Of a DNA stretch of 64,000 nt, positions 1 through 64,000 are shown piece after piece. The DNA comes from Candidatus Falkowbacteria bacterium (GTDB lineage: Bacteria; Patescibacteriota; Patescibacteriia; Patescibacteriales; UBA12465): the NCBI GenBank assembly GCA_037134915.1, contig JBAXLJ010000001.1, positions 101,484 to 165,483 of the forward strand, in the 5' to 3' direction. Made by a program: the position numbers and the translations under genes. The notes under the pieces are model-generated. The model was not told the DNA's origin. It worked only from the letters and a program-made list of their open reading frames with translations, and did not search any database. Each line of letters starts with the position of its first letter. Position 1 is the first letter of the stretch.

Positions 1-38
1 ATGATTATAGTTTAGATCTATCCAATATTATTACCGAA

Positions 39-629
39 ATGCTAGCCTCTCTAGGGGTAAAAAGTGATTTTTTCTATGCTGATGACGAAGATTTTGCCCT
101 TCAAAAAATTGGATTTTGGGGTTACGGAATCATTTGTTCGCACACTTCTACCAGTAAATCAAGCTCTTTTTTAAGTGAGTTACAAGATTACAAATTAAGG
201 GCTGGTAATAAAAATTTAGCGACCTTCTTTATTTTATCTAACGAGCAGGAAGTTCTCAGGATAAAAGAATTTGGTTTCAACCTATTTTTGTTAAAAGGCA
301 AACAGCAAAGTATTACGCTAGATGATTTAATGGAGGTTAAACAGGTTATATTAAGTACTGGAAAAATTAGTTGTCAAATACAACACCAGGATTTAATTAA
401 TCCCGTTTGTGTCTTTTCTCAAACTTATGCTGACTCAACCCCTTCTGAAGTTTTGGCTCAGGATGCTTGCGATCGGGTGGCTCGGGAACTAAATAGAAAG
501 CAGATTAACTATTCAGTTTTTGATCCGCTCGGATATTATATTGAGGTTTCAGTGGAAAATGAAAGACTATCCGAAGTTATAGAAGTGCTTAGCAACTATA
601 TGTGTAACCACAAATATTTAAGCGACTGA
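39..629 (+). CDS. hypothetical protein (possibly 5'-truncated by the window edge)
   Basis: 196-aa ORF. The frame stays open back to nt 3, so the gene may begin upstream of the window. It ends at TGA 627-629 and is followed by a strong terminator. I recognise no motif. Confidence 0.5.
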   Translation: MLASLGVKSDFFYADDEDFALQKIGFWGYGIICSHTSTSKSSSFLSELQDYKLRAGNKNLATFFILSNEQEVLRIKEFGFNLFLLKGKQQSITLDDLMEVKQVILSTGKISCQIQHQDLINPVCVFSQTYADSTPSEVLAQDACDRVARELNRKQINYSVFDPLGYYIEVSVENERLSEVIEVLSNYMCNHKYLSD

Positions 630-653
630 CCTCTCATAAATTAAAGGTAAGAG

Positions 654-684
654 CCGCAATCAAGTAATTGGTTGCGGTTTTTTT
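654..684 (+). terminator. intrinsic terminator after the first ORF
   Basis: 10-bp stem (654-663 pairs with 668-677, one G.U), GTAA loop, then a run of 7 T. Confidence 0.8.
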
Positions 685-690
685 ATTTCA

Positions 691-719
691 TTGCCAAAAA
701 CCAATAAATACTATACAAT
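691..719 (+). promoter_or_regulatory. sigma70-like promoter of ftsH
   Basis: TTGCCA (691-696), 17-nt spacer, TACAAT (714-719). It overlaps the TTG start proposed by the ORF track, which argues for the ATG at 754. Confidence 0.55.
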
Positions 720-753
720 TTGTATACATAATTTACTATTCCTAAATGTTGAT

Positions 754-2592
754 ATGAAAAATTTATTTAAAAATTTAGCGATTTTCTTTCTAGTATTTTT
801 GCTAATTGCTGGGGTTTTTAGCTTATTTGGGGCCACCTCTAAGACTAAAACCGTGGGACTGGATGCTTTAATTAGCCAGATTAATAGCTCTCAGGTTAAA
901 ACGATTGTGATTACTGGTGATAAATTGAATGTTTCGTTAGCTGATGGTAGCCAGGAAGTAGTTAAAAAAGAGGCGAATGACTCTTTTCCTTCACTCATCA
1001 AAGATTTTAGCGTGGCTCCGGAAAAAATTGCGGCTATCTCAATCACCGTTAAAGATATAAGTGGCTGGGATTACATTTTAGTTAATATTTTACCTTTCCT
1101 TCTGCCATTTCTACTAATTGGCGCTTTTTTGATGTATACCATGCGCGGTGTCTCGGGAATGAACTCCCGGGCTATGAGTTTCGGCCAATCTAGCGCTAAG
1201 GACTTCAATTTAAATCAGAAAGACCGAGTGACTTTTAAGGATGTGGCTGGGGCTAAAGAGGCCAAAGAAGAATTAGGAGAAGTGGTTGAATTTTTAAAAT
1301 TTCCCAAAAAATTTCATGATTTAGGGGCGCGAATTCCTCGGGGTGTTTTGTTATTAGGCAGTCCGGGAACCGGTAAAACTTTGTTAGCGCGCGCCGTTGC
1401 CGGTGAAGCTAATGTGCCATTTTTTAATATCTCAGGCTCAGAATTTGTGGAAATGTTTGTTGGTGTGGGGGCTTCTCGAGTTCGGTCTTTATTTGAAAAA
1501 GCCAAAAAAGATGCGCCTTGTATTATTTTTATTGATGAAATTGATGCTGTCGGGCGTCGCCGCGGCGCCGGACTTGGTGGTAGTCACGACGAAAGAGAAC
1601 AAACTTTAAACCAAATTTTAGTTGAAATGGATGGTTTCGAGCCTAGTAATAATGTTATTGTAGTAGCCGCCACTAATCGTCCCGATGTTTTAGATCCCGC
1701 TCTGCTTCGTCCAGGTCGTTTTGATCGCCAAGTTATAATTGATAAGCCAGACCTTAAGGATCGTGAAGAAATTTTAGTGGTTCATGCTCGAAAAAAACCT
1801 TTTGATCTGGGTGTTAGTTTAAAATCAGTCGCCGAACGGACTCCTGGTTTTTCAGGCGCCGACCTGGCCAACTTACTTAATGAAGCAGCTATTCTAGCGG
1901 CGCGCCAAAATAAAAAGACCATCGGTCAAGAAGAAATCTTTGAGGCGATTGAAAAAGTTATGATTGGTCCTGAGCGTAAGAGTCGGGTAATTACCGATCA
2001 AGATAAAAAGATTACGGCTTATCACGAAGCTGGTCACGCGGTGGTCGCTCACTTTTTGCCAGGGGTTGATCCGATTCAAAAAGTGTCGATTATTGCTCGC
2101 GGACAAGCCGGCGGTTATACCTTAAAGGTTCCGGTTGAAGATCGTCATTATCATGCTAAATCCGAATTTATTAATGAATTAGCTGTTTTATTATCCGGCC
2201 ATTTAGTTGAAAAAGAAATTTTTGGTGAGGTTACTACCGGAGCGACTTCTGATTTAAGACGGGCGACTGCCATTGCGCGCAGTTTGGTTACAGATTACGG
2301 CATGAGCGATAATTTGGGTCCGAGAACTTATGGCGAGAAAGAGGAAATGATTTTCTTAGGCAAAGAAATTCATGAACAACGTGATTATAGCGAAAAAGTA
2401 GCGGAAAAGATTGATGAGGAAATTACTGGTTTCTTAGAGCAAGCCACTGTCTTGTCCAAGAAAATAATTGCCGAAAAACGGGAGTATATTGAGAAAACTG
2501 TGGTAGTATTACTTGAAAAAGAAACAATTGAGAAGGATGAGTTTGCTCGGTTAATGTCTGATGGGGCCCCAGAAATCAAAAATGAGGCCTAA
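754..2592 (+). CDS. ftsH: ATP-dependent zinc metalloprotease FtsH
   Basis: N-terminal TM helices, Walker A GSPGTGKT, Walker [10 protein letters not shown], second region of homology, zinc motif HEAGHAV. Start moved to ATG 754 (MKNLFKNL...). Confidence 0.95.
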
Positions 2593-2595
2593 CGT

Positions 2596-2623
2596 TTGAC
2601 TAAAATTTTTTTTAAGTTATACT
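2596..2623 (+). promoter_or_regulatory. sigma70-like promoter of rpmF
   Basis: TTGACT (2596-2601), 16-nt spacer, TATACT (2618-2623). Confidence 0.5.
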
Positions 2624-2656
2624 AAATTTATAATTAATTAAATTAGATTATCTAAT

Positions 2657-2851
2657 ATGGCTAATCCAAAAAAACGAAAAACCCATAGTGCCGTCGGCAA
2701 AAATAGAGCCCACCAAGCCTTAGAAAAGGTAGCTTTAAATAAGTGTACTAAATGTGGTAAACCAAAATTACCTCACAACGCTTGTGATTTCTGTGGCGCT
2801 TATAAGGGCGAAGTAGTTATTAAAGTAAAAACCAAAGCGGTCAGCAAATAA
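2657..2851 (+). CDS. rpmF: 50S ribosomal protein L32 (bL32)
   Basis: 64 aa with N-terminus MANPKKRKTHS and a CxxC...CxxC zinc ribbon (CTKCG...CDFCG). Confidence 0.9.
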   Translation: MANPKKRKTHSAVGKNRAHQALEKVALNKCTKCGKPKLPHNACDFCGAYKGEVVIKVKTKAVSK

Positions 2852-2958
2852 AATTTTAAAGATTTGAAACCTTGGAGATGTGGTAGGAATCGCTAGTCTT
2901 AGTCTTCAAGTTTTAGTTATTTAATTTTTATTAAATTTGCTTTGATCTTATCAAATTT

Positions 2959-3516
2959 ATGTCCAATCGTCATTTGGCTCGAACCATTGCTATGCAAACT
3001 TTGTTTGTGTGGGATTTTAATGGTAAAAAAACGGAGCTAGTCGAAAGCTTCATTAGTGATAATTTTGCTAATTTCGCTCCTAACTTTGACGATGGTGGCT
3101 TTGTTAAAGATTTGGTCATGGGGGTTATTAACAATCTAGAGGAACTTGATGGTTACATTCGTAAACATGCCACTGAATGGCCGCTAGATCAGATTACCTG
3201 TGTTGATAGAAATGTCCTTCGTTTAGGTATTTATGAACTTTTGTACTGTGAAAATATTCCTTCAAGGGTGGCAATTAATGAGGCCATTGAAGTGGCTAAA
3301 AGTTTTGGTGGCGACGCTTCAGGTAAATTTATTAATGGTGTTTTAGGCGCTATCTACAACGAACTGCCGGAAGATAAGAAACGGGATAATAAAGAAGAAT
3401 TTGAAGAAAAGAAAAAAATAATGATCAGTGAAACGGCTCACAATGATTTAAAAATTCCTCAAATGACTGACGATGGTTCTAGTGAAGAATCAAGTCTGCC
3501 TCAAATTAATCAATAA
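2959..3516 (+). CDS. nusB: transcription antitermination factor NusB with a C-terminal tail
   Basis: The first ~135 aa carry NusB-like strings (ARTIAMQTLF, DRNVLRLGIYELLY, AINEAIEVAK). An extra ~45-aa acidic/Ser-rich tail follows. Confidence 0.85.
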   Translation: MSNRHLARTIAMQTLFVWDFNGKKTELVESFISDNFANFAPNFDDGGFVKDLVMGVINNLEELDGYIRKHATEWPLDQITCVDRNVLRLGIYELLYCENIPSRVAINEAIEVAKSFGGDASGKFINGVLGAIYNELPEDKKRDNKEEFEEKKKIMISETAHNDLKIPQMTDDGSSEESSLPQINQ

Positions 3517-3525
3517 AAATAAGAG

Positions 3526-3551
3526 CCTCAAGGATTTGTCTTGAGGTTTTT
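3526..3551 (+). terminator. intrinsic terminator after nusB
   Basis: Stem CCTCAAG/CTTGAGG (3526-3532 pairs with 3540-3546), 7-nt loop, T-run. Confidence 0.7.
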
Positions 3552-3579
3552 GTTCGTCAAATATTAATTGATTGTCTGT

Positions 3580-4272
3580 ATGAATATTTTTGAAAAATTA
3601 CAAAATCAGTTGGGTGTTAATTTTAAGAATACTGATTTACTAAAACAAGCTTTAGTCCATCGTTCCTATCTTAATGAACATCCGGATTTTCCGGTTGGTC
3701 ATAATGAACGTCTGGAATTTTTAGGTGACGCGGTCCTAGAAATCGTCGTGACTGAATTTTTGTATTTAAATTTTCGTGAAACTGATGAGGGTGATTTAAC
3801 CAACTGGCGTGCGTCTTTGGTAAATGCCAAAATGCTTCATGTGATAGCGACCGAGATTAAGTTGGAGGATTATCTATACTTGTCTAAAGGCGAGGCTAAA
3901 GATAAAAATAAAAAATCTCGTCAGTATATTTTAGCTAATGCTGTTGAAGCGGTTATCGGCGCTATTTATTTGGATCAAGGACTTGAAGTAGCTAAGACTT
4001 TTATTTTAAAAAATATCGTTTCTAAATTAGATGAAATTTTAAGTAGTCAGTCATATCTTGATCCTAAATCAAAGTTTCAGGAAGAGGCCCAAGAGAAGAA
4101 AGGGGTAACACCTCATTATGATATTTTAAATGAGGAAGGACCAGATCACGCTAAGCTTTTTACGGTTGGTCTGTATTTAGGCGCGGAGCTAGTCGCTAGC
4201 GGCGAAGGGTCTTCTAAGCAGGAGGCTCAAGTTGATGCGGCGGCTAAAGGTTTAAAAAAAATGGGTTGGTAA
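3580..4272 (+). CDS. rnc: ribonuclease III
   Basis: RNase III signature NERLEFLGDAVLE and a C-terminal dsRBD (GEGSSKQEAQVDAA). ATG 3580 is preferred over TTG 3568. Confidence 0.9.
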   Translation: MNIFEKLQNQLGVNFKNTDLLKQALVHRSYLNEHPDFPVGHNERLEFLGDAVLEIVVTEFLYLNFRETDEGDLTNWRASLVNAKMLHVIATEIKLEDYLYLSKGEAKDKNKKSRQYILANAVEAVIGAIYLDQGLEVAKTFILKNIVSKLDEILSSQSYLDPKSKFQEEAQEKKGVTPHYDILNEEGPDHAKLFTVGLYLGAELVASGEGSSKQEAQVDAAAKGLKKMGW

Positions 4273-4287
4273 TTATCAAATAAAAAT

Positions 4288-5343
4288 ATGGATTTTAAGA
4301 ATCTTTTTAAAATTGCGGCTGAGAAGAAAGCTTCGGATTTGCATTTACTAGTTGGACAACCGCCAATTTTACGAATCGACGGTAATCTAGTTACTGTAAA
4401 CTCAGTTTGGGCGGGTAAGGAATTTTACGGACCGCTGACCCGCATGGACATGACAACAGTGGTGGAAACTTTACTTGATAAAGATCAAAGACTTAGATTT
4501 GCTAAGGATAAAGATTTAGATTGCAGCTACTCCGTCGGCACTGTTCGTTTTAGAATTAACGTCTCTTTGGAAAAAGAAAATCTTTGTGTGGTGGCTCGGG
4601 TAATTGAAGATAAAAAACCCACACTTGATGAAATTGGTATGCCGGAAATGGTTAAAAACCTGTTAGATTCTCATCAGGGTTTAATTTTAATTACTGGCCC
4701 AACTGGTTGTGGTAAATCTACTACGCTGGCGGCCATGATTAATCATATTAACTCCACGCGTAGTTGCCATATTGTTACCTTAGAAGATCCAATTGAATAT
4801 ATTTTTACTTCGGATAAGAGTTTAGTAGCTCAGCGTCAACTAGGCTCTGACGTCTCATCATTTGCTAGTGGCTTAAAACATGTTTTGCGTCAGGATCCTA
4901 ATGTAATTATGGTTGGCGAAATGCGTGATTATGAAACCATTTCTTCGGCAATTACTTTGGCCGAAACCGGACATTTAGTTTTAGCTACCCTGCATACTTA
5001 TAATGCCGTTCAAACTATTGATCGAATTATTGATATTTTTCCACCTCATCAACAAACTCAAGTTAAGTCACAATTATCAATGTTACTGACAGCCGTTATT
5101 TCTCAAAGACTTTTGCCTCGAGTCGGTGGCGGTCGCATTGCCGCTCGTGAAATGTTAATTAGAAACTCCGCGGTCGCTAATTTAATTCGTGAAGGTAAAA
5201 CCGGTCAGATTAAAAGCGTGATGGAGATGCATAGTAAAGATGGCATGAGTACACTCGATAGTCATTTGAAAGAGTTATATAGTAATGGTGAGATTACTGT
5301 AGAAACAGCCCAGGCATATTTGGATGATCCGGCGTCAATTTAA
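4288..5343 (+). CDS. pilT: type IV pilus retraction ATPase PilT-like
   Basis: 351 aa, Walker A GPTGCGKST, Walker B/Asp box, His box (LATLHT). Size and motifs fit PilT/PilU rather than PilB. Confidence 0.85.
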   Translation: MDFKNLFKIAAEKKASDLHLLVGQPPILRIDGNLVTVNSVWAGKEFYGPLTRMDMTTVVETLLDKDQRLRFAKDKDLDCSYSVGTVRFRINVSLEKENLCVVARVIEDKKPTLDEIGMPEMVKNLLDSHQGLILITGPTGCGKSTTLAAMINHINSTRSCHIVTLEDPIEYIFTSDKSLVAQRQLGSDVSSFASGLKHVLRQDPNVIMVGEMRDYETISSAITLAETGHLVLATLHTYNAVQTIDRIIDIFPPHQQTQVKSQLSMLLTAVISQRLLPRVGGGRIAAREMLIRNSAVANLIREGKTGQIKSVMEMHSKDGMSTLDSHLKELYSNGEITVETAQAYLDDPASI

Positions 5344-5380
5344 AGAAAATATGAAAATTTTATAAATTATTTTTCAAAAG

Positions 5381-5403
5381 AGCATCGTTAGATGCTTTTT
5401 TTT
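5381..5403 (+). terminator. intrinsic terminator after pilT
   Basis: AGCATC GTTA GATGCT hairpin followed by T8. Confidence 0.7.
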
Positions 5404-5437
5404 GTTTTTCCCCTTATTTTTTAAGGGGTTTAGACTC

Positions 5438-5465
5438 TTGACTTTATTTTTAAATAACCTATAAT
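5438..5465 (+). promoter_or_regulatory. strong sigma70-like promoter upstream of the rRNA operon
   Basis: TTGACT (5438-5443), 16-nt spacer, TATAAT (5460-5465). Confidence 0.55.
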
Positions 5466-5560
5466 AATAAACAGTTTTACGAAATCAAAAATAATATGCG
5501 TAAACACTTAATATATAAATCACCAAGCGGTTAATTAAAGACGATAACTCGTTTTTTGTG

Positions 5561-5582
5561 ACCGCCGACCGGCGGTTTTTTT
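5561..5582 (+). terminator. terminator-like GC hairpin inside the rRNA leader
   Basis: ACCGCC GACC GGCGGT followed by T7. It lies between the 5438 promoter and the 23S 5' end. Confidence 0.5.
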
Positions 5583-5753
5583 AAATCTACGGAGCGGTGA
5601 GTATTAAGCTGAACCTTACCAACTGAATATCTTTAGAATAATATCAAAACATCAAAATATAACTTGACGTGGAACTTTGCAATTGTTCTGCGTTAGGTCT
5701 CACTTCATTTTGCGAAGTGAGCATACTTTTGGAAACAAAAGTGTGGGAGAATC

Positions 5754-8742
<2,989 letters not shown>

Positions 8743-8836
8743 GATTCTCCCACACTTTTGTTTGTCTAGATATTCTAAAGAATTATAGTCACAGTCTGAA
8801 AGGATGGCTGTGACAAACAAATCAAAAAACGCCATT

Positions 8837-8954
8837 GTTCTGGTGATTGAAGCGAAGAGGTCACACCTGATCCCTTCCCGAACTCAGAAGTTAAGCTCTT
8901 CAGCGCCGATGATACTTGGGCCTGAGCCCTGGGAAAGTAGGTCGTCGCCAGAAC
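8837..8954 (+). rRNA. rrf: 5S ribosomal RNA
   Basis: 118 nt with CCGAACTCAGAAGTTAAGC and terminal helix GTTCTGGTG/CGCCAGAAC. The flanks extend the helix (CCATT.../...AATGG). Confidence 0.95.
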
Positions 8955-9001
8955 AATGGTGTTTTTTGTTACTCAAAAAGTGATTTTGGGGTAAAAGAAA
9001 A

Positions 9002-9025
9002 GGGAGTCTTTATGACTCCCTTTTT
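9002..9025. terminator. bidirectional terminator shared by the rRNA operon and the convergent minus-strand operon
   Basis: GGGAGTC TTTAT GACTCCC, with an A-run upstream and a T-run downstream. Confidence 0.7.
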
Positions 9026-9028
9026 GTT

Positions 9029-9649
9029 TTATTGTCCGATTCGTCTTTTTATCAGAATTGACCTGGCTTTTAAGGCCTCGGAATCTTCCGGAGCTATATT
9101 CTCTTGTTCAGTCGAATACTTTATTTCGTTTTCAAGAGTATGTAGGAATTTTCCCGCCATTTCGCTGGGAATATTATCTAAGATAAAACTCATAGTCCTG
9201 ATTGATGTTTCAGTGTGGTTTAAGTGTAACACTTCTTCGCGCCATAAAGTGTAAACGATAATGGATGCGATTTTTTCAGGGTCACCCTTTTTAATTAAAG
9301 ATTGGGCAATTAAATCTTTCAAAAATTCAATTTTTTCTCTTTCCAAGATTTCTTTTTCCAGGTGTGAAAAATAGAAACCCAATTCATGCTGCGACATTTG
9401 TTTAAAAAACTTTTCGGCATACAACTCGATCAAACTTTCTTGAGATTGACTTAGTTCGTCAATACTTCTTTGGTTTAACTCATTAAAAGAAGGCAATTGT
9501 CGTTCTGTTAGCTGAAACAGAAATGAAATGTACCCATCTTTTTCGTCCACTTCAGAGGCCAGTCTTTTAATTTTCAGCCCCTTGCTCGAAAGCTTGCTAG
9601 CCAAAATTATTACGGTAATCAATAATGCTAACATAATTGTTGTTTCCAT
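9029..9649 (-). CDS. family-A orphan protein A1 (N-terminal TM anchor plus ~180-aa helical domain)
   Basis: 206 aa, starts ME.., with one N-terminal hydrophobic helix. It shares blocks with 10411-11040 (LIELYAEKFF vs LISFYLKNFF; IASIIVYTLWREEVL vs LAGIIARIIWDKDVL; basic C-terminus ILIKRRI vs IIIKKRL). Confidence 0.7.
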   Translation of the reverse strand: METTIMLALLITVIILASKLSSKGLKIKRLASEVDEKDGYISFLFQLTERQLPSFNELNQRSIDELSQSQESLIELYAEKFFKQMSQHELGFYFSHLEKEILEREKIEFLKDLIAQSLIKKGDPEKIASIIVYTLWREEVLHLNHTETSIRTMSFILDNIPSEMAGKFLHTLENEIKYSTEQENIAPEDSEALKARSILIKRRIGQ

Positions 9650-9652
9650 TGC

Positions 9653-10270
9653 TCAGATTTTTTGTGGTTTATAATATAGATGTGTAATTAAAGCGTAAAT
9701 AACTAAAGCCCCCAGGTTAAACATGATTAGTACTAAATTACTTATAACTAAGGAATAGATTAGCCAAAAAATACTGGTAGCTAAATAGATTAAAATAAAT
9801 TTAATATTTACCGCACCGCGTTTTCCCGTTTTAATCATTTCCAGTGGTTGGGTGATTAGAATTACCAAACTAATTAAGGATAAGATTAACAGTAGAACAT
9901 CTTTTTCTTCAATCATAATCATGAGCGGAACGATAGCTATCGTCAGTGGCAAGGATATCTTTTCTAACCGGGTTAAAGGCTTAAACTTTATCAGCCCAAT
10001 CACAATCGGAATATAGGGAATGGCTAGTAGACTGTTAAAAGTCATGGCTAAACTATGCTTGCTTAGTCCGTAAAATAAGAACCCAATAAAATAGAAACAG
10101 CCCAGAAAAAATAGAGTCGCTGACAAAGATTCTCCGGAACGGCTTTGCCAAATTTTTTTACTCTGACAAATAATGCCATAGGCTTGAACGATTGTAAAAA
10201 ACATAATTAGACCCGCTGTTACGGTCATCGTATTCCAGCCAAAATTCTGAATTTCTATAAAATATGCCAT
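9653..10270 (-). CDS. 7-TM membrane protein, possibly a two-repeat PQ-loop/SWEET-like transporter
   Basis: 205 aa with about 7 hydrophobic segments. Two PQ-loop-like repeats are present (VQAYGIICQSKKIWQSRSGESLS...FYG and TQPLEMIKTGKRGAVNIKF...WLIYS). The family assignment is tentative. Confidence 0.45.
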   Translation of the reverse strand: MAYFIEIQNFGWNTMTVTAGLIMFFTIVQAYGIICQSKKIWQSRSGESLSATLFFLGCFYFIGFLFYGLSKHSLAMTFNSLLAIPYIPIVIGLIKFKPLTRLEKISLPLTIAIVPLMIMIEEKDVLLLILSLISLVILITQPLEMIKTGKRGAVNIKFILIYLATSIFWLIYSLVISNLVLIMFNLGALVIYALITHLYYKPQKI

Positions 10271-10314
10271 TTTATCTGATTTTTGTTATTGGTTAATAAT
10301 GTTAAAGTTCGGTC

Positions 10315-10360
10315 TTTTTATAAGCCAACACTAGCATAATAGTTTATTTTAGTCAATACA
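10315..10360 (-). repeat. copy 1 of a ~45-bp duplicated promoter cassette
   Basis: TTTTTATAAGCCAACACTAGCATAATAGTTTATTTTAGTCAATAC matches 11776-11820 at about 42 of 45 positions. The flanks are unrelated. Confidence 0.85.
10328..10356 (-). promoter_or_regulatory. promoter of the PQ-loop-like/A1 operon (extended -10)
   Basis: On the minus strand: TTGACT (10356-10351), 17-nt spacer, TGcTAGTGT (-10 at 10333-10328). It lies within the duplicated cassette. Confidence 0.6.
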
Positions 10361-10374
10361 ATCCGCAGACCAAG

Positions 10375-10410
10375 AAAAAAGGGGACCTGAATTATTCGGC
10401 CCCCTTTTTA
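10375..10410 (-). terminator. terminator of the A3-A2 operon
   Basis: On the minus strand: GGGGGCC ... GGTCCCC hairpin (one mismatch) followed by T6, directly after the stop of 10411-11040. Confidence 0.5.
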
Positions 10411-11040
10411 TTAGCTTTTCATATCAGCTAAACGTTTTTTGATAATTATTATCCTGGCTTGAGCGACGGCCTCGTTGTCTGCTTTGACTTCCCTGGACAT
10501 CATCAAAAGGTTTATTCTTTTTTCCAGCTCGGTGACAAATGACGACACCTTGTTGTTGTGGATGTTATTCAGAATAAAATTTTCGCATTTTTCGCGAATA
10601 CCCAAATCATCAGAGCACTCTAAAACATCTTTATCCCAGATAATGCGAGCAATTATACCAGCTAAATCTTTGGTTTCAGCTCTTTGCAAGGCTTTAATAA
10701 ATATATCCTCTAAAGTGGCAACTCGGTCTTTATCGGTAATAGCCCGGTTGATACTAGTAAGACATATACCTATCTTTTGATACGCGAAATTATTGTTAAA
10801 AAAATTTTTTAAGTAAAAAGAAATTAAACGTTCTTTATATTCGGTTAATGTTTCAGAGTCAAGATGTCCGAGGACGTCAATCGACGGTCCATTGGTTGCT
10901 TGGTCTGATAAGGCATCTAAGAACAGAATGGATATTCTCTGTTTTTCTGTTTCTCTTTTTAATCTTCTAATTTTAATAATTAAATCGATTATAACTATAA
11001 TCAAAATAATCATTAAGCTAATAACAATCGAGTTTTCCAT
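10411..11040 (-). CDS. family-A orphan protein A2
   Basis: 209 aa, starts MEN, with an N-terminal TM helix. Shares blocks with A1 (see 9029-9649). Confidence 0.7.
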   Translation of the reverse strand: MENSIVISLMIILIIVIIDLIIKIRRLKRETEKQRISILFLDALSDQATNGPSIDVLGHLDSETLTEYKERLISFYLKNFFNNNFAYQKIGICLTSINRAITDKDRVATLEDIFIKALQRAETKDLAGIIARIIWDKDVLECSDDLGIREKCENFILNNIHNNKVSSFVTELEKRINLLMMSREVKADNEAVAQARIIIIKKRLADMKS

Positions 11041-11050
11041 GTCTAATTTT

Positions 11051-11671
11051 TTAGTTTGCGTACTTTATGGTTTTGTTAATTTCAATAATTTCGGCTCGAA
11101 TTAAATGGTCTCTTTCTTCGCTGGGCCTTTCTGCTTTTAAAGCATTAGCCTTTTGTAATATAGCTTCGCTAAAGGTGTTAAACCTAACCCCGCTTCCGCT
11201 AAATATTAAAGACTCAAACAGTAAATTCTTGGTAACTTGAATCATTTTTAAGCCTTCTAAACTATTGGCCGCTAATTTCTCTCGGATGGCGTCAATAAAA
11301 ATATTCGCCGCCTGTTCTCCAGTGAGATGATTAAAACTAGTTTTAAAAGCGTTTTTTAATAATTCTTTTTTTCTTTTTTCTGAAACGCTTTCTAAGGACG
11401 TATAGTATACACCAATTGTATCGGCGTCCCATTTTGGAATGGTTTTAGCATAATAGTTTCTTATACTTTGAGCGGTGTCTTGGATAACTTTCAAAGGCAG
11501 TTCCTTTATTTTTTTGATGTCTAAAACATCGATGTAATTGGTCTGCATTTTTTCTAGTAGATCACATTCTTTCTTGAGTATGCTGACCTTCCGCGAATCA
11601 ATTAGGGCCCACAAAAGAACGGCGCTAAAACATAAACAATTGATTAGATTTTCCATGATTTTATTTTCCAT
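11051..11671 (-). CDS. family-A orphan protein A3
   Basis: 206 aa, starts MENKIMEN (ATG 11656 is an alternative start), with an N-terminal hydrophobic helix. Architecture and length match A1/A2 (IRNYYAKTIPK block; basic/hydrophobic C-terminus). It is more diverged. Confidence 0.6.
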   Translation of the reverse strand: MENKIMENLINCLCFSAVLLWALIDSRKVSILKKECDLLEKMQTNYIDVLDIKKIKELPLKVIQDTAQSIRNYYAKTIPKWDADTIGVYYTSLESVSEKRKKELLKNAFKTSFNHLTGEQAANIFIDAIREKLAANSLEGLKMIQVTKNLLFESLIFSGSGVRFNTFSEAILQKANALKAERPSEERDHLIRAEIIEINKTIKYAN

Positions 11672-11695
11672 GATTTTATTTTTTAAGGTTTAACA

Positions 11696-11751
11696 TTTGA
11701 ACTAATTACCAAAATTACCTGCGACTAGATAGTATTGGTAATTAGTTCAAA
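11696..11751 (-). promoter_or_regulatory. perfect 17-bp stem-loop in the 5' UTR of the A3-A2 operon
   Basis: TTTGAACTAATTACCAA (11696-11712) is the exact reverse complement of TTGGTAATTAGTTCAAA (11735-11751), with a 22-nt loop. It lies between the promoter and the A3 start. Confidence 0.6.
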
Positions 11752-11775
11752 TCAGCCCTGTTTGTCAAAGATCTA

Positions 11776-11820
11776 TTTTTATAAGCCAACACTAGCATAA
11801 TATTTTATTATAGTCAAGAC
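11776..11820 (-). repeat. copy 2 of the ~45-bp duplicated promoter cassette
   Basis: See 10315-10360. Confidence 0.85.
11789..11817 (-). promoter_or_regulatory. promoter of the A3-A2 operon (extended -10)
   Basis: On the minus strand: TTGACT (11817-11812), 17-nt spacer, TGcTAGTGT (-10 at 11794-11789). Confidence 0.6.
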
Positions 11821-11936
11821 TAAAGATAAATTACTAAGTTTATTATTTATCTATTATTAGCTGTTTAATAAAATATGAATACCAATAAGTCGGAAATTAA
11901 GGTAGAATAATAGAATATAAATCTAATAAAAATCCT

Positions 11937-13325
11937 ATGCCTCTTATTACTTCAATCTCTGGTCTGCGCGGTACAATTGGTGGCGCCCCTGGAGAAAATT
12001 TAACACCGCTGGATGCTGTTAAATTTACAGCCGCTTTTGTTTCCTTACTTAAAGAAAAATATAATTCAAAAATAACTATTGTTGTCGGCCGTGACGCTCG
12101 AATTTCTGGACTCGCTCTTAAACATCAAGTGATTTCTACTTTGCAATTTTGTGGCGCCAGTGTCATCGATTTAGACCTGGCGACAACGCCGACGGTAGAA
12201 ATGATGGTTACCGAATCTAAAGCTCAGGGCGGCATCATTCTCACCGCCTCACATAATCCTAAAGAATGGAACGCACTTAAACTTTTAGACGCTCAAGGTG
12301 AATTTATTTCCGCCGCCGATGGCGAAAAGTTACTGGCCATTTCTCAAAATCATGAGTTTAATTTTGTTTCGGTTGACGAACTTGGAGTCCTAACTTTAAA
12401 AATGGATTCTTTAAATTATCACCTTCAAAAAATATTAGAACTTCCCTTAGTTAATGTGGAACTAATTAGAGCGGCTAATTTCTCGGTGGCCGTTGATGGT
12501 ATTAATTCCGTTGGCGGTATAGCTATTCCAGAATTGTTGAAAGAGTTGGGTGTTAAAAATATTTATAAGTTAAACTGCGAGCCGACTGGTGACTTTGCTC
12601 ATAACCCAGAGCCTTTAGCTGAACATTTAACTGATATTTGCGCTTTAGTAAAAGATAAACAAGCAGATTTAGGCATTGTGGTTGATCCGGATGTCGATCG
12701 TTTAGCCTTTATCGATGAAAAAGGAATTATGTTTGGTGAAGAATATACGCTAGTCGCTGTAGCTGATTATATTTTAGAAAATTACCAGGGGGCCGAATAT
12801 AATAAAGCCGCTGTATCTAATTTATCATCTAGCCGTGCTTTAAAAGATATTGCTTTAAAACACGACGCGACTTATGAAGCGGCCGCTGTTGGTGAAGTAA
12901 ACGTGGTCGCCAAAATGAAAAATATTAAAGCGGTCATTGGCGGTGAAGGCAACGGTGGAATTATTTATCCAGAACTCCATTATGGTCGTGACGCCCTCGT
13001 GGGAGTAGCTTTATTTTTAACATATTTAGCCAAGAAAAAAATTACAGTCAGTCAGTTACGCGCTCAGTACCCCGGTTATATAATGATTAAACATAAACTT
13101 ACTTTAATTGACCGCCAAGAAATAAATTTAATTTTTGATAAATTAAAAAGCGCTTATTCCTCCCAAAGGTTGGACGAGCAAGATGGTTTAAAAATAGAGT
13201 GGGCAGATGCCTGGGTGCACATGCGGCCTTCTAATACTGAGGCAATTATGCGTTTATATATCGAAGCGCCAGATGAAATTAGAGCCGGAGAATTACTAAC
13301 AGAAATATTAGCTAACATTAAATAA
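11937..13325 (+). CDS. alpha-D-phosphohexomutase (GlmM/ManB family)
   Basis: Active-site loop TASHNPKEWNALK, metal loop VVDPDVDR, four-domain length of 462 aa. Substrate specificity (GlcN vs Man/Glc) cannot be decided by eye. Confidence 0.8.
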   Translation: MPLITSISGLRGTIGGAPGENLTPLDAVKFTAAFVSLLKEKYNSKITIVVGRDARISGLALKHQVISTLQFCGASVIDLDLATTPTVEMMVTESKAQGGIILTASHNPKEWNALKLLDAQGEFISAADGEKLLAISQNHEFNFVSVDELGVLTLKMDSLNYHLQKILELPLVNVELIRAANFSVAVDGINSVGGIAIPELLKELGVKNIYKLNCEPTGDFAHNPEPLAEHLTDICALVKDKQADLGIVVDPDVDRLAFIDEKGIMFGEEYTLVAVADYILENYQGAEYNKAAVSNLSSSRALKDIALKHDATYEAAAVGEVNVVAKMKNIKAVIGGEGNGGIIYPELHYGRDALVGVALFLTYLAKKKITVSQLRAQYPGYIMIKHKLTLIDRQEINLIFDKLKSAYSSQRLDEQDGLKIEWADAWVHMRPSNTEAIMRLYIEAPDEIRAGELLTEILANIK

Positions 13326-13385
13326 TAGAACATAAGATACCTCCTCAAATTGATGAGGTATTCTTAAATACAGACTAACTTAGTA

Positions 13386-13414
13386 TTGACTTTTTAATCA
13401 ATTTATGATATAGT
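13386..13414 (+). promoter_or_regulatory. promoter of the 13524 gene (extended -10)
   Basis: TTGACT (13386-13391), 17-nt spacer, TGaTATAGT (-10 at 13409-13414). Leaves a leader of about 100 nt. Confidence 0.55.
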
Positions 13415-13523
13415 TAGTTTGTTCGTGTAAAATGGGTGGCACGATAAAAAAGCTATTTTGATAGCCAGGGCCACTCCAGGTCCTAGATTACATCCACATT
13501 TTTGTACTTTTAAAATTTAACAA

Positions 13524-14804
13524 ATGAAAAAGTTTTTAAGTTTTCACGGTTTAGGCATTTTATTGAGTGCCGTAGTTTTAGTAAGCTTGTCGATTCCTGG
13601 TATTTGGTGGAAGATTTTCACTATTAGTTTGGTGTTTATTTTTCAGGCCGTATTGGAAAGCTTTAGCCGCTATTCCTATCTGGCATGGAACCAGGATGGT
13701 AGCGGTTTTAAGAATTTCACACAAGATGGTGACCCCGCCAGAGCCCTTTGGTTCTCTGGTGTTAAGTTGTTATTAGCGGCCTCCGTTTTTGGTGCAGCTT
13801 TGTCTTATGGCAATCATTTAACGTTAATCTCTGGTATTATTGCCTTGGTGGTTGCTGTGACATCGATTGTCCTTTATTATGGAAATGATTTATTTCCGGA
13901 AATAAATGAAATTGGCATTAAAGACGAGGGTATCGGAAAGGCAAAAAAAATAGTGACTATTTTTCTTATTTCCAGCTCATTATTAATTGCTTATTTAAAC
14001 TTCGGTACTGGCTATGTTTGGTTGTCGGCACTGCTAGCTGTGATATTTTTGGTCGGCATGATGGTGAACGATTTAGTTGGTGAAGTTCAATTTGAAAACA
14101 CCAAAATTAAAAAAACCGTTATCATTATTTCATCACTTTTACCTTTTGCCATTAGTATTATTAGCACCATTTATCAGTACTGGGGCAATATTAGTTATTA
14201 CCTCGGCGTTGTTTGGGGTTGGCTAGCCAAAACTATTATTAATGTTCTGGCTTATGAAATTGAAGATACGCCTGTTTGGGTGATTATTCTTGTTTTATTG
14301 ATGGTAATAATGTTTATTGTAAGTATTATCCGAATTAATGACTACCAAAAAAACCAAGCAAAGGCTGAAGTTGAAAGAACTAAGGCCGCTCAACATGCTT
14401 TAGGGGTTGAGAGTTTAAGAAAACAAAACCTTGACCTGATTATTTATTCTTTAGCCAATGATGAAGTCATTAGTGCGGAATATCTGATTTATCTGGCGAA
14501 AAATGCCGAGTATATTGAAAAATTCCCAAAGAAAAAATTAATCAACTTTGAGCCTCTCGAAGAAATGTTTAACATCTCCGATGTAAAACGAAAAATCATC
14601 TGGGATCACGATTTGGAAAGTGTTATTGCTTTATATGATTCTTGGTTCTCTGATTCTAAAACCGATGATTCGGTGCTAGAGTTGATTATGGAAACAATAA
14701 ATGGTTTATGGGACTTTTTGTCTCCGTATAACGAGTACAGTGGCTTTAACGCTTTTAACAAGATGTTGGCAAAAGTAGCCCCCAACATTCCATCGCAATT
14801 GTAA
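13524..14804 (+). CDS. hypothetical polytopic membrane protein with a soluble C-terminal domain
   Basis: 426 aa. About 8 hydrophobic segments in the first 280 aa, then a charged helix (KAEVERTKAAQ) and a ~130-aa soluble region. No motif recognised. Confidence 0.6.
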   Translation: MKKFLSFHGLGILLSAVVLVSLSIPGIWWKIFTISLVFIFQAVLESFSRYSYLAWNQDGSGFKNFTQDGDPARALWFSGVKLLLAASVFGAALSYGNHLTLISGIIALVVAVTSIVLYYGNDLFPEINEIGIKDEGIGKAKKIVTIFLISSSLLIAYLNFGTGYVWLSALLAVIFLVGMMVNDLVGEVQFENTKIKKTVIIISSLLPFAISIISTIYQYWGNISYYLGVVWGWLAKTIINVLAYEIEDTPVWVIILVLLMVIMFIVSIIRINDYQKNQAKAEVERTKAAQHALGVESLRKQNLDLIIYSLANDEVISAEYLIYLAKNAEYIEKFPKKKLINFEPLEEMFNISDVKRKIIWDHDLESVIALYDSWFSDSKTDDSVLELIMETINGLWDFLSPYNEYSGFNAFNKMLAKVAPNIPSQL

Positions 14805-14827
14805 TAGCTACAAAAAATATAAAACAG

Positions 14828-14852
14828 CAGCAAGCTCCGGCTTGCTGTTTTT
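14828..14852 (+). terminator. intrinsic terminator
   Basis: CAGCAAGC TCCG GCTTGCTG followed by T5. Confidence 0.8.
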
Positions 14853-14913
14853 AATTACAAAAATTTATTTAATAGTAGCCACTCCATCTAGTGTATTTTT
14901 TACCCCTAGATTG

Positions 14914-14942
14914 TTGCCTGTAGTTTTTAAAAGTGCTAAAGT
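14914..14942 (+). promoter_or_regulatory. promoter of the glmU-like gene
   Basis: TTGCCT (14914-14919), 17-nt spacer, TGcTAAAGT (-10 at 14937-14942). Confidence 0.45.
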
Positions 14943-14989
14943 ATAAAGGAAATTGAGCAAAATTTACCTTATTTTATAATTTTTTTTCT

Positions 14990-15724
14990 ATGAATCAAGT
15001 TGTAATTTTAGCCGCCGGAAAAGGAACGCGCATGGGCTCGGATTTACCTAAAGCTCTAGTCCCACTCAAAAATAGACCCATGATTCATTATCTATTGGAT
15101 TCGGTAGTTGATTCCCAAATTGACCCTAAACCAATTGTGATTGTGTCTCCGGATAATTATCAAATCATCGCGGAGGCTTTAGAAAATTATGAGGTCCAAT
15201 ATGCTTTTCAGACGGAGCAACTAGGCACTGGTCATGCGGTCGCTTGTGCGAAAGATTTAATTAAACCAGAAACGGAAAATATTATTGTTTTGTATTGCGA
15301 TCATCCTTTTATCACGGCCGCATCTCTTCAAAAATTTTCTAAGATGAAAGTGGAAACGGTTTTAGTGATGCCGACTAAACTGCCTGACTTTGAAGGGTGG
15401 CATCATAACTCTTATCATTGGGGCCGTTTTGTCAGAAATAAGAGCGGTGAAATTGAAAAAATTGTTGAATTTAAAGATGCTAGCGACGTCGAAAAATTAA
15501 TCACCGAAGTTAATCCCGGCTTTATGGCTTTTAATAATAAATGGCTCTGGCCTAATATAAAATTATTATCCAATAATAATGCGAGTCACGAATATTATTT
15601 AACTTCACTGCCGGAAATTGCGGCGGCTGAAGGTTATAAAGTGGCTTCAATTTTTATTGAGCCAGAAGAGGCGGTGGGAATAAATAGCCAAGAAGAGTTA
15701 GTCGCCGCGGCCGCTTTACTTTAA
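14990..15724 (+). CDS. sugar-1-phosphate nucleotidyltransferase, GlmU N-terminal (uridylyltransferase) domain only
   Basis: VILAAGKGTRMGSDLPKAL and QTEQLGTGHAV closely mirror the GlmU pyrophosphorylase domain. The protein is 244 aa, so the C-terminal left-handed beta-helix acetyltransferase half is absent. Confidence 0.8.
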   Translation: MNQVVILAAGKGTRMGSDLPKALVPLKNRPMIHYLLDSVVDSQIDPKPIVIVSPDNYQIIAEALENYEVQYAFQTEQLGTGHAVACAKDLIKPETENIIVLYCDHPFITAASLQKFSKMKVETVLVMPTKLPDFEGWHHNSYHWGRFVRNKSGEIEKIVEFKDASDVEKLITEVNPGFMAFNNKWLWPNIKLLSNNNASHEYYLTSLPEIAAAEGYKVASIFIEPEEAVGINSQEELVAAAALL

Positions 15725-15735
15725 CTCATAACTTT

Positions 15736-16128
15736 ATGCGATTAGTCTGGAGAATTATTTATAATTTGATTTTGGTTTTAGTTTTTGTAATCTTATCAAT
15801 CTTTTCTTTAGTCGAATATCGCAGCGCTGATCTTAATCTTAATACCACTTCGGATAAATTCACTTTGACTAAAAATACTTTAACTAGTTTTAGTTATTTA
15901 ATCGCTTATCTCGAAAAGATGCCCACCATTCGTTTGCTCCCGGTTGTTACCAAGGAGCTGGTTTATCAAAAACAAATGTTGGACGATTTGGCGCTAGAAT
16001 CAAATAAGTCCCCTATTATTAAAGAAAATACGCCAATAATTAACGATAATTTGACTACAGAAATTACTTGGTCAGAGATTATTAGTCGCTTAAAAAATCG
16101 GTTAAGCAAAGATTGGTTTCGCCCCTAA
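15736..16128 (+). CDS. hypothetical protein with an N-terminal TM helix
   Basis: 130-aa ORF beginning 12 nt after the glmU-like gene, with one N-terminal hydrophobic helix. Confidence 0.5.
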   Translation: MRLVWRIIYNLILVLVFVILSIFSLVEYRSADLNLNTTSDKFTLTKNTLTSFSYLIAYLEKMPTIRLLPVVTKELVYQKQMLDDLALESNKSPIIKENTPIINDNLTTEITWSEIISRLKNRLSKDWFRP

Positions 16129-16215
16129 AATAATGTATAATAGAGGAGTCGAATTAATTTATAATAATAATTAAGAATAACCTCTCCCTCCCGATCGCGG
16201 TTATTGCTAACAAGT

Positions 16216-17307
16216 ATGGCCATTAAAAAAGCTAATGTCTCGACTAATTCAAATAGCGACGACAAAAAACAAGAAGCCGCTAGTTCTGCTATGGAACAAA
16301 TCAGAGCTAAGTTCGGTGAAGGTTCGATTATGAAATTTGGTGATGCCCGTAAGACAGATGTCGACGCGATTCCGACGGGTTGTTTGTCGCTCGATATCGC
16401 TTTAGGAATCGGCGGTGTGCCTCGCGGCCGAGTTATTGAAATCTATGGCCCAGAATCATCTGGTAAAACCACTTTAGCCCAGCACATTGTGGCTGAGGTT
16501 CAAAAGTTAGGCGGCATTGCCGCTTTCGTTGATGCGGAGCACGCCCTTGACCCTTTATATGCCGAAAAAATTGGCGTCAACATCAAAGATTTAATTATCT
16601 CTCAGCCAGATTCTGGTGAACAAGCTTTGGAAATCGTGGAAACTTTGGTTCGCTCTAATGCAGTTGACGTGGTGGTGGTTGATTCAGTGGCCGCTTTAGT
16701 GCCTCAAAAAGAAATCGAAGGTGATATGGGTGATCAACACATGGGACTACAGGCTCGTTTAATGAGTCAGGCGCTTAGAAAGCTGACCGGTTCAATTAAT
16801 AAAACTAATACCGTCGTAATTTTTATTAATCAAATTAGAAATAAAATCGGCGTCTTTTTTGGCAATCCAGAAACAACCACTGGTGGCAATGCTTTAAAAT
16901 TCTACGCCTCAGTTCGTGTGGAAATTCGTCGGGCGGCCCAGATTAAGCAAGGTGAAAATGTGATTGGTAATCGAGTTAAAGTAAAAATTGTTAAAAATAA
17001 AGTCGCCGCCCCTTTTAGAACTTGTGAATTTGATATTATGTATAACGAAGGCATCTCTTTGGCTGGCGACACGCTAGACACTGGAGTTGATTACGAAGTT
17101 ATTAAAAAATCAGGAAATTCCTACAGTTTTAATGAGATAAAATTAGGCGTTGGCCGGGAAACAGCCAAGAAATTCTTAAAGGAAGATAAAAAATTATTAG
17201 CCACTATTAGAAAAGTAATTTTAGAAGAAGTGGTCAGACGTGAGGCTAACGGCGCTAGTCCAGTAAAACATATTAAGGACGTTGAAGATGTGGCTTTAGA
17301 TGCTTAA
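16216..17307 (+). CDS. recA: recombinase RecA
   Basis: Walker [10 protein letters not shown], the [10 protein letters not shown] block, L1/L2 regions. ATG 16216 (MAIKKANV) is preferred over TTG 16204. Confidence 0.95.
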
Positions 17308-17326
17308 AAATAAAATTTTGGAAGTA

Positions 17327-17361
17327 ACAAAAAACCGCCTCGTTATGAGGCGGTTTTTTGT
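17327..17361. terminator. bidirectional terminator between recA and adk
   Basis: AACCGCCTC GTTAT GAGGCGGTT flanked by an A-run and a T-run. Confidence 0.85.
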
Positions 17362-17368
17362 TTTTTAC

Positions 17369-17941
17369 TTATTTTTGATCAATCAGTTTAATAATTCTTT
17401 CAAAAACCTCGACTGGACTGCCTTCGCCATTAACTTCATATAATTTACCACGCGTTTGGTAAAAACTTATTAGGTCGCTGACGTTTTGACGGTATATTTC
17501 CAGGCGCTCCTTGATAACGATTTCGTTGTCATCGGCGCGTCCGGAAGTTTCACCGCGGAGCAGGATTCTTTTTATTAATTCAGAATCAGAAGCGGTCAAA
17601 TTAATAGCTAAATCTATTTGGAGTCCAAGTGGTGACAAAGCATCTTCTAGAATTTGTGCTTGTTCTCCGTTTCTCGGAAAGCCATCAAAAATAAAACCAT
17701 TTCCATTTGAGAGATTCTCGGCGAGGGATTTCTTCAAGACTTCACTAACTAACTCATCAGGGACTAAGTGTCCACTAATCACAAAATTTTCTACTTCTTG
17801 GCCCAGCGCCGTTTTTGAAGCGATTTCTTTTCGAAGCATTTCACCGGTTGAAAGGTGAAGCAAACCATATTTTTGTTTAATATGTGTGGCTTGCGTTCCT
17901 TTACCTGAACCAGGCGGACCAAAAATTACCAAATTAAGCAT
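17369..17941 (-). CDS. adk: adenylate kinase (short LID type)
   Basis: P-loop GPPGSGKGT, LSTGEMLR, DGFPR. 190 aa with no zinc-knuckle LID. Confidence 0.9.
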   Translation of the reverse strand: MLNLVIFGPPGSGKGTQATHIKQKYGLLHLSTGEMLRKEIASKTALGQEVENFVISGHLVPDELVSEVLKKSLAENLSNGNGFIFDGFPRNGEQAQILEDALSPLGLQIDLAINLTASDSELIKRILLRGETSGRADDNEIVIKERLEIYRQNVSDLISFYQTRGKLYEVNGEGSPVEVFERIIKLIDQK

Positions 17942-17989
17942 AAGTATTAAATTAAGTGTTTAACAAAAGAACGACAGGCACCGTTGGTT

Positions 17990-18018
17990 ATTATAGCGGA
18001 ATTAGGTTTTGGTGTAAA
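17990..18018 (-). promoter_or_regulatory. promoter of adk
   Basis: On the minus strand: TTTACA (18018-18013), 17-nt spacer, TATAAT (17995-17990). Confidence 0.55.
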
Positions 18019-18030
18019 GGCGGATGATAT

Positions 18031-18060
18031 AAAAAAAGAGTCGTTCTTTAGGAACGACTC
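18031..18060 (-). terminator. terminator after the 111-aa membrane protein gene
   Basis: GAGTCGTTC/GAACGACTC 9-bp stem followed by T7 on the minus strand. Confidence 0.8.
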
Positions 18061-18065
18061 ACTCT

Positions 18066-18401
18066 CTATATACTCAGGCCATTTGTTTGGTCTTGCTGTT
18101 CCATTTTTAAGGCAATAAAAAATAAAATTATTGATGGTGCAATGTTCATTAACAGGGACACGACAAATATTAATATTGATTGCCAAAATAGGAACAGCAA
18201 GACCGAGAAGATTAGCTCTCCAAAAAGAATTGCCAAGACAACTTCTAGACCAGTTAGTATTTTAATAAAATAATACATTCGGCCCGAGAAGTAGGCTAGA
18301 AGGCAGGGGCCGATAATCGGCACCAGTGAAGCTACCGCGAAACCTAATGATATTATCAGGGCGGTTGCCAAGGTTACTTGTTTAGATACAACTCTTTTCA
18401 T
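18066..18401 (-). CDS. small hypothetical membrane protein (3-4 TM)
   Basis: 111-aa hydrophobic ORF with its own promoter and terminator. Confidence 0.55.
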   Translation of the reverse strand: MKRVVSKQVTLATALIISLGFAVASLVPIIGPCLLAYFSGRMYYFIKILTGLEVVLAILFGELIFSVLLFLFWQSILIFVVSLLMNIAPSIILFFIALKMEQQDQTNGLSI

Positions 18402-18435
18402 TATATGTGGTTTTTTAAGTTACTGTTAAGACTCT

Positions 18436-18464
18436 ACTATAACATAATAATTAATTATAGTCAA
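18436..18464 (-). promoter_or_regulatory. promoter of 18066-18401
   Basis: On the minus strand: TTGACT (18464-18459), 17-nt spacer, TGtTATAGT (-10 at 18441-18436). Confidence 0.6.
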
Positions 18465-18468
18465 TAAA

Positions 18469-18499
18469 TAAAAAAAGAAGCCTGATGTTTTAGGCTTCT
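18469..18499 (-). terminator. terminator of the B2-B1 operon
   Basis: AGAAGCCT/AGGCTTCT 8-bp stem followed by a T-run on the minus strand. Confidence 0.75.
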
Positions 18500-18513
18500 T
18501 CACTTTTATAAAC

Positions 18514-19056
18514 TTATCTCTTGGGGCTGAGAATCTTTTTTATTCCAAAACCAAACCCCGCTGTCGCAGCGAATATTAGACCAACGGTTATCGCTGGTAA
18601 ACTTCCTAGTAATAGTCCAGAATCGATAGCGGTAATTATCCAGATCATTAGACCAAAGGCTAGGCCGGAGATAATCGCAAAATCCAGTCCAGTAATTAAG
18701 CCGAAGAAGAAACAGAGGGACAGGCTAATTATCAAACCGTAAACAAGGCCAATTTCAATGGTAAATAACGAACCGATAATCAAGCTGGAAACTAGTCCCC
18801 ACCCAATTAAACGATACTGTTTAATATCTTTATCTTCGATTCTTTTCAACTGGAATACTAAAAAAGATATCGCCATGAAAAACGGAAAGAGCACTATCAG
18901 GTCATGAACCCTGGAAATTTTTAGGGTTGTGGACAAGTTGGCAAACAGGAAACCTTTATTAATTAACGGGATACCGTTTAAAAATATAAAGGTCGTTAGG
19001 TAAATCGCGGCGGTTATCACCGTCGCAATTAAAGAAAATTCCAAACTTTTTCTCAT
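18514..19056 (-). CDS. family-B orphan membrane protein B1 (glycine-zipper C-terminal half)
   Basis: 180 aa. The N-terminal half has IPLINKGFLF...LKISRVHDL. The C-terminal half is a run of G(L/F)xxG repeats (GLVYGLIISL..FFGLITGLDFAIISGLAFGL..GLLLGS..GLIFAATAGFGFG). Confidence 0.65.
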   Translation of the reverse strand: MRKSLEFSLIATVITAAIYLTTFIFLNGIPLINKGFLFANLSTTLKISRVHDLIVLFPFFMAISFLVFQLKRIEDKDIKQYRLIGWGLVSSLIIGSLFTIEIGLVYGLIISLSLCFFFGLITGLDFAIISGLAFGLMIWIITAIDSGLLLGSLPAITVGLIFAATAGFGFGIKKILSPKR

Positions 19057-19069
19057 TTTCTTAATTTTT

Positions 19070-19765
19070 TTAGTTCAATTCGCCGGTCAGTATCTGATTA
19101 ATAGTATTCCAAAATTTTTCCGAGAGAACATATTTTAACAGACCGCCGATAATTGCTAAGGCGGACAATATTATGGCCTCTAAAAAAAATATTAAAGAGA
19201 TTATTAAACTTAAGATAAAGCTTGTTTTAAAGCCAATTATAAGTCCAATAGTAACGCCGATAATGGCACTAAGTACTAAACTAAACTTTAAACCGCTTAT
19301 AAAACCCTTGGAAAATCCCGTGGCTAAACTTACTAGTCCGGAAATGATTAGTCCTGATAAAAAACAAATCTTTAAATCCAGGTTTAAACCATTGTGGACC
19401 AAGAATCCCAGGCCGGTAATTATGCTTACTGATAAACCGAGGACAGTCGCAATACATAATTCTTCCAAGCGATTTTTAATTTTTGTAAGACGGAAATACA
19501 GACTGACAGCCAGAGATGACAGTATAAAAACAGCCGGCACATCCCATAATCGTGAGACGGAAATCGGCAAATTAATTGTCAGTGGTAGATTCCAGAAAAC
19601 ATTTTCCGGTTTAGGAAACAAAATGATTTGGTTAATGGCTGGAAAATAATCTTTAAAACAGAAAAAAATCAGATAGTACATGGCGGTAAATAGGGCCAAA
19701 AAAATTGGCGCACTGTTTAGATTTTTTTCTCTAAAAACGTAGAGGAGGCGGTGTTTTTTTTTCAT
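19070..19765 (-). CDS. family-B orphan membrane protein B2
   Basis: 231 aa. FPAINQIILF...NLPLTINLPISVSRLWD aligns with LPVIDKIVLF...NLPAKLNLPFSISRFWD of 20534-21088. The C-terminal half has ITGLGFLVHNGL..LSGLIISGLVSLATGFSKGFISGLKF repeats. Confidence 0.7.
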   Translation of the reverse strand: MKKKHRLLYVFREKNLNSAPIFLALFTAMYYLIFFCFKDYFPAINQIILFPKPENVFWNLPLTINLPISVSRLWDVPAVFILSSLAVSLYFRLTKIKNRLEELCIATVLGLSVSIITGLGFLVHNGLNLDLKICFLSGLIISGLVSLATGFSKGFISGLKFSLVLSAIIGVTIGLIIGFKTSFILSLIISLIFFLEAIILSALAIIGGLLKYVLSEKFWNTINQILTGELN

Positions 19766-19823
19766 TTTTCTTTGGTTTTTTTGGTGGTTTATTTATTTTT
19801 AAAGAGCTGCTAATGATTTTATG

Positions 19824-19852
19824 ATTATCCAATAATATTTGTTTTTAGTCAA
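19824..19852 (-). promoter_or_regulatory. promoter of the B2-B1 operon
   Basis: On the minus strand: TTGACT (19852-19847), 17-nt spacer, TGgATAAT (-10 GATAAT at 19829-19824). Confidence 0.55.
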
Positions 19853-19872
19853 GCTTTATCTAATATTAAAAC

Positions 19873-19898
19873 AAAAAAAAGGGGGCTATTGGGCCCCC
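19873..19898 (-). terminator. terminator of the B3-A4 operon
   Basis: GGGGGC/GCCCCC stem followed by T8 on the minus strand, just after the A4 stop. Confidence 0.75.
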
Positions 19899-19903
19899 TA
19901 TCT

Positions 19904-20521
19904 TTAATTCCTAAATATTCGGCAAAGTTCAGCTTTTTCACTGATGAGAATTAGGCGTTCTTTTATATTTTTTTCACTCGAGTCAATTAAATCTTCGATC
20001 TTCTTGTAAGAGAGTTCAAAAAATAGTTTTTTATTTTTCTGATTATTTTTAAAACAGCCCGTAATTAATTTCATTTTTTCGCGATAAAAATCGATTGGAT
20101 AATCAGGTCCATATTCTCTGTCTAAACCAGAAACATAAAGAGCGGCTAAATCTTCTTCCGAAAAATCAAGAACGGTTTCGGTTAAAATGTTTTTCAGTAT
20201 TTTTATTTTTCGTCTTGAGCTAATTCTTTCTTCTATTAAACGATAGCTCTCATTTAAATCTAAATAGTTTTTTGAGAAAGATTCAAAATAAAGTTTAAGA
20301 TTACTTTTTAGGGGCCTGATCTCTTTAATGCTTAAGTCGTTTATTAAACGGAATAAGATTCGATCGGAAATTGGATCTCTCTTTGAAAGATCGTAGCTGC
20401 CTAAAAAATTAATCATTACTCTTTGTTTGACCGGATTTATTCGGTTAAAATAGGGCTTCAGAGACAGCAAGAATAAGAATGTAAAGATAACTACCGCGAT
20501 TGTTAAGAACACTTTTTCCAT
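19904..20521 (-). CDS. family-A orphan protein A4
   Basis: 205 aa, starts MEK, with an N-terminal TM helix. Contains the LKLYFESFSKNY block and a KILKNILTETVLDFSEEDLAALYV block comparable to A1-A3. It lies 12 nt downstream of B3. Confidence 0.6.
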   Translation of the reverse strand: MEKVFLTIAVVIFTFLFLLSLKPYFNRINPVKQRVMINFLGSYDLSKRDPISDRILFRLINDLSIKEIRPLKSNLKLYFESFSKNYLDLNESYRLIEERISSRRKIKILKNILTETVLDFSEEDLAALYVSGLDREYGPDYPIDFYREKMKLITGCFKNNQKNKKLFFELSYKKIEDLIDSSEKNIKERLILISEKAELCRIFRN

Positions 20522-20533
20522 GGTTTCTAATTT

Positions 20534-21088
20534 TTATTTAATTGCTAAAGGGATGGTATAAATTAAGCTGTTAAGAGCGGCAAATAATAAGCCGCTAGGG
20601 AAACCGGTGATTAAACAAAAACCGAGACCGGCTGCTAAACCAAAAGTACGGCCATTAGCGGCGCCGAATAATAAGGCAATTAAAAATCCAAAAAATAAAC
20701 TGCCGCTTAGTCCGGAAAAAATCCCACAGACTAGTCCGTTGCCGAGCCCAAAGAGTAAGCCAATGCTTAAACTAATTTCTAAGCCTTCTCTAGGATTAAA
20801 AAGAGATAATTTTTTATTTTTTATTTTTTTTATATAGTTAATATTTTTCATAATTAACCAAGCGAAAATAAAAATAAAAAGAATGTCCCAGAACCGAGAA
20901 ATACTAAAAGGTAAATTCAGTTTCGCCGGAAGATTTGGTAAGACTGGTTCACTTTCTTTAAAGAGCACAATCTTATCAATCACGGGTAAATGACCTAAAA
21001 AGATAGCGGCTAGGCCGTAGAGAGCAAAAGTAGCGATAACTACGATAATCAAAAGGCTCCAAGTCTGATTTTCTAGAATCTTTTTCAT
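20534..21088 (-). CDS. family-B orphan membrane protein B3
   Basis: 184 aa. The N-terminal motif is shared with B2. The C-terminus is SIGLLFGLGNGLVCGIFSGLSGSLFFGFLIALLFGAANGRTFGLAAGLGF. Confidence 0.7.
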   Translation of the reverse strand: MKKILENQTWSLLIIVVIATFALYGLAAIFLGHLPVIDKIVLFKESEPVLPNLPAKLNLPFSISRFWDILFIFIFAWLIMKNINYIKKIKNKKLSLFNPREGLEISLSIGLLFGLGNGLVCGIFSGLSGSLFFGFLIALLFGAANGRTFGLAAGLGFCLITGFPSGLLFAALNSLIYTIPLAIK

Positions 21089-21129
21089 GATTTTTTTCTT
21101 TTATTGTTAAGTAACTAGGTAATCAAAAT

Positions 21130-21158
21130 ATTCTGCCATATTATTTAATTTAGGTCAA
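21130..21158 (-). promoter_or_regulatory. promoter of the B3-A4 operon
   Basis: On the minus strand: TTGACC (21158-21153), 17-nt spacer, TGgCAGAAT (-10 at 21135-21130). Confidence 0.5.
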
Positions 21159-21205
21159 TATACAAAAAAATAAAAACACCATGAAGGTGTCTTTATTTTT
21201 ATTTG

Positions 21206-21278
21206 TGCGCCGTGTCGGATTCGAACCGACGACCATCACCTTAAGAGGGTGCTGCTCTACCAGCTGAGCTAACAGCGC
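21206..21278 (-). tRNA. tRNA-Lys(CUU)
   Basis: Hand-folded cloverleaf: 7-bp acceptor stem, TTCGAAT T-loop, anticodon loop CTCTTAA. No encoded CCA. Confidence 0.9.
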
Positions 21279-21322
21279 TTAATATATTTCAATGATAACG
21301 TAAAACTGAATTATTGCAAGTT

Positions 21323-21399
21323 TGGTGGCTGAGGAGGGGCTCGGACCCTCGACCTTAGCGTTATGAGTGCTACGCTCTAACCAGCTGAGCTACCCAGCC
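21323..21399 (-). tRNA. tRNA with CAU anticodon (elongator Met or Ile2), atypical
   Basis: Cloverleaf with anticodon loop CTCATAA and encoded CCA. It is not an initiator (no C1:A72, no GGG/CCC). The T-loop reads TCCGAGC (C at position 55) and 31:39 is an A.C mismatch. Confidence 0.75.
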
Positions 21400-21506
21400 A
21401 TTTTGCTCCTCCATAAAGAAAAAAAGCTTCTAGTTAAGGCTTTTTCTCTTACAGCATAAAGCATCAAAATTTCTTTGTCAACGATTTTAAATTCTCTTAA
21501 TTACAG

Positions 21507-21583
21507 TGGTGCGCCCGGCAGGATTTGAACCCACAACCCCTTGGTCCGAAGCCAAGTGCTCTATCCAGTTGAGCTACGAGCGC
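21507..21583 (-). tRNA. tRNA-Arg(UCG)
   Basis: Cloverleaf with anticodon loop CTTCGGA, T-loop TTCAAAT, and encoded CCA. Confidence 0.9.
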
Positions 21584-21611
21584 GAATATACGGCCCTAAG
21601 GCCGTATTAAT

Positions 21612-21899
21612 TTATCTCTTACCTTTAAGAGCTTGCTTTAAATTGTAACCAGTTTTAAACTTAGCCACTTTAACCTCAGGAATAGTAATTCTTTCAGTTG
21701 GCTTTTGTGGGTTAACGCCACCTCGGGAATATCTAACGCGTGATAAAAAGGTACCAAATCCAGTGATGGTCACTTCGTGGCCATTTTTAAGCTCTGAGAT
21801 GATAGTGTCAGTTAAAACATTAATCATTTTTTCAGCTTGCTTTTTGTTAATCCCTTCAACATCTTTAGATAATTTTTCGATGATTTGCGCTTTGTTCAT
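21612..21899 (-). CDS. hup: DNA-binding protein HU
   Basis: 95 aa: MNKAQIIEKL..., GFGTF, and a beta-arm with RGGVNPQKPTERITIP. Confidence 0.9.
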   Translation of the reverse strand: MNKAQIIEKLSKDVEGINKKQAEKMINVLTDTIISELKNGHEVTITGFGTFLSRVRYSRGGVNPQKPTERITIPEVKVAKFKTGYNLKQALKGKR

Positions 21900-21977
21900 A
21901 AAATTTATTTTAATCTTTTAATTTTTGCTTTCTTTATTATAATAAAAGGAATTTTTTATTTCAAGTCCCGATTAAAA

Positions 21978-23492
21978 TTAACGGGCATATTCAGTGACAC
22001 GAAGCTCTCTGATAACATTAACTTTGATTTCACCAGGGTATTTTAACTCGGTTTCAATCTTTTTGGCAATGTCGCGAGCTAAGTCGTGAGCTTTTATATC
22101 ATCAGTTTCTTCGGCTTTAACAAAGACTCTGACTTCACGGCCGGCTTGAATGGCGTAAGTTTTTTCTACACCATCAAAGGAGAGAGCAATCTTTTCTAGT
22201 TCCTCTAGTCTTTGGATGTAGTTTTCGTAGTTGTCATTACGAGCCCCAGGACGAGCCGAGGAGATGGCGTCAGCAACTTTAACAATCACTGAGATTAAAG
22301 AAGCTGGTTTGTCATCGTGGTGAGTGGCAATAGGATCAATAATTTCCTGCGGTAGATTAAATTTCTTAGCGATATCGCGGCCAATCTCCGTATGGTTACC
22401 TTGGACCTCGTGATCAACGGCCTTGCCAATATCGTGAAGTAAGCCACCTTTTTTAGCGAGAGTGACGTCAGCGCCTAATTCTTCGGCAATAATAGAGGCT
22501 AGATGAGCCACTTCAATGGAGTGGCGCAGCGCGTTTTGACCATAACTAGTTCGGTATTTTAAGCGGCCCAGAATTTGCACTAACTTAGGATCAAAGCCAG
22601 CAATACCAACTTCATACATTGCTTCTTCGCCAGCCTTTTTGATGTCAATGGCAATTTCTTTCTTAGCATTTTCGACCGCATCTTCAATTTTGGTGGGGTG
22701 AATACGACCGTCTTTTATTAAATAATCTAGAGTTTTTTTAGCAATATGGCGGCGGATTAAGGAAAAGCCGGAAATAGTAATGGCATTAGGGGTGTCATCA
22801 ACAATAATTTCTGTGCCCGTCATCTGTTCAATTGATTTGATATTGCGTCCCTCGCGACCAATAATACGCCCCTTCATTTCGTCGCTTGGCAAATCAACGG
22901 TCGTAGTAGTTAGTTCCACGGTGTAATCAGACACCATTCGTTGCATAGCCAGGGCCATAATATCTTTGGCTTTGTCAGCTAAACGATCATCGCCTTCATT
23001 TTCTAATTTTTGTAAACGAACTGACAAATCGTCAGCGCACTGTTCTTCAATTTTTTTAAGTAAAGTATTCTTTGCCTCTTCTTTAGATAATTTAGCAATC
23101 TCTTCTAATTTGGTCGACTGCTCTTCTTTAATAGCTTTAATTTTTTCCTTGATTTCTTGAACTTCAGTTACTTTGTCATAAAGCTTCTGTTGCTTGTCTT
23201 GTAAATCTAATAATTTTTGAGAAAAGGAATTTTCTCTCTGTTCTAAGCGGCTCTGCAAGGCATTGATTTCTTGACGTCTTAGAGTTTCTTCTTTTTTTGA
23301 CTCCTCGATGACGGCTAGGGCTTTATCCTGGGCGTGAAGCAAGAGTTCTTTTTCCTTCAGCTTGGCCTCACTAACAATCTTCTCAGCCTTAGCTTCGGCG
23401 CCACTTAGTTTTTGACTGGCTGATTTTCGGTAAAAATAGAAACCAATAAAAAAACCACCAGCTAAAAAAACAACATACAAAACATATTCCAT
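21978..23492 (-). CDS. rny: ribonuclease Y
   Basis: N-terminal TM helix, long coiled-coil, KH domain (GRIIGREGRNIK), HD domain (LLHDIGKAVDHE). 504 aa. Confidence 0.95.
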   Translation of the reverse strand: MEYVLYVVFLAGGFFIGFYFYRKSASQKLSGAEAKAEKIVSEAKLKEKELLLHAQDKALAVIEESKKEETLRRQEINALQSRLEQRENSFSQKLLDLQDKQQKLYDKVTEVQEIKEKIKAIKEEQSTKLEEIAKLSKEEAKNTLLKKIEEQCADDLSVRLQKLENEGDDRLADKAKDIMALAMQRMVSDYTVELTTTTVDLPSDEMKGRIIGREGRNIKSIEQMTGTEIIVDDTPNAITISGFSLIRRHIAKKTLDYLIKDGRIHPTKIEDAVENAKKEIAIDIKKAGEEAMYEVGIAGFDPKLVQILGRLKYRTSYGQNALRHSIEVAHLASIIAEELGADVTLAKKGGLLHDIGKAVDHEVQGNHTEIGRDIAKKFNLPQEIIDPIATHHDDKPASLISVIVKVADAISSARPGARNDNYENYIQRLEELEKIALSFDGVEKTYAIQAGREVRVFVKAEETDDIKAHDLARDIAKKIETELKYPGEIKVNVIRELRVTEYAR

Positions 23493-23504
23493 AATATTGT
23501 TTGG

Positions 23505-23714
23505 TTGTTTCTAGGAAATAGTGGTTGTTGAGCTAAAACTATAATTAAAAAATAAAAAATCTTGAACGCTTTTTGGCTAATCAAGGATTAATTTTTAGTA
23601 CTTTGAGGAGTATTTTTTAATTTTACACGGGAATTTAAGGCAGCCATTACAGTTTTTTGTTTAAGCTTTGATAAGATAACAACCACAAACAGAATCTAAT
23701 TTTCCTAGAAACAA
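23505..23714 (-). promoter_or_regulatory. structured rny 5' leader closed by nested long-range helices
   Basis: 23701-23714 (TTTCCTAGAAACAA) is the exact reverse complement of 23505-23518. 23678-23686 (AACAACCAC) is the exact reverse complement of 23521-23529. The two helices are nested and end 12 nt before the rny ATG. Confidence 0.6.
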
Positions 23715-23742
23715 TTAATTATTAATTAGATATTACGCTAAT

Positions 23743-23771
23743 ACTCTAGCATTTATTTTTTTGACTGTAAA
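23743..23771 (-). promoter_or_regulatory. promoter of rny (extended -10)
   Basis: On the minus strand: TTTACA (23771-23766), 17-nt spacer, TGcTAGAGT (-10 at 23748-23743). Confidence 0.5.
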
Positions 23772-23793
23772 GTTAATTTTCTAAGTCATAAAG

Positions 23794-23822
23794 TTGACTA
23801 AAACAAAAATATAAAGTAATAT
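23794..23822 (+). promoter_or_regulatory. promoter of infB-rbfA
   Basis: TTGACT (23794-23799), 17-nt spacer, TAATAT (23817-23822). Confidence 0.5.
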
Positions 23823-23870
23823 TTAAGCATCTTAATCAATAAAATCAAGCATTTTTTGTAAAATACGCCT

Positions 23871-25850
23871 ATGAATATTACAGAGTTAGCCCGAGTTTTA
23901 CATGTTAATCCTCAAGAGTTACGTGACCTTTTGCCAAAAATTGGGTTTAACATTGGTCAAAAAGCCATTAAAGTTGATAATAATACTGCCAAAAAAATCA
24001 TCAAAAATTGGCCGGCTTTTAGACGTCAGCTCGAGATTCAGCGGGCGGCGGCCTATGCTAAAAAGAGAGAAGAGGACCTAATCCCTAAGGAAAAAAAGGA
24101 AATTAAGATTCCGACTGTAATTACGGTTCGTGATTTTGCCGAAACGGCCCAGGTTCCAGTTAATAAAGTTTTAATGGAGCTGATGAAAAATGGCGTTTTT
24201 GCCTCAATTAATGAAAAAATCGATTATGACACGGCTCTAGTTATTGGTGTGGAGCTTAATTTAGATATTAAACCTCAAGAAGAAGGACAGGAGACTGAAG
24301 AGAAAGAGGACCGTAAATTGGCCGAAATTTTAGAAAAAGAAGAAAGTGGCGATATGTATGATCGTCCGCCGGTCATTGTTATTATGGGTCACGTTGATCA
24401 CGGAAAAACTAAGTTACTGGATTCGATTCGCCTTACTGATGTTGTGGCTGGTGAAGCGGGTGGCATTACTCAACATATTGGGGCTTATCAGATTTTAAGA
24501 AAGAACAAGGTTATTACTTTTATTGATACTCCTGGTCACGAAGCTTTCACCGCGATGCGCAGTCGTGGGGCTAAGGTGGCCGATATTGCAATTTTGGTGG
24601 TCGCGGCTGATGACGGTGTTAAACCGCAGACAGTGGAAGCTTGCCGTATTATTGAAGCGGCTAAGATCCCATTTTTAGTAGCCATTAATAAAGTTGATAA
24701 ACCAGATGCCAATATTGATAAGACAAAGCAGGAATTATCAACGATGTTAGGCATCACTCCGGAAGATTGGGGCGGTAAAACTATTTGTGTACCAATTTCT
24801 GCCAAAGAAGGTACGGGCATTGAAGAACTTTTAGACATGGTTCTTTTAGTGGCTGATACAGAAAATTCTAATATGAAAGCTAATCCGGAAGCGGATGCGG
24901 CTGGAACGGTGGTTGAGTCTAATATGGATAAGGGCGCCGGACCGGTGGCCACTATTTTAGTGCAAAACGGAACTCTTCGCGTTGGTGATCAGCTTTGTTT
25001 TAACGATATTGTTTACGGCAAAGTTAAATCTCTAAAAAACTATCGTGGTGAAAATATTACTGAAGCCTTACCATCAATGCCGGCTAAAATTTTGGGTTTA
25101 AAAATTTCGCCAGCAGTTGGTGATATTTTAGAAGTAGGCGAAGGTCGCAAGGTAAGTAATAGAAAAATTAGAACCGCCTCAGAACAGACCGTTAAATCAG
25201 CGATGACGATGTCGAGCAATGAAGGTGAAAATAATATTCCTCAAGTCAACTTGATTATTAAAGCCGATTTCTTAGGTTCAGCGGAGGCTATTGAAGAATC
25301 TCTGATGAAACTTAATACTGAAAAAGTCCGAGTTAAGATTTTAGCTAAAGGTTTGGGTAACGTGACTGAAGGCGATATTAAGCGTGCCGAAGATTCCGGA
25401 GCTAAAATCGTGGGCTTTAATGTCCGGATTACGCCGGTAATTGAAAACTTAGTGAGAGAGCGCGGTGTCGATGTTAAAACTTATTCCATTATTTACGATT
25501 TGATTAAATATATTAAAAGTGAAATGCAGCAGCTAATTAAAGCTGAAGTAATTCGTGTTGATGAGGGGCGTATTAAAATCGCCGCGATTTTTCGCACGGA
25601 AACCGATAAACAGATTGTCGGTGGTCGGGTTTTAGATGGTTATATTAACTTAGATAGTTTTATTGAAGTAAAACGTGAAGGCGAAATTGTAGTAACCGGA
25701 AAACTAACTAGACTGCAGAGCGGTAAACAAGATGTTAAAAAGGTAGAAACCAACGAAGAGTGCGGTTTACTTTTTGAAGGCAAGCCCTTAATTCAGGTTG
25801 GCGATATTTTAGCGGCTTATCACGAAGATAAAGTCATTGATAAATTATAA
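23871..25850 (+). CDS. infB: translation initiation factor IF-2
   Basis: G domain GHVDHGKT / DTPGH / NKVD, with C-terminal domains. 659 aa (short N-terminal region). Confidence 0.95.
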   Translation: MNITELARVLHVNPQELRDLLPKIGFNIGQKAIKVDNNTAKKIIKNWPAFRRQLEIQRAAAYAKKREEDLIPKEKKEIKIPTVITVRDFAETAQVPVNKVLMELMKNGVFASINEKIDYDTALVIGVELNLDIKPQEEGQETEEKEDRKLAEILEKEESGDMYDRPPVIVIMGHVDHGKTKLLDSIRLTDVVAGEAGGITQHIGAYQILRKNKVITFIDTPGHEAFTAMRSRGAKVADIAILVVAADDGVKPQTVEACRIIEAAKIPFLVAINKVDKPDANIDKTKQELSTMLGITPEDWGGKTICVPISAKEGTGIEELLDMVLLVADTENSNMKANPEADAAGTVVESNMDKGAGPVATILVQNGTLRVGDQLCFNDIVYGKVKSLKNYRGENITEALPSMPAKILGLKISPAVGDILEVGEGRKVSNRKIRTASEQTVKSAMTMSSNEGENNIPQVNLIIKADFLGSAEAIEESLMKLNTEKVRVKILAKGLGNVTEGDIKRAEDSGAKIVGFNVRITPVIENLVRERGVDVKTYSIIYDLIKYIKSEMQQLIKAEVIRVDEGRIKIAAIFRTETDKQIVGGRVLDGYINLDSFIEVKREGEIVVTGKLTRLQSGKQDVKKVETNEECGLLFEGKPLIQVGDILAAYHEDKVIDKL

Positions 25851-25854
25851 TTCC

Positions 25855-26229
25855 ATGTCTAAAGCTGATTCAATTAATCAAATGTTACAACAGGAGCTGG
25901 CTTATGCGATTAATCGCGAGGTCGGTGTTCCTAATGCTTTAATTACCGTAGTTTATGTTCGAACCTCGGCTGACTTGCAATGGGCGACGGTTGGTGTCTC
26001 GGTTTTACCGGATAATTTAGCTGGAACCGCTTTATCTAAATTAAAAAGTTCGGCTAGCTTGATTTCTAGCATCTTAGCTAAGAAAACCCGGCTAAGACAA
26101 ATTCCTCGTCTGCGTTTTGAATTTGACCCGACCGAGAGAAAAGCGGCGGTGCTGGAAAATTTTATGAATAATTTGGATGAAATCAAGAAACAAGAAGAAG
26201 AGGATGATACAGAAATTTTTCAATTTTAA
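25855..26229 (+). CDS. rbfA: ribosome-binding factor A
   Basis: Located directly after infB. RbfA-like KH fold strings (ITVVYVRTSADLQWATVGVSVL, IPRLRFEFD). ATG 25855 is preferred. Confidence 0.8.
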   Translation: MSKADSINQMLQQELAYAINREVGVPNALITVVYVRTSADLQWATVGVSVLPDNLAGTALSKLKSSASLISSILAKKTRLRQIPRLRFEFDPTERKAAVLENFMNNLDEIKKQEEEDDTEIFQF

Positions 26230-26262
26230 AGCTAAAAACCCCAAATATTACTACTTATAAAA

Positions 26263-26287
26263 ATATAGTCAGGAGACTATATTTTTT
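26263..26287 (+). terminator. terminator of infB-rbfA
   Basis: ATATAGTC AGGA GACTATAT followed by T5. Confidence 0.8.
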
Positions 26288-26356
26288 GTTATTTTCTGGA
26301 CTTTTTTCGTTAAATAGCTTAAGATTATTGGTTAAAAGTCAAAGACTTATTAGTTT

Positions 26357-27370
26357 ATGAATTACGCCGTCTCTTATCACCAGGCTTATCTAAAAATAAA
26401 AAATTCACGTCGTCTTTTAGTTATCAGCCATCTAAATCCTGACGGCGATGCCTTGTCGTCAGTTTGTGCTTTTTTAGAGTTGGCTAACTTGCTTAATTTA
26501 GAAGTGGAGGCTTATTGTCATGGTAAAAAAGGTGATACTTTTAATTATCTACCCCATGAAGAAAAAATATTTTTTGATAAGACGAAATTAGCGCCACTTA
26601 CCGCTTATGATGTAGTTTTAGTTTTAGATTGTGGCTCACTCTCTCGGACTAATTTAGCTCAGGAGATATTAGCCGTTTCCCGATCTTTTGATCGTCCTTA
26701 CATCATTGAAATGGATCATCATCCCAAGATGGATAACTTTGCTGACTTAGAGATTAGACAACCGGATAAGGCGGCTACCGTTGAAATTATTTACAATTTT
26801 TTACGTGAGAATAAAGTTAACTTTAACAAAAACTTAGCCAATTGTGTTTTAACGGGGCTACTAACGGATACGGGAAATTTTTTGTATGCCAATTCTTCCC
26901 ATTTAAATATTGCAATTGCTTCCGAGATGTTAAATTTAGGCGCTCAATTTCCTAAGATAATAAATAGCACTCTGCGTAATCAGAATTTACTCACTATGAA
27001 ACTCTGGGGTTTAACTATGGATAATTTAAGAATTAATTATCGCTATAATTTAGCTTATTCTGTAATTACTAAGGAAGAGATCGATAATCTAATTAAATTA
27101 GGTTCGGCTGAGGAAATTGAGGGCTATTTAAATTATGATGTCTATGGCGATATTGCTGGTTTCTTAAGTAATCTGTCAGAGGTTCAGGCTATTATGTTGT
27201 TGCGTGAAGAAGAGTTAGGTAAAATTAGGGGCAGTTTACGTACTGCTCGTCCAGGAGTAGACATTTCTGGTTTAGCCAAACAACTAGGTGGTGGCGGACA
27301 CCCCAAGGCTTCAGGATTTTCTCTGACGGGGCACATTGTCAAGGCTGATGATGGTTGGAAAATAGTTTAA
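26357..27370 (+). CDS. DHH/DHHA1 phosphoesterase (NrnA-like oligoribonuclease/pAp phosphatase)
   Basis: Motifs HLNPDGDALSS, LDCG, MDHHP, DTGNF and C-terminal GGGGHPKASG. Confidence 0.8.
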   Translation: MNYAVSYHQAYLKIKNSRRLLVISHLNPDGDALSSVCAFLELANLLNLEVEAYCHGKKGDTFNYLPHEEKIFFDKTKLAPLTAYDVVLVLDCGSLSRTNLAQEILAVSRSFDRPYIIEMDHHPKMDNFADLEIRQPDKAATVEIIYNFLRENKVNFNKNLANCVLTGLLTDTGNFLYANSSHLNIAIASEMLNLGAQFPKIINSTLRNQNLLTMKLWGLTMDNLRINYRYNLAYSVITKEEIDNLIKLGSAEEIEGYLNYDVYGDIAGFLSNLSEVQAIMLLREEELGKIRGSLRTARPGVDISGLAKQLGGGGHPKASGFSLTGHIVKADDGWKIV

Positions 27371-27412
27371 AATACCCCATATATTATAAAAGACGTGATA
27401 TAATAAGATTAT

Positions 27413-29386
27413 ATGGATAAGCTTAGTAAATTATTTAAGATTATAATTTTAGTCGGCCTAACTTTTTTGGTGGCGCTGATTTTTTTTCAGAAAATAGATT
27501 TTACGGGGATTGATTTGGGGCGTCATCTGGAAAATGGTCGAGTTGTTTGGCAAAATCCACAAGTTTTATTTCAAAATTTTTATTCTTATACGGGGCCAAA
27601 TACTAGTTTTGTCAATCATCACTGGTTAAGTGGTGTTATTTTATATTTAGTTTATTTACTAGACGGTTTTAAAGGCTTGATTATTTTTAACTGTTTATTA
27701 GCTGTCTCGGTTTTTCTTCTAGCTTTTAATCTGGCCTATAAAAAGGCCGGTTTTTATTTGAGTGCCACTGTTTCATTGCCGATAATTTATTTGCTTAGCG
27801 AGCGGGTGGAGATTCGTCCGGAAATATTTAGCTATTTATTTATTCTATTAGTTTGGTTTTTGATTGATAAAACCGCCAAAGATCAAAAGTGGCGCCGCCT
27901 GTTTTGGCTGATCCCTCTTTTTACTTTTTGGGTTAATTTGCACATTTACTTTTTTATTGGTTTGACGCTAGTCGGTTTAAAAATGGCGGCCGAATTTTTA
28001 AGGAAATTTATTTATAGCGCCGGTAATTTTCAAGAACGCTTTGGCGCGGCCTGGCTTAAAGCTAAACCTTGGACAACTTTTTTAGGCTGGTCGATTCTTT
28101 CTTGCCTCGTAAATCCTAATACTTGGCGGGGCCTACTTTATCCTTTTAACATTTTTGAGAATTATGGTTATGAAATCGCCGAGAATAAGAGCGTATTTTA
28201 TCTCGGACACTTAATGATTAGTCCTAATTTTTTATTATTTAAAATTATTTTATTAGTGCTAATTGTCAGCTGGTTGATCTATATTTTTGTTTCTCGAAAA
28301 ATAAGATTTTTTGATTTATTTTTAAGTTTTTTATTTTCCGGCCTAGCTCTATTTGCTTCCAGAAATCTCGCTCTTTTTGCCTTAGCCGCTTTAGTTTTGA
28401 TTCCGGCCAATTTAAGCTGTTTAAAATTCAGCTGGAAATTTTTTAATCGAACGAAAAATTATTTTGTAATCGCTTTTATTTCGCTTGTTGTTGGTAGTTC
28501 GGTCTATTTAATAATTGATAGCCGAAGTTATCATAATTTTATTAAGAACCCCTTGGGTTTTACTTTGTCCGGCGGCGGCGATGCTTCAGCTAATTTCTTT
28601 AAAACTAATAATTTAAGTGGCCCGATATTTAATAATTATGATATTGGCAGCGCTTTAATATTCTGGTTATTTCCTCAGGAGAAAGTTTTTGTTGATAACC
28701 GCCCAGAGGCTTATAGCAATAAATTTTTTAAAGAAACTTATATCCCGATGCAAAATGAGACTGGTAAATGGGAGGCGGTTAGTAATGATTATAAATTTAA
28801 AACTATTTATTTTTCTCACACCGACGGCACGCCTTGGGCGCAGCAATTTTTGGGGCGCATCTTAAACGATGATAACTGGTCTCTGGTCTATTTTGACCAG
28901 TCAACGGTTATTTTATTAAATAAAAAATTAACCGATAAAACATTACTAAAAAAATTAAGTTTAACTGAAAAGGATTTCCGAGACCGTTTACGCTTACTCT
29001 CTAGTCACTCTGGTTTAAAGGATAAAATGTCGCTGGCGTCTTTAGCCGACAGAGCTAATCAGCCACTTCTGGCTGAAGAAATTTATCACGGAATTTTAAT
29101 GGATTATCCCGATTATAGCCCGGTCTTAGTTTCTTTGGGTGCCCTTTATTCTAATACCGATTTAATTAAATCATTAAGTTATTTTGACTTAGCCTTAGCT
29201 GGTGGCCATAGGTTGCCCGGGGTTTATAATCAAATCGGTTTAGTAAATTGGCAATTGGGAGAATATCAAAAAGCGGAGACCGCTTGGAACTCCGCTTTAA
29301 AGTTAGATCATCACAATACCTCAGCTTTGTATTATTTGAATCAAATTAAGGAATTAAGAAAATCTGGCAAATTATCAACTAATTAA
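27413..29386 (+). CDS. large polytopic membrane protein with C-terminal TPR repeats (possible GT-C type glycosyltransferase)
   Basis: 657 aa with about 12 hydrophobic segments, then TPR-like repeats (YNQIGLVNWQLGEYQKAETAWNSALKLDHHNTSALYYL). The enzymatic assignment is inferred only from architecture and the neighbouring GT2. Confidence 0.45.
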   Translation: MDKLSKLFKIIILVGLTFLVALIFFQKIDFTGIDLGRHLENGRVVWQNPQVLFQNFYSYTGPNTSFVNHHWLSGVILYLVYLLDGFKGLIIFNCLLAVSVFLLAFNLAYKKAGFYLSATVSLPIIYLLSERVEIRPEIFSYLFILLVWFLIDKTAKDQKWRRLFWLIPLFTFWVNLHIYFFIGLTLVGLKMAAEFLRKFIYSAGNFQERFGAAWLKAKPWTTFLGWSILSCLVNPNTWRGLLYPFNIFENYGYEIAENKSVFYLGHLMISPNFLLFKIILLVLIVSWLIYIFVSRKIRFFDLFLSFLFSGLALFASRNLALFALAALVLIPANLSCLKFSWKFFNRTKNYFVIAFISLVVGSSVYLIIDSRSYHNFIKNPLGFTLSGGGDASANFFKTNNLSGPIFNNYDIGSALIFWLFPQEKVFVDNRPEAYSNKFFKETYIPMQNETGKWEAVSNDYKFKTIYFSHTDGTPWAQQFLGRILNDDNWSLVYFDQSTVILLNKKLTDKTLLKKLSLTEKDFRDRLRLLSSHSGLKDKMSLASLADRANQPLLAEEIYHGILMDYPDYSPVLVSLGALYSNTDLIKSLSYFDLALAGGHRLPGVYNQIGLVNWQLGEYQKAETAWNSALKLDHHNTSALYYLNQIKELRKSGKLSTN

Positions 29387-30074
29387 AATATTCTGCCAGT
29401 AAAGTTTTGATTGCTAGAAGCCCGTCTCGGGCTTTTATTTTTTTACCTTCAAGATAAGTGCGTCTACAGTAGCTTACGGGCCTTTCGATTATTTGATAAT
29501 TATTTTTTAGCAGTTTAGCGGTAATTTCTGGTTCGATTTCAAAACGACGGCCGCTGATTTTACTGGTTTCTAAAAAAGATCGAGGGATTAACTTAAAACA
29601 GGTTTCCATGTCAGTTAGCTGGCTGGAGAATAATATGTTTGTTAGTCTGGTAAGGAATTTATTAATTAGATAGTGAAAAGATATTTTTGGTTTATTTAAA
29701 AAACGTGAGCCGTAGACAGCTATCTTTTTATCGGGCTGGGCTAAATCTATTTTTTCAATTTCCTGCCATAAGAAAATAATATCCTCCGGGGCATATTCTA
29801 AGTCGGCGTCGCAGATGATGAAATAATCGCCAGTGAACACTTCTAGCCCGAGTTTAACTGCTTCGCCTTTGCCGCGGTTAACGGCCTGGTCTATTAATTT
29901 AAAGGGGTAAGTTTTATTTAAGTCTTTTAAAATGCTTAAAGTGTTATCACTTGAACCGTCGTTAATTATAATTATCTCTTTGCTAAGCGCCAAAGAAAAA
30001 ATCGCCGGCAGAGAGGTGGCGATAATTTTTTCCTCATTATAAACAGGGATGATGATTGATAGTAGTTTAGGCAT
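29379..30074 (-). CDS. family 2 glycosyltransferase (polyprenol-phosphate sugar synthase-like)
   Basis: LSIIIPVYNEE, IIINDGSSDNT, and a CDADLEY DxD motif. 231 aa, Dpm1/PpgS-like size. Confidence 0.75.
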   Translation of the reverse strand: MPKLLSIIIPVYNEEKIIATSLPAIFSLALSKEIIIINDGSSDNTLSILKDLNKTYPFKLIDQAVNRGKGEAVKLGLEVFTGDYFIICDADLEYAPEDIIFLWQEIEKIDLAQPDKKIAVYGSRFLNKPKISFHYLINKFLTRLTNILFSSQLTDMETCFKLIPRSFLETSKISGRRFEIEPEITAKLLKNNYQIIERPVSYCRRTYLEGKKIKARDGLLAIKTLLAEYFN

Positions 30075-30743
30075 TTATTTATGCTTCTGATTTTTTTTGC
30101 GCCATTTAGCAATTTCGGCGTGGTTGCCGTTAGTTAAAACTTCTGGTACTTGGTATTTTTGACCAGAGACTTCAAACACGGCTGGCTTCGTGTATTGAGG
30201 ATATTCTAGAACTCCGGCTTCACTGTGTGATTCGTCAATTGAACTTTCATTATTACCGAGTGCGCCAGGAATTAAACGGGTGATTGAGTCCATAATAATC
30301 ATGGCTGGCAGTTCGCCACCAGTTAAAACGTAATCACCAATTGAAATTTCGTCGTCAATAAAATGGGCTATTCGAGCGTCGACGCCTTCAAAACGTCCGC
30401 AGATAAAAATCACTTCCTCAAGTTGACTATATTCCTTCGCCAGTTTTTGATTCCAAGTTTTTCCGCCGGCTGACATTAGGATTATTTTTCGTTTAGCCGG
30501 TTCAGTCGTATTTATTTCCTTAATCGCTTGAAGGGAGGCGTGCAGAATTTCTATTTTCATGAGCATGCCAGCGCCGCCGCCATAAGGGGTATCATCAACA
30601 CTGCGATACCTATCGGCAGCCCAATCGCGCAGATCGTGAGCTTTAAAATGAATAATTCGATTGTCTAAAGCGCGTTTTAAAATGCCTTCCTCTAAGTAAG
30701 AGTCGAACATTTTGGGATAAATTGTAATAGCTTGGAATTTCAT
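30075..30743 (-). CDS. trmD: tRNA (guanine37-N1)-methyltransferase TrmD
   Basis: FQAITIYPKMF, DDTPYGGGAGMLM, and GRFEGVDAR trefoil-knot motifs. Confidence 0.92.
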   Translation of the reverse strand: MKFQAITIYPKMFDSYLEEGILKRALDNRIIHFKAHDLRDWAADRYRSVDDTPYGGGAGMLMKIEILHASLQAIKEINTTEPAKRKIILMSAGGKTWNQKLAKEYSQLEEVIFICGRFEGVDARIAHFIDDEISIGDYVLTGGELPAMIIMDSITRLIPGALGNNESSIDESHSEAGVLEYPQYTKPAVFEVSGQKYQVPEVLTNGNHAEIAKWRKKNQKHK

Positions 30744-30813
30744 ATCTCTATATTATAACAGAAAAGCCTCACTTTTAGAATGAGGCTTTTCTTATGTTTG
30801 AGAAAATTTTTAC

Positions 30814-31164
30814 TTAGATGTTTAAATCGTCAATGGCTGAAGTGTCAACATCCATATTCATAGCGTTGTCGCTAGCCACTGGTCTCTCATGACGTTTGCC
30901 GCCTTCTGGATCATAGATCTTTAGGTTAACGCGAGAGTTGTTCTTAGCACCCACGATTTTTAATAAAGTTCTAATTGCTTGAGCAGTTTGCCCCTTGCGT
31001 CCAATGACATAGCCCATGTCAGCTGGATTAATCTTTAGAGTTAACAGAACTCCCATTTCATCTACGGTTCTTTCAACATTAACGTCTCCAGGATTGCTTA
31101 CGATTTGTTTAACAATCGTTTCTAAAAATTGCTTGTCTTGAGCTTCCATACTTTTGTTTTTCAA
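30814..31164 (-). CDS. KH-domain RNA-binding protein (KhpA/YlqC-like) with a C-terminal extension
   Basis: The VIGRKGQTAQAIRTLLK GxxG loop and its position between rpsP and trmD. 116 aa, against roughly 80 for typical members. Confidence 0.75.
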   Translation of the reverse strand: MKNKSMEAQDKQFLETIVKQIVSNPGDVNVERTVDEMGVLLTLKINPADMGYVIGRKGQTAQAIRTLLKIVGAKNNSRVNLKIYDPEGGKRHERPVASDNAMNMDVDTSAIDDLNI

Positions 31165-31273
31165 CCAAACGTGTTAATGATTAGCATTAGGTTTGGCGGA
31201 AATATTGTTAATTATATTAACTTACCCAAAGGGGTAAGGCTTTATACTTCTATTGTATCAAGTAACTAGTATC

Positions 31274-31669
31274 TTAGGCAACAGCTTCTTCAGGAGTAAC
31301 TTCCTCGGCTACCACTTCTGCCTCTGGAGCAGCGACCGCCTCAGCGGCTTTTTTCTTTTTATCGGCTTTAGCTTTAAGTTGTCCTTGTCTCTTTTCGCTG
31401 ACCGTTCCTGGTTTGGAAGCAATAACTTTTTTGCCTTCAATGATTCCTTTGCCAACTAATAAGTTGTTAACGGTTGGTGTCATTTGAGCACCTTTAGATA
31501 ACCAATGATTAATTCTTTCGGTTTTAACTTGTAATTCTTTATGATATTGATCATAAGAACCCAAGATTTCCAAAGAATTACCATATGGATCGCGTCCTTT
31601 TTCCGAGATAATGACTCGGAACACTTTCTTGTTTTTTTTGCCAAGCTTCGATAATTTTATAGTTAACAT
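31274..31669 (-). CDS. rpsP: 30S ribosomal protein S16 (bS16) with a Lys/Ala/Glu-rich C-terminal tail
   Basis: MLTIKLSKLGKKNKKVFRVIISEKGRDPYG... is S16-like. About 45 extra residues at the C-terminus. Confidence 0.9.
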   Translation of the reverse strand: MLTIKLSKLGKKNKKVFRVIISEKGRDPYGNSLEILGSYDQYHKELQVKTERINHWLSKGAQMTPTVNNLLVGKGIIEGKKVIASKPGTVSEKRQGQLKAKADKKKKAAEAVAAPEAEVVAEEVTPEEAVA

Positions 31670-31744
31670 AATCTTTGAAACGCGTATCTGATTCTTAGAT
31701 TCAAGACACCGTTTAATTGCTTAAAATGCTGATTTAATAACCAA

Positions 31745-31773
31745 ATTCTAACTTAAAGACTTTAAAAAGTCAA
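31745..31773 (-). promoter_or_regulatory. promoter of the rpsP-KH-trmD-GT2 operon
   Basis: On the minus strand: TTGACT (31773-31768), 17-nt spacer, TAGAAT (31750-31745). Confidence 0.6.
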
Positions 31774-31777
31774 TGGC

Positions 31778-34048
31778 TTAGATTCGCGGTCGTGGGGCTC
31801 CGGTTCTGGGGCCGCCAAAACTGCCTGGGCGGTGGACTGGTCCACCGGGCCGACTACCACTAAAACCAGTGCCGGTTGATTTTCCTTTTTCGTCTTTCCA
31901 TAGGGCTTCATTTTCTGTTAAGCCTTTCATTGTTAAGTTAATTCGCCCTTGATCATCAATTTCTTCAACCTTAACGGTTACAAGATCGCCAACACTGACT
32001 AGGTCAGCTGGTTTATCAAGACGATAAGGTGCTAATTTACTCACGTGAACCATGCCGTCCTGATTAGAGTTTAAAGCGACGAAAGCGCCAAAATCCATTA
32101 GACGAACAACTTTACCGGTCACAGTTTCACCCACGACAAAGACTTTGATGATTTCTTGAACCTTGCTTACAGCTAATTCAACCATCGCGACATCAGTTCC
32201 ACAAATCATGACTAAGCCATCATCTTCAATATCAATGGAGACACCAGTCTCTTCAATAATTTTATTAATAGTTTTTCCGCCAGAACCAATAATTGCTCCG
32301 ATTTTAGTCGGATCAACTTTAAAGCTGATAATTCTCGGGGCATATTTGGATAATTCTGGGCGAGCGGCCGGAATCGATTCTTTCAAGACGGCTAAAATTT
32401 CGTTTAAAGCTTCGCGTCCCTGGATTAAAGTTTTACGGATAATTGCTTCGTCGAGTCCAATAGTCTTAGTATCAAGTTGGATGGCGGTCAGTCCGGCATC
32501 GGTGCCAGTAATTTTAAAGTCCATGCCACCATCACCATCTTCTAAATCTTGTAAATCAGTAATGACCTCCCAGCGACTCATATCTGGAACTGAAGCTAGG
32601 CCCATCGCAATTCCGGCCACATGTTTTTTAATTGGTACTCCGGCATCCATTAAAGCTAACGTGGAGGCACAAGTAGAAGCCATGGAGGACGAACCGTTGG
32701 AACCTAAAGTTTCAGAGACCACGCGAATGGCATAAGGGAAATCCTCTTTGGAAGGAACTACGGGCATCAAAGCTTTTTCAGCTAGGGCGCCGTGACCGAT
32801 TTCGCGGCGACCGGTGCCACGTAGTGGCGAAACTTCACCCACGGAATATGGTGGAAAATTATAATGATGCATGTAGCGCTTTTTACTAGCCCCTTCAATG
32901 CCTTCAAGTGACTGTTCTAAGCCGGGAGCACCTAACGTGATAATTGACATCACTTGAGTTTCACCGCGAGAAAATAGTGAAGAGCCGTGAACTCTGGGCA
33001 GTAAATTAACATCAGCTAGTAAGGGGCGAATTTGATTTAGCGGGCGGCCATCAACGCGACGCTTGTCTTCTAGAATAGCGCGCGTAATTTCTTCGTCAAT
33101 CATTTTTTCAACTAATTTTTTGATGACATAAGCCCGGCCATCTTTATCAATGCCGTTATCAAATAAATGTTTGTCTAGCTGTTCTTTAATCGCCGTGACG
33201 GCGCCTTTGCGTTCGGTTTTGGTGTAGTATATTTTTTCAAATAAAATATTAGGAATATTGTTCTTAAGCCAAGCTTCACCAATTGGTAGTAGCGCTTTTT
33301 TAGCTTCTTCTTTAGCAATCTCTTCCGCGCTCTTTAAAGCTTTCTTGGTCGCTCTTTCTTTAGGTAAAACATTGGCCTTAAGTTCTTCAAATAAAGTTAA
33401 AGCGCCTTCCATAGCTTTCATGCCGGCGATAATAGCGTCGGCCATGACGGCTTCCGGAGTTTCGTTAGCGCCCGCCTCAATCATCAGTACGCGGTCCTTA
33501 GTTCCAGACACGATTAAATCCAAGCTACTTACCGCTTGTTGTTCATAACTAGGATTGAATATAAATTGACCATCAATTAAACCAACTCTAATACCGGAAA
33601 TTGGCCCCTGCCAATTAATACCGGAAATTGATAAAACAGCGGAAGCGGCTAGTAGGGACACGATGTCGTAGTCATTTTCTTGATCAACAGCGAGCACGGA
33701 AATGATTAACTGGACATCACGTCTATCATCTTGATCGAAGAGTGGGCGAACTGATCTATCAATCATGCGGCCAGTTAAAACCGATTGATCGGTTGGCCGA
33801 CCCTCACGCTTAACCCACTGTGACCCCTTAATGATGCCAGCAGCGTAAAGTTTTTCTTCAAAGTCCACCATTAGTGGAAAATAATCAACGCCATCGCGCT
33901 CAGTTTTAGCTTGAACGACATTGGCCATCACAACTGTCTCGCCATATTGGACGAGTACGGAAGCGTCTGATTGCAGAGCTAAGCGACCAGTTTTGACGCT
34001 TAGTTCTCGGCCCAACCACTGTGTCTTAAACACTTTTTCATTTAACAT
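31778..34048 (-). CDS. pnp: polyribonucleotide nucleotidyltransferase (PNPase) with a Gly/Pro/Arg-rich tail
   Basis: Two RNase PH domains, a KH domain (IGSGGKTINKI), an S1 domain, and a C-terminal tail GFSGSRPGGPVHRPGSFGGPRTGAPRPRI. Confidence 0.95.
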   Translation of the reverse strand: MLNEKVFKTQWLGRELSVKTGRLALQSDASVLVQYGETVVMANVVQAKTERDGVDYFPLMVDFEEKLYAAGIIKGSQWVKREGRPTDQSVLTGRMIDRSVRPLFDQDDRRDVQLIISVLAVDQENDYDIVSLLAASAVLSISGINWQGPISGIRVGLIDGQFIFNPSYEQQAVSSLDLIVSGTKDRVLMIEAGANETPEAVMADAIIAGMKAMEGALTLFEELKANVLPKERATKKALKSAEEIAKEEAKKALLPIGEAWLKNNIPNILFEKIYYTKTERKGAVTAIKEQLDKHLFDNGIDKDGRAYVIKKLVEKMIDEEITRAILEDKRRVDGRPLNQIRPLLADVNLLPRVHGSSLFSRGETQVMSIITLGAPGLEQSLEGIEGASKKRYMHHYNFPPYSVGEVSPLRGTGRREIGHGALAEKALMPVVPSKEDFPYAIRVVSETLGSNGSSSMASTCASTLALMDAGVPIKKHVAGIAMGLASVPDMSRWEVITDLQDLEDGDGGMDFKITGTDAGLTAIQLDTKTIGLDEAIIRKTLIQGREALNEILAVLKESIPAARPELSKYAPRIISFKVDPTKIGAIIGSGGKTINKIIEETGVSIDIEDDGLVMICGTDVAMVELAVSKVQEIIKVFVVGETVTGKVVRLMDFGAFVALNSNQDGMVHVSKLAPYRLDKPADLVSVGDLVTVKVEEIDDQGRINLTMKGLTENEALWKDEKGKSTGTGFSGSRPGGPVHRPGSFGGPRTGAPRPRI

Positions 34049-34176
34049 TTTTTTGTTGAGTCTGGTAAGTAGATTACAGAACTGTAAAATATTACAGCGC
34101 TATCTATCTACTAACCAGAACTATTATTATATAAAAACCAAAATAGCCACACCAAGATAGATGTGGCTACGCTGGG

Positions 34177-34677
34177 TTATTTTCCGATTAAGAATTTTTT
34201 ATCGCTTGATAAATCGATAAAGTCATCTGCTTCTTCAATTAGTCGGGAAGAGCAAGTCTTTCTAAAGGCCATTATTTCAACTAAACAGCCTTTGTTGTTT
34301 TGTAAGTAGGAAACGAGCGGTAAGTAATCGCCGTCACCGGATACTAAAATGATCACATCCAATTTGTCGGCCAATTTGATGGCGTCGATGGCAATTCCCA
34401 CGTCCCAATCGCCTTTTTTAGATCCACCGGCAAAAGTTTGTAGACCCTTCATCTTAACTTCAAAGCCCTGTTGGCTTAAAGCTTCAAAAAAGGACATCTC
34501 ATCTTCATTGTCGCTCTTTATAACATAAGCAGTGGCCCGAATAAGTTTTCGAAGAGCCACTGCTTGGGTAAGTATTTGTTGAAAATTTGTTCGGCGGTTA
34601 TACAAATTTTTGGCGGAATGATACATATTGGATACATCCACCAAAACACCAACTCTCTGTTCTTTGTGTTTTATCAT
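34177..34677 (-). CDS. NYN/LabA-like domain protein
   Basis: 166 aa: RVGVLVDVSNMYHSAKN..., ILVSGDGDYLPLV (acidic PIN-like/NYN motifs). Sits between rpsO and pnp. Confidence 0.7.
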   Translation of the reverse strand: MIKHKEQRVGVLVDVSNMYHSAKNLYNRRTNFQQILTQAVALRKLIRATAYVIKSDNEDEMSFFEALSQQGFEVKMKGLQTFAGGSKKGDWDVGIAIDAIKLADKLDVIILVSGDGDYLPLVSYLQNNKGCLVEIMAFRKTCSSRLIEEADDFIDLSSDKKFLIGK

Positions 34678-34705
34678 ATAAGTTGTAAAACCGTCTGCCT
34701 AATAG

Positions 34706-35092
34706 TTATTCTTCAATTACCTCATCAACTAAATCTTTTGGTTCTTCAATGGTGTCTTCGCTGTCAGCGGGAGCGTATTTCTTTTCTTTAAGTTTGGCCT
34801 CCTCTTCTTCGGCGATTAGTTTATTGGCAATTTTTAATTTCAATTTTTCTGCTAATTCTCTAAATTGAGTCTCGTTTTCTTTTTGTAAATATTTCAAAAG
34901 TTTGCGTCTTTCGCCGACTTTCTTAAGTAATCCTCGGCGGGAAGAGAAATCGTGTTTGTGTTGCTTTAAATGTTCGGTCAGTTCTTTGATTTCTTCAGTT
35001 AAAATAGCGATTTGAACTTGAGTGGAACCGGTATCGGTGTCGTGAACGCGGAACTTTTTGATAATTTTTTCTTTGATTTTCTTGTCTAACAT
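34706..35092 (-). CDS. rpsO: 30S ribosomal protein S15 (uS15) with an acidic C-terminal extension
   Basis: [50 protein letters not shown] is S15-like. About 40 extra residues follow. Confidence 0.9.
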
Positions 35093-35170
35093 TTTTTTTG
35101 TGGGCTCTACCGAGAAATAATGAGAACAAGAGTCTGCGTTATATCCAAGAAAGAGTCTAAAATTAGAAGA

Positions 35171-35431
35171 TTATTTTAAAGTGTTAATCTTTTTTTGTAA
35201 GCGAGATTTTTTACGAGCCGCGGTGTTCTTTTTGATAACGCCCTTTTTAGCAGCTTTATCAATAGCTTTAATTGTTGAAGAGATCGCCTCTTTAGTCAAT
35301 TTTTCGCCAGTTGCAATGACTTTTAGGCTGGTTTTAACAGCTTTTTTCATTGTTTTAGACACCACTTTGTTTTCAAGATTACGTTTTATATTTTTACGTA
35401 ATTCTTTTTTAGCAGATTTCTTATTTGGCAT
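35171..35431 (-). CDS. rpsT: 30S ribosomal protein S20 (bS20)
   Basis: 86 aa, MPNKKSAKKELRKNIKRN..., Lys/Ala-rich three-helix pattern. Confidence 0.85.
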   Translation of the reverse strand: MPNKKSAKKELRKNIKRNLENKVVSKTMKKAVKTSLKVIATGEKLTKEAISSTIKAIDKAAKKGVIKKNTAARKKSRLQKKINTLK

Positions 35432-35540
35432 ACGGTGTTTTAAATAAAAATTCGTTAATTATTAATCAGATTCTAGCACAAACTTAAATAAAAATCAAGG
35501 GCTATTATCTGCTTAGCTTTGGTCGAATTGGCCAAAAATG

Positions 35541-35611
35541 TCGGGGTGCTGGGAATTGAACCCAGTCAACATGCTCCCAAAGCATGCGTACTACCGGTAT
35601 ACGACACCCCG
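35541..35611 (-). tRNA. tRNA-Pro(UGG)
   Basis: Cloverleaf with acceptor CGGGGTG/CACCCCG, anticodon loop TTTGGGA, T-loop TTCAATT, a 4-nt variable loop, and no encoded CCA. Confidence 0.85.
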
Positions 35612-35644
35612 TGTTAGGGTTTTTAAACCCTCAATATTCTGTTG

Positions 35645-35982
35645 TGCCCCGGGTCAGAATCGAACTGACGACACAAGGATTTTCCTTGTAAACTACTTAA
35701 GTTTCCTTAAGGATTGGACTATATCATCTCCGCTTAATATTTACATATCAAGGACGGAGTCGGGCGCTATCTGTGGGGTTATTGTTGGGCTCACCCACTA
35801 GTCTCTACGCCTTCCTTAATTATTAATAACGATTATTAATCCCAATTAAGGCTTGGCTCGGGATTGCCTTTTTGTCAGAATGACAAATTAAGGTTTCCCC
35901 GAATTCACCCGATTTTCATTCCCATGTTTCCATGAGACGGACCGAAAATCAGTCCTTTGCTCTACCACTGAGCTACCGAGGC
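35645..35982 (-). tRNA. tRNA-Phe(GAA) interrupted by a group I intron (exons 35982-35951 and 35684-35645)
   Basis: The joined exons read GCCTCGGTAGCTCAGTGGTAGAGCAAAGGACT|GAAAATCCTTGTGTCGTCAGTTCGATTCTGACCCGGGGCA. This gives a perfect cloverleaf with anticodon loop CTGAAAA, variable loop GTGTC and A73, close to the E. coli tRNA-Phe pattern. Confidence 0.85.
35685..35950 (-). ncRNA. group I intron (IC3-like core), 266 nt, no ORF
   Basis: P1 pairs GGACU with GGUCC, with U.G at the 5' splice site. P10 pairs AUUUUC with 3'-exon GAAAAU. The terminal nucleotide is a G. P2 is capped by GAAA. Core strings GAAUUCGGGGAAACCUUAA, CCGAGCCAAGCC and GGCGUAGAGACUAGUGGG resemble the Azoarcus and cyanobacterial tRNA introns as I recall them. 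Confidence 0.85.
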
Positions 35983-36010
35983 ATCGGTAAAGTTTTTTGT
36001 AAAAAACTTG

Positions 36011-36083
36011 TTGCGGGGGTCGGATTCGAACCGACGACCTTCGGGTTATGGGCCCGACGAGCTGCCAACTGCTCTACCCCGCG
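36011..36083 (-). tRNA. initiator tRNA-fMet(CAU)
   Basis: C1:A72 mismatch, three G-C pairs closing the anticodon stem (TCGGG/CCCGA), anticodon loop CCCATAA. Confidence 0.9.
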
Positions 36084-36107
36084 ATACTTAAACTGCAAGC
36101 AGTTATG

Positions 36108-36181
36108 TGGGCAATGGAGGATTCGAACCTCCGACCTCAACATTATCAGTGTTGCGCTCTAACCAACTGAGCTAATTGCCC
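36108..36181 (-). tRNA. tRNA-Ile(GAU)
   Basis: Cloverleaf GGGCAAT.../...ATTGCCC, anticodon loop CTGATAA, T-loop TTCGAAT. Confidence 0.9.
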
Positions 36182-36246
36182 TTAATCTTAGCTAATTTAT
36201 TTTGACTCAAGATAAATAAAAATAGGGTTGGTCAAACTCTTAATTG

Positions 36247-36275
36247 AATATAACAAACTAGAAAGAAAAAGGCAA
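36247..36275 (-). promoter_or_regulatory. promoter of the Ile-fMet-Phe-Pro tRNA cluster
   Basis: On the minus strand: TTGCCT (36275-36270), 17-nt spacer, TGtTATATT (-10 at 36252-36247). Confidence 0.5.
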
Positions 36276-36474
36276 GAGTTAAAAGGCCTTAATTTTAAAA
36301 GAAAAAGGCCTAATTTTTCTTCAGATTTTTTGGTGACAAGTAAAAAACTAAAACAGAATGGGGCTAACTGATATTATTGACTTATTATTTATCTTATATT
36401 AGTATATTAACCTATCACTGAGTATGCTGAAAATCAGATGCCAAGAGAGTAGGCTCTTTAAAAACAAAAAAGTA

Positions 36475-37131
36475 ATGAAAAAAATGAAAATTTCTATCGC
36501 AGTCGTCATTTTTTTAATGGCTATCTACTTAATTTTATTAATTCTTTTGGGGGCCGGTGTCGAAACGGGGAGCATTATTACCCCAATTCGAACTTCTGCT
36601 TGGTGGAATTTAGCGCTGTTTCCCATAATTATTATGTTCACGGTTTATGGTTTGAGCGGTAAATTAATTGTTGGAAATGAGCCCCGATTTCCAGATTTTT
36701 CTGGTGAAGCGCAATTTAAGTATCAGGCTAGACGTTCTATTCATCTAAACACCGCGGTAATTACGCTGGCTGTTTTAGTTAGTATGCTGATAAATGCCTT
36801 TTTATTTTTATTTTGGATTGAATCACTGAACCCCTTATCATCACTAATTGTTCATGGAATAATCTGGTTCGTTCTTTATTTTTTTTATTGTTTCGTTTCT
36901 GAATTTTCAAAAGTGTTATTATGGAAAAAATATTGTGATTGTGATTTTCATACGGAAATTGATAAATCATTTACCTTAAAATATCAAATGATTTTATCAA
37001 CGTATGTAAAGATAGGAATTGTTAAAACACTACCTTTTCTTTTAGGCTTAACTTGTGGTTTTATTATTAGACAGGCTATAAATAAAATTGTCGAACTTTT
37101 TAAATTGATAGGAGTGGCGCAGATTGATTAA
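36475..37131 (+). CDS. hypothetical membrane protein
   Basis: About 218 aa from ATG 36475 (MKKMKISIAV...), with 5-6 hydrophobic segments. No motif recognised. Confidence 0.5.
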   Translation: MKKMKISIAVVIFLMAIYLILLILLGAGVETGSIITPIRTSAWWNLALFPIIIMFTVYGLSGKLIVGNEPRFPDFSGEAQFKYQARRSIHLNTAVITLAVLVSMLINAFLFLFWIESLNPLSSLIVHGIIWFVLYFFYCFVSEFSKVLLWKKYCDCDFHTEIDKSFTLKYQMILSTYVKIGIVKTLPFLLGLTCGFIIRQAINKIVELFKLIGVAQID

Positions 37132-37178
37132 AATTTATAAATACTCAAAGCTCCGAGTTGTAACGACTCGGAGTTTTT

Positions 37179-38162
37179 TTATAGCCTAGCAACAAACAAA
37201 GCTAGCTCCGCTTTTATTTCTTTTTGTCCGGTTTTGTTAGCAAAGTCGAGGGCAATTAACTGATTTAAATAATCTTTTAAAACTTCCAAGGTAAAGCTGC
37301 TTATTTGCGGCAAACTTTTTCGAATAACATAAGGATTAATTTTTAATTGACTAGCGATTTGGGTGGCGCTTAAATTAGCGGCGGCGGCACTTTTTATTTG
37401 CAAAAGAATTTTAAACTGACGAATTAACATCACTAAAATATAGTCTTCACTGACGCCAGCTAAATATTGTTCTTCGAGTAAAGTTAAAGCGGTTTTTTTA
37501 TTACGGGTCGAAATAGCATCAGTTAAGTTAAAAATATTTTCGTCATAGATGCCCGCTACTTGGTTTTTTACGTCTTGATTACTGATTTCTTCACCACTGG
37601 AAATAGCCATAGCTAATTTATGGAGCTCAGAGGAGATACGCCACAGATCGGAATTGGTGCGAGTGATTAAAGTGTTAAGAGCACTGGTTTCAATTCTACG
37701 TTCTAATTTTTTAACCGCCTCATAAATAAAATCAGAAAGTTGGGCGCTGGATAAATTCTTAAATTCCTGAACATACTTCTGGGATGTCAAATAAGTAAAT
37801 AATTTTTGCCCATCTTTTTTTAATTTGTGGTCTTTATTGTTTAAATCGCTGTCGCGGAAAATAATGATATTATCTTCGTCAGAACTTGTGGCTTCATTTC
37901 GCTTTTTTAGAAATAAAGCTAGGTCGCTAAATAATTTTTCACTTTTATTTTCAAAAATATCTTCAATTACGACCATTCTTTTTTTCACAAAAAGCGAACC
38001 GGTATTTATTTTCTCACTGATTTCTTTGAGAGTGGTGGTTTTACCATCAAGCACAATTAAACTCTGTGAACTAAGATCAATTTCACTGATAAATTTATTT
38101 TTTAGTTCATTTAATTTTTGGCGGCTGCGGTAGGTGTCGGGGCCGTAAATAAAGATTATCAT
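37179..38162 (-). CDS. holA: DNA polymerase III delta subunit
   Basis: 327 aa. MIIFIYGPDTYRSRQKL N-terminus and a three-domain clamp-loader-like length. The call rests on HolA-like pattern and size rather than strict motifs. Confidence 0.65.
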   Translation of the reverse strand: MIIFIYGPDTYRSRQKLNELKNKFISEIDLSSQSLIVLDGKTTTLKEISEKINTGSLFVKKRMVVIEDIFENKSEKLFSDLALFLKKRNEATSSDEDNIIIFRDSDLNNKDHKLKKDGQKLFTYLTSQKYVQEFKNLSSAQLSDFIYEAVKKLERRIETSALNTLITRTNSDLWRISSELHKLAMAISSGEEISNQDVKNQVAGIYDENIFNLTDAISTRNKKTALTLLEEQYLAGVSEDYILVMLIRQFKILLQIKSAAAANLSATQIASQLKINPYVIRKSLPQISSFTLEVLKDYLNQLIALDFANKTGQKEIKAELALFVARL

Positions 38163-38980
38163 AATTTAATCTGTTTAATTGATTTAATTTTTTGTTTAAG
38201 GAATTTTTCCGCTTGAAATTTAAAAATCTTAGGGTTGTCAGTTGTATAAAAAACGCAGCTAGTTTTATTCTTTTTTATTTTAAGTTCTAGATGGCGGTTT
38301 AAATAATCTTTTAAACTGGCCGCAATAATTTTTCCGGTATCGGGAATGACAACTATTGACCCCATAATTTTTTGAATCATTTCTTGAAGATGGGGATAGT
38401 GGGTGCAAGCTAAAATCAGACTATCAATTTTTTTAGCTTGAAGCGGGGCTAAATATGATTTTAAAATCAACTTAGTTTCTGGGCTGTTAATTCGTCCGTC
38501 TTCAATTAGTGGTACTAGTAGTGGCGCCGCCTGACCGTAGACTTTTAATTTTGGATTTAAGTCCTTAATTTCTTTAGGGTAAGCTCCCGAATTAATGGTT
38601 GCTGTCGTGCCAATAACGCCAATTTTTTTAAAATTATTTTTGGCCGCACTTTCGGCTAGTGGTTTAATAACGCCTAGTACGCGACGACTAGGATAATGTT
38701 TGGGGAGCCACTCCTGTTGCAATCGCCTTAAAGCGTGAGCCGAGGCCGTGTTGCAAGCGATGATAACTAAATGACAATTTTGTTTAAATAAAAATTCAAC
38801 GGCCTGAGTAGTATAGCTATAAATTATTTCTGGTGATTTATTACCATAAGGTACGCGAGCGTTGTCTCCTAAATAAATATAACGATAGCCAGGCACGTCG
38901 CTTAAAAATTTCTTAAGCACCGATAAACCCCCTAGGCCGGAATCAAAAACGCCGATTAAGTTATTTGAGGTCTGCAACAT
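38159..38980 (-). CDS. murI: glutamate racemase
   Basis: GVFDSGLGGLSV, IIACNTAS, and LACTHYP catalytic Cys motifs. Start moved to ATG 38980. Confidence 0.9.
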   Translation of the reverse strand: MLQTSNNLIGVFDSGLGGLSVLKKFLSDVPGYRYIYLGDNARVPYGNKSPEIIYSYTTQAVEFLFKQNCHLVIIACNTASAHALRRLQQEWLPKHYPSRRVLGVIKPLAESAAKNNFKKIGVIGTTATINSGAYPKEIKDLNPKLKVYGQAAPLLVPLIEDGRINSPETKLILKSYLAPLQAKKIDSLILACTHYPHLQEMIQKIMGSIVVIPDTGKIIAASLKDYLNRHLELKIKKNKTSCVFYTTDNPKIFKFQAEKFLKQKIKSIKQIKL

Positions 38981-40238
38981 ATTTTTTAAATAAGTCGCCA
39001 CGTTCTTTGTAATTTTTGAACAACCCAAAACTAGCGCAAGCAGTAGAAAGTAGGACCACTTCGGCTTCGAATTCGGCGGCCCGTTGGCTGGCTTTTCTAA
39101 CCGCCTCGGCCATACTGCCGGCGATGCTTATTCTATTGGCATTAAGTCCGGCGTGGATTAAATCCATTTTTAATCGCGGTGAAGCCTCGCCTTTAAATAG
39201 GACGACAAATTTAACACTCGAAGCCACTTCCTTAGCCAGCTCCTTAAAATCTGCGCCTTTATCGGCGCCACCTAGTAGAACCACAGCCCCGGGAAAAGAT
39301 TTTAAATCAGCGATAGTGCTTTCAGGTGTAGTTGAAAAGCTATTATCATAATAAATAACCCCATTTACTTCGGCAACTTTCTCTAAACGATGAGGCAGTC
39401 CTTTAAAATTCTCGACCGCCTTTTTGATAGTTTTATTATCAACACCCAAAATCTCGGTCAACATCACGGCGGCGGCCACATTTTCTTTATTAAATTCTCC
39501 CGCTAGTTGGCTTGGATAATCACAGGCATTAAAATATTTTATTTTATCACCTTTAACGGTGTCGGCTAATCGAGCGTGGGTTAGTAAAATTTCATTTTCT
39601 AAAAATTTAGCGATGTTTAATTTAGCCTTTTTATAATCTTCAAAAGTTTTATGGTAGTTAGGGTTATTGGGGTCGGCTGGTTCTAGATGCTCCTGAAATA
39701 GGTTGGTTAGAATGCTATAGCGCGGACTGATTTTAAAATCTTCTAATTGAAAACTAGATAATTCCAAAACGACGTAAGAATCCTTTTTTACCTCATCGAT
39801 AAAAGTGAAGGGGGCGACACCAATATTACCGCCCAAGAAGACGGATTTATTAGCTTCCTTTAATATCGCATAAATTAGACTGGCGGTGGTGCCTTTACCT
39901 TTACTGCCGGTTACACCAATAATATTTTTAGTCGGTGATAGCTCCATAAATAAATTCATAGCGCTGCTAATCTTGTTTTTAACTGGTTGTAATTCGGGAA
40001 GTGATAAAGGGCAGCCCGGTGAACGGTAAATAACATCGAAGTCATTTAAATTTTGCAAATAATCTGGCCCGAGTTGCCAGAAGACGCCGTTGATATTTTC
40101 CTGGACTTCTTGGCGACTATCACAAATCGTATACTCGGCCGCTGTCTGGTGCCTCCTAAACCAAGCTAAAAGGGCCTGGTTTTCCAAACCATAACCGATA
40201 AAGGCAATTTTTTTATTATTTATTTCTGTTTTAGACAT
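38961..40238 (-). CDS. murD: UDP-N-acetylmuramoyl-L-alanine--D-glutamate ligase
   Basis: N-terminal Rossmann IAFIGYGLENQAL, P-loop GVTGSKGKGTT, Mur ligase middle and C-terminal domains. Start ATG 40238 lies just after the polA stop. Confidence 0.85.
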   Translation of the reverse strand: MSKTEINNKKIAFIGYGLENQALLAWFRRHQTAAEYTICDSRQEVQENINGVFWQLGPDYLQNLNDFDVIYRSPGCPLSLPELQPVKNKISSAMNLFMELSPTKNIIGVTGSKGKGTTASLIYAILKEANKSVFLGGNIGVAPFTFIDEVKKDSYVVLELSSFQLEDFKISPRYSILTNLFQEHLEPADPNNPNYHKTFEDYKKAKLNIAKFLENEILLTHARLADTVKGDKIKYFNACDYPSQLAGEFNKENVAAAVMLTEILGVDNKTIKKAVENFKGLPHRLEKVAEVNGVIYYDNSFSTTPESTIADLKSFPGAVVLLGGADKGADFKELAKEVASSVKFVVLFKGEASPRLKMDLIHAGLNANRISIAGSMAEAVRKASQRAAEFEAEVVLLSTACASFGLFKNYKERGDLFKKYVADLK

Positions 40239-40239
40239 T

Positions 40240-43035
40240 TTATTTAAGTTCGCCCCAGTTATCGCCCACGGCTGATTCGACAATAATTGGTACTTGAAGT
40301 TTAATGGCGTTTTCCATGAGTTTTTTTATTTCCGGTAGCCAAGAATCAACTCTATCTTCTTTTATTTCAAAAATCAATTCATCGTGAATTTGCAGAAGCA
40401 TTTTTATTTCTTCGGATTTATCTTTTATCTGATTAAAAATATTAATCATGGCAATCTTAATTAAATCAGCCGCGGCTCCTTGAACTGGGGTATTAATCGC
40501 CATTCGTTCGGCGCTGCGGCGGATAACTACGGTGGAAGAATCGATTTCCGGCAAATATCGTTTACGACCAAACATGGTGATGGCGTAACCTTTAGTTCGC
40601 GCTTTTATGATGGCGGTATCAATCATAAGACGTATCCCGGGATAAGCCTCAAAGTATTTAGCGATAAATTCTTGAGCGCGATTATAAGGAATACCGGCGT
40701 TTTGAGCGAGGCCGTGCGGTCCTTGGCCATATAAGATTCCGAAGTTAATGGCTTTAGCTTCGTAACGCATTTGTTTGGTGACTTCGGATAATTTTACTTC
40801 ATTAATTTCGGCGGCGGTAGCGGTGTGAATATCTTCTTTATCTTTAAAGGCTTTAATCATTTTTTTGTCGCCCGATAAATGGGCGGCCAGTCGAAGTTCA
40901 ATTTGGGAGTAATCCAGGCTAACTAATTTCCAGCCCTTTTTAGCGGTAAAAGCTGATCGAATTTTCTTGCCCTCCTCAGTTCTGGTAGGAATATTTTGCA
41001 GATTTGGTTCGTTAGACGATAAGCGTCCAGTAGCGGCTACGGTTTGATTAAAACTAGTGTGAATGCGGCCAGTCTTCTTATTAATTAAATTGGGCAGAGC
41101 TGTAACATAGGTATTTTGCAATTTATTAAGCTCTCGATAATTCTGGATTAAAGAGATAATTTTGTGCTCGCCTAATAATTTTTCCAGCTCATCATCAGCG
41201 GTGGAGATGCCGGTTTTAGTCTTTTTAATATTCTTCGTGGAGATACCCAGCTTAGTAAAAAGAATAACCTGTAATTGTTTGGGAGAGTTAATATTAAATT
41301 CTTCTTCGGCGGTTTCGTAGATATTTTTGGCCAATTCTTTTAAGCGTGATGCTAAATCTTTTTCAATTTTTTTAAGATTTACGGGGTTGAGGATGATGCC
41401 ATTTTCTTCCATATCAGCCAGCACAGTTACTAAAGGAAGTTCAATTTCCGCCATTAGTTTAGTCAGATTTTCTTTCTCTAATTTATTTTCCAGTATCTCG
41501 CTTAGCTGCCAGGTGCAATTAGCGTCCTCGCCGGAGTACTGAGCAATTTTTTCCGGTTCCACTTGAGAGAAAGAAATTTGGGTCTTGCCTTTGCCGATTA
41601 GTTCGGCGGTCGAAATCTTTTCCCAACCAAGTTCACGGAAAGAAACGGCATCTAAATTATGTTGGCGGTTATCTGGATTGAGCAAATAAGAAGCTAGCAT
41701 CGTGTCAAAAAATAAGCCCTGAACATTTATTCCTTGGTTTTTGAAAACGCGCCAATCAAATTTAGCATTATGAGCGCATTTTTTTATTTTAGCGTCTTCT
41801 AGAATAGGTTTTAATTCTTGGATCCAGGGATTTAAGTGACCGTCAGATTTCTGATAATTAAATAAGTCGGCCGTTTTTTGTGACTTGCCTTGGGATAAGT
41901 CCAGATAATAAGCAGTGTCTTTTTCCCAAGAAAAAGAAATCCCCAAAAGATCGGCACTAATCGGGTCCAGGCCATCAGTTTCTGTGTCACAGGCAAAAGC
42001 GTTTACTTTTTTTAATTTTTTCAAAAAGGCAGTAAATTTATCTTCTCTATCTATTAGTAGATATTTTTTCTCGGCCTTATTTCTGGCAAATTTATCGATA
42101 TAATCGGCGACTGGTTTTTCAAATGTCTCACTTGTTCCGCCTTTGATGATTTTTAATTTACCAATTAGAGATTTAAATTCTAGTCGCGTAAAAAGTTCAG
42201 CGGCTTTATCAACATCAAAAGAATTGAGCCGTAAATCTTCCCAATTCAAAGTAAAAGGAACGTCACGTTTAATGGTGGCCAAACTTTGGCTCATATAGGC
42301 GTCATCTTTATAAGTTTTAAGCAGTTCGCAGATTCGGGGTTTTATCTTGTCGCTATTTTTTTCAGCGGCTTGATAGACGCCAGCTAAAGTTTTAAATTCT
42401 TGAAGTAATTCGGTGGCCGTTTTTTCACCGATGCCTTTGACCCCGGGGATATTGTCGCTAACATCACCACGCAAAGCTTTGTAATCGACGATTTGGTTTG
42501 GTTTTAAACCATAACGCTCCATTACCTTGGCCTCATCATAAGTCGTGCTGTCGTTTAGACCGCGGCTCATTGAATAAACTTTAGTTCGGGGGCTAACTAG
42601 CTGGAGGCTGTCCATATCACCGGTGACGATATAGCTTTCAAATTCGGTTTCTTCTTCCGCGCGGAGTGTTATGGTACCGATTAAATCATCAGCTTCAAAA
42701 CCATCAAGTTCAAAAATGGGAATATCTAAGGCCTGGGCCACCTCTTTTACAATCGGGACTTGTTCATAGAGTTCGTCAGGCGCGGCCGTCCTAGTGCCTT
42801 TGTATTCTTTGTATTCTTCGTGGCGGAAAGTCGGAGCTTTACGATCCAGAGTAAGAGCCACATATTCCGGTTTAAATTCAATAAAAGCCTTAAGTAAAAA
42901 GGAGGTAAAACCATAGACTGCATTAACTATTAAGCCGTCTTTAGTGGTTAAAGTTGTCGGTAGGGCATGAAAACTGCGATGAATCAAGGCATGCCCGTCA
43001 ATTATCATGAGTTTTGGTCGATTTTTTGTAGTCAT
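40240..43035 (-). CDS. polA: DNA polymerase I
   Basis: 5' nuclease domain (LMIIDGHALIHRSFHAL), 3'-5' exo-like domain, and pol motifs A (DYSQIELR), B (RYEAKAINFGILYG) and C (QIHDELIFE). Confidence 0.95.
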   Translation of the reverse strand: MTTKNRPKLMIIDGHALIHRSFHALPTTLTTKDGLIVNAVYGFTSFLLKAFIEFKPEYVALTLDRKAPTFRHEEYKEYKGTRTAAPDELYEQVPIVKEVAQALDIPIFELDGFEADDLIGTITLRAEEETEFESYIVTGDMDSLQLVSPRTKVYSMSRGLNDSTTYDEAKVMERYGLKPNQIVDYKALRGDVSDNIPGVKGIGEKTATELLQEFKTLAGVYQAAEKNSDKIKPRICELLKTYKDDAYMSQSLATIKRDVPFTLNWEDLRLNSFDVDKAAELFTRLEFKSLIGKLKIIKGGTSETFEKPVADYIDKFARNKAEKKYLLIDREDKFTAFLKKLKKVNAFACDTETDGLDPISADLLGISFSWEKDTAYYLDLSQGKSQKTADLFNYQKSDGHLNPWIQELKPILEDAKIKKCAHNAKFDWRVFKNQGINVQGLFFDTMLASYLLNPDNRQHNLDAVSFRELGWEKISTAELIGKGKTQISFSQVEPEKIAQYSGEDANCTWQLSEILENKLEKENLTKLMAEIELPLVTVLADMEENGIILNPVNLKKIEKDLASRLKELAKNIYETAEEEFNINSPKQLQVILFTKLGISTKNIKKTKTGISTADDELEKLLGEHKIISLIQNYRELNKLQNTYVTALPNLINKKTGRIHTSFNQTVAATGRLSSNEPNLQNIPTRTEEGKKIRSAFTAKKGWKLVSLDYSQIELRLAAHLSGDKKMIKAFKDKEDIHTATAAEINEVKLSEVTKQMRYEAKAINFGILYGQGPHGLAQNAGIPYNRAQEFIAKYFEAYPGIRLMIDTAIIKARTKGYAITMFGRKRYLPEIDSSTVVIRRSAERMAINTPVQGAAADLIKIAMINIFNQIKDKSEEIKMLLQIHDELIFEIKEDRVDSWLPEIKKLMENAIKLQVPIIVESAVGDNWGELK

Positions 43036-43070
43036 AAGAATATTTTACCACATCTGAGCCTTTTGGCTAT

Positions 43071-43100
43071 AAAAGAAAAAGCATCCAGTTAGAGGATGCT
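43071..43100 (-). terminator. terminator of the upstream orphan transcript
   Basis: AGCATCC/GGATGCT stem followed by TTTTTCTTTT on the minus strand, 36 nt upstream of the polA ATG. Confidence 0.6.
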
Positions 43101-43229
43101 TTTCGTTAGGTTTGACTTGTGTGTTCTTTTTTAAAAAAGAAAATAGTTAGTGTGAGCTTTTTGCTCAAGTAGTTCGGAGATTCATTGCGTCTAATCTTGA
43201 TCCGAATTGGTCAGCGGAGAAGTGTCTTG

Positions 43230-43397
43230 TCAGAGTTTTTCAGACCCCTGGCCATAACTGTGAAAATGTTTCATCATAGTTTGCCTCGACAGCTTTCCGG
43301 CGATAATTCCGCGCCGGACTATAAATGGCAATAAACTCGCCGGTAGCGGAAACGAAGGGATTATCCCGTCGTTTAAGAAAGGAAAGATACTGTCCAT
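43230..43397 (-). CDS. candidate 55-aa leaderless small ORF (it may instead be a non-coding transcript)
   Basis: The ATG lies 7 nt after a TAGAAT -10 (43410-43405), with TTGACT at 43432-43427 (16-nt spacer). Peptide: MDSIFPFLNDGIIPSFPLPASLLPFIVRRGIIAGKLSRQTMMKHFHSYGQGSEKL. Below the ORF-track cutoff and with no homology evidence. Confidence 0.25.
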   Translation of the reverse strand: MDSIFPFLNDGIIPSFPLPASLLPFIVRRGIIAGKLSRQTMMKHFHSYGQGSEKL

Positions 43398-43502
43398 GAA
43401 AACTATTCTAGCCTTTTTATTTTTAAAGTCAAGAGGTCACTAATTAGTTAATAAAAAATCCAAACAAGGTTGGATTTTTTAAAAGCTCTATTTTTTAGAA
43501 TA

Positions 43503-44099
43503 TTATTCTACTAACAAGACGCCGATTTGACCCATTAAACGGTGATAACCTTTGCCGACCGCGCAGTAGAATTCAAAAGTGCCTTTTTTGTTGGCCGTAA
43601 ATTCAATCGTGTCGCTTTCGTTAGTTTGAATGGTTTTAGTCTCGACTTTAAAATCGGGTAAAATCAAATTATGCATACCACCAACGTTAGTGAAAATGAT
43701 TTTTACTTTATCTCCTTGTTTGACCTTAATTTCATTAGGAGTGAAGTAGAAACTACCACCAGTGATATTAAAAGTTAATTCTTTGGGTTGGTGATCTTCA
43801 CTGCCAGCTTTCAACTCAGCTTTTTGATCTTCCGTAATAGTGGCTGGGAGTTGAGGTGTCATATAATTAGGAGTAGCGGTAACCGGAGCAGCTGGTGTCG
43901 CCCCAGGAGTCGGATTGTTGGTGGCGGTGTTATTTTCCATCGCTACGGGTTCATTGGTGTTTGATTCATTAGGGTTTGATAAGTTGCCATATTCACTATT
44001 TTTTTTGTTATCATCGCGAGTGGCGATAGAATAAATCAGGGCGACAGCCAGGACAATAATTATTCCAACCAGAATCGGTTGTTTACTTTTATTACTCAT
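43503..44099 (-). CDS. membrane-anchored cupredoxin (type 1 blue-copper-like) protein
   Basis: N-terminal TM helix, an Asn/Thr/Pro-rich linker, and a C-terminal beta-sandwich with ligand pattern H (GGMHN) ... C (FYCAV) ... H..M (GYHRLMG). Confidence 0.7.
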   Translation of the reverse strand: MSNKSKQPILVGIIIVLAVALIYSIATRDDNKKNSEYGNLSNPNESNTNEPVAMENNTATNNPTPGATPAAPVTATPNYMTPQLPATITEDQKAELKAGSEDHQPKELTFNITGGSFYFTPNEIKVKQGDKVKIIFTNVGGMHNLILPDFKVETKTIQTNESDTIEFTANKKGTFEFYCAVGKGYHRLMGQIGVLLVE

Positions 44100-44215
44100 A
44101 TAATTCGTTTAAATTTAATAAATTAGTGAAGTAATTTTAACAAAAAATATCCAGACGGTCAAACCTCGAATCAATCTAAAAAAACTACCCAAATAGTTTG
44201 AGTAGTTTTTACTAG

Positions 44216-44289
44216 TGGACCCCAAGGGATTCGAACCCTTGACCCCCTGCTTGCAAAGCAGGTGCTCTAACCAGCTGAGCTAGGGGCCC
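44216..44289 (-). tRNA. tRNA-Ala(UGC)
   Basis: G3:U70 identity pair, anticodon loop TTTGCAA, T-loop TTCGAAT, no encoded CCA. Confidence 0.9.
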
Positions 44290-44352
44290 CGTTTTCTTTT
44301 CCTATAATATATTAATAACTTATTCCGGTCAAGCAAAAAATATCAATAATGA

Positions 44353-44610
44353 TTATCGACCGGGATTGGCAAATTTAGTTAGCGGTGAAACTAGCCAGCT
44401 GAAAAATAAATCGCCACTACCGGTCATCATAATTACGCCGATAAATATCACCAGAACGCCCATTAATTTGTAACCGAGACGAGTTCCACCCTCTGACCCT
44501 AGGTGAGCCTCAAACCAGTCTAGGCGTCCTAAATTTTCCAAGAACCATTCAGTTTTTATAGCCATAAAAGCTCCGAGCGCCGTAATCACAATTCCTAAAA
44601 CTATCTGCAT
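44353..44610 (-). CDS. small hypothetical membrane protein (2 TM)
   Basis: 85-aa ORF with two hydrophobic helices, 13 nt downstream of the M23 peptidase gene. Confidence 0.5.
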   Translation of the reverse strand: MQIVLGIVITALGAFMAIKTEWFLENLGRLDWFEAHLGSEGGTRLGYKLMGVLVIFIGVIMMTGSGDLFFSWLVSPLTKFANPGR

Positions 44611-44623
44611 ATTTTTTTATTTT

Positions 44624-45991
44624 TTATCTTATGTAATTTAATGGATTATATTTTACACCATTTATCATAACTTCAAAATGGATATGAGGGCCAGTTGACC
44701 AACCGGTTGAGCCCATAGCGGCAATTTGTTCGCCCCGTTCTACCTTTTCACCGACTTTAACAAATAATTTAGAAGCATGGGCGTATCTAGTTTTCATGCC
44801 GCCGCCGTGATTGATAACAACATTATTTCCGTAACCAGTAGACCAGCCAGCAAATTCAACCGTACCATCAGCTGCCGCATACAAAGGAGTGCCAATGTGA
44901 TTCGCAATGTCAACAGCGGTATGACGCCAAGAATAATATTGAGTGATACGGTGACCTTCAGTTGGCCAGAGCAATCTGGTGCTTGATTCCGGGGCTTTCT
45001 TCGGGTTAACTAGTTTTTCGATAACTGCCACGGCGTTATTTACTTGGCTGGTCACCGTCTTTTTGACAGCCACAATAGCTACGCTATCATCAATTTTTTT
45101 ACCGCCCGGGATAATGATATTTTTACCAATAACTAAGCCGTTAGCACTTCTGATATTATTGTATTGAAAAATACTATTTTCTTCAACACCAAATTTTAAG
45201 GCAATGCGGCCGACGGTGTCTCCACTTTTAACTGTGTAGAGGGTGCCACTTACTGGTAAGATACTTAACTTATCACCCGGCCTAATCAAACTAAAAGCTG
45301 TCAGATTGTTAGACCATAAAATAGTGTTAATGCTAATTCGGAATTTATTGGCGATTGAAGATATAGTGTCGCCATTACCAACGGTGTAGGAAATAATTTC
45401 GGACCGACTAACTGCGGGCGTGTTTCCGGCTATGACGGTGGTCTCGGATTCTCCGTCTCCGCCGGGGCTTAACGGATTGCTATTAATTAAAGCCTCGTTG
45501 TTATAGGTTAAGTCACCTCCTTCATCGGCAACGTCGCTAATCCAGGGGCGATTTAAAATAGAATCTTTTAAATTCTGGTATTTTTCTTTACCGGAAGCAA
45601 TTATTTGGCGCAGATTGCTAGTTTCTTCAATGAGTGTCCCTTCATCGGTGGTCGCACTAAATTCATTTTTAACTAAATGAGAAATAATTGTTTGATTAGC
45701 CTGAGCGCTGGCGTTTGCATTAGCTGAATCTTTGCTAAAATTCAAAACATTTGAGGTTATAATAAAAAGAGTTATACAAAAAACTAAGACGTGCAAAGCG
45801 CGTTGTCTGACTAAGACATGCCAGGGGCTTTCGACTAAACCAGATTTTCGTAGTTTAAATATTAGGTGATAGATCTTAATTAAGGGTTTGGTCAGTAAGA
45901 ACTTAAAAATCGCAAAAATAGGTCGTAAGATGGTAATAATTACAGCATAAATAAGCCTTTTAAGAGCCAAAAGGGATCTGACCAGAATCAT
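44624..45991 (-). CDS. LysM-domain M23 family metallopeptidase (peptidoglycan endopeptidase)
   Basis: N-terminal TM region, two LysM repeats (YTVGNGDTISSIANKF, YTVKSGDTVGRIALKFG), and M23 motifs HTAVDI ... GSTGWSTGPHIHFEV. Confidence 0.9.
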   Translation of the reverse strand: MILVRSLLALKRLIYAVIITILRPIFAIFKFLLTKPLIKIYHLIFKLRKSGLVESPWHVLVRQRALHVLVFCITLFIITSNVLNFSKDSANANASAQANQTIISHLVKNEFSATTDEGTLIEETSNLRQIIASGKEKYQNLKDSILNRPWISDVADEGGDLTYNNEALINSNPLSPGGDGESETTVIAGNTPAVSRSEIISYTVGNGDTISSIANKFRISINTILWSNNLTAFSLIRPGDKLSILPVSGTLYTVKSGDTVGRIALKFGVEENSIFQYNNIRSANGLVIGKNIIIPGGKKIDDSVAIVAVKKTVTSQVNNAVAVIEKLVNPKKAPESSTRLLWPTEGHRITQYYSWRHTAVDIANHIGTPLYAAADGTVEFAGWSTGYGNNVVINHGGGMKTRYAHASKLFVKVGEKVERGEQIAAMGSTGWSTGPHIHFEVMINGVKYNPLNYIR

Positions 45992-46160
45992 TAGCAGGTC
46001 AATTAGAAAATTCTTCAGTTTTGTAGAATTGCCTTTAATATGATTATTATAGTATTATGGATTTATAGTATCATCTTTGATGATTTTGAGTCAATTTATT
46101 GGTTTTTTTAAATTAATTGTGTTATGTTAAGAGTAATTATTAATCATAAATAATCCAAGT

Positions 46161-46898
46161 ATGTACAAGATAGTTTTAATTAGACACGGCGAAAGCCAAT
46201 GGAATGAAAAAGGTTTATTTACCGGCTGGACAGATGTTGACTTGTCAACTAAAGGAATTAAGGAGGCAACAGATGCCGGCAAAGAATTAAAAAAACACGG
46301 CTTTGTTTTTGATGTGGCCTTTTCCTCTCTCCTTAAGCGAGCCATTAAAACTTTGAACCTGGTTTTAGAAGAAATTGATGAGTTATGGTTACCAGTAATT
46401 CGTGATTGGCGCCTTAATGAGCGCCATTACGGGAACTTGCAAGGTTTGAACAAAAAACAGATGGTTAAAAAATTTGGTGAAGAGCAGATTTTAATTTGGC
46501 GTCGCAGTTATGATGTTCGCCCACCAAAAATTGATATTAAAAATAAATATAATCAAAAAGGGCAGCTTCGTTATAAAGGAGTTCCTGTCCCAGCCTCTGA
46601 AAGCCTAAAAGATGTTGTGGCCCGAGTGGAGCCTTTTTGGGAGAAAGAGGTGGTGCCGGTTATTAAATCCGGTAAGCGGGTTATTATTGCCGCTTCGGGT
46701 AATAGTCTGCGGGCTTTAGTAAAGTATTTAGATAAAATATCTGAAAAAGATATCACCGATCTAAATATTCCAACCGCCATTCCTTTGGTTTATGAGCTTG
46801 ATAATAAGTTAAAGCCGATTAGGCATTATTATTTAGCTAGCCCAAAAAAGTTAAAAGCCGCAATAGAGGGTGTAAAAAATCAAGGCAAAGGCAAATAG
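46161..46898 (+). CDS. gpmA: 2,3-bisphosphoglycerate-dependent phosphoglycerate mutase
   Basis: LIRHGESQWN catalytic His motif, RAIKTL, ERHYG, AASGNSLRAL. Confidence 0.92.
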   Translation: MYKIVLIRHGESQWNEKGLFTGWTDVDLSTKGIKEATDAGKELKKHGFVFDVAFSSLLKRAIKTLNLVLEEIDELWLPVIRDWRLNERHYGNLQGLNKKQMVKKFGEEQILIWRRSYDVRPPKIDIKNKYNQKGQLRYKGVPVPASESLKDVVARVEPFWEKEVVPVIKSGKRVIIAASGNSLRALVKYLDKISEKDITDLNIPTAIPLVYELDNKLKPIRHYYLASPKKLKAAIEGVKNQGKGK

Positions 46899-46921
46899 GC
46901 TATTTTTAAAGTTATTTCAAT

Positions 46922-46950
46922 TTGACAAAAATATAGCAAACTGCTATATT
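46922..46950 (+). promoter_or_regulatory. promoter of 46998-47249, overlapping the gpmA terminator hairpin
   Basis: TTGACA (46922-46927), 17-nt spacer, TGcTATATT (-10 at 46945-46950). The same sequence forms AATATAGCA/TGCTATATT followed by a T-run. Confidence 0.55.
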
Positions 46951-46997
46951 TTTTCATTACCTTAACAATTATTAATTTAAAAATAGGAGGATTTTTT

Positions 46998-47249
46998 ATG
47001 GAAAAGAAACCGTTTCACGAAAGTATTGTTTATGCTATTGCTAGTGCTAATGTTTCCGATTTAAATTGTTTAGCGCTTTTAATCAAGTCTACAAAAATTC
47101 CCGCAGGTCACGAAAAGATTGTAACTGCTTGGCAAAAGAAAATAGCAGATTTACAGGTAAATGATGATTATGACGTTGAAAGCAGCGTTTTAGGGCAAAT
47201 TAAGCTTGCCGAAAAATCTAGAGAAACATTTATTGAGGCTATTCCTTAA
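46998..47249 (+). CDS. hypothetical protein
   Basis: 83-aa ORF preceded by a strong AGGAGG RBS 7 nt upstream. No motif recognised. Confidence 0.6.
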   Translation: MEKKPFHESIVYAIASANVSDLNCLALLIKSTKIPAGHEKIVTAWQKKIADLQVNDDYDVESSVLGQIKLAEKSRETFIEAIP

Positions 47250-47252
47250 TCG

Positions 47253-47278
47253 GAGCTTGATTAATTCAAGCTCTTTTT
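47253..47278. terminator. bidirectional terminator between convergent genes
   Basis: GAGCTTGA TTAAT TCAAGCTC followed by T5. Confidence 0.75.
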
Positions 47279-48197
47279 AATTACCCGGAACAATAACCTC
47301 AAACGGTTTAGTTGTTCCATAAGCTTTATAGCCATCATTGGAACAGAAGCGGATAATATTTTTTTTGAAATAATCGGGCTTCGATTTTTGGATTAAGCCG
47401 GTTAAAAAATAAGTGACCGCCATTAGAGTTCCAAAATCAGCGCTATCTGGCAAATTGATTTCCCAGCGCGCTTCCGGTTCACCAAAGTATAAGTTTTTAC
47501 CAAAACTAATAACTAGTTCTTTTTTATCGCGAACCACAAATTTAGCGTGCCGGGCTTCGCCAAAACTAAAAGCGCGCAGTGACACTTTTGGTCCGAATAA
47601 TTCGTGTCGCTTAGTGTCGAGCATCGGGGCTAAATTGGCAAACTTGTCTGGCAAAATAAAGGCGTAAGACTGATATTGTTTAAAGCGTTTGGGGATTTTT
47701 AGTTTTTTAAGAAATTTTTTAATTGTCTCAGCCTTTTCCCCGGTGGCGCTTAAAATCATGCCTAAGTAAGTCGAAGTATTGTAAGTATAGGGTTCCGGCA
47801 ATTTTTTGTAACTAGTAGTTTGGTCGGCAATTTGAGCGGCACTAGATTCGGGCGAGCAAGTCAGTAGCGCTGTTTTAAGCCCAGATTTTTTAGCCAGTTC
47901 CAATTCCCAAATAGAATCTTTTTCGCCTGAAGCGGAAATAATTACGGCTTCGGTGATGATTTTATCTTTGATTAATTTATCATATTGTTTTAGCACCGCC
48001 TTAAAATCGCTTTCCGTGGCATAGATAGCCGACTGGTTGCCAAAAATTATTTTACCGGTTTGATAAGCGTTACCACTACCAGCGACCAAGGGGAATTTAA
48101 ACCGAGTCACTTCTAGCCGAGGCGCTTCATTTTTACTGAAAAAATCTAGGGCAGCCAGTACGATTTCGTCCAGGGATTTTATCTTATATTTTGTCAT
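47277..48197 (-). CDS. hypothetical protein, possibly a SIS-domain sugar-phosphate isomerase-like protein
   Basis: 306 aa. VAGSGNAY and VIISASGEKDSIWELELAKKSGLKTALLTCSPESSAAQIAD resemble SIS-domain phosphosugar-binding loops. Weak, by-eye assignment. Confidence 0.35.
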   Translation of the reverse strand: MTKYKIKSLDEIVLAALDFFSKNEAPRLEVTRFKFPLVAGSGNAYQTGKIIFGNQSAIYATESDFKAVLKQYDKLIKDKIITEAVIISASGEKDSIWELELAKKSGLKTALLTCSPESSAAQIADQTTSYKKLPEPYTYNTSTYLGMILSATGEKAETIKKFLKKLKIPKRFKQYQSYAFILPDKFANLAPMLDTKRHELFGPKVSLRAFSFGEARHAKFVVRDKKELVISFGKNLYFGEPEARWEINLPDSADFGTLMAVTYFLTGLIQKSKPDYFKKNIIRFCSNDGYKAYGTTKPFEVIVPGN

Positions 48198-48325
48198 AAT
48201 GGTTAAAAGTTATTAATTTTTTGCCCAATTTTATTGGTCTTTTAATTATAGAGGATATTGATTTTTATTTCAATTTAAGATAAGCTAAAAACGAAACTCT
48301 TAAGTTAAATAATTTATTTAAATTT

Positions 48326-49048
48326 ATGTCCGGACACTCCAAATGGGCGACCACTCATCGTCAAAAAGAATTAGTTGATGCTAAACGAGGCGCTATTTTT
48401 ACTAAACTAGCTAACAATATTTCTATTGCTGCCAGGAAGGGCGGTGACCCTAATTCTAATCCATCTTTGCGAGCGGCCGTGGATAAGGCGCGGGAAGCTA
48501 ATATGCCCAAAGATAATGTGGAGCGAGCTATTAAAAAAGGAACTGGTGAGCTCGGTGGCGCTCAAGTGGAAGAACTATATTATGAAGGTCTGGGAGCTTA
48601 CGGTCTTCAAGTAATCGTTAAAAGTGTGACCGATAATAAAAATCGTTCGGCTTCAACTATTCGCCACATCTTTACCAAAAACGGTGGCGCTTTCGGAGCT
48701 GTGATGTGGAATTTTTCCCAACAGGGAGTTTTTATGATTAATCAAGAAGAGCTCGAGGCTAAAAAAATAAATTTTGAAGATTTAGAACTAGAGTTAATTG
48801 ATAATGGAGCGCTCGATATTCAAAAAGAAGCCGAAGGTTTAACTGTCTACAGTGCTCTAAGCGATTTTCAAAAGATGACTGATTTTTTAGCAACCAAGAA
48901 TATTAAAACAGAGTCTGGAGAAATTGAATATGTCGCTCAAGAAAAAATTACTTTAAGTGATGAGGAAAAAGAAAAAACTGAGAAGTTTATCGCTGAGCTT
49001 GAAGATAATGAAGATGTTAGCGATTATTATTTAAATACTGATTTATAA
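48326..49048 (+). CDS. yebC: YebC/PmpR family DNA-binding regulator
   Basis: MSGHSKWATTHRQKELVDAKRGAIFTKL... is the canonical YebC N-terminus. 240 aa. Confidence 0.92.
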   Translation: MSGHSKWATTHRQKELVDAKRGAIFTKLANNISIAARKGGDPNSNPSLRAAVDKAREANMPKDNVERAIKKGTGELGGAQVEELYYEGLGAYGLQVIVKSVTDNKNRSASTIRHIFTKNGGAFGAVMWNFSQQGVFMINQEELEAKKINFEDLELELIDNGALDIQKEAEGLTVYSALSDFQKMTDFLATKNIKTESGEIEYVAQEKITLSDEEKEKTEKFIAELEDNEDVSDYYLNTDL

Positions 49049-49052
49049 AAAT

Positions 49053-49541
49053 ATGGCTCGAATTATCTTGGGGGTTGATCCCGGGATTGCTGATACCGGT
49101 TACGGCGTTATTAGTGATGATGGCGGAAAAATTTCCTGCCTGACTTACGGTTCAATTAAGACTAGTTCCAAGGACGATTTAATTACCAGACTAGATTCTC
49201 TGCACAAACAACTGACCGCTATCATTAAAAAGTATCAACCAGACTTGGCTTCGGTTGAGGAATTGTTTTTTAGCAAGAATGTAAAGACGGCACTGACCGT
49301 CGGTCACGCGCGCGGCGTAATTTTACTGACGCTGAAACAGAATAATTTGACTGTCTTTGAATTTAAACCGTCGCAAGTTAAGCAGGCGGTGTCTTGTTAT
49401 GGGGCCGCTAAAAAAGATCAGGTGCAAAAAATGGTGAAAATGCTGCTTAAACTAGATGAGATTCCTAAACCAGATGATGCGGCTGACGCTCTGGCGATTG
49501 CGATGTGTGCTTTAAATAGTAAGACATATTGTTTGAGATAA
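49053..49541 (+). CDS. ruvC: crossover junction endodeoxyribonuclease RuvC
   Basis: ILGVDPGIADTGYGVI, EELFF, and a C-terminal DAADALAIAMC catalytic acidic pattern. Confidence 0.9.
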   Translation: MARIILGVDPGIADTGYGVISDDGGKISCLTYGSIKTSSKDDLITRLDSLHKQLTAIIKKYQPDLASVEELFFSKNVKTALTVGHARGVILLTLKQNNLTVFEFKPSQVKQAVSCYGAAKKDQVQKMVKMLLKLDEIPKPDDAADALAIAMCALNSKTYCLR

Positions 49542-49596
49542 ACTTTTAAAATATTTGCTATAATTAATTTGTTCTCATTTTTAATTTTTTACTTTT

Positions 49597-50595
49597 ATGA
49601 AAACTGCTGGTAAATTGCCTGTAATTGCGGCTATTTTTGGCAATTCAATCGTTGGTTTAGCTAAATTAGCGGGTTTTTTGGTGACTGGATCTGGGGCAAT
49701 GTTCTCTGAATCAATTCATAGTTTAGCCGATACTCTAAACCAATCTTTATTACTTGTAGGCGTAGAAAGATCACATCTTAAACCGGATCACGACCATCCT
49801 TATGGGCATGGCCGAGAGCGTTATATTTGGGCACTTATTTCTGCTTGCGGTATCTTTTTTATCGGTTGCGGTATTACCGTTTATCATGGTATCGACTCTT
49901 TGATTCATGGACATGAATTTGTTTTTAATTATTTTCCGGTCATTATTTTATTTACCTCTTTTATAATTGAAGGTTTTACTTTTTGGTTAGCTTATCATGA
50001 ACTTAAGACTAGATTTCCTAGAGCCAAATGGAAAACTATTAATAAAAATGCCGACCCGACAACTTTGGCCGTGGTCTATGAAGATGGCCTGGCCGTCTTA
50101 GGTGTTTTAATTGCTCTTTTAAGTATCGTTTTAGCTTTTTTTACCGGACACGCTTATTGGGACAGTATCGGTTCGATTATCATTGGTGTTTTACTAGGTG
50201 TTGTCGCCATTGTTTTAATTAATAAGAATCGCCATTATTTGATTACCAAAGCGATTCCTCACGAGATGGAAGATGATGTCAAAGAAATATTATTGGCTGA
50301 TCCCAGCATCGAAAAAATTTATGATTTTAAATCGGCTATTTTTGATGCCGATAGATATTTAATTAAATGTGAGGTGGAGTTTAATGCTTCGGCACTGATG
50401 AAAGAAATGAATAAATATCATTTCTTATCAGATAAATACGACGAAGTGCAAGGCGATCGGGAAGAATTTAATAAATTCTGTGTGGAGTATTTAGACCGTG
50501 TGCCGCGCTTAGTCGGCAAAAAAATTGATGAAATTGAAAAAAAGATTAAAGAACGTTTTCCGCAGATTGTTTTTATTGATATCGAAATAAATTGA
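49597..50595 (+). CDS. cation diffusion facilitator family transporter
   Basis: Six TM helices, ESIHSLADTLNQ in TM2, HGHGRERY, and a C-terminal cytoplasmic domain. Confidence 0.8.
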   Translation: MKTAGKLPVIAAIFGNSIVGLAKLAGFLVTGSGAMFSESIHSLADTLNQSLLLVGVERSHLKPDHDHPYGHGRERYIWALISACGIFFIGCGITVYHGIDSLIHGHEFVFNYFPVIILFTSFIIEGFTFWLAYHELKTRFPRAKWKTINKNADPTTLAVVYEDGLAVLGVLIALLSIVLAFFTGHAYWDSIGSIIIGVLLGVVAIVLINKNRHYLITKAIPHEMEDDVKEILLADPSIEKIYDFKSAIFDADRYLIKCEVEFNASALMKEMNKYHFLSDKYDEVQGDREEFNKFCVEYLDRVPRLVGKKIDEIEKKIKERFPQIVFIDIEIN

Positions 50596-50616
50596 TTTTT
50601 GTTATAATGATTTTAT

Positions 50617-53202
50617 ATGGCCAAAAAGAAGAAGGATAATAATTTAGATTATTTATCGGTTCCGAAACTTAATTTAGATGAAAAAGCGAAACGCAGTTTA
50701 GGCATTGTGTTTGTTTTTGCTTTTGGTCTAATCAGCCTGCTCGGACTTTTTGATTTATCAGGCGCCGTCGGCACCTTCTTATCAAATTGGCTGACTTTAA
50801 TTTTCGGTTTCGGCAAATGGTTGGTTCCTTTAATTTTTTTATTTTGGGGCCTGCTTTTAGTTCAGAATAAAAAGTACGCGATTTCGGCCAGTGATTATAT
50901 TGGTCTTATTATTTTATTTATTTCTTACCAGACTTTATTTCATTTTTTTATTTCAGAAACTGAATGGAAGAGTACGGTGTTAACGGGTGTCGGCGGTGGT
51001 TATATTGGTTTATGGCTAAGTCAACTGTTTAATTATCTCTTTGGTTTCTGGGGTGGCGTGATTATCCTGCTTTGTTTATTTTTAGTGTCGCTAGTAATTG
51101 TTTTTAACACTTCTCTTTCTAAAATAATTGGCCAAGAAAGTTTCTTAGCGATAATTTTCCGACCCTTTGCTAAACTTTTTAAAATCGCCTTCTCTTCAGC
51201 TGAGTCGTCTGAGGAAAAACCAAAACGCCGTCAGGCCCAGGAATTTATTGAAAGCGCTCGTGAAGAAATTCTGGGGGCTTGGACTAAAAAAGAATTAAGC
51301 CCGGAAGCTTTTATTAGGGCCGAAGAGGCCGGCAGCGTTGTCGAAGAACCGACCGCGGCGGTTTTAAAACAAAATAATCCTAAAATTCAGGAGAAAATTA
51401 ATTGGCCCAAAAAACAGATTAAGATTGATATTCCAGTGGAATTATTAAATCACAAAATCGGCCAGGCAATCGGCGGCGATACTAATGCGGCAGCACTTCG
51501 AATTAAAAAGACTTTGGATAATTTTGGAATTCCGGTGGAAATGGGCGAAACTAAAGTTGGACCAACGGTAACCCAATATACTTTTAAACCTGCTGAAGGT
51601 GTAAAACTTTCCAAAATTACTACTCTTAGCAATGATTTATCTTTAGCCTTGGCGGCTCATCCAATTAGAATTGAGGCGCCAATTCCGGGTCAATCTTTAG
51701 TTGGCATCGAAGTGCCCAATAAAACTAAAGCGATTGTGGGACTTCGCGAAATTTTGGAAGATAATGTTTTTAAAAATCGCAAACACAATTTAATGATTGC
51801 TCTTGGCAAAGATGTGTCGGGCACAGCTTGGATTTATGACATTACTAAGATGCCTCACTTGCTCGTGGCGGGTGCGACTAATTCTGGAAAATCGGTTTGT
51901 CTTAATACAATTATTATTAGTTTGTTATATCAAAACAATCCGGAAGATTTACGCTTTATTATGGTTGACCCTAAACGCGTAGAACTTCCGGCCTATAATG
52001 GTATTCCCCATTTACTGGTTCCGGTAATTACCGATGTTTCTAAAACCATCAACGCCTTAAAGTGGTGCTTGAATGAGATGAATTCTCGTTATGATATTTT
52101 AAATAAATGCGGCAAGAAGAATATCCAGAGCTATAATGCTGACGGCAAGGATAAGCTACCTTATATTGTTTTTGTCATTGATGAGTTGGCTGATTTTATG
52201 ATGACGGCGGGTAAAGAAATGGAAGCGGCCATTATTCGTCTGGCTCAAATGTCTCGAGCTGTGGGCATCCATTTAATCTTAGCTACTCAGCGTCCAAGTG
52301 TGGATGTTATTACAGGGCTTATTAAGGCTAACATCCCAGCTCGGATTGCCTTTTCGGTGACCTCGATGGTTGATTCTAAAACTATTTTAGATATGAGCGG
52401 GGCGGAAAAATTACTCGGTCAAGGTGATATGTTGCTTTCGACCGCTGAACTTTCTAAGCCCAAAAGAATCCAGGGGGCTTATGTTAGCGATGAAGAGATT
52501 AATGATGTGATTAATTATATTAAAGAGAAGAGCGGTGAGCCCGAATATTTAGATGGTGTTACAGAGCGCCAGAAAGTTGGTGGTGTGGCCGGTGTTGGTA
52601 TGGATGGTAATTATGGCGACGAAGATGAGCTGATGGAGCAAGCTAAAGATATTATTGTTGCCGCTGGTCGCGCCTCCACTTCACTTTTACAAAGAAGATT
52701 GTCTATTGGTTATGGTCGGGCAGCTAAAATTTTAGACATGCTCGAAGAAAATGGTTTTATTGGCCCTTCCAACGGTTCAAAACCGCGTGAAGTCTTTGTC
52801 ACTAAAGAACAGCATGAAAATAATGGTGCCATTTCTGGCATGCCAGTTCACAGTCGTAGCGGTTCTAGTGCCCCCGCTTCTTATTTAGAGGAGGGTAACG
52901 ATGATACTTTGCATTTTACTGACTCAAAAGAAGTGGTGGCCGAAATTGAAGAGGAAACCCCGGACTTCTTATTGGATGATAATGGACCAGAGGATGAAAT
53001 AAAAACTGAAGATGAAATCTTAGAAGAGATTGAAGAGGATGTTCAAGATTTAAAAGAAGCTGAGGAAATTGAAGAAACTGAAGAAACTGAAGAAACTGAA
53101 GAAACTGAAGAATTGAAATCAACCGATGAAGATTCTAAATCGGACCCTAAAGCTAAAAGACCTAGGCCGATTGATGACGATGATATGTTTTTTGCTCGGT
53201 AG
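50617..53202 (+). CDS. ftsK: DNA translocase FtsK/SpoIIIE with a long acidic C-terminal tail
   Basis: N-terminal TM helices, motor domain Walker A GATNSGKS, Walker B VIDELAD, gamma winged helix (LLQRRLSIGYGRAAKILDMLEENG), then about 130 mostly acidic residues. Confidence 0.92.
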   Translation: MAKKKKDNNLDYLSVPKLNLDEKAKRSLGIVFVFAFGLISLLGLFDLSGAVGTFLSNWLTLIFGFGKWLVPLIFLFWGLLLVQNKKYAISASDYIGLIILFISYQTLFHFFISETEWKSTVLTGVGGGYIGLWLSQLFNYLFGFWGGVIILLCLFLVSLVIVFNTSLSKIIGQESFLAIIFRPFAKLFKIAFSSAESSEEKPKRRQAQEFIESAREEILGAWTKKELSPEAFIRAEEAGSVVEEPTAAVLKQNNPKIQEKINWPKKQIKIDIPVELLNHKIGQAIGGDTNAAALRIKKTLDNFGIPVEMGETKVGPTVTQYTFKPAEGVKLSKITTLSNDLSLALAAHPIRIEAPIPGQSLVGIEVPNKTKAIVGLREILEDNVFKNRKHNLMIALGKDVSGTAWIYDITKMPHLLVAGATNSGKSVCLNTIIISLLYQNNPEDLRFIMVDPKRVELPAYNGIPHLLVPVITDVSKTINALKWCLNEMNSRYDILNKCGKKNIQSYNADGKDKLPYIVFVIDELADFMMTAGKEMEAAIIRLAQMSRAVGIHLILATQRPSVDVITGLIKANIPARIAFSVTSMVDSKTILDMSGAEKLLGQGDMLLSTAELSKPKRIQGAYVSDEEINDVINYIKEKSGEPEYLDGVTERQKVGGVAGVGMDGNYGDEDELMEQAKDIIVAAGRASTSLLQRRLSIGYGRAAKILDMLEENGFIGPSNGSKPREVFVTKEQHENNGAISGMPVHSRSGSSAPASYLEEGNDDTLHFTDSKEVVAEIEEETPDFLLDDNGPEDEIKTEDEILEEIEEDVQDLKEAEEIEETEETEETEETEELKSTDEDSKSDPKAKRPRPIDDDDMFFAR
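53062..53115 (+). repeat. 9-bp tandem repeat inside the ftsK tail
   Basis: GAAGAAACT occurs four times perfectly (53071-53106) with degenerate flanking copies, encoding EETEETEETEETEE. Confidence 0.9.
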
Positions 53203-53220
53203 TTTAAGTTTAAAAATAAA

Positions 53221-53245
53221 AACTCAGATTTTATCTGAGTTTTTT
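53221..53245 (+). terminator. terminator after ftsK
   Basis: AACTCAGAT TTT ATCTGAGTT followed by a T-run. Confidence 0.8.
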
Positions 53246-53317
53246 GATGCTTTTTAGCCAAAAACCCTTTAAATTTTTATATTATCAAAATCCCTGCTAT
53301 AATACTTTCGTAAATAT

Positions 53318-54754
53318 ATGATTAATTCAATCAAAAAGTTGATTCCTCATAAATTATTTAAGAAAATTCAGCCAGCCTACCATTATATAGTGGCCGCTCT
53401 GGCCGCCTTTTGGTATCGTTACCCCAGTCGTAACTTAATCGTAATTGGCGTTACCGGAACCACCGGTAAAACATCCTCGGTTTATTTCATTGCTAAAGTG
53501 TTAGAATCGGCCGGATATAATGTTGGTTATACCTCCACGGCGATGTTTGATGATGGTAAGCGCGAATGGCTAAATGACAAGAAGATGACCATGCCTGGTC
53601 GTTTTTTTGTACAAAAGATTTTACGCCGGATGGTAAAGAACCGCTGTCAGTATGCGATTGTTGAGACTACCTCTGAAGGCATTGTGCAGTTTAGACACAA
53701 GTTTATTAACTATGATCTTTTGGTGTTTACTGGTTTATATCCGGAACATTTAGAGAGTCATGGTGGTTTTCAAAAATATAAAGAAGCTAAAGGTTTGCTA
53801 TTCGCTCATTTAAAGGAGTGCGCCGTTAAGTATGTAAATGATCAAAAAGCGGTCTGCCATCCGCAAAGCGCTCTTAAGAAATTAGATTATAACCGAGTTA
53901 AAAAAGTAGTTGTGGTTAATGGTGATGATGAAAATTCGCCATATTTTTTAAGTTTCTGGAGTGAAGAGCAGCTCATCTATACTACTAACACGGAATTTAA
54001 TAGCAATCTGTTTATGGAAAATGGCGGCGAGGACAAAATTTTAAAAGATAGTCACGTCTATAATTTTGGCGATGTGGTCGCTTCCGCCGAAGGTACTTCT
54101 TTTAATTTTCAAGACAAGACTATCAATTTAAAACTACTGGGGGATTTTAATGCGGTTAACGCTATGAACGCCGCTTTAGTGGGTTTAAGTCAGGGGCTCT
54201 CTTTAGATCAAGTAAAGACGGGGCTAGAAAGTGTTACTTGTCTGTCGGGAAAAATGGAACGGATTGATTTAGGCCAAGATTTCGGTATTATTGTTGATTA
54301 TTCTTTTGAGCCCCGAGCGATGAATAAAATGTATGAGACCGTTAAATTAATTCCTCATAATAAAATCATTCATTTACTTGGTTCTTGCGGTGGCGGACGA
54401 GATCAGAGTCGTCGGCCAATTTTAGGCTCGATTGCCGGTGAACAGGCCGATTATGTGATTATTACCAACGAAGATCCTTACGACGAGGATCCGCAAGCAA
54501 TTATTAATCAGGTGGCTTCGGGCGCCGAGACAGCCGGTAAAAAATTGAACTATGATTTATTTGAGATAAGCGATCGCCGTGAAGCAATTAATAAAGCCCT
54601 GTTACTGGCAGAAATTGACGATTTAGTCTTAATTACTGGTAAGGGTGCTGAGCAATACATTTGTTTAGCTAATGGTAAAAAAATACCCTGGGACGATAGG
54701 CGCATTGTTCGCGAAGAACTAGCTAAAATAAAGCAAAAAGAAAGCACTGTTTAA
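53318..54754 (+). CDS. Mur ligase family protein, MurE-like
   Basis: P-loop GVTGTTGKTSS, Mur ligase middle and C-terminal domains, and TNEDPYDEDP at the position of the MurE DNPR motif. The N-terminal UDP-binding domain is short. An extended -10 TGcTATAAT lies at 53295-53303. Confidence 0.7.
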   Translation: MINSIKKLIPHKLFKKIQPAYHYIVAALAAFWYRYPSRNLIVIGVTGTTGKTSSVYFIAKVLESAGYNVGYTSTAMFDDGKREWLNDKKMTMPGRFFVQKILRRMVKNRCQYAIVETTSEGIVQFRHKFINYDLLVFTGLYPEHLESHGGFQKYKEAKGLLFAHLKECAVKYVNDQKAVCHPQSALKKLDYNRVKKVVVVNGDDENSPYFLSFWSEEQLIYTTNTEFNSNLFMENGGEDKILKDSHVYNFGDVVASAEGTSFNFQDKTINLKLLGDFNAVNAMNAALVGLSQGLSLDQVKTGLESVTCLSGKMERIDLGQDFGIIVDYSFEPRAMNKMYETVKLIPHNKIIHLLGSCGGGRDQSRRPILGSIAGEQADYVIITNEDPYDEDPQAIINQVASGAETAGKKLNYDLFEISDRREAINKALLLAEIDDLVLITGKGAEQYICLANGKKIPWDDRRIVREELAKIKQKESTV

Positions 54755-54804
54755 AGTTGTAAACAGTTGTGGATAAAATGTGCGAAGACTGCACCTAAAT
54801 ATTG

Positions 54805-54833
54805 TTGACAAAACAAAAAATTTGTAATACAAT
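54805..54833 (+). promoter_or_regulatory. promoter of rpoBC
   Basis: TTGACA (54805-54810), 17-nt spacer, TACAAT (54828-54833). Leaves a leader of about 230 nt. Confidence 0.55.
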
Positions 54834-55068
54834 AAAAATCACAATTCAAATACTAGATAAAATACTAGATACAAACGGTAGACAAGGTGTGAAAACAAAA
54901 AATACCAAATCCGTTTTTTTTGTTGTTTATACTGAAAAAATAGTTAATTCAATAACTTTTTTGTACCAGTGATTTACTCCTTCGCAAGTTAATTGAATAT
55001 TAGATTTTAAGCTTAAATCCTTAAGGGTTTAGGATTTTTTTGTTAAATAAAATTTATTTGGAAATATT

Positions 55069-58000
55069 ATGCTAAAGAATCAGACTGCTAACAAAAAAAT
55101 TGTCGCTCGCAAATTTTTTAACGACCACCAAGAAGTCATGCCAATGCCGGAACTTATTGAGATTCAAAAAGATTCTTATAAGTGGTTTTTAGACGAAGGT
55201 TTAGCCGAGCTGTTTGATGAGATAAACCCGATTACCGACTTTATTGGTCGTGATCTCGAATTATATTTTGAAGATTATTATTTAGATGAACCGAAGTTTA
55301 ATGAAACTGAAAGTCGCGCTAAAAATATCACTTACGAAGCTCCGCTACGCGTTAAGACTAGATTGCTTAACAAAAAAACCAATCAGGCGGTTAATCAGGA
55401 AGTTTATTTAGGTGATTTTCCAGTGATGACTGATAAAGGAACTTTTATTGTTAATGGTATTGAGCGGGTGGTTGTTTCTCAGTTAATTAGATCCGCTGGG
55501 GTAATGTTTACCGCGGAATTTACTAAAGGTAAAAAATGCTACGGGGCTAAGATTATCCCTAATCGTGGGGCTTGGCTCGAAATTGAAACCGATTCTAATA
55601 AAGTAATCTGGGTTCGTATTGATCGTAAGAGAAAAGTGGCAATCACTTCACTTTTGCGCGCTTTTGGTTATGAAACTGATGAAGAAATAATCAGCTTATT
55701 TAAGGATATTGATTTAGTTAAAAATTCTGACGAAAAAACTTATATTGAAGCGACGATTGAGAAAGATGCCGCTAAGACTGAGGCTGAAGGTTTACAGGAA
55801 GTTTACCGACGTATTCGTCCCGGTGATTTAGCCTCGGTTGAGAATGCTCGTCAGTTAATTCATTCCATGTTCTTCCGTTTTGACCGCTACGATTTCGGCC
55901 GCGTGGGACGTTATAAATTAAACCGACGTTTTAGTTTGGATTTAGCCAATAAAAAAGAGAACCGCGTACTTCGCAAAGAAGATTTAGTTTTAATTATCCG
56001 TGAAGTTATCCGTTTAAATATTACCAAGGAACCGGAAGATGATATTGATCACTTGGGTAATCGCCGAGTCCGCGCGATCGGTGGTTTAATCCAAACTCGT
56101 TTTCGTGTTGGCTTATCTCGCATGGAACGGATTATTAAAGACCGAATGTCGACCACCGACATCACGACTTTAACTTCCACTAAATTAATTAATGCTCGTC
56201 CAGTAATTGGGGTGATTAAGGAATTTTTCATGTCATCTCAGTTATCTCAGTTCATGGATCAAACCAATCCGCTAGCCGAGCTTGAACATAAACGTCGTTT
56301 ATCAGCCATGGGTCCTGGTGGTTTGACTCGTGAACGAGCTGGTTTTGATGTCCGTGATGTACACGCCACTCACTATGGACGTATTTGTCCGATTGCGACT
56401 CCTGAAGGTCCAAACATTGGTTTAGTCGGTCACTTATCTACTTATGCTAAATTAAATAGCTACGGCTTTTTAGAAACTCCATATCGTAAAGTCGTTCACG
56501 AAAAAACTGGGAGTCGTGTCACTTCCGAAATTGTTTATATCGACGCTTTTGAAGAAGAAAAATATACCACTGCCGACTCTACTATTCCGACCGATGATAA
56601 AGGTTTAATTTTGGTTAACAAATTCGAAGTCAGAAAACATGGCCAACCTAGTGTAGAAACTTCCGACAAGATTGATTTTGTTGGTGTGGCGGCAAATCAG
56701 ATTATTTCTGTAGCCACTTCTTTGATTCCATTTATGGAACACAACGATGGTCAGAGATCGTTAATGGGTACTAACATGCAACGTCAGGCGGTGCCGCTAA
56801 TTACTAGCGAATCGCCGGTAGTTGGCACCGGCATGGAAGCTCGGGCAGCTTATGACAGCGGTCACGTTATTATTTCTGCCGAAGACGGGCTAGTTACTCG
56901 CGCCGATGGTTTAGAAATTGATGTTGAAAATAAGAAGGGTATAGTTACTAAATATCCGCTTAATAAATTTTTACGATCCAACTCTTCAACTTGTATTAAT
57001 CAACATCCAATTGTCAGTGTCGGTGATAAAGTTCATGCTAATCAGATTATGTCTGATGGGCCGGCTATCGATAATGGTGAATTATCTTTAGGCCGTAACG
57101 TGCTAGTGGCCTTTATGACCTGGGAAGGGTTTAACTATGAAGATGCGGTTATTATTTCTGAGCGCCTAGTTCGTGAAGACGTTTTTTCTTCCATTCATAT
57201 TGAAAATTATACTATCGATGTTCGCGACACTAAGCTTGGTTCCGAAGTGATTACTAATGATATCCCAAATATCAGTGAAGAAAAATTAAATAATCTGGAT
57301 GAAGATGGTATTATTCGAATCGGTGCTGAAGTGTCTTCCGGTGATATTTTGGTTGGTAAAATTACCCCTAAAGGTGAAACTACATTATCCGCTGAAGAAA
57401 AATTATTACGCGCCATCTTTGGTGAAAAAGCTAAAGATGTCCGTGATTCTTCATTATATTTAGAACACGGCGAACATGGAAAAGTCGTTGATGTTAAAGT
57501 TTTCTCCCGTGAAGAAGGCGATAAGTTATCTGCCGGAGTACTTAAATCTATCCAAGTTTCCGTCGCTAATCTACGTAAGATTCAAGTTGGTGATAAGATG
57601 TCCGGTCGCCACGGTAATAAAGGAGTTATTTCTAAGGTTGTGCCTGATGAGGATATGCCTTACATGGCCGATGGAACACCAATTGATATAATTTTATCGC
57701 CATTAGGTATTATTTCTCGTATGAACTTGGGTCAGTTACTAGAAACTCACTTAGGTTTCGCGGCTCATAAACTAGGTTATAAAGTGGCCACTCCTGCCTT
57801 AAATGGTATCTCCGAGCAACAGATTAGAGACGAGCTTATAAAAGCTGGTTTACCAGAGGATGGTAAAGTAACTCTTTACGACGGTAAGACCGGTATCGCC
57901 TACGATCACACAATTACGGTTGGTTATAAATATGTTTTGAAATTAAATCATATGGTGGAAGATAAAATCCACCAACGTTCAATTGGTCCATACTCACTTA

Positions 58001-58434
58001 TTACTCAACAACCTTTGGGTGGTAAAGCTCAATTTGGTGGTCAGAGATTTGGTGAAATGGAAGTTTGGGCTCTTGAAGGTTATGGGGCCGCTCATACTTT
58101 ACAGGAAATGTTAACCATTAAATCGGATGATGTTCCGGGACGAAGCAAGGCCTACGAAAGTATTATTAAGGGTGAACCAATTGAGAAGTTAAATGTTCCC
58201 GAATCTTTTAATGTTTTAATCCGTGAGCTAAAAGGCTTAGGTCTAAATGTTGAATTACTAAGTAAGGGTGGGGTGGCGGCTAATGAGGTTATTTCTTCGG
58301 AAGATGAACTTATTGCTGAAGCTGATGCCTTAGTTCTCGCTAAAGAAGAGGGTGTTAAAGACGATAAATACGAGTTAGAAATGCCAGAAATTATTGTGGC
58401 TGAAGACACTTCTGAAAAACCAGAAGAAGAATAA
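55069..58434 (+). CDS. rpoB: DNA-directed RNA polymerase subunit beta
   Basis: 1121 aa with conserved beta blocks throughout (GTFIVNGIERVVVSQL, NMQRQAVPL, GRHGNKGV, FGEMEVWALEGYGAA). Confidence 0.97.
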   Translation: MLKNQTANKKIVARKFFNDHQEVMPMPELIEIQKDSYKWFLDEGLAELFDEINPITDFIGRDLELYFEDYYLDEPKFNETESRAKNITYEAPLRVKTRLLNKKTNQAVNQEVYLGDFPVMTDKGTFIVNGIERVVVSQLIRSAGVMFTAEFTKGKKCYGAKIIPNRGAWLEIETDSNKVIWVRIDRKRKVAITSLLRAFGYETDEEIISLFKDIDLVKNSDEKTYIEATIEKDAAKTEAEGLQEVYRRIRPGDLASVENARQLIHSMFFRFDRYDFGRVGRYKLNRRFSLDLANKKENRVLRKEDLVLIIREVIRLNITKEPEDDIDHLGNRRVRAIGGLIQTRFRVGLSRMERIIKDRMSTTDITTLTSTKLINARPVIGVIKEFFMSSQLSQFMDQTNPLAELEHKRRLSAMGPGGLTRERAGFDVRDVHATHYGRICPIATPEGPNIGLVGHLSTYAKLNSYGFLETPYRKVVHEKTGSRVTSEIVYIDAFEEEKYTTADSTIPTDDKGLILVNKFEVRKHGQPSVETSDKIDFVGVAANQIISVATSLIPFMEHNDGQRSLMGTNMQRQAVPLITSESPVVGTGMEARAAYDSGHVIISAEDGLVTRADGLEIDVENKKGIVTKYPLNKFLRSNSSTCINQHPIVSVGDKVHANQIMSDGPAIDNGELSLGRNVLVAFMTWEGFNYEDAVIISERLVREDVFSSIHIENYTIDVRDTKLGSEVITNDIPNISEEKLNNLDEDGIIRIGAEVSSGDILVGKITPKGETTLSAEEKLLRAIFGEKAKDVRDSSLYLEHGEHGKVVDVKVFSREEGDKLSAGVLKSIQVSVANLRKIQVGDKMSGRHGNKGVISKVVPDEDMPYMADGTPIDIILSPLGIISRMNLGQLLETHLGFAAHKLGYKVATPALNGISEQQIRDELIKAGLPEDGKVTLYDGKTGIAYDHTITVGYKYVLKLNHMVEDKIHQRSIGPYSLITQQPLGGKAQFGGQRFGEMEVWALEGYGAAHTLQEMLTIKSDDVPGRSKAYESIIKGEPIEKLNVPESFNVLIRELKGLGLNVELLSKGGVAANEVISSEDELIAEADALVLAKEEGVKDDKYELEMPEIIVAEDTSEKPEEE

Positions 58435-58486
58435 ATAATTCAACCAGAAAAAGGCTTAAAAAATTTCGAATTAAAATTGTGAAAAT

Positions 58487-61400
58487 ATGTTAAACCCTAT
58501 TAAAACCAGTGATTTTGACGCCATTCGCTTAAAACTCGCCTCTCCTGACGAGATTGCTAATTGGTCGCACGGCGAAGTTACTAAACCAGAAACCATCAAT
58601 TATCGCACCCAGAAACCGGAGCGAGACGGTTTGTTTTGCGAAAAGATTTTTGGTCCAACTAAGGACTGGGAATGTGCTTGCGGCAAATATAAAAAAATCC
58701 GCTACAAAGGTATTGTCTGTGATAAATGCGGTGTGGAGGTAACGCGCTCAGTCGTTCGTCGTGAACGCATGGGTCATATTAATTTGCAGATTCCTTGCAC
58801 GCATATCTGGTTTTTAAGAGGTATCTCTTCTAAAATCGGCTTATTACTTAATCTTGGTATTCAGTCACTTGAAAAAGTTATTTATTTTGCGAGTTTTATT
58901 ATCACCGCTGTTGATGAAGATTTAAAAGAGGCAACTATTGAACAAATTAAACAGGAATATAAATCCAAGAAGAAGAGTATTGAAAATGATTATCAACATC
59001 AATTAAAACATAAGTCTGAAAATGATGCTAAAGGGGCTGATGAAAAAGCCTTAACTAAAGAACGTAACGAAAAAATTGAAAGATTGGATGAGGATTTTGC
59101 AGCCACCTCCAAAGAACTTAAAGACTTAAAACCGCTTTTAATTATTTCCGAGCATCAATATCAGAATTTAAGTTTAAAGTTTGGTCATATTTTTGAAGCT
59201 GGTATCGGCGCTGAAGCGATTCGTGATTTGCTCATGAAAATTGATTTAGAAAAGAGTATTGTTAAATTAGAAGAGAAATTAGGTGGCGCCATTGATTCTA
59301 AGAAAGAAAAATTAGTGAAGCGTTTGAAATTAATCAAGAGCTTATCTAATAATCATATTCGTCCAGAATGGATGATTATGACTGTTTTACCAGTTGTTCC
59401 ACCGGATTTACGCCCAATGGTAGCACTCGATGGTGGTCGTTTTGCCGCTTCTGATTTAAATGATTTATATCGCCGTGTTATTAATCGTAACAATCGTTTG
59501 AAACAACTTACTGACTTAAATGCGCCAGAAGTTATTTGTCGTAACGAAAAGCGAATGTTGCAGGAAGCGGTTGATGCTTTAATCGATAATTCTGCTCGTC
59601 ATTCCAAAACAGTTACTGCGTCTACTGGTCAAAAGAGACAGCTAAAATCTTTAGCTGATGCTTTGAAAGGTAAACAGGGTCGTTTCCGTCAAAACTTATT
59701 AGGTAAGCGGGTTGATTACTCCGGTCGTTCTGTTATCGTCGTTAACCCACGTTTAAATCTTGATCAATGTGGTTTGCCAAAGATTATGGCTTTGGAATTA
59801 TTTAAGCCATTTATCATTTCCCAATTAATTAAGAGAGAAATTGTTCATAACGTTAGAAGTGCATCGCGCTATATGGAAGCTGGCCATGATGAAGTTTGGG
59901 ATATTTTAGAAGAAACAGTTAAAGAAGCTTATGTGCTACTCAACCGGGCTCCTACTTTGCATCGTTTAGGTATTCAGGCTTTTAAACCAGTTTTAATTGA
60001 AGGTAAAGCGATTCAGATCCATCCTTTAGTTTGTACGGCTTTTAACGCCGACTTTGATGGTGACCAAATGGCCGTCCATGTTCCACTTACAACCGAAGCT
60101 CGTCGTGAAGCTAAAGAATTAATGCTTTCTTCACACAACTTATTAAAACCAGCTACCGGTGAACCAATCGTAGCGCCTTCACAGGATATTGTTTGGGGTA
60201 CTTATTACATGACCTCTGAAGACAAATCTTTAGTTGGCAAAGAAGATAAGGAGTTGCGTCATTTCTATGGTATGGACGAAGCTCGTTTGGCCTATGACAA
60301 TGGTTTTATTGATTTACACGAACCGATTATCGTTCGCTGGAATGGCGAACGGCTCAGAACTACGGTTGGCCGCTTAATTTTCAATTTAATTTTGCCAGAA
60401 AAATTACGCTTTATTAATGAAGTAGTTGGTAAAGGCAAGATTAAGGATTTAATTAAAGAATGTTTAAGATTATACACCGAAGAAGAAACAGTTCACTTTA
60501 TTGACGATCTAAAGAATAAGAGTTTTGCCTTTATCACTAAATCTGGGCTTTCTTGGGGCTTTGGTGATTTACCAGACTTAAAAGAAAAAGATATTTTAAT
60601 TTCTGAAGCGACGGCCAAGGTGGAAGTTATTCAAGAACAATATGAAGAAGGCTTACTAACTGACAGTGAACGTTACGCCAAGGTGATAGAAGAATGGACT
60701 AAGACTAAAGATAAAATTGCGGATATTTGTAAGAAGGGCTTAGTTAATTCTTTGCCAGTGTTCTCCATGATTGACTCCGGAGCTCGTGGTTCTTGGGCCC
60801 AGCCAGTTCAGATTTTAGGTATGAAAGGACTCGTAACTTCACCATCCGGTGCCATTATCGAACTTCCAGTTAAAGGAAACTTTAAAGAAGGCTTCGGCGT
60901 ACTTGAATACTTTATTTCCACTCACGGTGTCCGTAAAGGTTTGTCTGATACCGCTCTTCGTACTGCTAACGCTGGTTATTTAACTCGTCGTTTAGTTGAT
61001 GTTTCTCAAGATGTTATCGTAACCGAAGAAGATTGTGGCGACACTGTCGGTATGGTTATTTCCCGTGCAGAGACAGAAAAGACTGGCGATGATTTCTTTA
61101 GAAAGATTGCGGGTCGTTTCTTGGCCGCTGACCTTAAGGATGAAAAGGGTAAGACTATTGCCGAGACTGGTGATTTGCTCAGCGAAGAAGTAGTTAAAGA
61201 AGCAAAACTTAAAAATGTTAGTGAAGTAAAAATCCGGACTGTGCTTTCCTGCCATTTACACAAAGGCATCTGCGCCAAATGTTACGGTTATGATTTGGCC
61301 TATAACAAACCAGTTAAGCTTGGTTCCACCGTTGGTATTATTGCCGCTCAATCGATCGGCGAACCTGGTACTCAGTTAACCATGAGAACCTTCCATACTG

Positions 61401-62407
61401 GTGGTGTGGCTGGTCATGATGATATTACCCAAGGTTTACCTCGTGTTGAGGAAATCTTTGAAAGCCGAACTCCAAAAAAGAAAGCTTTGATTTCCGATGT
61501 CGCCGGTACTATTAAATTGGAATACGCTCAGAAGATAATTAAAGACCAGGATGGTAAAGAGATTTCTGTTAACAACCCTCAATCTAAGATTTTAAGCATT
61601 TCTTACCAAGGTAAGGATAGTGATAAATATTATTTCTCAGAAAAAGTTAATGAAATAAAATTAGCTACTGGAGCAACCGCTAAGGATAAAAAGAAACTAG
61701 AAGTCAAAGTGTCGGTTGAAGAAGGCCAAAAGATTAAAGTTGGCATGGAACTGTTTAAAGTCGGTTCAGAAATTGTTAAAGCTAAAACTGATGGCGTGGC
61801 CTCTGTTTCTGAGAAGTATGTCAGTGTTGCTAAAGAAGTTAGTAAGATTAAGGAGCACCATATTTTAAAGGGCACAATGTTGCTAGTTAAAGACGGCGAC
61901 GTGATTGAAAAAGGTACTCAGCTAACTGAAGGCAGTTTGGATCTGAGGGAGCTTTATAAACTTAAAGGACGTCTTGAGACTCAGAAATATATTATTAGAG
62001 AAATTCAGTATGTATATTCTTCTCAGGGCCAGCCTTTAAATGATAAGCACGTAGAGATTATTGCCCGTCAGATGTTCTCTAGATATTTAGTTAGAGATGC
62101 CGGTGATACCAATTTACTCCCTGGCGAAACTATCGAGGAAGAAGTGTTCTTCCAGGCCAATAAAGATTCTCAGGATCTAGCTAAAGCTGATAGATTACTA
62201 ATGGGTATTACTAAGGCCTCTTTAACTACAGATTCTTTCTTGTCAGCTGCTTCGTTCCAAGAAACCCCTCGTGTTTTAATTGAGGCGGCCGTTAACGGCA
62301 AGATAGATTATCTTGAAGGTCTTAAAGAAAATGTTATTATCGGTTGTTTAATCCCTGCCGGTACTGGCTACAAAGGCAAGAAAGCTAGAGAAATTTACAT
62401 CAAATAA
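58487..62407 (+). CDS. rpoC: DNA-directed RNA polymerase subunit beta'
   Basis: 1306 aa with a zinc-binding CxC...CxxC (CACGKYK...CDKCG), the catalytic NADFDGDQM motif, and bridge-helix and trigger-loop blocks. Confidence 0.97.
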
Positions 62408-62428
62408 TTTAAAAGGATATTCTCCAAA

Positions 62429-62454
62429 AACCGGTTCAAATGAGCCGGTTTTTG
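62429..62454 (+). terminator. terminator of rpoBC
   Basis: AACCGGTTC AAAT GAGCCGGTT (9 bp, one G.U) followed by a T-run. It overlaps the ORF-track start at 62440. Confidence 0.8.
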
Positions 62455-62455
62455 T

Positions 62456-62484
62456 TTGTCTTTTGCCTTAAAATGAATTACAAT
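62456..62484 (+). promoter_or_regulatory. promoter giving a probably leaderless mRNA for the 62491 gene
   Basis: TTGTCT (62456-62461), 17-nt spacer, TACAAT (62479-62484), then 6 nt (AAAGTT) before the ATG at 62491. Confidence 0.45.
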
Positions 62485-62490
62485 AAAGTT

Positions 62491-63990
62491 ATGAAGAGTC
62501 GCCAACTACGTCTAATTTTATTAATTTTTTGGCTTATTTTAGCTGGACTTATCGTTTGGCTTAAAGTTGTGCCAGGCGGCGCGGTCACTTATTCAAAAAG
62601 TTATCCGGCTAAAGTTAATTTTTTAGGCGCCAAGGATTTTATTGGTCAATTTACTCCAGCCGATAGAGTTAAAATTGAGCCGAATTTGCCAGCTAAAATT
62701 AGTGGTGATCCGGTCTATTTTTCCGTGACGACACCGCGGACTTTTTCTCAGGCCAAGATAACCATTACTTATCAAGATAACTTAAGTACGGCTACGCCAA
62801 TCATTTCTGCCGGTGTTTTAGTGGATAATATCGTTTGGCGCTACAAATTAAAGCCGCTTGAAAATAAAATATTAGATAATGATTTATCCGGTTGGGTTAA
62901 ATTATCTGATGGCGATGTTCAGCTGTTTCAAAAAGATAAGAAATTTTCTAGCGTGGCCGAATTTTTAAATATTCTAAAAAATAAACCGACCGAAGTTTGT
63001 GCTACCGGCAATCCCCGTGATTGCTTGGCTCTTTATAACGCCGATAGTCTAGCAACGTATCTTCCGGAGCCTCAGTTGCCTAAAACAATTCCCAGTTTTA
63101 AACCGGTAACCATTCCTTTGCAAGGAACTCACCAATTTTATTTCGTGGGCGCGGCCGCTAAGGATTTTAATTTTAACTTTGATCTAGCTGATTTAAATCT
63201 TAATAAACAAAGCGATCCAGTAACTATCAGTCTTTATTATAAGGGTGCTAAGATATTTTCTAAAACTATTTTAGATAATTTTGGCGGTGAAACTTCAGGG
63301 CGGGTGAGGAACTTTTCAGTACCTCTGACGTATAAAAATACAGCCGCGACCGCCGGTTTGTATAAAATAGAAATTAAAGCGGATGATGACGTGGTTATTA
63401 AAAAAATAACTGACGCCCCCTCAGCTTTAATTGCTACTGGTTATTTGCATCCGGTTAACGCTTCTAGTTTACCTCTATCTTTTTGGACTGATAGTTTTTT
63501 TGTTAAGGTAACCGCTAATAACCCGGCTAGTTTACAGACTTTAACTTTTGGCGCTAATAATTTTTCTTTATCTGAGGCTTATAAACAATTTGAATTTGAA
63601 AATCACACCGGCAGTCTCAATGAAATTAAGATTAATCGTGATGATTTGCTGCTAGAAACTGACGGTCTTTTTTCTTTCGCGGCTGCTGATTTTTGGAATC
63701 CGGAATTTAAAGAGGTTGATCGTCATTTTTCAGCCAGTAGTAGCACGAAGTATATTTTAGCGGTTTATAAAGCGCCAATAGAAATTAAAAATAATTTGCG
63801 GCAGGCGGTAGCTGTCTTAAATACTAAAGAAGCTTATCGAGAAAACGGCAAATATAGTTTTATGCTGTCGGTTCCTGGCCTATCATTAGTAAACCAAGGC
63901 AGCCTTTTAGTTAAAAATATTCAGGTTGAATTTTCTGGTCGAACTTTGTGGGATAAAATTAAAGAAAAGATTTCAACTTATGTTAATTAA
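62491..63990 (+). CDS. hypothetical N-terminally anchored extracytoplasmic protein
   Basis: About 499 aa from ATG 62491 (MKSRQLRLILLIFWLILAGLIVWL), with a single N-terminal TM helix and a beta-rich remainder. No motif recognised. Confidence 0.55.
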   Translation: MKSRQLRLILLIFWLILAGLIVWLKVVPGGAVTYSKSYPAKVNFLGAKDFIGQFTPADRVKIEPNLPAKISGDPVYFSVTTPRTFSQAKITITYQDNLSTATPIISAGVLVDNIVWRYKLKPLENKILDNDLSGWVKLSDGDVQLFQKDKKFSSVAEFLNILKNKPTEVCATGNPRDCLALYNADSLATYLPEPQLPKTIPSFKPVTIPLQGTHQFYFVGAAAKDFNFNFDLADLNLNKQSDPVTISLYYKGAKIFSKTILDNFGGETSGRVRNFSVPLTYKNTAATAGLYKIEIKADDDVVIKKITDAPSALIATGYLHPVNASSLPLSFWTDSFFVKVTANNPASLQTLTFGANNFSLSEAYKQFEFENHTGSLNEIKINRDDLLLETDGLFSFAAADFWNPEFKEVDRHFSASSSTKYILAVYKAPIEIKNNLRQAVAVLNTKEAYRENGKYSFMLSVPGLSLVNQGSLLVKNIQVEFSGRTLWDKIKEKISTYVN

Positions 63991-64000
63991 AGTTAAAAAA

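Follow-up and report, generated by a model that had tools for sequence, protein, structure and literature searches.

A tRNA-Phe(GAA) gene split at position 33/34 by an ORF-less group I intron with the features of the Patescibacteria Phe.2Ug class

Introduction

[quoted passage not shown] Among the classes described there is 'Phe.2Ug', inserted at position 2 of the anticodon loop (33/34), with a seed alignment that includes the sequence Mba55.Phe.2Ug. Nakagawa et al. (mSystems 2026, PMC13011429, Tables 1 and S3) listed a 'Phe (GAA) 33/34' intron, with its sequence, in the Doudnabacteria genome GCA_016699995.1, and reported that Asn and Asp 35/36 introns from Patescibacteria self-splice in vitro in a protein-free reaction; a mutant with the terminal G changed to C accumulated the intermediate in which intron and 3' exon are still joined. 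In both studies, 33/34 is also the classical insertion site of tRNA-fMet introns ('fMet.2Ug').

We describe here a tRNA-Phe(GAA) gene interrupted at this same site. The window referred to below is the whole 64-kb stretch of DNA that was analysed.

Results

A tRNA-Phe(GAA) gene in two halves

Two tRNA halves, 266 nt apart on the minus strand, give tRNA-Phe(GAA) when the exons are joined and submitted to ARAGORN. The parts of the gene and its surroundings are as follows.

35982-35951, minus strand: tRNA-Phe 5' exon, positions 1-33, 32 nt, ending at U33 with ...GGACU (GCCUCGGUAGCUCAGUGGUAGAGCAAAGGACU)
35950-35685, minus strand: group I intron without ORF, 266 nt, GAUUUUCGGUCC...UUUACAAG (Rfam RF00028 and ARAGORN)
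35685, minus strand: terminal intron G (omega-G), placed by boundary enumeration
35684-35645, minus strand: tRNA-Phe 3' exon, G34 through A73, starting with GAAAAUCC...
36181-35540, minus strand: tRNA cluster comprising Ile(GAU) at 36181-36107, Met(CAU) at 36083-36010, the intron-bearing Phe at 35982-35645 and Pro(UGG) at 35611-35540

The joined cloverleaf is regular except for one G.U pair (U4.G69), with CUGAAAA as anticodon loop, GUGUC as variable loop and A73 as discriminator; inspection of the exon sequence found no CCA at the encoded 3' end. When introns were allowed, ARAGORN reported the gene directly from the genomic sequence, as tRNA-Phe i(34,266). In its default mode it listed seven other tRNAs in the window and overlooked the split tRNA-Phe. 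Because the intron and the 3' exon both start with G, two placements of the boundaries give an identical mature tRNA. Enumeration of the two showed that 33/34 alone combines a U at position -1 with a terminal intron G.

A search with the Rfam group I intron model, which had been proposed as a check when the gene was originally predicted, gave a match at 35960-35695 that spans the whole of Intron_gpI (RF00028, positions 1-253 of 253), with 95.7 bits (gathering score 50) and E=2e-23. No ORF longer than 26 aa was found on the intron's own strand, and the intron therefore holds no homing endonuclease. The tRNA-Phe gene is split by a genuine group I intron, with a signal far above chance. Neither ARAGORN nor Rfam found a second tRNA-Phe within the 64-kb window. 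In all these respects the original prediction was correct: the coordinates of the two halves were exact to the base, and an ORF-less group I intron and a sole tRNA-Phe gene in the window had both been called.

On the minus strand, a promoter-like site precedes tRNA-Ile by ~65 nt; counts in the scan for promoters and terminators were no higher than in shuffles, and no weight is placed on this site.

Relatives of the split gene

One genome per GTDB species was scanned with the pattern AGAGACTA-N(6-20)-CAACAATAA-N(4-16)-AGCGCCC, whose strings were chosen because they are common to the window intron and one published tRNA-Phe intron. At least 119 stretches matched. After filtering by ARAGORN with introns allowed and enumeration of equivalent boundaries, no fewer than 68 loci (species representatives) besides the window proved to hold a tRNA-Phe(GAA) interrupted at 33/34 by an intron that follows U(-1) and ends in G. 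Among the matches listed, 49 of 68 are named explicitly as Patescibacteria/CPR (Saccharibacteria, Moran-, Magasanik-, Falkow-, Wolfe-, Berkel-, Doudna-, Gracilibacteria and others), the others being MAGs with no classification or with the label Gammaproteobacteria or Bdellovibrionales. Some of these non-Patescibacteria labels look doubtful. For instance, the "Gammaproteobacteria" locus L021 is the closest relative of the window among the matches listed (86% identity over the tRNA plus intron, followed by L111, L077 and L038 at ~83%), and its synteny is common with that of MAGs named as Patescibacteria.

By blastn, the split gene of the window was 72-86% identical to 25 genome loci. The order Ile-Met-Phe(intron)-Pro recurs at no fewer than eight loci (L019, L021, L027, L038, L077, L081, L095, L102), and at L104 Ile, Met and the intron are followed by the end of the locus. 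Across the syntenic relatives, the flanking genes (rpsO, NYN, pnp, rpsP etc.) are ~66-70% identical, whereas the tRNA and its intron are 78-86% identical. The intron appears to have been vertically inherited in the window's lineage: a kept tRNA order, together with an intron more conserved than its flanks, agrees with a long history of vertical descent, under selection, within a clade of Patescibacteria. Judged by these comparisons, the window intron is a new sequence, at most 86% identical to any species representative among the matches listed. Elsewhere, the contig of the window was met in one Logan metagenome assembly only, SRR12676973.

Fold of the intron and its comparative support

The fold of the intron was projected on a MAFFT alignment of 66 family sequences, in which pairs were counted. 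Helices are listed below in the order of the transcript; "compensatory" refers to pairs changed on both sides.

35955-35939, minus strand: P1, exon GGACU (35955-35951) with internal guide GGUCC (35943-35939), U33.G at the splice site
35949-35944, minus strand: P10 5' strand AUUUUC, within the P1 loop, complementary to the 3'-exon GAAAAU
35937-35920, minus strand: P2 hairpin UCUCAUG-GAAA-CAUGGGA, 7 bp, 7/7 pairs compensatory, 93.7% of cells paired
35912-35906, minus strand: P3 5' strand UCGGGUG, paired with 35766-35760, 2/7 pairs compensatory
35902-35858, minus strand: P4 (UCGGGG/UCCCGA) around P5/P5a, 2/6 P4 pairs compensatory
35857-35809, minus strand: P6 (GCC/GGC), P6a and P6b, 8/8 P6a pairs compensatory, 97.3% paired
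35805-35799, minus strand: P7 5' strand G(A)GACUA, paired with UAGUCC
35798-35773, minus strand: P7.1 hairpin GUGGG-UGAGCCCAACAAUAAC-CCCAC, 26 nt, between P7 and P3', 4/5 stem pairs compensatory, 98.8% paired
35766-35760, minus strand: P3 3' strand CGCCCGA (alignment pair count)
35759-35728, minus strand: P8/P8a hairpin with GUAA loop (helix assignment, alignment and MFE fold), most proximal P8 pairs compensatory
35721-35716, minus strand: P7 3' strand UAGUCC
35711-35696, minus strand: P9 hairpin CUUAAG-GAAA-CUUAAG, 6/6 pairs compensatory, 99.2% paired
35684-35679, minus strand: P10 3' strand GAAAAU, the first six bases of the 3' exon, paired with AUUUUC

P1 with its U.G pair, P10, the terminal G and the GAAA loops of P2 and P9 are thus all present as had been claimed for them. 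A conserved P3-P8 core with the P3/P7 pseudoknot was found, P3, P4 and P7 being 100% paired. Over the 66 sequences, standard pairs occupied 90.2% of the cells, as compared with 75.3% in shuffles, and none of 500 shuffles reached the observed value. As a control, the partners were slid by 1-3 columns, and the proportion of paired cells fell to 35-52%. Pairs changed on both sides numbered 58, versus 48.6 in shuffles. The alignment is poor in distal P5 and P8 (56% and 78% paired).

The window intron matches all 64 of the 64 columns that are invariant in the family. Both strands of P7 are invariant in the 66 sequences, with no compensatory pair, and the invariance of part of P7, of the P7.1 loop and of P3' is partly built in, because the search pattern demanded those strings.

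P1 and P10, which involve the exons, follow the host tRNA. P1 has 4-6 bp in 69/69 genes (the 68 loci plus the window) and P10 has at least 4 bp in 65/69. Exons GGACU and GAAAAU go with the guide GGUCC and a loop ending in ...UUUUC, and in the other subfamily GCCCU and GAAGAG go with GGGGC and ...CUCUU. One P10 pair shows a UA to CG exchange, carried by 35 versus 30 sequences, that matches the GAAAAU versus GAAGAG exons. P9 is absent from roughly 40% of the family (gaps in 25-26 of 66 sequences), the GAAGA subfamily having short 3' tails.

The MFE fold of the intron has an energy of -78 kcal/mol (z = -3.86) and independently yields P2, P4, P5/P5a, P6a/b, P7.1, P8/P8a and P9; the P3/P7 pseudoknot is not representable in such folding. 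P6b, which within the family is peculiar to the window's intron, is backed by this MFE fold.

Comparison with described introns

From its sequence, the window intron is assigned to the Phe.2Ug, or 'Phe (GAA) 33/34', class, which is common in the small-genomed Patescibacteria and found mainly there. Host and insertion site had been thought unfamiliar in the original prediction, which also proposed a survey of related genomes. Both were already described (Williams 2020; Nakagawa et al. 2026), and the survey retrieved the same split tRNA-Phe in at least 68 species.

Mba55.Phe.2Ug (76% identity) shares with the window intron the tRNA-Phe host, the 33/34 site, U(-1), the terminal G, the core and the P7.1 loop (UGAGUCCCAACAAUAAU). 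It differs by a P1 of GCCCU/GGGGC, with another anticodon stem, by a GAAGA-type 3' exon and by having no P9, whereas the window intron falls in the GGACU/GAAAA subfamily and has a P9. The Phe intron of Doudnabacteria GCA_016699995.1 is closer (80% identity), with identical host, site and boundaries and a shared string running from P7 through P7.1 to P3' (gagacta gtagg tgagcccaacaataat cctac ggat agcgccc). However, it measures 211 nt instead of 266 nt, lacks P9, and has shorter P5, P6 and P8. The tRNA-Asn(GUU) 35/36 intron of GCA_016700035.1 (69% identity), which self-splices in vitro (Nakagawa et al. 2026), has in common the P7.1 loop, in the context GAGAG-UGAGCCCAACAAUAAU-CUCUC, the AGCGCCC P3', the P7' strand GAUAGUCC and a GAAA-capped P9; its host and site are different, and its P4 is UGCGGG/UCCGCA, as against UCGGGG/UCCCGA in the window.

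Two further introns are relevant for their site or their core. The cyanobacterial tRNA-fMet intron ('fMet.2Ug') has the same 33/34 site, where the universally conserved U33 is the U of the U.G pair, but it has another host tRNA, and the database to which Williams 2020 refers lists it as IC3. The Azoarcus tRNA-Ile(CAU) intron ('Ile2.5Ug', IC3) is likewise a small, ORF-less bacterial tRNA intron with GAAA loops on P2 and P9, and its J3/4-P4, P4'-P6 and J6/7-P7 strings are near-identical to those of the window intron. In contrast, it is inserted at 36/37, is 205 nt long, lacks a P7-P3' hairpin and is 62% identical.

An IA-like intron with an IC3-like core sequence

In the Michel-Westhof subgroups, an extra P7.1 (and P7.2) between P7 and P3' is an IA-type feature. 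In IC3 introns (Azoarcus, Anabaena), P7 runs directly into P3', with no P7.1 or P7.2. This direct junction was not found in the window intron, where the 26-nt hairpin at 35798-35773 intervenes.

A resemblance to IC3 was part of the original prediction, and as far as core sequence is concerned it holds: AAUUCGGGGAAACC, CCCGAGCCAAGCC and GGCGUAGAGACUAG each have a close counterpart in the Azoarcus entry of Williams' seed alignment, and P2 and P9 of the window intron carry GAAA loops as in Azoarcus. One could therefore picture an intron of the Azoarcus tRNA-Ile or cyanobacterial tRNA-Leu lineage that had moved to a new host tRNA. This origin is improbable, and IC3 membership is rejected because the P7-P3' junction carries P7.1, a covarying hairpin that Azoarcus lacks; GAGACUA and UAGUCC are 77 nt apart in the window and 38 nt apart in Azoarcus. 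Identity is also lower to Azoarcus (62%) than to the Patescibacteria Phe introns (76-80%). In Williams' alignment, a P7-P3' hairpin is common to Lys.2Ug, Asn.4Ug, Leu.1Ug and tmRNA introns and is not found in the classical IC3 set. The window intron has one such hairpin, and the second one of Williams' consensus (tmRNA and Leu.1Ug introns) is absent. Nakagawa et al. 2026, who assigned each intron to the best-scoring subgroup covariance model of the Group1IntronDatabase, place no Patescibacteria tRNA intron in IC and nearly all of them in IA. By its sequence, the window intron would be best described as IA-like, with an IC3-like core sequence.

The 3' region had been estimated as about 90 nt longer than in Azoarcus, the surplus being attributed to extra P9-type hairpins. 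Both points have to be revised. After GAGACUA there are 114 nt, versus 72 nt in Azoarcus, an excess of 42 nt. It is located in the P7-P7' segment, not beyond P7' (31 vs 28 nt), and consists of the P7.1 hairpin plus a longer P8.

The P7.1 loop in tRNA and phage introns

The P7.1 loop is near-invariant in the family (16-17 nt, UGAG-N-CCCAACAAUAA), part of it having been demanded by the search pattern. The same loop is present in the window intron, the Doudnabacteria Phe intron, Mba55.Phe.2Ug and the self-splicing tRNA-Asn intron. More widely, it is common to Patescibacteria tRNA-Phe, Asn and Thr introns, Isosphaeraceae tRNA(CAU) introns and introns of phage contigs. On 47 IMG/VR phage contigs, introns carrying the loop were found, none of them (0/47) within a tRNA gene. 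Rfam detected group I introns at 5 of the 12 viral loci tested, and at one locus, L150, the gene for the major head protein is split, and three introns plus a homing endonuclease ORF are found within ~2 kb of it. For the phage ORFs flanking related introns, Pfam returned nothing useful and PHROGs gave matches.

An alternative pairing, between GGG of the 5' strand of P7.1 and the UCC that follows UGAG in the loop, was also considered. It seems to fit L060 and L106; inspection by eye revealed no covariation in most sequences, and the pairing was discarded.

Discussion

We consider it very probable that the locus is a functional tRNA-Phe(GAA) gene, split between U33 and G34 by an ORF-less, self-splicing group I intron of the Phe.2Ug class. 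Sequence, fold and evolutionary conservation are directly established here; catalysis we infer from the group I mechanism and from the in vitro splicing of a related Patescibacteria tRNA-Asn intron.

In the established group I mechanism, attack by an external guanosine is followed by exchange for the terminal G of the intron. In the unspliced transcript of this gene, GGACU, which comprises the anticodon stem's 5' strand and C32-U33, pairs with the guide GGUCC to form P1, in which the U33.G wobble marks the 5' splice site, and GAAAAU, the first six bases of the 3' exon (G34-U39), pairs with AUUUUC of the P1 loop to form P10. Because P1 and P10 occupy its strands, the anticodon arm could not form before splicing finishes. 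The intron core is predicted to fold into P3-P9, with the P3/P7 pseudoknot and with P7.1 inserted between P7 and P3'. The external guanosine would attack after U33, and the terminal G of the intron (35685) would then occupy the same guanosine binding site, in P7. Finally, the freed 3'-OH of U33 would attack before G34, so that the exons would be ligated into a normal tRNA-Phe.

Could the locus instead be a decayed one, in which a splicing-dead intron sits in a tRNA-Phe pseudogene and a working tRNA-Phe is encoded elsewhere in the genome? The visible sequence is 64 kb of that genome, and one tRNA-Phe is counted in the intron-bearing Doudnabacteria genome even by tRNAscan-SE 2.0, a program tuned to intron-less genes. 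An example of such decay is at hand in a relative: at L118, an intact tRNA-Phe stands directly upstream of a 5'-truncated intron followed by its 3' exon, and the interrupted gene has therefore been displaced there and is decaying. The window differs in that both exons are complete and form a proper cloverleaf, P1, P10 and every helix of the intron are intact, all 64 family-invariant columns are shared, and the intron is more conserved across syntenic relatives than the neighbouring protein genes. Decay of the window locus is, on these grounds, highly improbable. If the gene were the sole tRNA-Phe of its genome, its splicing would be essential; no intact tRNA-Phe was found near the complete split genes (0/68 among the matches listed, with up to 8 kb of each locus covered).

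A different proposal accepts that the intron is excised, and holds that excision in the cell needs a host protein or chaperone and that the intron is kept in order to couple the supply of tRNA-Phe to guanosine or Mg2+. Its retention across many reduced genomes would agree with this, as would the striking conservation of a P7.1 loop that has no assigned partner, and regulation at the RNA level has been raised as a possibility in published discussion. However, the related Asn and Asp introns splice protein-free in vitro, and persistence is equally explained by the difficulty of deleting an intron precisely from a single-copy essential tRNA gene. We regard this coupling as unlikely. We also regard as unlikely a scheme in which the P7.1 loop, as a module for tertiary contacts or protein binding, is the hallmark of an intron lineage of its own that may have passed between phages and bacterial tRNA genes, and in which the intron, lying on the sole route to tRNA-Phe, could be a regulatory valve in the form of a GTP-dependent ribozyme. 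If this were true, all decoding of Phe codons would depend on a ribozyme that requires GTP.

Self-splicing of an ordinary member of the class remains the preferred reading of the locus. The window intron is intact and, from its sequence, functional-looking and ordinary, and the mechanistic questions that it poses were already raised by Nakagawa et al. 2026. For annotation it serves as a warning: such genes are missed by ARAGORN in default mode, as seen here, and by tRNAscan-SE, according to the literature. A genome whose tRNA-Phe gene is overlooked by default finders would seem to be devoid of tRNA-Phe and be rated as less complete than it is. For the family, one member and its syntenic clade are added to a widespread and recently described class of Patescibacteria tRNA introns, and the Phe 33/34 type is now seen in at least 68 species representatives, many more than the one complete genome listed for it in 2026.

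Two subfamilies of interrupted tRNA-Phe genes

[quoted passage not shown]

Subfamilies of the tRNA-Phe intron genes
GAAAA (A37) 3' exon, 37 genes: stem mostly GGACU; P9 usually present and GNRA-capped; median of 31 nt after P7'
GAAGA (G37) 3' exon, 32 genes: GCCCU-type stems; intron without P9; median of 12 nt after P7'

In 54 sequences the first pair of P6 (columns 127/237 of the alignment of 66 tRNA-Phe introns) was G.U; the window has G-C here. The pair was non-standard in eight, where by eye it appeared to be A.C (GAACCAAG ... GGCG), and these eight may represent an exchange of the G.U wobble for an A.C wobble.

One locus, L118, carries both an intact and a broken gene. An uninterrupted tRNA-Phe(GAA) lies at 6210–6283, and 30 nt downstream begins a Phe intron truncated at its 5' end (L118:6210–6470 for the whole arrangement), which spans the 3' strand of P6, P7, P7.1, P3', P8 and P7' and runs into a tRNA-Phe 3' exon. 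The interrupted gene appears to have been displaced by an uninterrupted one, with a remnant left behind.

Patescibacteria-type tRNA-Phe introns were also found in TPA metagenome-assembled genomes labelled Gammaproteobacteria (loci L021, L025, L030, L088, L098 and L111) or Bdellovibrionales (L005, L034 and L041). L021 shares with the window the Ile-Met-Phe-Pro synteny and flanking genes. The labels of all these genomes look doubtful.

Other features of the window

Besides the intron, the following features were recorded.

5746–8752, 23S rRNA gene
8839–8953, 5S rRNA gene
36181–36107, tRNA-Ile(GAU), away from the rRNA genes
44289–44215, tRNA-Ala(UGC), away from the rRNA genes
35538–35801, plus strand, 87-aa ORF

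No 16S gene was present in the 5.7 kb upstream of the 23S. With tRNA-Ile(GAU) and tRNA-Ala(UGC) located elsewhere, the rRNA genes appear not to be linked. The 23S carries one insertion of about 50 nt near model position 282 and another of about 27 nt near position 312; neither gave an intron call at the gathering threshold. The 87-aa ORF, which overlaps tRNA-Pro and the intron on the opposite strand, is almost certainly spurious; a gene caller could report it in place of the tRNA-Phe that was missed.

The core motif in viral contigs and planctomycetes

The core motif of the intron (part of the P7 strand, the P7.1 loop and P3') was found in 47 IMG/VR viral contigs (L121–L167), none of which had a tRNA gene around it. 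In L128, L129, L146, L150 and L159, Rfam confirmed that the motif lies in a group I intron. In L150 (2971–6262), a homing endonuclease ORF (phrog_314) separates the pieces of a split major head protein gene (phrog_1005), and a stretch of about 2 kb holds three group I introns. Two short contigs carry the motif twice, L076 from a Flavobacterium-labelled genome (184–228 and 2091–2135) and the viral L160 (613–660 and 940–987); no tRNA was detectable around any of these copies.

An intron with the P7-P7.1-P3' motif also lies inside a tRNA of cultured planctomycetes, as in Singulisphaera acidiphila DSM 18658 (L018:5300–5650), and, among the matches listed, in L017, L050 and about 20 Isosphaeraceae/Planctomycetota loci. 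ARAGORN miscalled the split gene as Gln, Arg or Lys and placed the boundaries where neither U(-1) nor a terminal G is present. The exons ...GGGGACUCAU and AAUCCCU... join into a tRNA(CAU) whose insertion site is 36/37; this placement has both U(-1) and a terminal G, and the tRNA body is similar to tRNA-Ile2. The intron family could be tested in these planctomycete carriers, which are cultivable.
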